Source: Escherichia coli | GTDB lineage: Bacteria > Pseudomonadota > Gammaproteobacteria > Enterobacterales > Enterobacteriaceae | Assembly: GCF_003334355.1 (NCBI RefSeq) | Contig: NZ_QOWP01000006.1 | Length of the DNA: 64,000 nt | Direction: 5' to 3' (one strand) | In this document: piece after piece, positions 1-64,000 of the stretch | Position numbering within the stretch: the stretch's first letter is position 1 | Layout of the letters: each line of letters opens with the position of its first letter | The notes under the pieces: model-generated | Told to the model about the DNA's origin: nothing | The model's input: only the letters and a program-made list of their open reading frames with translations | Database searches by the model: none | Program-made: the position numbers and the translations under genes

Positions 1-17
1 GCGTTATGCTGCGTAAA

Positions 18-1325
<1,308 letters not shown>

Positions 1326-1584
1326 TCAAAAAATCACAGTGCTCGGTCAACTCTTACCCCGCAAGCACAGGTTGTTGGCTTCGCGGAACCGGGATGTTCT
1401 TATAATCAATCACATTCCCTGTTACCAGAATCATCCCGAAAGCATTCAAATAGGACGCGGCATTATAGCGGCATCACTTTTATGAGTCGAGAACGGTTAT
1501 TGCGCGCTGTCGCGTATTTTTTCACAATTCCCGGGCAATTTTCGTCTGAATGCTGGGCAAAAAGCGCAAAATCCAGACAAAACA

Positions 1585-1606
1585 AAACGGCCCGCAGGCC
1601 GTTTTT
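1585..1606 (-). terminator. intrinsic terminator downstream of bolA (bidirectional hairpin)
   Basis: AACGGCC-CGCA-GGCCGTT stem-loop flanked by T/A runs on both strands. Confidence 0.6.
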
Positions 1607-1659
1607 CATAAAATCTTTAGCAACATACTGGAAAAGCGCCGACAGTTGCAAATGCGTTT

Positions 1660-1977
1660 TTACGCGATGCTTCCTGCTCCACGACAGGGAGGAGAGGCAA
1701 AGACGGTGTCCTGCAACCCTTCCCACTCCTTAATAGTGTAAGTATGCAGAGCCAGCGCATGAACGGTAGTAGAGAGTTCCTCCGCTAAAGTACTGTAAAT
1801 CATTCGATGACGATTCAGAAAACGTTCACCCGTAAAACGATCGCTGACCAGCACAACTTTAAAATGGCTTTCAGAGCCGGCTGGGACATTGTGACGATAG
1901 CTTTCATCCACTACTTCGAGGAATACGGGTTGGAACGCCGCCCTTAATTTTTCTTCTATCCGCTCACGTATCATCAT
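1660..1977 (-). CDS. bolA: BolA morphogene/stress transcriptional regulator
   Basis: ORF track 1660..2010; start chosen at internal ATG-ATG giving 105 aa [11 protein letters not shown]...; matches BolA. Confidence 0.9.
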
Positions 1978-2281
1978 GAAATATCTCCTCCGACAACGCT
2001 GAGATGTCATCCATCCCTTTAAATACTAGCCGCTTTTACCGTTTCCATTGCAGCTTAACAACAAATATTTAGGTTTCGTCCTGGTTTTTCCGTCAAGCGT
2101 ATGAAGTTTACTGATTTAAAGATTGAAACACAGGCCTCGCATCAGTGTTTCTTTTACCAGGGGCGATTATTTCGTCAACATGATGAATTTACATGCCTTA
2201 CCCACTTCCCCTCGCCGTTGGCAATGTTATGATGGCGGGAATTTTTACCAAACACGCTTAAGAGTCTCTGAGAGCCCGAAC

Positions 2282-2860
2282 ATGTTCAAAAAAATCCTCT
2301 TCCCGTTAGTTGCTCTGTTTATGCTTGCAGGATGCGCAAAACCGCCAACAACTATTGAAGTTTCCCCGACGATTACACTGCCACAGCAGGATCCAAGCCT
2401 GATGGGCATCACCGTAAGCATTAATGGTGCCGATCAGCGTACCGATCAGGCGCTGGCAAAAGTCACCCGCGATAATCAAATCGTTACCCTGACCGCCTCC
2501 CGCGATCTGCGTTTCCTGCTGCAAGAAGTGCTGGAAAAACAGATGACCGCGCGTGGTTACATGGTTGGTCCGAATGGCCCGGTTAATCTGCAAATCATCG
2601 TTAGCCAACTGTATGCTGACGTGTCCCAGGGCAACGTGCGCTACAACATCGCGACCAAAGCGGATATCGCCATCATCGCTACCGCGCAGAATGGCAACAA
2701 AATGACCAAAAACTATCGTGCCAGCTACAACGTTGAAGGTGCGTTCCAGGCCTCCAACAAAAATATCGCCGATGCGGTTAACAGTGTGCTGACCGATACC
2801 ATCGCTGATATGTCTCAGGACACCAGCATCCACGAATTCATCAAGCAGAACGCGCGTTAA
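2282..2860 (+). CDS. yajG: lipoprotein YajG
   Basis: Internal ATG at 2282 gives 192 aa MFKKILFPLVALFMLAGC (lipobox LAGC); immediately upstream of ampG. Confidence 0.88.
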   Translation: MFKKILFPLVALFMLAGCAKPPTTIEVSPTITLPQQDPSLMGITVSINGADQRTDQALAKVTRDNQIVTLTASRDLRFLLQEVLEKQMTARGYMVGPNGPVNLQIIVSQLYADVSQGNVRYNIATKADIAIIATAQNGNKMTKNYRASYNVEGAFQASNKNIADAVNSVLTDTIADMSQDTSIHEFIKQNAR

Positions 2861-2903
2861 TTTCTGCCCTCTGGCCCGGTGCAAGCCGGGCCTGTAGACG
2901 CCC

Positions 2904-4379
2904 ATGTCCAGTCAATATTTACGTATTTTTCAACAGCCGCGTTCAGCCATATTGCTGATCCTGGGTTTTGCTTCCGGGCTACCGCTCGCCCTGACATCCG
3001 GCACCTTACAGGCCTGGATGACGGTCGAGAATATCGATCTCAAAACCATTGGTTTCTTCTCTCTGGTAGGCCAGGCTTACGTTTTTAAATTCCTCTGGTC
3101 ACCGCTGATGGACCGCTACACGCCCCCATTTTTTGGGCGGCGGCGCGGTTGGCTGCTCGCCACGCAAATCCTGTTATTAGTCGCCATTGCGGCGATGGGT
3201 TTTCTCGAACCAGGCACCCAACTCCGCTGGATGGCGGCGCTGGCGGTGGTGATCGCTTTTTGCTCTGCCTCCCAGGATATTGTCTTCGATGCGTGGAAAA
3301 CCGATGTGCTCCCGGCAGAAGAACGTGGTGCGGGCGCGGCAATCAGCGTTCTGGGTTACCGTTTAGGGATGCTGGTTTCCGGCGGCCTAGCCCTGTGGCT
3401 GGCAGATAAATGGCTGGGCTGGCAGGGCATGTACTGGTTGATGGCGGCGCTGTTGATCCCCTGTATTATCGCGACGTTGCTTGCACCAGAACCAACCGAC
3501 ACCATTCCTGTGCCCAAAACGCTGGAACAAGCGGTTGTTGCACCTCTGCGAGATTTCTTTGGTCGCAATAATGCCTGGCTTATTTTGCTTCTTATCGTGC
3601 TGTATAAGCTGGGCGACGCATTCGCCATGAGCCTGACAACCACGTTTTTGATTCGCGGCGTCGGGTTTGATGCGGGTGAAGTAGGCGTGGTAAACAAAAC
3701 GCTTGGCTTACTAGCAACCATTGTTGGCGCATTGTACGGTGGGATTTTGATGCAGCGCCTGTCACTGTTCCGGGCACTGCTGATTTTCGGCATTTTACAA
3801 GGTGCGTCTAACGCTGGTTACTGGCTGCTGTCGATTACTGATAAGCATCTCTACAGCATGGGCGCAGCCGTCTTTTTCGAAAACCTCTGTGGCGGGATGG
3901 GTACATCAGCCTTTGTCGCGCTGTTAATGACGCTGTGTAATAAGTCATTTTCCGCTACTCAATTTGCCCTGCTCTCAGCGCTTTCCGCTGTAGGGCGAGT
4001 TTATGTCGGCCCCGTGGCGGGTTGGTTTGTTGAAGCACACGGCTGGTCGACATTCTATCTATTCTCCGTCGCCGCTGCCGTACCAGGGCTTATTTTGCTG
4101 CTGATTTGCCGCCAGACGCTTGAATATACACGAGTAAATGACAACTTTATCTCCCGTACCGCATATCCGGCAGGTTATGCCTTTGCCATGTGGACACTGG
4201 CGGCGGGCGTCAGCCTGTTGGCCGTGTGGTTACTGCTGTTGACGATGGACGCGCTGGATTTGACGCACTTCTCTTTCCTGCCTGCTCTGCTGGAAGTCGG
4301 GGTTTTAGTCGCCCTTTCTGGCGTCGTGCTTGGTGGTTTGCTGGATTATCTGGCGCTACGAAAAACGCATCTGACGTAA
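2904..4379 (+). CDS. ampG: muropeptide (anhydromuropeptide) permease AmpG, MFS
   Basis: 491-aa polytopic membrane ORF MSSQYLRIFQQPRSAILLILGFASGLPLAL; recognised as AmpG. Confidence 0.95.
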   Translation: MSSQYLRIFQQPRSAILLILGFASGLPLALTSGTLQAWMTVENIDLKTIGFFSLVGQAYVFKFLWSPLMDRYTPPFFGRRRGWLLATQILLLVAIAAMGFLEPGTQLRWMAALAVVIAFCSASQDIVFDAWKTDVLPAEERGAGAAISVLGYRLGMLVSGGLALWLADKWLGWQGMYWLMAALLIPCIIATLLAPEPTDTIPVPKTLEQAVVAPLRDFFGRNNAWLILLLIVLYKLGDAFAMSLTTTFLIRGVGFDAGEVGVVNKTLGLLATIVGALYGGILMQRLSLFRALLIFGILQGASNAGYWLLSITDKHLYSMGAAVFFENLCGGMGTSAFVALLMTLCNKSFSATQFALLSALSAVGRVYVGPVAGWFVEAHGWSTFYLFSVAAAVPGLILLLICRQTLEYTRVNDNFISRTAYPAGYAFAMWTLAAGVSLLAVWLLLLTMDALDLTHFSFLPALLEVGVLVALSGVVLGGLLDYLALRKTHLT

Positions 4380-4838
4380 TCTGTAAATATTATTTAGCTG
4401 TAGTAATCACTCGCCGTAATTATTACAGCTAAATAAACATCAGCATCGCTTATTAATATTTGTTCTTTTGTGCGGCTTAGCGTTTGGAAATTATTGACGC
4501 CATTTATAAATTCTATTTTTCTTACACGATTCAGCTAATGAGTCTTTATTTTCTCATCACCCAGTTGTTACTCCAATGATAATTATTTGTTAAATAATTG
4601 TTTTATTTCGCATTGGTTATACCAATTGCCCGCCCAGACTCCTTCTGCACTCCCCTTTTGTTATAACGCCCTTTTGCAACAGCTTCTTAAAATTAACCTG
4701 ATATGTTTTGCAACATATGCGACCTGACAGCCAAATTCAAGTAACAGGAATTTAATCATGTTTACAGTAATGTAACCTTCCCGTAAAATGCCCACACACT
4801 TTAAACGCCACCAGATCCCGTGGAATTGAGGTCGTTAA

Positions 4839-5786
<948 letters not shown>

Positions 5787-5795
5787 AGGGGTTGA

Positions 5796-8732
<2,937 letters not shown>

Positions 8733-8743
8733 GAGCGGCGGTT

Positions 8744-9634
8744 ATGATGTTTAAGCAATACCTGCAAGTAACGAAACCAGGCATCATCTTTGGCAACCTG
8801 ATCTCGGTGATTGGGGGATTCCTGCTGGCCTCAAAGGGCAGCATTGATTATCCCCTGTTTATCTACACGCTGGTTGGGGTGTCACTGGTTGTGGCGTCGG
8901 GTTGTGTGTTTAACAACTACATCGACAGGGATATCGACAGAAAGATGGAAAGGACGAAGAATCGGGTGCTGGTTAAAGGCCTGATCTCTCCTGCTGTCTC
9001 GCTGGTGTACGCCACCTTGCTGGGTATTGCTGGCTTTATGCTGCTGTGGTTTGGCGCGAATCCGCTGGCCTGCTGGCTGGGGGTGATGGGCTTTGTGGTT
9101 TATGTCGGCGTCTATAGCCTGTACATGAAACGCCACTCAGTCTACGGCACATTGATTGGTTCGCTCTCCGGCGCTGCGCCGCCGGTGATTGGCTACTGTG
9201 CAGTAACCGGCGAGTTCGATAGCGGCGCAGCGATCCTGCTGGCTATCTTCAGCCTGTGGCAGATGCCTCACTCCTATGCCATCGCCATTTTCCGCTTTAA
9301 GGATTACCAGGCGGCAAACATTCCGGTATTGCCAGTGGTAAAAGGCATTTCGGTGGCGAAGAATCACATCACGCTGTATATCATCGCCTTTGCCGTTGCC
9401 ACGCTGATGCTCTCTCTTGGCGGTTACGCTGGATATAAATATCTGGTGGTCGCCGCGGCGGTTAGCGTCTGGTGGTTAGGTATGGCTCTGCGCGGTTATA
9501 AAGTTGCTGATGACAGAATCTGGGCGCGCAAGCTGTTCGGCTTCTCTATCATCGCCATCACTGCCCTCTCGGTGATGATGTCCGTTGATTTTATGGTACC
9601 GGACTCGCATACGCTGCTGGCTGCTGTGTGGTAA
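8744..9634 (+). CDS. cyoE: heme O synthase (protoheme IX farnesyltransferase)
   Basis: Internal ATG at 8744 gives 296 aa [19 protein letters not shown]; polytopic prenyltransferase. Confidence 0.92.
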
Positions 9635-9782
9635 CAAAACCTCTCAGTTAAAAAGGTGCTACGGCACCTTTTTTCTTAGCATTAGAAACATATCCCTCTC
9701 GAAATATTTACTAAAAAATCCGCATGTTTACCCCATTCGTTTGCCGCTTTACACTAGTCGCGAATTTAAAACAGAGGTGGTA

Positions 9783-11147
9783 ATGAACGATTATAAAATG
9801 ACGCCAGGTGAGCGGCGCGCGACCTGGGGTTTAGGAACCGTTTTCTCGTTGCGCATGCTGGGCATGTTTATGGTTCTGCCGGTTCTGACCACGTATGGCA
9901 TGGCTCTGCAAGGTGCCAGCGAAGCATTAATCGGTATTGCCATTGGTATTTATGGTCTGACTCAGGCCGTTTTTCAGATTCCGTTTGGCCTGCTTTCCGA
10001 CCGCATTGGTCGCAAACCATTAATTGTCGGTGGGCTGGCGGTGTTTGCCGCCGGTAGCGTTATCGCTGCGCTTTCTGACTCCATCTGGGGAATTATTCTG
10101 GGCCGGGCGCTACAAGGCTCCGGTGCGATTGCCGCTGCCGTTATGGCGCTGCTTTCCGATCTCACGCGCGAACAAAACCGTACCAAAGCAATGGCGTTTA
10201 TCGGCGTGAGCTTTGGCATTACCTTTGCCATTGCGATGGTGCTTGGCCCGATCATCACTCACAAACTTGGGCTGCACGCGCTGTTCTGGATGATCGCTAT
10301 TCTGGCAACGACCGGCATTGCGTTGACCATTTGGGTTGTGCCCAACAGTAGCACTCACGTACTTAATCGTGAGTCCGGAATGGTGAAAGGCAGTTTCAGT
10401 AAAGTGCTGGCGGAACCGCGGCTGCTGAAACTCAACTTTGGCATTATGTGTCTGCATATTTTGCTGATGTCGACGTTTGTTGCCCTGCCCGGACAACTGG
10501 CTGATGCAGGGTTCCCGGCGGCTGAACACTGGAAGGTCTATCTGGCGACAATGCTAATCGCCTTTGGCTCGGTCGTGCCTTTCATTATCTACGCTGAAGT
10601 TAAGCGCAAAATGAAGCAAGTCTTTGTCTTCTGCGTCGGGTTGATCGTGGTTGCGGAAATTGTGTTGTGGAACGCGCAAACGCAGTTCTGGCAACTGGTG
10701 GTCGGCGTGCAGCTTTTCTTTGTGGCGTTTAATTTGATGGAAGCCCTCCTGCCCTCACTTATCAGTAAAGAGTCGCCAGCAGGTTACAAAGGTACGGCGA
10801 TGGGTGTTTACTCCACCAGCCAGTTTCTTGGCGTGGCGATTGGCGGTTCGCTGGGCGGCTGGATTAACGGCATGTTTGACGGTCAGGGGGTATTTCTCGC
10901 TGGCGCAATGCTGGCCGCAGTGTGGCTGACAGTCGCCAGTACCATGAAAGAACCGCCGTATGTCAGCAGTTTGCGCATTGAAATCCCGGCGAACATTGCC
11001 GCAAACGAGGCGTTAAAAGTGCGTTTGCTAGAAACTGAAGGCATCAAAGAAGTGTTGATTGCAGAAGAAGAACATTCAGCTTATGTGAAAATCGACAGCA
11101 AAGTGACGAATCGCTTTGAGATAGAACAGGCAATTCGTCAGGCATAA
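9783..11147 (+). CDS. yajR: MFS transporter YajR
   Basis: Internal ATG at 9783 gives 454 aa MNDYKMTPGERRATWGLGTVFSL; 12-TM MFS with C-terminal soluble domain. Confidence 0.88.
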   Translation: MNDYKMTPGERRATWGLGTVFSLRMLGMFMVLPVLTTYGMALQGASEALIGIAIGIYGLTQAVFQIPFGLLSDRIGRKPLIVGGLAVFAAGSVIAALSDSIWGIILGRALQGSGAIAAAVMALLSDLTREQNRTKAMAFIGVSFGITFAIAMVLGPIITHKLGLHALFWMIAILATTGIALTIWVVPNSSTHVLNRESGMVKGSFSKVLAEPRLLKLNFGIMCLHILLMSTFVALPGQLADAGFPAAEHWKVYLATMLIAFGSVVPFIIYAEVKRKMKQVFVFCVGLIVVAEIVLWNAQTQFWQLVVGVQLFFVAFNLMEALLPSLISKESPAGYKGTAMGVYSTSQFLGVAIGGSLGGWINGMFDGQGVFLAGAMLAAVWLTVASTMKEPPYVSSLRIEIPANIAANEALKVRLLETEGIKEVLIAEEEHSAYVKIDSKVTNRFEIEQAIRQA

Positions 11148-11162
11148 AAAACGCGGCGAATT

Positions 11163-11250
11163 GCCTGCTGCGCTACGCTTATCAGGCCTACAAAGTTTCT
11201 GAATTACAAACCTTTGTAGGCCGAATCAGGCGTTCATGCCGCATCTGACA
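11163..11250. repeat. REP/BIME palindromic elements (yajR-yajQ convergent junction)
   Basis: GCCTGCTGCGCTACGCTTATCAGGCCTAC and GTAGGCCGAATCAGGCG...ATGCCGCATCTGACA motifs. Confidence 0.8.
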
Positions 11251-11274
11251 TGAACAAAACGCACATAGTCGCGA

Positions 11275-11766
11275 TTAATCGCGGAAGTTTTTGAACTGGA
11301 ACGGCTGACCGAGATCGCCACCACGTACCATCGCCATGACAGCCTGCAAATCATCACGAGATTTGCCCGTTACGCGGATTTCATCGCCCTGAATTTGCGC
11401 CTGCACTTTCAGTTTGCTGTCTTTGATCATCTTGACGATTTTCTTCTGGGTCGCGCTCTCAATGCCCTGTTTCAGTTTCGCTTCCACAAACCAGGTTTTA
11501 CCGCTATGAACGATATTCTCCGGTACATCCAGCGAACTGCCTTCAATGCCGCGCTTCAGCAGCTTGGCACGCAGAATATCCAGCAACTGATTGACCTGGA
11601 AATCGGACTCGCTCAACACTTTGATGGTTTTGCTGGCGTCGTTCAGCTCAAATGAGGCTTCAACGTTACGGAAGTCAAAACGGGACTCCACTTCGCGGCT
11701 CGCGTTATCGACCGCGTTACGTGCTTCCTGAAGATCAACTTCAGAGACAATATCGAAAGATGGCAT
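11275..11766 (-). CDS. yajQ: nucleotide-binding protein YajQ (UPF0234)
   Basis: Internal ATG at 11766 gives 163 aa [22 protein letters not shown]. Confidence 0.9.
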
Positions 11767-11933
11767 CTTTTCCTCTCCCTTCATTTTTGATGCGAAGCAT
11801 AATACCCGCAAAGTTAAATAACCGACAGTCCTGCACCAGGACGTATCCCTTAATTGTGCATAGTCGCAACAGCATGCACAATTAAGAGATAGCCTTATTG
11901 AACACCCGGAGTGGTTGCGGGTGAGGAGGAACA

Positions 11934-13398
<1,465 letters not shown>

Positions 13399-13440
13399 TG
13401 TCGGATGCGGCAAACGTCGCATCTGACCAGATGCGACGTA
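13399..13440. repeat. REP-like palindrome (yajL-thiI convergent junction)
   Basis: GTCGGATGCGGCAAACGTCGCATCTGACC. Confidence 0.65.
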
Positions 13441-13451
13441 AAAACCACAAA

Positions 13452-14900
13452 TTACGGGCGATATACCTTCACATTGTTAAAGCCCTGCTCGCGCAGATAG
13501 AGCGCCTGCAGACGGCTCATCACCCCGCGCTCACACCACAGCAGCCAAGTTTTGTTCTGGTCGAGATCGCCAAATTTGGTGCTCAGTTTATAGAACGGCA
13601 GAGAAACCACATCAATCCCTTCGACTTTCAGTGGCTTATCTTCCTGTTCATCGATAGAACGGATATCGAGGATCACGTCGTTCGGGCCGAAGCCATTGAC
13701 GGTTTCCACTTCCACCACTTCCTGCTCGGTCTGCTGGGCGATTTCGCGGATATCAACGTTATTCGCCTCCTCAACCACTTTATCGAGAATGCTGAAGTCG
13801 AACTTCTCTTCTTCCGCTTCAATCTTCGATTTAACCGCTTTCACCGTCGGGCTTTTGGAGATCACGCCACAATATTCCGGCATCGTGCGAGCAAAGTCTT
13901 CAGTGCCAATCTGGCGGGCCAGGTTGATGATGTGCTCTTTGTCGTAAGAAATCAGCGGACGCAGGATCAGCGTATCAGAGACGTTATCAATCAGGCGCAG
14001 GTTGGTCAGCGTCTGACTGGACACCTGGCCGAGCGCTTCGCCGGTGACCAGCGCCTGTACGCCGTAACGTTCAGCCACTTTAGACGCGGCACGCACCATC
14101 ATACGTTTGAGGATAACGCCCATCTGACCGTCGTCGATTTTCTCGAGAATTTCCCCGACGACCGGTTCGAAATTAATAGCGACAAAACGCACGCGGTGGG
14201 AGCTGCCAAAACGATTCCACAGATAATGCGCCACCTGACGCACGCCAATTTCATGCGCCGCGCCGCCGAGGTTAAAGAAGCAGTAATGCACGCGGCAGCC
14301 GCGACGCATCAACATATAACTGGAAACACCGGAGTCGAAACCACCGGAAATGAGCGACAGCACATCTTCCTGGGTGCCGATCGGGAAACCGCCAATACCT
14401 TCGTAGCGGCCTTTAATCAGCAGGAGACGATCGTCTTCCACTTCCAGATGGACAGTCACTTCCGGATTGGTCAGCTTCACGCGCGCGGACTCAATATGCT
14501 GATTTAAACCGCCGCCGACGTAACGTTCCACATCAATCGAGCTAAAATCATGTTTGCCACGGCGCTTCACGCGTACGCAGAAGGTTTTGCCTTCCAGCTG
14601 ATCGCGATACTGAACCAACGCTTTCTCGAAAATATCGTGCATGTCGGTAAACGGCACGTCTTCGACTTCGAGAATATGGTGGATACCCGGAATACGGGTC
14701 AGGGCGTCGCGAATAGCCAGACGCTGGTTTTCATCTTTTGCGCGAACTTCGATGTTATCCCAGTGGCGGACGACAGCGAGCGTCTCATCATAGTGCTTTA
14801 AAACGTTACGAATGTTCCCGGTAAGGATTTTTATAAAGCGCAAGCGCACAGATTGGCTTTTGATGGTGATTTCCGGGAACAATTTAATGATAAACTTCAT
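13452..14900 (-). CDS. thiI: tRNA 4-thiouridine synthase / thiazole sulfur carrier
   Basis: 482 aa [22 protein letters not shown] with PP-loop SGGFDS and C-terminal rhodanese domain. Confidence 0.95.
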
Positions 14901-15105
14901 GGCGGCAATGGTTCGTTGGCAAGCCTTAAGCGACTTGTATAGGGAAAAATACAGCAGCCCACACCTGCGGCTGCATCCAGGCGCGGAAGTATACCACTAA
15001 CATCGCTTTGCTGCGCACATCACCTTACCATTGCGCGTTATTTGCTATTTGCCCTGAGTCCGTTACCATGACGGGGCGAAAAATATTGAGAGTCAGACAT
15101 TCATT

Positions 15106-15348
15106 ATGCCGAAGAAAAATGAGGCTCCCGCCAGCTTTGAAAAGGCGCTGAGCGAGCTGGAACAGATTGTAACCCGTCTGGAAAGTGGCGACCTGCCGCT
15201 GGAAGAGGCGCTGAACGAGTTCGAACGCGGCGTGCAGCTGGCACGTCAGGGGCAGGCCAAATTACAACAAGCTGAACAGCGCGTACAAATTCTGCTGTCT
15301 GACAATGAAGACGCCTCTCTAACCCCTTTTACACCGGACAATGAGTAA
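15106..15348 (+). CDS. xseB: exodeoxyribonuclease VII small subunit
   Basis: 80 aa [22 protein letters not shown]; stop overlaps ispA start (TAATG). Confidence 0.93.
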
Positions 15349-16247
15349 TGGACTTTCCGCAGCAACTCGAAGCCTGCGTTAAGCAGGCCAACCAGGCGCT
15401 GAGCCGTTTTATCGCCCCACTGCCCTTTCAGAACACTCCCGTGGTCGAAACCATGCAGTATGGCGCATTATTAGGTGGTAAGCGCCTGCGACCTTTTCTG
15501 GTTTATGCCACCGGTCATATGTTCGGCGTTAGCACAAACACGCTGGACGCACCCGCTGCTGCCGTAGAGTGTATCCACGCTTACTCATTAATTCATGATG
15601 ATTTACCGGCGATGGATGATGACGATCTGCGTCGCGGTTTGCCGACCTGCCATGTGAAGTTTGGCGAAGCGAACGCGATTCTCGCTGGCGACGCTTTACA
15701 AACGCTGGCGTTCTCGATTTTAAGCGATGCTGATATGCCGGAAGTGTCGGATCGCGACAGAATTTCGATGATTTCTGAACTGGCGAGCGCCAGCGGTATT
15801 GCCGGAATGTGTGGTGGTCAGGCGTTGGATTTAGACGCGGAAGGCAAACACGTACCTCTGGACGCGCTTGAGCGTATTCATCGTCATAAAACCGGCGCAT
15901 TGATTCGCGCCGCCGTTCGCCTTGGCGCATTAAGCGCCGGAGATAAAGGGCGTCGTGCTCTGCCAGTACTCGACAAGTACGCAGAGAGCATCGGCCTTGC
16001 CTTCCAGGTTCAGGATGACATCCTGGATGTGGTAGGAGATACTGCAACGTTGGGAAAACGCCAGGGTGCCGACCAGCAACTTGGTAAAAGTACCTACCCT
16101 GCACTTCTGGGTCTTGAGCAAGCCCGGAAGAAAGCCCGGGATCTGATCGACGATGCCCGTCAGTCGCTGAAACAACTGGCTGAACAATCACTCGATACCT
16201 CGGCACTGGAAGCGCTAGCGGACTACATCATCCAGCGTAATAAATAA
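15348..16247 (+). CDS. ispA: farnesyl diphosphate synthase
   Basis: 299 aa with DDxxD motifs (LIHDDLPAMDDDD, FQVQDDILD). Confidence 0.95.
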   Translation: MDFPQQLEACVKQANQALSRFIAPLPFQNTPVVETMQYGALLGGKRLRPFLVYATGHMFGVSTNTLDAPAAAVECIHAYSLIHDDLPAMDDDDLRRGLPTCHVKFGEANAILAGDALQTLAFSILSDADMPEVSDRDRISMISELASASGIAGMCGGQALDLDAEGKHVPLDALERIHRHKTGALIRAAVRLGALSAGDKGRRALPVLDKYAESIGLAFQVQDDILDVVGDTATLGKRQGADQQLGKSTYPALLGLEQARKKARDLIDDARQSLKQLAEQSLDTSALEALADYIIQRNK

Positions 16248-16271
16248 ACAATAAGTATTAATAGGCCCCTG

Positions 16272-18134
16272 ATGAGTTTTGATATTGCCAAATACCCGAC
16301 CCTGGCACTGGTCGACTCCACCCAGGAGTTACGACTGTTGCCGAAAGAGAGTTTACCGAAACTCTGCGACGAACTGCGCCGCTATTTACTCGACAGCGTG
16401 AGCCGTTCCAGCGGGCACTTCGCCTCCGGGCTGGGCACGGTCGAACTGACCGTGGCGCTGCACTATGTCTACAACACCCCGTTTGACCAATTGATTTGGG
16501 ATGTGGGGCATCAGGCTTATCCGCATAAAATTTTGACCGGACGCCGCGACAAAATCGGCACCATCCGTCAGAAAGGCGGCCTGCACCCGTTCCCGTGGCG
16601 CGGCGAAAGCGAATATGACGTATTAAGCGTCGGGCATTCATCAACCTCCATCAGTGCCGGAATTGGTATTGCGGTTGCTGCCGAGAAAGAAGGCAAAAAT
16701 CGCCGTACCGTCTGTGTAATCGGCGATGGCGCGATTACCGCAGGCATGGCGTTTGAAGCGATGAATCACGCGGGCGATATCCGTCCTGATATGCTGGTGG
16801 TCCTCAACGACAACGAAATGTCGATTTCCGAAAATGTCGGCGCGCTCAACAACCATCTGGCGCAGCTGCTTTCCGGTAAGCTTTACTCTTCACTGCGCGA
16901 AGGCGGGAAAAAAGTTTTCTCTGGCGTGCCACCCATTAAAGAGCTACTCAAACGTACCGAAGAACATATTAAAGGCATGGTAGTCCCTGGCACGTTGTTT
17001 GAAGAGCTGGGCTTTAACTACATCGGCCCGGTTGACGGTCACGATGTGCTGGGGCTTATCACCACGCTGAAGAACATGCGTGACCTGAAAGGCCCGCAGT
17101 TCCTGCATATCATGACCAAAAAAGGTCGTGGTTATGAACCGGCAGAAAAAGACCCAATCACTTTCCACGCCGTGCCTAAATTTGATCCCTCCAGCGGTTG
17201 TTTGCCGAAAAGTAGCGGCGGTTTGCCGAGCTATTCAAAAATCTTTGGCGACTGGTTGTGCGAAACGGCAGCGAAAGACAACAAGCTGATGGCGATTACT
17301 CCGGCGATGCGTGAAGGTTCCGGTATGGTCGAGTTTTCTCGTAAATTCCCGGATCGCTATTTTGATGTAGCGATTGCCGAGCAACACGCAGTGACCTTTG
17401 CTGCGGGACTGGCCATTGGTGGATACAAACCCATTGTCGCGATCTACTCCACCTTCCTGCAACGCGCCTATGATCAGGTGCTGCATGACGTGGCAATTCA
17501 AAAACTCCCGGTCCTGTTCGCCATCGACCGCGCGGGCATTGTTGGTGCTGACGGTCAAACCCATCAGGGTGCTTTTGATCTCTCTTACCTGCGCTGCATA
17601 CCGGAAATGGTCATTATGACCCCGAGCGATGAAAACGAATGTCGCCAGATGCTCTATACCGGCTATCACTATAACGATGGCCCGTCAGCGGTGCGCTACC
17701 CGCGTGGCAACGCGGTAGGCGTGGAGCTGACGCCGCTGGAAAAACTGCCAATTGGCAAAGGCATTGTGAAGCGTCGTGGCGAGAAACTGGCGATCCTTAA
17801 CTTTGGTACGCTGATGCCAGACGCGGCGAAAGTCGCTGAATCGCTGAACGCCACGCTGGTCGATATGCGTTTTGTGAAACCGCTTGATGAAGCGTTAATT
17901 CTGGAAATGGCCGCCAGCCATGAAGCGCTGGTCACCGTAGAAGAAAACGCCATTATGGGCGGCGCAGGTAGCGGAGTGAACGAAGTGCTGATGGCCCATC
18001 GTAAACCAGTACCCGTGCTGAACATTGGTCTGCCGGACTTCTTTATTCCGCAAGGAACTCAGGAAGAAATGCGCGCCGAACTCGGCCTCGATGCCGCCGG
18101 TATGGAAGCCAAAATCAAGGCCTGGCTGGCATAA
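16272..18134 (+). CDS. dxs: 1-deoxy-D-xylulose-5-phosphate synthase
   Basis: 620 aa [23 protein letters not shown]; TPP-dependent transketolase-like. Confidence 0.97.
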
Positions 18135-18194
18135 TCCCTACTCCACTCCTGCTATGCTTAACAAATTATTCATAGACTCTAAATAATTCGAGTT

Positions 18195-18300
18195 GCAGGA
18201 AGGCGGCAAACGAGTGAAGCCCCAGGAGCTTACATAAGTAAGTGACTGGGGTGAACGAATGCAGCCGCAGCACATGCAACTTGAAGTATGACGAGTATGG
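18195..18300. repeat. ERIC (enterobacterial repetitive intergenic consensus / IRU) element
   Basis: Contains GTGAAGCCCCAGGAGCTTACAT and AAGTAAGTGACTGGGGTGAACG, each one mismatch from the classical ERIC1R/ERIC2 primer sites; boundaries approximate. Confidence 0.85.
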
Positions 18301-18313
18301 CAGGAGTGGCAGC

Positions 18314-32115: not shown

Positions 32116-33930
32116 TTAGTTCATCCATACCGTAGCCGAAATGGCAGGCAAAGCCAGAATCCCGTCAGTCAGTTGCCCATGCCCTTCTTTGCATTGCCAT
32201 TGCACGGCATTGAGAAACGGTGACGCGGGTAGCACCACTTCACAGGCCTCGCCACGGTTGATTGCCACCAGTACACGTTGCTGATTCAGCACGCGGACAA
32301 ATACCACCACGTTATCTTCCGCATACAGCACCTGACAGCCGCCATGACGTAGCGCCTGACTTTTCTTACGCAGCGCAATCATTCGCTGGTACAGCGCGAA
32401 TAACGCCGTATCCTGCTTTTCCACCTGCCAGGGGAACGGTTTACGGCAAAACGGATCGTTTTTGCCATCCAGTCCTACTTCATCACCGTAATAAATGCAC
32501 GGTACACCAGGCCAGGTGAACAGCCAGACCACCGCCAGCGGCAGGCGCGCAATATCCCGACCGAGCAGCGTTTTAAATCGCGCAGTATCGTGGCTGTCGA
32601 GCTGATTAAACATACGTAATTGTTGTTGATGAGAAAGCCCTGCGCGGTAATTATCCATCCAGGCCATACAGGTTTGGGCATCAATTTGCTGCGGATCGTA
32701 AGAGATATCGGTATTGGCAAGAAATCCCCACAACGGGAATGTGAAGCCACGATAGTTCATGGCGGCATCTTCCACATCGGCCTGTAACCATTGCCGTGCA
32801 TCGCCAAAATGTTCGCCGACAATATACGCTTCCGGCTGGGTTTCTTTCGCCGCTTCGGTGATCCCGGCAACGTGCTGCATATTATTGCGCGCCCCACCCG
32901 CCTCCCCCAGCATATGCACCACATCCAGCCGCCAGCCGTCCATATTCCACGGCGCTTTCAGCCAGTGGCGGACAATACTGTCTTCCCCGCGATAAATTTC
33001 ATTCACCAGACTTTCCGACTGATAATCCAGCTTCGGCAAGCTGGCATAGCCAAGCCAGTCGAGCGCCGTGCCATCATCACTAAACGAGTACCAGTCGCGC
33101 CAGGGCGATTCGGGGTTGTGACAAGCACCACCCGTGCCACGATTATGCCTGTCAAACCAGGCATGGGAATCGCCACTGTGGTTAAACACGCCGTCCAGCA
33201 CCAGCCGCATTCCCAGCTGCTGCGTATTGTGTCGCAAACGCAGCAACGCCCCATCACCGCCAAACTGCGGATCGACATGGCGATAATCCTCGGTATCGTA
33301 TTTATGTACGCTGGGAGCTTTAAACACCGGATTGAGATACAGCGCCGTCACGCCAAGTTTTTTCAGATACGGCAGTTTTTCGCTTATCCCGTCCAGATCG
33401 CCGCCATAGAACGTTGATCCGCCCGCCTGCGCCGTGACCGGTTCATCCCAGTCACGCAATATGATCTCTTGTCCGGCTGCGTGATGGTAATAGACATGAT
33501 CCTGTTCAGCTTCACGAGGAAGACTACGGGCGAAACGATCAGGGAAGATCTGATAAAAAATCTGATCCGCAGCCCATTGTGGGCCGATATCCGGTACATC
33601 AACGGCAAACTGCTCCAGTCGTGCCGGCGGCATTCGGCTGAAGCCCTGCGGTGTAAACCAACGCTGGCGATCGTGCCAAAGCAATTTGAAACTATAACGC
33701 CGCCGGGGTTGTCCGCTGGAGAGATCGATCGCCGCCCGCCATGCGGTGACGCCTGGCTGCGGCTGACTGCGCTGCTTATGCATCGGTACTGACATTTCTT
33801 CGTTATCGTGTTCTGTACGCAGCATAATGCGCTGCGGTGGGTCTTCGCCCGTCAGCCACAGTGTAATGAGCAGTTGATCTTTGCTTTGTTTAACAAATGG
33901 GGGCACCGGCAGGTGCCATGCATTTAACAT
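32116..33930 (-). CDS. malZ: maltodextrin glucosidase
   Basis: 604 aa (second of two ATGs) [21 protein letters not shown]; GH13 alpha-amylase family; convergent with acpH. Confidence 0.92.
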
Positions 33931-34088
33931 CATAATTCCCCTGTGATGAAAATCTGATCACCTTGCCATAGCCTAATGCAGGATCACTCATCATCTGAAG
34001 GATATTTGGGGGAGGAGGACGGGGGCGGATAACTTTCGGAATAGCCGGATCAGGATTTCCTCCTGAACCGGCTTACAGAACGCAAGGA

Positions 34089-35462
34089 TTACTGGTTTTC
34101 AGCCAGCTGACGATCGTGGCGGCGTTTAAACATCCAGCCAATCAACAGCACAACAATCCACGCGAAACCGACATACAGCGAGATACGCGTATCCGGGTGA
34201 TAACCAATCAACCCGATAATAAAGAGCAGGAAAATCAGCCCGCCGATGGTCGTTGCTACCCCACCCGGCACTTTAAATTTCAGCGCCTTAACTTCTTCTG
34301 GCGGCAAACGGCGACGGAAGGCAATTTGCGACAGCAGGATCATAATCCACACCCACACCGTGGCGAAGGTTGCCAGCGAAGCGATCACCAGGAAGACGTT
34401 TTCCGGCATGATGTAGTTCAGATACACCGCAAACAGCAGCGCGGTAGTCATCACCAGCACCGTAACCCACGGAATACCGCGACGCGACGTTTTGCTGAAA
34501 ATTTTCGGCGCGCTGCCCTGCTCTGCCATACCGTGGAGCATACGGCCTACGCCAAATACATCACTGTTAATTGCCGACAGCGAAGCAGTCAGCACAACAA
34601 AGTTAAGAATGCTGGCGGCAAAGGTAATGCCCATATGCTGGAACGTCAGCACGAACGGGCTACCGGCAGTGCCAACCTGATTCCACGGGTAGATAGACAT
34701 AATGACGAACAGCGTACCGACGTAGAACACCAGAATACGCATCGGCACGGAGTTAATCGCACGCGGTATCGATTTCTCAGGATCTTTCGCTTCACCGGCG
34801 GTAATCCCGATAATTTCGATCCCACCGTAAGCAAACATCACCATTTGCAACGACATTACCATGCCAAGCCAGCCGTTACTGAAGAAGCCGCCGTTGCTCC
34901 ACAGGTTATGAATACCGGTCGGTTGCCCGCCGTTGCCAATCCCCCAGATGATGATGCCGAAACCGGCGACAATCATGATGATGATGGTGGCGACTTTAAA
35001 GAACGAGAACCAGAATTCCAGCTCACCGAATACCTTCACGCTCATCAGGTTTACGGCGCAAATGATCAGCACCACGCTCAGTACCCAAATCCAGTGCGGC
35101 ACCGTCGGGAACCAGACACCCATATAGATACCAAAAGCGGTCACATCGGCGATGGCGACAATAAGGATTTCAAAGCAGTAGGTCCAGCCGGTAATGTAAC
35201 CTGCCAGCGGGCCGAGGTTTTCCTGCGCATAACGCGAGAAAGAGCTGGCGGCCGGGTTATGTACCGACATTTCCCCCAGCGCACGCATAATGATATACGC
35301 CGCGATACCACCGATAATATAGGCCAACAACACGCTCGGACCGGCCATTTTGATGGCGTCTGCCGAACCGTAAAACAGCCCGGTGCCAATTGCTGAACCC
35401 AGTGCCATAAAGCGTATGTGGCGGGTACTTAGCCCACGCTTTAGCTTGTTCTTACTTTCCAT
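34089..35462 (-). CDS. proY: proline-specific permease (APC family)
   Basis: 457 aa from ATG at 35462 (the codon upstream is TTG) [30 protein letters not shown]. Confidence 0.92.
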
Positions 35463-35537
35463 CAATTCCTAACCCATCAACACAATAAAAAACCACGGGG
35501 CATCGCAGCCCCGTGGTTAAAACAAATGTTCAGTGAT

Positions 35538-36857
35538 TTAGTGAGCGCTGGAGGTCACCTGACGACCTGCCGCGCGATCCCAGATAATGGCCAGAACCAC
35601 CATCACCACTGTTGGCATTAACCACGCCAGACCTTGTTCGGCCAGCGGTAAACGCTGCGCCCAGGACGGTAAGATATCGCTGAATGCAGATGCTTTGATC
35701 CCGTCGAGAATACCAAAAAGCAGGCTGATAAACATCGGCGGAGCAATCACGCGGGACGAATTATGCCACCATGAGCGTGTAAAACTTAATACAACCAGTG
35801 CGATACACGGCGGATAAATAGCGGTCAGCACCGGTACGGAGATCTGGATCAGCTGGCTTAAGCCGAGGTTAGAAACCACCATCGAGAAGCCGCCGAGGAT
35901 AAACACCAGCGTACGATAAGAGAGCGGTACGTACTGGGCAAAGAATTCTGCACAAGCACAGGTCAGGCCAACTGCCGTTACCAGGCAGGCGATGAAGATT
36001 AACGCCGCCAGCAGGAAGCTACCGCCGCCGCCAAAGGTGTGCTGAACGTAAGCATGCAGAATAGCAGCGCCGTTTGCAGACTGATCGACCAGCGACGCGC
36101 TGTCTGACCCCAGACGGAACAGCGCCAGGTACAGCAGAGTCAGACCAACACCCGCCATCAGGCCAGCCCAGACGGTATAACGGGTCAGCAGACGCGCTTC
36201 GGTAACGCCACGAGAACGCGCCGCGTTAACAATAACGATACCAAACACCATTGCGCCCAGCGTATCCATGGTCAGATAGCCGTTAACGAAGCCGTTAGAA
36301 AACGCAGCGTTTTGATAAGCCTCAGTCGCCGTGCTGATAGAACCCGCCGGCCAGACAATAGCGGCAACAGACAGGATGACCAGCGCGATAATTTTCAGCG
36401 GCGCAAGGAAGTTGCCCACGGTATCCAGCAGCTTGCCCGGATAGAGCGAAACCAGAATAACGATAGCGAAATAGACCAGGCTGTAGATAAACAGCGGCAG
36501 CGCGGAATCACCCGTCAGCGGCGCAATCCCCACTTCAAAGGAAACGGTAGCTGTACGCGGCGTAGCGAAAAGCGGCCCCACCGCCAGGTAACAAACCGTT
36601 GCCAGCAGTACGCCAGCGACTTTACCGATTGGCGTGCTGAGGCTGTCAACACCGCCGCCAACTTTTGCCAGCGCCACTACCGTTAATACCGGCAGGCCAA
36701 CGGCAGTAATGAGGAAGCCGAATGCCGCAGTCCAGACGTGTTCGCCTGCCTGTAAGCCGACCATTGGAGGGAAAATAATGTTACCTGCGCCGACGAACAA
36801 CGCAAATGTCATAAAGCCCAGAGCGATGATATCGCGCGATCTTAATTGATGGGTCAT
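35538..36857 (-). CDS. brnQ: branched-chain amino acid transport system 2 carrier
   Basis: 439 aa [31 protein letters not shown]. Confidence 0.93.
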
Positions 36858-37204
36858 AAATCATACTGCCTGTGGATGTGGTGTTGTAACGTTAAATTTT
36901 TGTGCCAATCCCTGGGGATGATACAGCGGTATATTTAAACAATTTTAGCGGGAAATACTCCCAACCAGGCGCGGCGAAGAATAGTTTTTCGATTTACCGC
37001 GTTAATGCAGTCAGTATGACAGCACCTGAAGCGCAATTTAAACGCTTATAACGTTTTAAAGCAAGGAGGGATCTAAAAACCAGAGGTATATAGCGATAAG
37101 AAATCACCAACCAGTATAAAACACTATTTCCGTGAAAAAGACATGGCTAATCATGCGAACAAAAAATCACCAACCGTTGTAAAATCTAACGCCCGTATTT
37201 TGAC

Positions 37205-37238
37205 TGCAAAGAAAATAAGCCAGCATCGACTGGCTTAT
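37205..37238 (-). terminator. intrinsic terminator of phoR
   Basis: 9-bp stem ATAAGCCAG/CTGGCTTAT, followed on the minus strand by TTTTCTTTG. Confidence 0.7.
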
Positions 37239-37263
37239 GGCAATAAAAGATGACAAAGGCGGA

Positions 37264-38559
37264 TTAATCGCTGTTTTTGGCAATTAAACGTTCCGGGATA
37301 ACAAAACTGAAACGTGTTCCTTTTCCTACTGTACTCTCAATATTCAGGCGACTTTCGTGATGATTCACAGCATGTTTCACGATCGCTAACCCTAATCCGC
37401 TACCGCCGGTTTGCCGGGAACGCGCTTTATCAACGCGATAAAAACGCTCGGTCAGGCGCGGAATATGCTCCGGTGCAATGCCCGGTCCGTTATCTTCAAC
37501 GCTAAATTCGGCACCGTGCGGCACTCGCTGCCAGCGTACGGTGATATGCGTGCCTTCCGGCGTATGATTCACGGCGTTATAGACCAGGTTCGAAATCGCA
37601 CTGCGTAGCTGATCTTCGTTGCCAGACACCTTGAGGCCGTTATCTATCTCAAAGGTAAATGTCTGTTTTTTCTGACTCAGAGTCTGAGCCTCGCGCTCAA
37701 CAACGCGCAGCATCATCGGCACATCAACCTTTTCATTGAGCAAATGCGTCGGTGCGGCTTCTATTTTCGACAGCGTCAGCAATTGCTTCACCAGTCCTTC
37801 CATCCGCTGGGTCTGCTCGCGCATGGTGTGCAACGCTTTTTCGCGTACCGCGCCTTCCAGCGGCTGCTCATTCATCATCTCCAGGTAACCCTGTAACACG
37901 GTCAATGGCGTACGTAACTCATGGCTCACGTTGGCAAAAAAGTTACGCCGCGCCCCTTCCAGTTGATGCATTTGCGTGACATCACGCGCCACCATCAGCA
38001 ACTGTTTGTGGGTATAAGGCATGACGCGAATTTCCAGATGCCGCCCGGTGTTGAGCACCAGATTGAGCGGGCGAGAAAAATCACGCGTTTTCAGATATTG
38101 CGTAAACTCCGGGTAACGCAGTAGGTTAAGGATGTTCTGCCCGTTATCTTCCGGCCAGCGCAAACCAAGAATTTGTTGCGCCAGACCGTTACACCAGAAA
38201 ATACCGCCCTCTTCCGTGGTCAGCACCACCGCGTCGGGCAGCGACTCCGCGCCGCTACGAAAGCGTTTAATCAGATTGCCCAGTTCACGGCGGCGTTTTT
38301 TATTTCGCAGCTGCATCTGGTGTAAGCCGTATAGTAGCGGTTCCCAGCTACCACGCCCCGGTGGCGGGGTCATACTGCGATCCACCCACAGCCACCATGA
38401 AAGGCGCAATAAATTCCAGAAATGCCAGATAAGCAGTCCTGTTACCGATGCCAGCAAAAACCAGGGCAGGTAACCAAAAAATGCACCCAGGATGAAAGCC
38501 GGGAGGCAGCAAAGTAGCAGCTCCAGCACCAGCCTTTTCCACGACAGCCGTTCCAGCAC
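37264..38559 (-). CDS. phoR: phosphate regulon sensor histidine kinase
   Basis: 431 aa; H-box [14 protein letters not shown]-binding G-box [10 protein letters not shown]. Confidence 0.96.
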
Positions 38560-38616
38560 GTAAGATACTCCAGTTAAGAAATCATAAGCCCTGCTCTGCG
38601 TCCGATGAGCAAGGCG

Positions 38617-39306
38617 TTAAAAGCGGGTTGAAAAACGATATCCTGTACCGCGCACGGTCTGCACCATGCGGTCATGCCCGCCGGGCTCCAGTGCTTTACG
38701 CAGGCGACGAATGTGGACATCGACCGTGCGGTCTTCCACATACACGTTAGTTCCCCAGACGTGGTTTAACAGCTGCTCGCGGCTGTACACGCGCTCAGGA
38801 TGCGTCATAAAAAAGTGCAGCAGTTTAAATTCTGTCGGCCCCATCTCCAGCGGCTCTTCGCCCGCCATCACTCGGTGAGATGTCGGGTCGAGACTTAATC
38901 CCTGCATCTCAATCACCTCTTCCACCGCCATTGGCGAAATACGGCGCATTACCGCTTTGATTCGCGCCACCAGCTCCTTCGGCGAAAACGGCTTGGTGAT
39001 ATAGTCATCCGCGCCGGTTTCAAGGCCGCGCACGCGATCTTCTTCTTCCCCTCTGGCGGTCAACATCACCACTGGAATATCCCGGGTCATCGACTCGCGC
39101 TTGAGGTGTTTGATGAACTGGATACCGGAGCCGCCAGGTAACATCCAGTCAAGGAGAATTAAATCCGGCCAGGGTTCATTCAGTTGATTCACAGCACTGT
39201 CATAATCTTCCGCTTCGACCGGCTGAAAGCCATTTTGTTCGAGCACGAAGCAGACCATTTCGCGAATTGGAGCTTCATCTTCTACGACCAGAATACGTCT
39301 CGCCAT
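38617..39306 (-). CDS. phoB: phosphate regulon response regulator
   Basis: 229 aa [18 protein letters not shown] receiver + winged-helix OmpR-type output. Confidence 0.97.
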
Positions 39307-39360
39307 GATTTGCCCTGTTGTAATAAATAGGTTGCGATCATTAATGCGACGTCATTATGC

Positions 39361-39387
39361 GTCAGATTTATGACAGATTTATGAAAA
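39361..39387 (-). promoter_or_regulatory. Pho box (PhoB-P binding site) of the phoBR promoter
   Basis: Minus-strand reads TTTTCATAAATCTGTCATAAATCTGAC (tandem CTGTCAT-type repeats) about 55 bp upstream of the phoB ATG. Confidence 0.85.
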
Positions 39388-39495
39388 GCTCGTCGCACAT
39401 ATCTTCAGGTTATTGATTTCCGTGGCGCAGAAAAAAGCAAATGGCACATCTGTTTGGGTATAATCGCGCCCATGCTTTTTCGCCAGGGAACCGTT

Positions 39496-40698
39496 ATGCG
39501 CATCCTTCACACCTCAGACTGGCATCTCGGCCAGAACTTCTACAGTAAAAGCCGCGAAGCTGAACATCAGGCTTTTCTTGACTGGCTGCTGGAGACAGCA
39601 CAAACCCATCAGGTGGATGCGATTATTGTTGCCGGTGATGTTTTCGATACCGGCTCGCCGCCCAGTTACGCCCGCACGTTATACAACCGTTTTGTTGTCA
39701 ATTTACAGCAAACTGGCTGTCATCTGGTGGTACTGGCAGGAAACCATGACTCGGTCGCCACGCTGAATGAATCGCGCGATATCATGGCGTTCCTCAATAC
39801 TACCGTGGTCGCCAGCGCCGGACATGCGCCGCAAATCTTGCCTCGTCGCGACGGGACGCCAGGCGCAGTGCTGTGCCCCATTCCGTTTTTACGTCCGCGT
39901 GACATTATTACCAGCCAGGCGGGGCTTAACGGTATTGAAAAACAGCAGCATTTACTGGCAGCGATTACCGATTATTACCAACAACACTATGCCGATGCCT
40001 GCAAACTGCGCGGCGATCAGCCTCTGCCCATCATCGCCACGGGACATTTAACGACCGTGGGGGCCAGTAAAAGTGACGCCGTGCGTGACATTTATATTGG
40101 CACGCTGGACGCGTTTCCGGCACAAAACTTTCCACCAGCCGACTACATCGCGCTCGGGCATATTCACCGCGCACAGATTATTGGCGGCATGGAACATGTT
40201 CGCTATTGCGGCTCCCCCATTCCGCTGAGTTTTGATGAATGCGGTAAGAGTAAATATGTCCATCTGGTGACATTTTCAAACGGCAAATTAGAGAGCGTGG
40301 AAAACCTGAACGTACCGGTAACGCAACCCATGGCAGTGCTGAAAGGCGATCTGGCGTCGATTACCGCACAGCTGGAACAGTGGCGCGATGTATCGCAGGA
40401 GCCACCTGTCTGGCTGGATATCGAAATCACTACTGATGAGTATCTGCATGATATTCATCGCAAAATCCAGGCATTAACCGAATCATTGCCTGTCGAAGTA
40501 TTGCTGGTACGTCGGAGTCGTGAACAGCGCGAGCGTGTGTTAGCCAGCCAACAGCGTGAAACCCTCAGCGAACTCAGCGTCGAAGAGGTGTTCAATCGCC
40601 GTCTGGCACTGGAAGAACTGGATGAATCGCAGCAGCAACGTCTGCAGCATCTTTTCACCACGACGTTGCATACCCTCGCCGGAGAACACGAAGCATGA
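39496..40698 (+). CDS. sbcD: SbcCD nuclease subunit D (Mre11-like)
   Basis: Internal ATG gives 400 aa [27 protein letters not shown] calcineurin-like phosphoesterase. Confidence 0.93.
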
Positions 40699-43600
40699 AA
40701 ATTCTCAGCCTGCGCCTGAAAAACCTGAACTCATTAAAAGGCGAATGGAAGATTGATTTCACCCGCGAGCCGTTCGCCAGCAACGGGCTGTTTGCTATTA
40801 CCGGCCCAACAGGTGCGGGGAAAACCACCCTGCTGGACGCCATTTGTCTGGCGCTGTATCACGAAACTCCGCGTCTCTCTAACGTTTCACAATCGCAAAA
40901 TGATCTCATGACCCGCGATACCGCCGAATGTCTGGCGGAGGTGGAGTTTGAAGTGAAAGGTGAAGCGTACCGTGCATTCTGGAGCCAGAATCGGGCGCGT
41001 AACCAACCCGACGGTAATTTGCAGGTGCCACGCGTAGAGCTGGCGCGCTGCGCCGACGGCAAAATTCTCGCCGACAAAGTGAAAGATAAGCTGGAACTGA
41101 CAGCGACGTTAACCGGGCTGGATTACGGGCGCTTCACCCGTTCGATGCTGCTTTCGCAGGGGCAATTTGCTGCCTTCCTGAATGCCAAACCCAAAGAACG
41201 CGCGGAATTGCTCGAGGAGTTAACCGGCACTGAAATCTACGGGCAAATCTCGGCGATGGTTTTTGAGCAGCACAAATCGGCCCGCACAGAGCTGGAGAAG
41301 CTGCAAGCGCAGGCCAGCGGCGTCACGTTGCTCACGCCGGAACAAGTGCAATCGCTGACAGCGAGTTTGCAGGTACTTACTGACGAAGAAAAACAGTTAA
41401 TTACCGCGCAGCAGCAAGAACAACAATCGCTAAACTGGTTAACGCGTCAGGACGAATTGCAGCAAGAAGCCAGCCGCCGTCAGCAGGCCTTGCAACAGGC
41501 GTTAGCCGAAGAAGAAAAAGCGCAACCTCAACTGGCGGCGCTTAGTCTGGCACAACCGGCACGAAATCTTCGTCCGCACTGGGAACGCATCGCAGAACAC
41601 AGCGCGGCGCTGGCGCATACTCGCCAGCAGATTGAAGAAGTAAATACTCGCTTACAGAGCACAATGGCGCTTCGCGCGAGCATTCGCCACCACGCGGCGA
41701 AGCAGTCAGCAGAATTACAGCAGCAGCAACAAAGCCTGAATACCTGGTTACAGGAACACGACCGCTTCCGTCAGTGGAACAACGAACTGGCGGGTTGGCG
41801 TGCGCAGTTCTCCCAACAAACCAGCGATCGCGAGCATCTGCGGCAATGGCAGCAACAGTTAACCCATGCTGAGCAAAAACTTAATGCGCTTGCGGCGATC
41901 ACGTTGACGTTAACCGCCGATGAAGTTGCTACCGCCCTGGCGCAACATGCTGAGCAACGCCCACTGCGTCAGCGCCTGGTCGCGCTGCATGGGCAGATTG
42001 TTCCCCAACAAAAACGTCTGGCGCAGTTAATGGTCACTATCCAGAATGTCACTCTGGAACAGACGCAACGTAATGTCGCACTTAACGAAATGCGCCAGCG
42101 TTATAAAGAAAAGACGCAGCAACTTGCCGATGTGAAAACCATTTGCGAGCAGGAAGCGCGCATCAAAACGCTGGAAGCTCAACGTGCACAGTTACAGGCG
42201 GGTCAGCCTTGCCCACTTTGTGGTTCCACCAGCCACCCGGCGGTCGAGGCGTATCAGGCGCTGGAGCCTGGCGTTAATCAGTCTCGATTACTGGCGCTGG
42301 AAAACGAAGTTAAAAAGCTCGGTGAAGAAGGTGCGACGCTACGTGGGCAACTGGACGCCATAACAAAGCAGCTTCAGCGTGATGAAAACGAAGCGCAAAG
42401 CCTCCGACAAGATGAGCAAGCACTTACTCAACAATGGCAAGCCGTCACGGCCAGCCTCAATATCACCTTGCAGCCACTGGACGATATTCAACCGTGGCTG
42501 GATGCACAAGATGAGCACGAACGCCAGCTGCGGTTACTCAGCCAACGGCATGAATTACAAGGGCAGATTGCCGCGCATAATCAGCAAATTATCCAGTATC
42601 AACAGCAAATTGAACAACGCCAGCAACTACTTTTAACGACATTGACGGGTTATGCACTGACATTGCCACAGGAAGATGAAGAAGAGAGCTGGTTGGCGAC
42701 ACGTCAGCAAGAAGCGCAGAGCTGGCAGCAACGCCAGAACGAATTAACCGCGCTGCAAAACCGTATTCAGCAGCTGACGCCGATTCTGGAAACGTTGCCG
42801 CAAAGTGATGAACTCCCGCACTGCGAAGAAACTGTGGTATTGGAAAACTGGCGGCAGGTACATGAACAATGTCTCGCATTACACAGCCAGCAGCAGACGT
42901 TACAGCAACAGGATGTTCTGGCGGCGCAAAGTCTGCAAAAAGCCCAGGCGCAGTTTGACACCGCGCTACAGGCCAGCGTCTTTGACGATCAGCAGGCGTT
43001 CCTTGCGGCGCTAATGGATGAACAAACACTAACGCAGCTGGAACAGCTCAAGCAGAATCTGGAAAACCAGCGCCGTCAGGCGCAAACGCTGGTCACTCAG
43101 ACAGCAGAAACGCTGGCACAGCATCAACAACACCGACCTGACGACGGGTTGGCTCTCACTGTGACGGTGGAGCAGATTCAGCAAGAGTTAGCGCAAACTC
43201 ACCAAAAGTTGCGTGAAAACACCACGAGTCAAGGCGAGATTCGCCAGCAGCTGAAGCAGGATGCAGATAACCGTCAGCAACAACAAACCTTAATGCAGCA
43301 AATTGCTCAAATGACGCAGCAGGTTGAGGACTGGGGATATCTGAATTCGCTAATAGGTTCCAAAGAGGGCGATAAATTCCGCAAGTTTGCCCAGGGGCTG
43401 ACGCTGGATAATTTAGTCCATCTCGCTAATCAGCAACTTACCCGGCTGCACGGGCGCTATCTGTTACAGCGCAAAGCCAGCGAGGCGCTGGAAGTCGAGG
43501 TTGTTGATACCTGGCAGGCAGATGCGGTACGCGATACCCGTACCCTTTCCGGCGGCGAAAGTTTCCTCGTTAGTCTGGCGCTGGCGCTGGCGCTTTCGGA

Positions 43601-43841
43601 TCTGGTCAGCCATAAAACACGTATTGACTCGCTGTTCCTTGATGAAGGTTTTGGCACGCTGGATAGCGAAACGCTGGATACCGCCCTTGATGCGCTGGAT
43701 GCCCTGAACGCCAGTGGCAAAACCATCGGTGTGATTAGCCACGTAGAAGCGATGAAAGAGCGTATTCCGGTGCAGATCAAAGTGAAAAAGATCAACGGCC
43801 TGGGCTACAGCAAACTGGAAAGTACGTTTGCAGTGAAATAA
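40695..43841 (+). CDS. sbcC: SbcCD nuclease subunit C (Rad50-like ATPase)
   Basis: 1048 aa; Walker [10 protein letters not shown], long Q/E-rich coiled coil, CPLCGS zinc hook, signature [15 protein letters not shown]; start overlaps sbcD stop (ATGA). Confidence 0.96.
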
Positions 43842-43966
43842 CTATTCAGCAGGATAATGAATACAGAGGGGCGAATTATCTCTTGGCCTTGCTGGTCGTT
43901 ATCCTGCAAGCTATCACTTTATTGGCTACGGTGATTGGTAGCCGTTCTGGTGGTTGTGATGGTGGT

Positions 43967-45151
43967 ATGAAAAAAGTCATTTTATCTTTGGCTCTGGGCA
44001 CGTTTGGTTTGGGGATGGCCGAATTTGGCATTATGGGCGTGCTCACGGAGCTGGCGCATAACGTAGGAATTTCGATTCCTGCCGCCGGGCATATGATCTC
44101 GTATTATGCACTGGGGGTGGTGGTCGGTGCGCCAATCATCGCACTCTTTTCCAGCCGCTACTCACTCAAACATATCTTGTTGTTTCTGGTGGCGTTGTGC
44201 GTCATTGGCAACGCCATGTTCACGCTCTCTTCGTCTTACCTGATGCTCGCCATTGGTCGGCTGGTATCCGGCTTTCCGCATGGCGCATTTTTTGGCGTCG
44301 GAGCGATCGTGTTATCAAAAATTATCAAACCCGGAAAAGTCACCGCCGCCGTGGCGGGGATGGTTTCCGGGATGACAGTCGCCAATTTGCTGGGCATTCC
44401 GCTGGGAACGTATTTAAGTCAGGAATTTAGCTGGCGTTACACCTTTTTATTGATCGCTGTTTTTAATATTGCGGTGATGGCATCGGTCTATTTTTGGGTG
44501 CCAGATATTCGCGACGAGGCGAAAGGAAAGCTGCGCGAACAATTTCACTTTTTGCGCAGCCCGGCCCCGTGGTTAATTTTCGCCGCCACGATGTTTGGCA
44601 ACGCAGGTGTGTTTGCCTGGTTCAGCTACGTAAAGCCATACATGATGTTTATTTCCGGTTTTTCGGAAACGGCGATGACCTTTATTATGATGTTAGTTGG
44701 GCTAGGGATGGTGCTGGGAAATATGCTAAGTGGCAGGATTTCAGGACGTTATTCACCACTGCGCATTGCAGCAGTGACTGACTTTATCATTGTACTGGCA
44801 CTGCTGATGCTCTTTTTCTGCGGCGGCATGAAAACAACGTCGCTTATTTTTGCTTTTATTTGTTGCGCGGGATTATTTGCCCTTTCAGCACCTCTGCAAA
44901 TATTGTTACTGCAAAATGCCAAAGGCGGAGAGTTATTAGGTGCCGCAGGTGGGCAAATAGCGTTTAACCTCGGTAGCGCCGTCGGCGCATATTGCGGAGG
45001 TATGATGCTGACGCTGGGGCTGGCATATAATTACGTGGCGCTGCCTGCCGCCCTGCTTTCGTTTGCTGCGATGTCATCGTTGCTGCTGTATGGTCGCTAT
45101 AAGCGCCAGCAAGCGGCGGATAGTCCGGTGCTGGCGAAACCACTGGGGTAG
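43967..45151 (+). CDS. araJ: MFS transporter AraJ (arabinose-inducible)
   Basis: Internal ATG gives 394 aa MKKVILSLALGTFGLGMAEFGIMGVL. Confidence 0.88.
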   Translation: MKKVILSLALGTFGLGMAEFGIMGVLTELAHNVGISIPAAGHMISYYALGVVVGAPIIALFSSRYSLKHILLFLVALCVIGNAMFTLSSSYLMLAIGRLVSGFPHGAFFGVGAIVLSKIIKPGKVTAAVAGMVSGMTVANLLGIPLGTYLSQEFSWRYTFLLIAVFNIAVMASVYFWVPDIRDEAKGKLREQFHFLRSPAPWLIFAATMFGNAGVFAWFSYVKPYMMFISGFSETAMTFIMMLVGLGMVLGNMLSGRISGRYSPLRIAAVTDFIIVLALLMLFFCGGMKTTSLIFAFICCAGLFALSAPLQILLLQNAKGGELLGAAGGQIAFNLGSAVGAYCGGMMLTLGLAYNYVALPAALLSFAAMSSLLLYGRYKRQQAADSPVLAKPLG

Positions 45152-45179
45152 ATTACTGTCACGGTGCGCGTTGCTTATT

Positions 45180-45267
45180 GCCGGATGCGGCGTGAACGCC
45201 TTATCCGGCCTACGGTTCTGGCACCTTTTGTAGGCCTGATAAGACGCGGCAAGCGTCGCATCAGGCA
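45180..45267. repeat. BIME: two REP elements (araJ-mak convergent junction)
   Basis: GCCGGATGCGGCGTGAACGCCTTATCCGGCCTAC and GTAGGCCTGATAAGACGCGGCAAGCGTCGCATCAGGCA. Confidence 0.88.
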
Positions 45268-45291
45268 TGATGCGCCAATTGCCTACGTTTT

Positions 45292-64000: not shown

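Follow-up and report, generated by a model that had tools for sequence, protein, structure and literature searches.

In E. coli, Rho-dependent transcripts have steady-state 3′ ends just past stable stem-loops that carry no U-rich tail, and these stem-loops shield the RNA from degradation by PNPase and RNase II (Dar and Sorek 2018, PMC6061677). Conservation of such stem-loops in related bacteria has been described in the BATTER preprint (10.1101/2023.10.02.560326). Here, we describe a hairpin between ampG and the cyoABCDE operon of E. coli, for which this class of U-tract-less 3′ stem-loops would, by analogy, be the best fit among known mechanisms. The ampG hairpin shares with the class its stability, its position a few nucleotides past a stop codon, the missing U-rich tail, its retention in relatives, and an untranslated spacer in which Rho could act. 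It differs in having neither a 3′ end nor a bicyclomycin effect on record, in adjoining a downstream sequence that is not C-rich/G-poor, and in an upper-stem sequence that is conserved far beyond the needs of a passive barrier.

Other described elements resemble the hairpin in part. Like an intrinsic terminator, it lies directly after a gene and at the boundary of the next transcription unit, and a U-rich run follows it in a few genera. However, terminator stems are G+C-rich, about 5 to 12 bp long, and closed by a short loop, whereas the ampG stem is AU-rich with 18 + 2 bp and a relatively long loop, and on neither strand is it followed by a U tract in E. coli and most relatives. Similar to REP/BIME and ERIC/IRU elements, the hairpin is a palindrome that lies outside genes, within a 3′ untranslated region, but it is single-copy, resembles neither family in sequence, and is rich in AT instead of GC. 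Its long near-perfect double-stranded helix (18 + 2 bp), interrupted by a small internal loop, also recalls RNase III processing stems; in contrast to these, the length of the ampG helix varies between genera, and we found no report of its cleavage. Our literature search on an ampG terminator, stem-loop, or RNase III found nothing relevant.

The window, i.e., the whole 64,000-nucleotide stretch of E. coli DNA that was analyzed, carries in its own orientation tig (−), bolA (−), yajG (+), ampG (+), a 459-nt spacer, and cyoA (+), which starts at position 4839. The ampG coding sequence (2904 to 4379, + strand; 491 amino acids, with the stop codon TAA at 4377 to 4379) was taken from the open reading frame list and the RefSeq annotation of the matching locus. 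At an E. coli locus with 98 to 99.7% identity, RefSeq names the gene “muropeptide MFS transporter AmpG” and annotates cyoA on the other side. The 601 nt around the hairpin are 99.7% identical to MLI023K1 and 98.2% identical to K-12 derivatives. Using the cyoA entry of Adams et al. 2021, we derived the conversion between the window and K-12 (NC_000913.3 position = 456449 − window coordinate), which places the hairpin at NC_000913.3 452059-452013.

The hairpin sits in the 3′ untranslated region of ampG, ahead of the cyoABCDE control region of about 400 bp. It is followed on the + strand (4437 to 4500) by an A-rich tail without a U tract and then by a strongly conserved block at about 4458 to 4500, which we treat as context only. 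We aligned 72 spacers, comprising 70 loci together with the window and the K-12 locus. The conservation profile showed that the ampG-cyoA spacer is alignable from end to end and packed with conserved blocks. A PdhR box, AATTGGTataACCAATg, has been documented in this spacer (PMC7660256), and by direct reading it occupies 4612 to 4628 in the window.

The original prediction had described, from the letters of the window, an inverted repeat 12 nt past the ampG stop with one mismatch around an 11-nt GC-rich loop. Direct reading agreed on the arms, which are TATTTAGCTGTAGTAAT at 4391 to 4407 and ATTATTACAGCTAAATA at 4419 to 4435; these core arms begin 12 nt past the stop, which ends at 4379, and the folded 18-bp stem begins 10 nt past it. 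The 11-nt spacer between the arms, CACTCGCCGTA, is indeed GC-rich at 64% G+C. The mismatch, G4403 against T4423, is the single non-Watson-Crick position as claimed, but in + strand RNA it forms a G-U wobble, and it is a C-A mismatch on the − strand. A repeat search lengthened the arms to 4390 to 4410 and 4416 to 4436 (21 nt each, 90% complementary, and 5 nt apart).

Folding the + strand RNA gave an 18-bp stem, a 1×1 C/A internal loop, a further 2 bp, and a 5-nt loop, with a predicted energy of −23 kcal/mol. The 5′ arm, UUAUUUAGCUGUAGUAAU, spans 4390 to 4407 on the + strand (columns 3 to 20 of alignment A1, described below); it holds G4403, the partner in the conserved G-U wobble, and T4399, which pairs with the polymorphic position 4427. 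The apical region (4408 to 4418, + strand) consists of the C4408/A4418 1×1 loop, a 2-bp helix of A4409-C4410 with G4416-U4417, and the loop UCGCC at 4411 to 4415. This apical structure agreed in the minimum free energy and centroid predictions. The 3′ arm, AUUAUUACAGCUAAAUAA, spans 4419 to 4436 on the + strand, and its position 4427, an A in the window, is G in K-12 and apparently in the majority of E. coli. Read on the − strand, positions 4419 to 4424 are AATAAT in the window and TATAAT in most other genera. By direct reading, only 5 of the 20 stem pairs in the window are G-C, so the stem is AU-rich.

None of 200 dinucleotide shuffles folded as stably as the + strand (shuffle average, −8.2 ± 2.2 kcal/mol; z = −6.8). 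The − strand fold reached −24 kcal/mol with z = −4.9. We also scanned for stems that reach 17 bp or more, tolerate no more than one mismatch, and enclose a loop of 3 to 15 nt. The 64-kb window has two of these, the ampG hairpin and a stem at 11844 to 11891, while 20 dinucleotide shuffles of the window had none each. The palindrome after ampG is real and not a chance feature.

Our comparative sample comprised 80 ampG loci, with one genome per species, and 70 of these have cyoA downstream. An orthologous hairpin was found in 62 of the 91 loci examined, always between ampG and cyoA and once per locus. Its core, CCGTTGTAATCAC-N5-GTAATTATAACGG, is present in Escherichia, Salmonella, Citrobacter, Klebsiella, Raoultella, Enterobacter, Leclercia, Trabulsiella, Yokenella, Pluralibacter, Superficieibacter, and Pseudocitrobacter, among others. 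Fifty-six orthologous hairpin sequences could be aligned with zero gaps and without fitting them to any structure (alignment A1). When the E. coli structure was imposed on A1, 78.7% of cells were paired versus 70.8 ± 0.8% with shuffled partners. Changes on both sides were seen in 13 of the 20 stem pairs. The alignment holds 45 additional standard pair types, and pairs of the outer stem show up to six different ones. The covariation score was 0.211 compared with 0.108 ± 0.009 for shuffles, none of 500 shuffles reached 0.211, and sliding the partners by 1 to 3 columns as a control lowered the score to 0.06 to 0.12.

In some genera the outer stem has been entirely rewritten and is nevertheless complementary. 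This is the case in Enterobacter (GGUUAUUUCCCG/CGGCGAAAUAACC), in locus L034 (UAAUAAACCG/CGGUUUAUUA), and in Pseudocitrobacter (GCGAGUCCUGAG/UUUGGGACUCGC). The stem also varies in length, from 18 + 2 bp in E. coli to 14 to 16 bp in Salmonella and 11 to 13 bp in some Citrobacter. RNAalifold predicted no consensus structure for all 56 sequences; for a subset of 38 without the re-wired genera (see below), it recovered the core stem, in which 8 of 12 pairs were compensated. Since that subset was picked knowing which sequences fold, the covariation count over A1 is the fairer test. The original prediction had proposed comparing the two arms among relatives, and both proved to be conserved and co-varying, across Enterobacteriaceae as well as within E. 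coli. Taken together, these alignments show that the hairpin is conserved and that compensatory and wobble changes consistent with the + strand have kept its stem intact.

Within E. coli, the pair 4399:4427 occurs as U-A in the window, as U-G in K-12, and as C-G in two loci (L082 and L083), whose carriers are strain EC12 (avian) and a capsule mutant. Judging from blastn identity bands, U-G appears to be the majority allele in E. coli; the U-A allele of the window falls into the class with at least 99% identity, which comprises only 19 genomes. These three alleles form a compensatory series in which the wobble intermediate pairs on the + strand only. Two loci carry changes that weaken the + strand stem: in L083, a T to C change turns one pair into A-C, and in L084, a 1-nt deletion creates a bulge.

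Over the whole stem, A1 holds 108 G-U cells versus 38 A-C cells, and 59 versus 38 when the fixed wobble pair is left aside. The + strand fold was the more stable one in 36 of 56 sequences and the − strand fold in 19 (Wilcoxon P = 0.0009, a value that overstates the strand preference because the sequences are related and phylogenetically non-independent). The direction of this difference agrees with the wobble series inside E. coli. The G-U excess and the E. coli series imply that the selected structure is most likely RNA of the ampG sense strand. We believe that the hairpin is probably a selected + strand RNA structure.

We also inspected the sequence behind the hairpin. The original prediction had held that no U-tract follows the repeat and that it is not a canonical intrinsic terminator, and we agree on both counts. 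Only 3 T are found in the 9 nt past the folded structure, the E. coli tail after the stem being ACAUCAGCAUCG, and the stem itself is AU-rich. A scan requiring at least three G-C pairs plus a T run called no terminator-like site in 4200 to 4900. At least 6 U in the 8 nt after the stem were present in 8 of 55 orthologues on the + strand and in 3 of 55 on the − strand. U-rich runs do follow the stem in Yokenella L020 (AUUUAUUUUUUA) and Raoultella (AUUUUAUAUU); in Pluralibacter and Superficieibacter, one lies within about 10 nt of the stem, and in Enterobacter, a U run follows the − strand hairpin. Because most lineages have no U tract on either strand, the hairpin is not an intrinsic terminator, and we rejected this candidate for both strands on the absence of a consistent tract across the 55 orthologues.

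We then turned to published RNA 3′ ends, the other check that had been suggested for this repeat. Adams et al. 2021 curated Term-seq lists for LB at an optical density (OD) of 0.4, LB at an OD of 2.0, and M63, and none of these lists has a 3′ end at NC_000913.3 451990-452049, an interval that includes the 3′ side of the hairpin at about 452013 and about 20 nt downstream. The sequences listed there run from −50 to +10 around each 3′ end, and the sole ampG-associated one belongs to the open reading frame-internal “ampG int” RNA at 452393. The check thus gave no 3′ end in any of the three conditions, which is weak negative evidence and not a refutation, since the lists are thresholded by reads and ampG is weakly expressed. 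The supplements of TERMITe and SMRT-Cappable-seq mention neither ampG nor cyoA.

The Rho table of Adams et al. 2021 lists no Rho-dependent region in the ampG-cyoA spacer; the nearest one lies inside ampG at 453334 (about position 3115 in the window). In the first 80 to 100 nt past the hairpin, the C/G ratio is about 1.0 (median over loci, 1.04), so that this sequence is not C-rich/G-poor, and a rut-like composition immediately 3′ of the hairpin was rejected. A rut-like stretch (30 to 35% C and 10 to 14% G) comes only at 4600 to 4700.

With these points in hand, our model is that the yajG-ampG transcript would carry the repeat in its 3′ untranslated region as a cis-acting stem-loop made by the + (ampG sense) strand. 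RNA polymerase that has passed the ampG stop would transcribe the hairpin 10 nt later. Farther along the untranslated spacer, transcription would come to a stop that needs no intrinsic terminator and is most plausibly brought about by Rho. The 3′-to-5′ exonucleases would then trim the RNA back to the 18- to 21-bp AU-rich stem, which would become the stable 3′ boundary of the ampG mRNA. The stem would block exonucleases or assist factor-dependent termination, and it may in this way help to prevent ampG read-through from entering the crowded cyoABCDE control region. Overall, we give a little less than an even chance to the hairpin being a 3′ boundary and barrier of the ampG mRNA that shields the cyo control region, with Rho likely involved. 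If this holds, the U-tract-less 3′ stem-loops that set the ends of enterobacterial mRNAs gain one more well-supported case, and few members of that class have equal comparative support, including a compensatory series within one species. It would also mark the intended end of the ampG transcription unit, which is useful for the annotation and engineering of either locus. By itself, the finding changes no current view and is a fairly ordinary one.

Rearranged loci bear on whether the hairpin serves ampG or cyo. Insertions separate the ampG stop from the hairpin in several species, namely, an ERIC element in Citrobacter (L008, L013, and L026) and a GC-rich element in Raoultella terrigena (L041 and L075), which implies that tight closeness to the ampG stop is not required. 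In Cronobacter sakazakii, a two-gene cassette on the opposite strand, encoding J-domain-like and Hsp70-like proteins, lies upstream of cyoA; Phytobacter (L081) and Enterobacter sp. kpr-6 (L080) have homologues of both cassette genes downstream of ampG. The region upstream of Cronobacter cyoA retains the cyo blocks TTTACAGTAATGTAACCTTCCCGTAAAATGCCC, AACGATTCAGC, and TTCTGTGCGAC, but a covariance model found no hairpin there even with filters off, and none was found on the ampG side of L080 and L081. The cyo control region thus does not need the hairpin, and the hairpin disappears where ampG and cyoA have come apart.

Erwinia and Pantoea have ampG adjoining cyoA without a homologous hairpin; instead, unrelated stable stem-loops without U tracts lie 6 to 25 nt past the ampG stop. 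Where ampG faces a convergent gene (L061 and L070), canonical terminators are present instead. In all, another significant hairpin follows ampG in about half of the lineages that lack the core one. The Buttiauxella and Pseudescherichia loci have no significant hairpin after ampG, and since about half of the hairpin-less lineages lack any substitute, the element is dispensable. This pattern favors an element that serves the ampG transcript end or the ampG/cyo junction and is useful but replaceable. The distance from the hairpin to the neighboring block ranges from 38 to 55 nt across loci, and its distance to the cyo promoter elements (425 to 443 nt) drifts by 15 to 20 bp between genera; the idea of a fixed promoter spacing, which would have hinted at DNA looping, was therefore dropped as not diagnostic.

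The upper stem of the hairpin is also conserved in sequence: A1 has eight invariant and eight nearly invariant columns there, while the outer stem co-varies freely. T4404, A4405, T4407, C4410, A4418, A4419, T4420, and A4422 are identical in 56 of 56 sequences. C4410 and A4418 are thus fixed, whereas the letters of the 5-nt loop vary between species. The G4403-U4423 wobble is kept in 49 of 56 sequences and among those is never swapped for G-C or A-U. The resulting motif of the upper stem and apex is GUAAU.AC-N5-GUAAUUAU, with the fixed G-U and the C/A internal loop. In Kluyvera, the inner pairing is weakened, the 3′ partner UGCAGCGUA takes the 5′ arm, and a 9-bp stem closes a large loop that contains the motif. 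In Atlantibacter, the pairing register is shifted, so that the first GUAAU forms the loop. In both genera, the old pairing is broken, another stem closes the same region, and the motif survives.

Sequence conservation this strong is more than a passive barrier requires. In a purely structural stem, covariation would be expected from end to end, and the near-invariant upper stem counts against a barrier-only reading. The invariant apex could belong to a previously undescribed cis-element that docks an RNA- or DNA-binding factor, setting the fate of the ampG mRNA or gating read-through into the cytochrome bo3 operon. We regard this as unlikely; such a docking site, if true, would link cell-wall recycling to respiration. 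Either way, the invariant upper stem is a cheap, testable lead toward a specific RNA-protein or DNA-protein interaction.

The motif can be explained in RNA or in DNA. In RNA, the upper stem and apex would be the binding or cleavage site of a specific factor, such as RNase III, with a helix of roughly 21 bp as its target, or an RNA-binding regulator, that controls the ampG mRNA or read-through toward cyo. The invariant columns beside a freely co-varying outer stem, a wobble that is never “repaired,” and a motif that outlives re-wired pairing in Kluyvera and Atlantibacter would all follow. We know of no factor for the ampG hairpin. For rnc-dependent cleavage, an RNase III substrate needs double-stranded RNA of 20 bp or more (about two helical turns), and the E. 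coli helix of 18 + 2 bp is near this minimal size. However, stem length is unconserved (11 to 16 bp in Salmonella and some Citrobacter), which argues against a strict RNase III substrate, and the hairpin has no Rfam family. The Term-seq lists of Adams et al. 2021 contain no processing-derived 3′ end, and the invariance of the sequence could equally be a constraint at the DNA level; a specific RNA factor seems unlikely to us. At the DNA level, the core TGTAAT.AC-N5-GTAATTATAAC would be an operator for a transcription factor or nucleoid protein, acting as a distal cyoABCDE site or as a roadblock, with the palindromy reflecting a dimeric site. The core is as conserved as the recognized boxes of the spacer, e.g., the PdhR box, the spacer is full of conserved blocks, and the core sequence outlasts the change of hairpin register. 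An operator is nonetheless doubtful in our view. Compensatory changes in the outer 9 to 12 bp are unexpected for a protein site, the asymmetry of G-U over A-C fits RNA, and the 11-nt center is variable in sequence. Cronobacter keeps the cyo control blocks without the hairpin, and the distance to the cyo promoter elements drifts as given above. The motif was found nowhere else in the 64-kb window or in 545 kb of related loci and thus gives no sign of a regulon. To our knowledge, the core fits none of the operators of CpxR, ArcA, Fur, FNR, CRP, IHF, Fis, TyrR, BasR, or LexA, nor the DnaA box or Ter/Tus. The original prediction had left open a protein site or an RNA hairpin; covariation favors the RNA hairpin, and a DNA operator does not explain the compensation in the outer stem.

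The conserved 3′ arm could also serve as the −10 box of a − strand promoter for an RNA antisense to the ampG 3′ end, and the palindrome would then be incidental. Of 60 sequences scanned, 38 have a perfect TATAAT on the − strand in columns 32 to 37, where E. coli has AATAAT; CGT before the −10 hexamer gives a G at −14, and the equivalent + strand hexamer, TGTAAT, is not a −10 box, which could explain the fixed G-U asymmetry. Across the same 60 sequences, though, the best −35 element at a spacing of 16 to 18 matched only 3 of 6 positions. A promoter scan of 4200 to 4900 gave no − strand site, and the Cappable-seq supplements held no matching transcription start coordinates in a search spanning part of the hairpin interval. 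As the co-varying outer stem is also left unexplained, we consider an antisense promoter highly improbable. A degenerate or ancestral intrinsic terminator, weakly active, bidirectional in some genera, and with its U tract lost in the branch of Escherichia, Salmonella, and Citrobacter, is likewise very unlikely. It would account for the U-rich runs in Yokenella, Raoultella, Pluralibacter, and Superficieibacter and for the one on the − strand in Enterobacter. What speaks against it is the small share of orthologues with such runs, the E. coli tail, the AU-rich stem with its five G-C pairs, and the lack of any terminator-like call in 4200 to 4900.

The proposed role as a 3′ boundary of the ampG mRNA concerns one element per genome. 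Of 5,426 complete E. coli genomes searched by blastn, 5,425 have the 60-nt element, each at a single locus; the two places reported by blastn in each genome are most likely the two strands of one palindrome. A search for the half-site had also been suggested, and no repeat was found elsewhere in the window or in E. coli genomes. We built a covariance model (R1) from the hairpin orthologues. It matched once in the 64-kb window and once per related locus, always in the ampG-cyoA spacer, over 545 kb of related loci. Being single-copy in the window, in these related loci, and in the 5,425 E. coli genomes, the hairpin was rejected as a member of a dispersed repeat family. A search of 3800 to 5000 against Rfam 15 with E values up to 10 returned only chance matches to miRNA precursors, at 18 to 20 bits compared with gathering scores of 59 to 130. 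ERIC and REP-like elements were seen inserted beside the hairpin in some Citrobacter and Raoultella genomes.

Directly downstream of the hairpin, the conserved inverted repeat at 4390-4436 between ampG and cyoA, lies a conserved block at window positions 4458-4500 (consensus ATATTTGTTGTTTTGTGCGCnnTAGAATTTGGAAATTATTGAC). Conservation of this block across genera is 80-100%, and Cronobacter retains a recognisable remnant of it, TTCTGTGCGAC, upstream of cyoA. The ampG-cyoA spacer holds further conserved boxes at 4521-4535, 4575-4602, 4612-4628, and 4761-4789. The box at 4521-4535, GCTGAATCG on the reverse strand, is Cra-like and that at 4575-4602, AATGATAATTATTTGTTAAATAATTGTTT, is Fur/ArcA-like. 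The box at 4612-4628, AATTGGTataACCAATg, is a documented PdhR box (PMC7660256). The single promoter-like site, TTTACA-17-TAAAAT, coincides in part with the palindrome at 4761-4789, TTACAGTAATGTAA. The spacer also contains two identical direct copies of the 10-nt sequence TTTTGCAACA, 34 nt apart (4672-4681 and 4706-4715), the second of which sits within a small palindrome, ATGTTTTGCAACATAT.

In five related loci, inserted mobile palindromic elements separate the ampG stop from the hairpin. These are ERIC/IRU-like in Citrobacter (L008 and L026, locus coordinates 3977-4250; L013, 3977-4110) and GC-rich and REP-like in Raoultella terrigena (L041 and L075, 3977-4030). In Intestinirhabdus (L060), the hairpin is degenerate and a GC-rich insertion lies just downstream of it. 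A two-gene cassette, encoding a J-domain-like protein of 444-448 aa and a 566-aa Hsp70-family protein on the opposite strand, occupies positions 1-2480 of the Cronobacter locus L085, upstream of cyoA, and homologues of the cassette lie downstream of ampG in Enterobacter sp. kpr-6 (L080, 3994-6470) and Phytobacter (L081, 4012-6468). The spacer between ampG and cyoA seems to have acquired this cassette by insertion. The hairpin was not found at the cassette junctions that could be examined (L085, L080, and L081). One record titled “Chryseobacterium sp. 18061” (L021, CACSKA010000001.1) carries a typical enterobacterial yajG-ampG-hairpin-cyoA locus, with an AmpG 85% identical to that of E. coli; this record is probably mislabelled or contaminated.

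RNA ends have been mapped inside ampG itself. The small RNA “ampG int” (plus strand, about 3990-4056), which was detected by northern blotting and forms chimeras with CyaR in RIL-seq, has a very strong 3' end within the ORF at NC_000913.3 452393(-), window 4056 (Adams et al. 2021). In those data, this 3' end far outranks all other ampG-associated 3' ends. Rho-dependent termination is also listed in the same study for a region at NC_000913.3 453334(-), about window 3115 on the plus strand (supplementary file 2). Because this region is in the 5' part of ampG, much of the yajG-ampG transcription may end early, short of the ampG 3' end.

Apart from the ampG-cyoA element, the window contains a single hairpin with a stem of 17 bp or more, CTTAATTGTGCAT-N-ATGCACAATTAAG, at 11844-11891. 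It ends 43 nt upstream of the ATG (11934) of an ORF starting MKITVLGCG, which is presumably panE-like. Apparently, this hairpin is in a divergent spacer adjoining a minus-strand ORF, presumably yajQ-like, and could serve as an operator or as a structured leader.

Follow-up and report, generated by a model that had tools for sequence, protein, structure and literature searches.

The ERIC element between dxs and yajO of Escherichia coli lies in the loop of a conserved hairpin predicted to hide the yajO ribosome-binding site

ERIC elements, also described as IRUs, are known from the work of Hulton et al. 1991, Sharples & Lloyd 1990 and Wilson & Sharp 2006 (cited here from PMC10969869 and PMC3184786). 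As described there, they are multi-copy imperfect palindromes of approximately 127 bp that carry the ERIC-PCR core, end in terminal inverted repeats flanked by TA, lie between genes in transcribed regions and occupy loci that vary among strains. The repeat located between dxs and yajO in the 64,000-nucleotide stretch of E. coli DNA analyzed here (the window) resembles the family in these respects. Two features are peculiar to the window copy: its left terminal repeat starts with G instead of the consensus T, and its right target duplicate is TG instead of TA. Within E. coli, a similar situation is seen for the ERIC between pgk and fbaA, which has the same orientation, lies between two co-directional metabolic genes and is 93.5% identical (query positions 3-125).

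The Yersinia ERICs that act at the RNA level (De Gregorio et al. 2005, as described in reviews) are co-transcribed between genes on the same strand, form an RNA hairpin and adjoin stop and start codons, as does the dxs-yajO element. At dxs-yajO, however, ERIC is enclosed by a host hairpin that is predicted to have already controlled the downstream ribosome-binding site. This hairpin can itself be compared to the Rho-terminated leaders that sequester a Shine-Dalgarno sequence (Adams et al. 2021, PMC7815308): the Shine-Dalgarno is in a stable helix, the RNA has a 3' end at the helix base, there are effects of bicyclomycin and rhoR66S, and the downstream gene is poorly expressed. Unlike those leaders, the yajO leader is also the dxs 3' UTR, and it has no known helix-opening ligand, protein, small RNA or upstream ORF. 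The Correia elements of Neisseria are also miniature transposable elements that are transcribed within operons, form double-stranded RNA and can create promoters at their junctions (PMC10969869), but they belong to a sequence family unrelated to ERIC. The dxs-yajO locus presents a known element in an apparently undescribed context.

Identity, boundaries and distribution of the ERIC element

In the window, the dxs coding sequence (16272..18134, ending in the TAA stop at 18132-18134) and the yajO coding sequence (18314..19288, 324 aa) are both on the plus strand and are separated by a 179 bp spacer. The yajO Shine-Dalgarno AGGAG is found at 18302..18306 on the same strand, 7 nt before the ATG at 18314. 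RefSeq calls the same start, and yajO begins with ATG in all 80 orthologues. The positions of the stop, start and AGGAG and the spacer length given by the sequence-only reading, an earlier interpretation made from the letters of the window, were all correct. That reading had also dismissed an in-frame yajO extension (18242..18313, plus strand) that begins at a GTG at 18242, inside the ERIC core, and reads through the core to produce an ORF of 348 aa. As the 54-bp alleles of ERIC-free genomes do not have this extension and are unable to encode it, we agree that it is an artefact.

The repeat in this spacer is a genuine ERIC and a member of the family in every essential. Its central core (18214..18257, plus strand) contains both ERIC-PCR primer sites identified by the sequence-only reading: the ERIC1R complement matches 21 of 22 positions at 18214-18235 and ERIC2 matches 21 of 22 positions at 18236-18257, each with one mismatch, and neither site was matched in any of 100 shuffles. 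The ERIC1R and ERIC2 sequences were confirmed as a pair from published literature. Following comparison with empty-site alleles and two other E. coli ERIC copies, the element proper was determined to be 123 bp in length (18175..18297, plus strand), with terminal inverted repeats GACTC...GAGTA. One of these two copies is the pgk-fbaA ERIC described above; the other, between ybhJ and ybhI, is 95.1% identical over the same query positions (3-125). We considered whether the left end of the element might be truncated or degenerate, but this was ruled out because TACTCTAAATAATTCGAG is the normal terminus in the alignment with the ybhJ-ybhI and pgk-fbaA copies.

Alignments place the target duplication at 18173..18174 (left copy, TA) and 18298..18299 (right copy, TG). 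The duplication is TA/TG in the window and TA/TA in K-12 and E. albertii, and the ybhJ-ybhI copy likewise has TA on both sides. ERIC-bearing and empty sites therefore differ by a 125-bp indel (the 123 bp element and a 2-bp duplicate). Extant empty sites in E. coli read CATGG, with no TA, while that of Citrobacter sp. MGH106 reads CATAG. The exact 60-mer with the right-flank G is present in 1089 of 2842 ERIC-bearing genomes.

With these boundaries, the extent previously assigned to the repeat (18195-18313) starts 20 bp too far to the right and runs 16 bp past the end of ERIC, across the duplication, the Shine-Dalgarno and its spacer. The element was also thought to fill nearly the whole spacer; measured, it makes up 70%, and the remaining 54 bp are conserved ancestral structure. 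It does abut the ribosome-binding site as proposed, with its last base 4 nt ahead of AGGAG, and its description as a long imperfect palindrome was borne out by folding: ERIC alone forms a single hairpin (-56.0 kcal/mol) with 22-nt terminal arms that are 77% complementary, and the entire spacer folds at -79.4 kcal/mol (z = -8.0). Among Rfam families, RF02818 (V_AS5, Vibrio RNA AS5) aligns over its full length (model positions 1-129) to 18172-18295 and has the same long-hairpin architecture and common core motifs (E = 5e-11). With 52.5 bits against a gathering threshold of 96 bits, the match marks a related repeat family in Vibrio and not ERIC itself.

Alleles were counted over 5426 complete E. 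coli genomes. All of these genomes contain matches covering at least 80% of the element; the number of places ranges from 2 to 21 per genome, with a median of 10. At dxs-yajO, ERIC is present in 2844 genomes, 123 of which have a long form that includes an internal segment of 80 nt, while the exact 54-bp empty site (junction sequence TTCATGGCAGG) is present in 2581 (47.6%). UTI89 and O157:H7 are examples of empty-site strains. Spacers free of ERIC are found in 75 of 80 Enterobacteriaceae species representatives, including E. whittamii. These spacers are 54-85 bp in length, apart from one (L025) whose length is unmeasurable by the ORF finder and in which the hairpin described below is present. 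Judged by sequence comparison, the 54-bp spacer is the ancestral state and ERIC was inserted later.

The ancestral leader hairpin and its relation to ERIC

The 54 bp outside of ERIC contain the two arms of a hairpin. The 5' arm (18141..18159, plus strand), identified using folds, alignment, pair counts and RNAalifold, is complementary to the Shine-Dalgarno, and the 3' arm (18293..18312, plus strand), identified in minimum-free-energy and centroid structures, includes the Shine-Dalgarno itself. The 5' arm (CCACUCCUGC...) base-pairs with the Shine-Dalgarno region GCAGGAGUGG; specifically, the invariant CTCCTGC of this arm pairs with the yajO Shine-Dalgarno. Throughout Enterobacteriaceae, one stretch of the 5' arm, CTCCTGCTATGCTTAA, hardly varies. 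Folding of the empty allele gives -28.1 kcal/mol (z = -5.7) and places AGGAG within a helix of 16 bp. The same hairpin arms are found in the 75 ERIC-free species representatives, and the 2581 E. coli genomes without ERIC also have the anti-Shine-Dalgarno arm.

In an alignment of 70 distinct Enterobacteriaceae spacers, 83.8% of cells are paired, versus 33-51% when the partner column is slid. Double changes occur at five pairs (27 cells), with 10 and 11 at pairs 23-95 and 25-93, respectively, and the observed covariation score was unmatched in 500 shuffles. RNAalifold independently finds a 9-bp core of the anti-Shine-Dalgarno/Shine-Dalgarno helix. Eight central helix pairs never vary across the 70 spacers and AGGAG is without any change; because this core is invariant, it contributes no covariation signal, and covariation is observed in the flanking pairs. 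Conservation of the Shine-Dalgarno would be expected with or without a hairpin. The 5' arm and the start of the loop (TATGCTTAA) are conserved more than pairing accounts for (conserved leader motif TATGCUUAA), which suggests from sequence that they have an additional function. No Rfam family was found for the empty-allele hairpin, its matches being to microRNA precursor models and a ribosomal protein L31 leader model at chance level (E-values of at least 0.06). On the folds and alignment, the hairpin is predicted to be ancestral to Enterobacteriaceae and to hide the yajO Shine-Dalgarno.

The stem begins 6 nt after the dxs stop codon in E. coli and approximately 8-17 nt after it elsewhere. Translational coupling, in which a ribosome terminating on dxs melts the helix, was considered and is kept as a weak possibility: with a gap of 6 to ~17 nt, the terminating ribosome would at most reach the helix base.

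ERIC is inserted at the loop of this ancestral hairpin. The last 5 nt of the element (18293-18297) join the basal helix, extending it from 16 to 19 bp, and in the fold ERIC adds a stem of approximately 50 bp on top of it. As ERIC folds on itself, it would stack on the old helix without disrupting it, adding 3 bp. The predicted unpaired probability of the Shine-Dalgarno is 0.0 both with and without ERIC. In these thermodynamic folds, which leave out co-transcriptional kinetics, opening the Shine-Dalgarno costs 19.5 kcal/mol in the ERIC allele versus 27.1 kcal/mol in the empty allele, and based on this difference of 7.6 kcal/mol ERIC may loosen the block somewhat. It was also observed that ERIC puts approximately 150 nt between the hairpin arms, and that it contains a decoy, CAGGAGC (18223-18229), that could briefly capture the anti-Shine-Dalgarno arm.

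Transcripts of the spacer in K-12

All RNA data considered here are from K-12, which is ERIC-bearing, and for the empty allele the behaviour is predicted. In K-12, a fusion described as carrying the entire yajO 5' UTR was constructed with a forward primer beginning TCCACTCCTGCTATGCTTAAG, equivalent to window position 18142 (PMC7815308), and this cloning primer is the basis for placing the 5' end at 18142. A putative yajO promoter with the -10 sequence TGgCATAAT and a 5' UTR start at approximately 18142 (18130..18142, plus strand) overlaps the dxs stop. The invariant TGCTATGCT was considered as an alternative extended -10 that would give yajO transcripts lacking the 5' arm, but this is not supported, as the published 5' UTR begins upstream at 18142 and includes the arm.

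The dominant K-12 Term-seq 3' end, 438135(-) (score 38352), corresponds to window position 18314, the A of the yajO ATG; in this dataset, 3' ends were kept only if a mapped start site was present ≤200 nt upstream (PMC7815308). This end has a Rho score of 2.89 and an intrinsic-terminator score of 1.03, a Rho termination region is located at 438058 (77 nt into the yajO ORF), and the yajO fusion is more than 2-fold higher in rhoR66S (PMC7815308). Folding the RNA from one published end to the other gives a single hairpin and a 3' tail of 5 nt. Because the 5' UTR start at 18142 and the 3' end at 18314 bracket ERIC, the element is within the RNA. The sequence-only reading had assumed that ERIC is transcribed, and had named a transcript boundary excluding ERIC from any mRNA as grounds for abandoning its view; the published boundaries instead include the element, and its presence in the mRNA stands.

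In a per-gene table for K-12, yajO has values of 8-35, as compared to 300-800 for dxs (PMC7373196). The same study reports an RNase III double-stranded RNA cluster, S-43, that corresponds to window positions 18094-18280 and ranks fourth strongest among coding-gene clusters. According to its authors, the p19 method used to identify these clusters captures perfectly paired sense-antisense duplexes and not intramolecular hairpins (PMC7373196). An antisense RNA with an antisense start site begins just downstream of the dxs 3' end (PMC7373196), and an antisense 3' end is found at window position 18076 (PMC7815308).

ERIC as a passenger and the alternative explanations

We consider it most probable (approximately 0.7) that ERIC is a passenger in the loop of a hairpin that existed before it and occludes the yajO ribosome-binding site, with this hairpin acting as the regulator. 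On this view, a 123-bp miniature transposable element would have entered the apical loop of the existing hairpin, duplicating 2 bp in the process. Occlusion of the Shine-Dalgarno would lead to poor translation of yajO, the untranslated early ORF would be open to Rho, and transcription would stop early in yajO. Trimming by 3' exonucleases back to the hairpin base would then leave the strong RNA end mapped to the A of the yajO ATG, and the same hairpin would serve as the protected 3' end of dxs transcripts. We infer this chain from sequestration to Rho termination, while the RNA ends, Rho dependence and double-stranded and antisense RNA are taken from the K-12 literature.

Both the folding and the approximately 50/50 polymorphism indicate that ERIC is probably near-neutral, and if it is largely neutral for control of yajO translation, its roughly even presence and absence among E. 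coli genomes would be accounted for. As side effects, the element could lengthen both the leader (173 versus 48 nt) and the double-stranded stem, and could form a hybrid antisense promoter where its right end meets the flank. The sequence-only reading had suggested that ERIC might either couple yajO to the isoprenoid operon or insulate it from the operon. Insulation itself appears to hold, but the role of ERIC as the insulator is not supported, as the anti-Shine-Dalgarno arm predates ERIC and the unpaired probability is 0.0 in both alleles; yajO appears to be insulated from dxs mainly by the old hairpin and Rho.

ERIC itself might instead be the regulator, with dxs mRNA stability set or yajO translation blocked by its hairpin or by an internal RNase E or RNase III site, such that expression would differ between strains with and without it. 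Yersinia ERICs that are co-transcribed with genes change the levels of the upstream mRNA, an effect attributed to RNase E acting at the right terminal repeat (as summarised in PMC10969869 and PMC3184786), and at dxs-yajO the lengthening of the basal helix to 19 bp, the added ~50 bp stem, the difference of 7.6 kcal/mol in opening cost and the rank of S-43 could all be read in this way. However, the Shine-Dalgarno is also sequestered in alleles that lack ERIC, a feature conserved throughout the family, ERIC is missing from this site in 47.6% of E. coli genomes, and the duplexes captured by p19 are not intramolecular hairpins. We therefore consider regulation by ERIC unlikely, and the hairpin the more likely regulator of the two. 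Far less probable still, and close to negligible, is that the xseB-ispA-dxs operon ends at this structure by intrinsic termination, with yajO as a separate unit. A strong 3' end does directly follow a very stable hairpin and yajO RNA is well below dxs RNA, but the stem is followed by CAGCAUGCAAUAC and not by a U-tract, a terminator scan found no intrinsic terminator in the spacer of either the window or K-12, and the published intrinsic-terminator score of 1.03 is below the threshold of 3 at a site marked as lying in a Rho-dependent termination region (PMC7815308).

A possibility to which we give more weight, although we still find it doubtful, is that ERIC acts chiefly as a source of promoters; this is compatible with ERIC being a passenger, as an added effect. 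On the minus strand, a candidate extended -10 read from the sequence at the junction of ERIC and its right flank (18294..18302) would drive an RNA of approximately 210 nt extending through ERIC and the anti-Shine-Dalgarno arm and across the 3' end of dxs. It reads TGCCATACT in the window, TGCTATACT in K-12 and TGCCATGAA in empty alleles, the last of these without the final T of the -10. The antisense RNA, start site and 3' end reported for K-12 are in agreement with such a promoter, and the S-43 boundary at 18280 is approximately 7 nt from the start predicted for TGCTATACT. An antisense promoter may have arisen at the right junction through insertion of ERIC. On the plus strand, a promoter-like site (TTAACA-18-AATAAT, 18158..18187) matches the consensus at 10 of 12 positions and has its -10 inside the left terminal repeat; in K-12 it has TTAAGA and matches at 9 of 12. 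A transcript from 18195 would not contain the anti-Shine-Dalgarno arm and would escape sequestration; its Shine-Dalgarno is predicted to be partly open (opening cost 9.7 kcal/mol). This evidence consists of consensus matches, however, and 1.5 plus-strand sites of this kind are expected by chance in the scanned region. The scan did not flag the minus-strand site, which has no -35, the CATACT of the window is weaker than the TATACT of K-12, and small-RNA reads in ERIC may map to several of the ~10 copies per genome. Selective retention of an old ERIC, orthologous between Escherichia and Phytobacter and repeatedly lost, is a further alternative to a neutral recent polymorphism. In three genome groups (E. 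coli; E. albertii; and three representatives from Phytobacter and 'Kosakonia sp. S29'), the element is oriented alike and its positions, immediately 5' of GCAGGAG, agree to within 1 nt, and an identical long form is common to E. albertii and the 123 E. coli genomes. Nevertheless, the 75 of 80 species representatives without ERIC (again including E. whittamii), the lack of a footprint at empty E. coli sites, and the 95% identity of the E. coli element to another E. coli ERIC, as compared to approximately 75% to the Phytobacter copy (alignment by inspection), make this history very unlikely.

More speculatively, the 54-bp hairpin could be more than a passive block, namely an undescribed, family-wide regulated leader, in which a protein, small RNA or metabolite recognizes the invariant 5' arm and loop motif (CTCCTGCTATGCTTAA), opens the helix and switches on yajO, an alternative route to 1-deoxyxylulose 5-phosphate, by relieving Rho termination when Dxs output is inadequate. 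We regard this as improbable. Overexpressed yajO can replace Dxs (PMC8791446), and if the leader were regulated in this manner, the empty, ERIC and long ERIC alleles would be natural variants tuning the switch.

For annotation, the 348-aa yajO ORF can be treated as an artefact, and the hairpin merits a feature of its own. The hairpin context also offers a structural reading of two K-12 observations, the 3' end at the yajO start and S-43, both of which the cited papers leave without a structural explanation. ERIC is a common typing marker that is seldom placed in a mechanistic context. At dxs-yajO, an approximately 50/50 polymorphism in the loop of a hairpin that is predicted to occlude a ribosome-binding site provides a clean system in which the neutrality of a leader element can be tested against effects on RNA decay or antisense RNA.

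ERIC element in the dxs-yajO spacer

The genes xseB, ispA, dxs and yajO are all carried on the + strand of the window, with dxs at 16272-18134 (stop codon 18132-18134) and yajO at 18314-19288. These coordinates confirm the sequence-only reading of a 179 bp spacer between the dxs stop and the yajO ATG (18314), with the Shine-Dalgarno sequence AGGAG at 18302-18306 (+ strand). The same reading had assigned the spacer repeat to ERIC, a classic and catalogued family, and this identity was borne out by sites for both ERIC-PCR primers: the complement of ERIC1R (18214-18235, + strand) and ERIC2 (18236-18257, + strand), each with 21/22 matches. Each site occurs only once in 64 kb, with none in 100 shuffles, and the primer sequences themselves were verified as a pair quoted together in the literature. 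The Rfam family V_AS5, a Vibrio repeat-derived RNA, gave a full-length match to 18172-18295 (52.5 bits, below the gathering score of 96).

Boundaries were mapped by searching 5426 complete E. coli genomes with a 1.1-kb query and aligning representatives of each allele. There are three spacer alleles in E. coli: an empty spacer of 54 bp (O157:H7 and others), a 179 bp form (the window and K-12) and a 257 bp long form. The empty and 179 bp alleles differ by an indel of exactly 125 bp, and the empty site reads TTCATGG/CAGGAGTGGCAGCATG. As a reference for the termini, we used the ERIC copies at ybhJ-ybhI (95.1% identity to the dxs-yajO copy) and pgk-fbaA (93.5% identity), taken from genomes without ERIC at dxs-yajO. 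These two copies fix the family termini as TACTCTAAATAATTCGAG...GACGAGTA, with TA on the flanks, which puts the element proper at 18175-18297 (123 bp). It opens with G (consensus T) and is flanked by the duplicates TA (18173-74) and TG (18298-99; TA in K-12 and E. albertii). The interval proposed previously, 18195-18313, misses the first 20 bp of ERIC and at its other end extends 16 bp beyond it, into the ribosome-binding site (RBS), and the element makes up 70% of the spacer rather than almost all of it. It does abut the RBS, since 4 nt separate its end from AGGAG. Of the two reference copies, that at pgk-fbaA lies between two co-directional genes in the same orientation, while 2 nt separate the end of that at ybhJ-ybhI from the coding sequence of ybhI.

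A 348-aa yajO ORF can be read from a GTG at 18242, within the ERIC core. This extension had been dismissed as an artefact, and rightly so: RefSeq and 80/80 orthologues start at the ATG with a proper Shine-Dalgarno sequence, and empty alleles are unable to encode it.

A predicted leader hairpin that pairs the yajO Shine-Dalgarno sequence

An inverted-repeat scan found complementarity between CCACTCCTGC (18143-18152), just past the dxs stop, and GCAGGAGTGG (18300-18309), in which the yajO Shine-Dalgarno sequence lies. The empty allele is predicted to fold into a 16-bp hairpin (-28.1 kcal/mol, z = -5.7) in which AGGAG is fully paired. In the ERIC allele, the basal helix is kept in both the minimum-free-energy and centroid structures (-79.4 kcal/mol, z = -8.0); it reaches 19 bp via the last 5 nt of ERIC, and the ERIC hairpin is stacked above it. 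The long form behaves in the same way. The partition function gives the Shine-Dalgarno sequence an unpaired probability of 0.0 in empty and ERIC alleles, with an RBS opening cost of 27.1 kcal/mol for the former versus 19.5 kcal/mol for the latter.

In an alignment of 70 distinct ERIC-free spacers, neither the 5' arm CTCCTGC nor the Shine-Dalgarno sequence varies, and covariation is seen in the pairs beneath (CG/UA/UG at one, GC/GU/AU/UA at another). Hairpin cells are paired in 83.8% of cases versus 33-51% in slid controls, the observed covariation score was reached by 0/500 shuffles, and unguided RNAalifold returned the same 9-bp hairpin core. No Rfam family covers the hairpin. CTCCTGCTATGCTTAA (18147-18161; alignment columns 27-41) is nearly invariant in these 70 Enterobacteriaceae spacers, even though TATGC is base-paired with its partners in only around half; judging from the alignment, sequence constraint here exceeds helix pairing. 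In the 5' arm and loop, TATGCTTAA is invariant to a degree that pairing does not account for. TGCTATGCT resembles an extended -10, but is not supported as one, since the start of the published 5' UTR lies upstream.

Distribution and history of the insertion

ERIC is present at dxs-yajO in 2844 of the 5426 E. coli genomes (52.4%), including 123 with the long form (strain 042 among them), while 2581 (including O157:H7, UTI89 and Seattle 1946) have the exact empty junction; together these account for 5425/5426. The exact left 60-mer of the window was found in 1001/2843 ERIC-bearing genomes and the exact right 60-mer in 1089. One plasmid record in this search has the locus-specific spacer-ERIC junctions, apparently because a chromosomal segment was either picked up by a plasmid or wrongly assigned to one. 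The long form has an 80-nt segment, CAAATCCGCATGGAGCGGATTTG...GGGCCGAATAACTC, in place of AT at 18259-18260; this segment folds as three or four small hairpins (E. coli 2014C-3338, L003:906-1224, and E. albertii, L006). This may be either an insertion into ERIC or an ancestral state that was later deleted.

Among 80 Enterobacteriaceae species representatives, 75 are ERIC-free, with spacers of 54-85 bp (a range that leaves out Trabulsiella odontotermitis strain 01, in which the hairpin is present). In this Trabulsiella locus (L025), the dxs frame is seemingly broken ~250 nt before the normal stop (upstream of 2501) and the ORF finder returned no long ORF; the C-terminal coding sequence of dxs and the hairpin are still there, and the break may reflect either a frameshift or faulty assembly. 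The E. albertii type strain carries a long form identical in structure to that of E. coli, while E. whittamii has an empty site. By this comparison, the short spacer is ancestral and ERIC was inserted secondarily. ERIC is also found in two Phytobacter species and 'Kosakonia sp. S29' (L027, L031 and L039; about 2315-2500), in the same orientation as in E. coli and at the same position in the hairpin loop to within 1 nt. In UBA3516 (L038:2413-2503), only the two terminal repeats are left, TTACTCGAAGTAAGACGAGTAAT, suggesting internal deletion of the palindrome. The loop is either an insertion hot spot or the site of a very old insertion. Most simply read, the loop of a stable hairpin can accommodate an insert that folds on itself, and this would account for an insertion polymorphic at ~50%; the Phytobacter loop accepted ERIC at the same spot.

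Published K-12 RNAs and the role of ERIC

K-12, the source of the published transcript data, itself carries ERIC. Adams et al. 2021 (PMC7815308) reported a Term-seq 3' end at NC_000913.3 438135(-), with a score of 38352. Based on the K-12 annotation of yajO (437161..438135) and the sequence format of that study ('50 upstream + end + 10 downstream'), this end is the A of the yajO ATG (window-equivalent 18314), 2 nt beyond the final base pair of that helix at the hairpin base. It has a Rho score of 2.89, lies within a Rho termination region and has an intrinsic-terminator score of 1.03; a separate Rho termination region is found 77 nt into the yajO ORF, and a yajO 5' UTR + ORF-lacZ fusion is up >2-fold in rhoR66S (PMC7815308). 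The forward primer used for the 'entire 5' UTR' begins TCCACTCCTGCTATGCTTAAG (window-equivalent 18142), and the 3' end was retained by the filter only because a start site was mapped ≤200 nt upstream (PMC7815308). Between the published ends, the RNA folds into a single hairpin that leaves a 5-nt 3' tail, the product that would be expected from exonuclease trimming after Rho termination. Because ERIC lies inside this RNA, no transcript boundary excludes it, and the view that the element is transcribed stands. Huang et al. 2020 (PMC7373196) described cluster S-43 (window-equivalent 18094-18280), which ranks fourth in strength among the RNase III double-stranded RNA clusters that p19 captured at coding genes, and credited it to a new antisense RNA starting just downstream of dxs; an antisense 3' end maps to window 18076 (PMC7815308). 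One per-gene table gives 300-800 for dxs versus 8-35 for yajO (PMC7373196).

Predicted folding, together with comparative data and transcriptomics of K-12, suggests that yajO is insulated from the isoprenoid operon mainly by the ancestral anti-Shine-Dalgarno/Shine-Dalgarno hairpin and Rho. ERIC had been suggested either to couple yajO to this operon or to insulate it; the insulation is supported, with ERIC sitting in the hairpin loop. Possible effects of the element itself include a lower predicted RBS opening cost and a longer double-stranded stem. The motif CAGGAGC in the ERIC core (18223-18229), identical to the yajO Shine-Dalgarno context, could act as a decoy, a transient partner for the anti-Shine-Dalgarno arm while the 3' half of ERIC is yet to be transcribed. 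Consensus matching suggests two further possibilities. On the minus strand, the right ERIC junction (K-12 TGCTATACT, window TGCCATACT, empty alleles TGCCATGAA) may form a hybrid extended -10, which would put an antisense start ~7 nt from the S-43 boundary. On the sense strand, a promoter-like site, TTAACA-18-AATAAT, spans the left junction and may likewise be an effect of ERIC: C at 18162 (G in K-12) changes TTAAGA to TTAACA, giving 10/12 matches in the window versus 9/12 in K-12, and the exact 60-mer with this C is common to 1001/2843 ERIC-bearing genomes.

That strains differ in which loci carry ERIC is known in general terms (PMC10969869, citing Wilson & Sharp 2006). The literature passages searched contained no mention of the nested arrangement and family-wide leader hairpin, or of a tie between the dxs-yajO hairpin or ERIC and the published 3' end and S-43. 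YajO is named '1-deoxyxylulose-5-phosphate synthase YajO' by RefSeq (PGAP), and it rescues a dxs knockout when overexpressed (PMC8791446). Directly downstream of dxs there is thus an alternative, tightly silenced route to 1-deoxyxylulose 5-phosphate.
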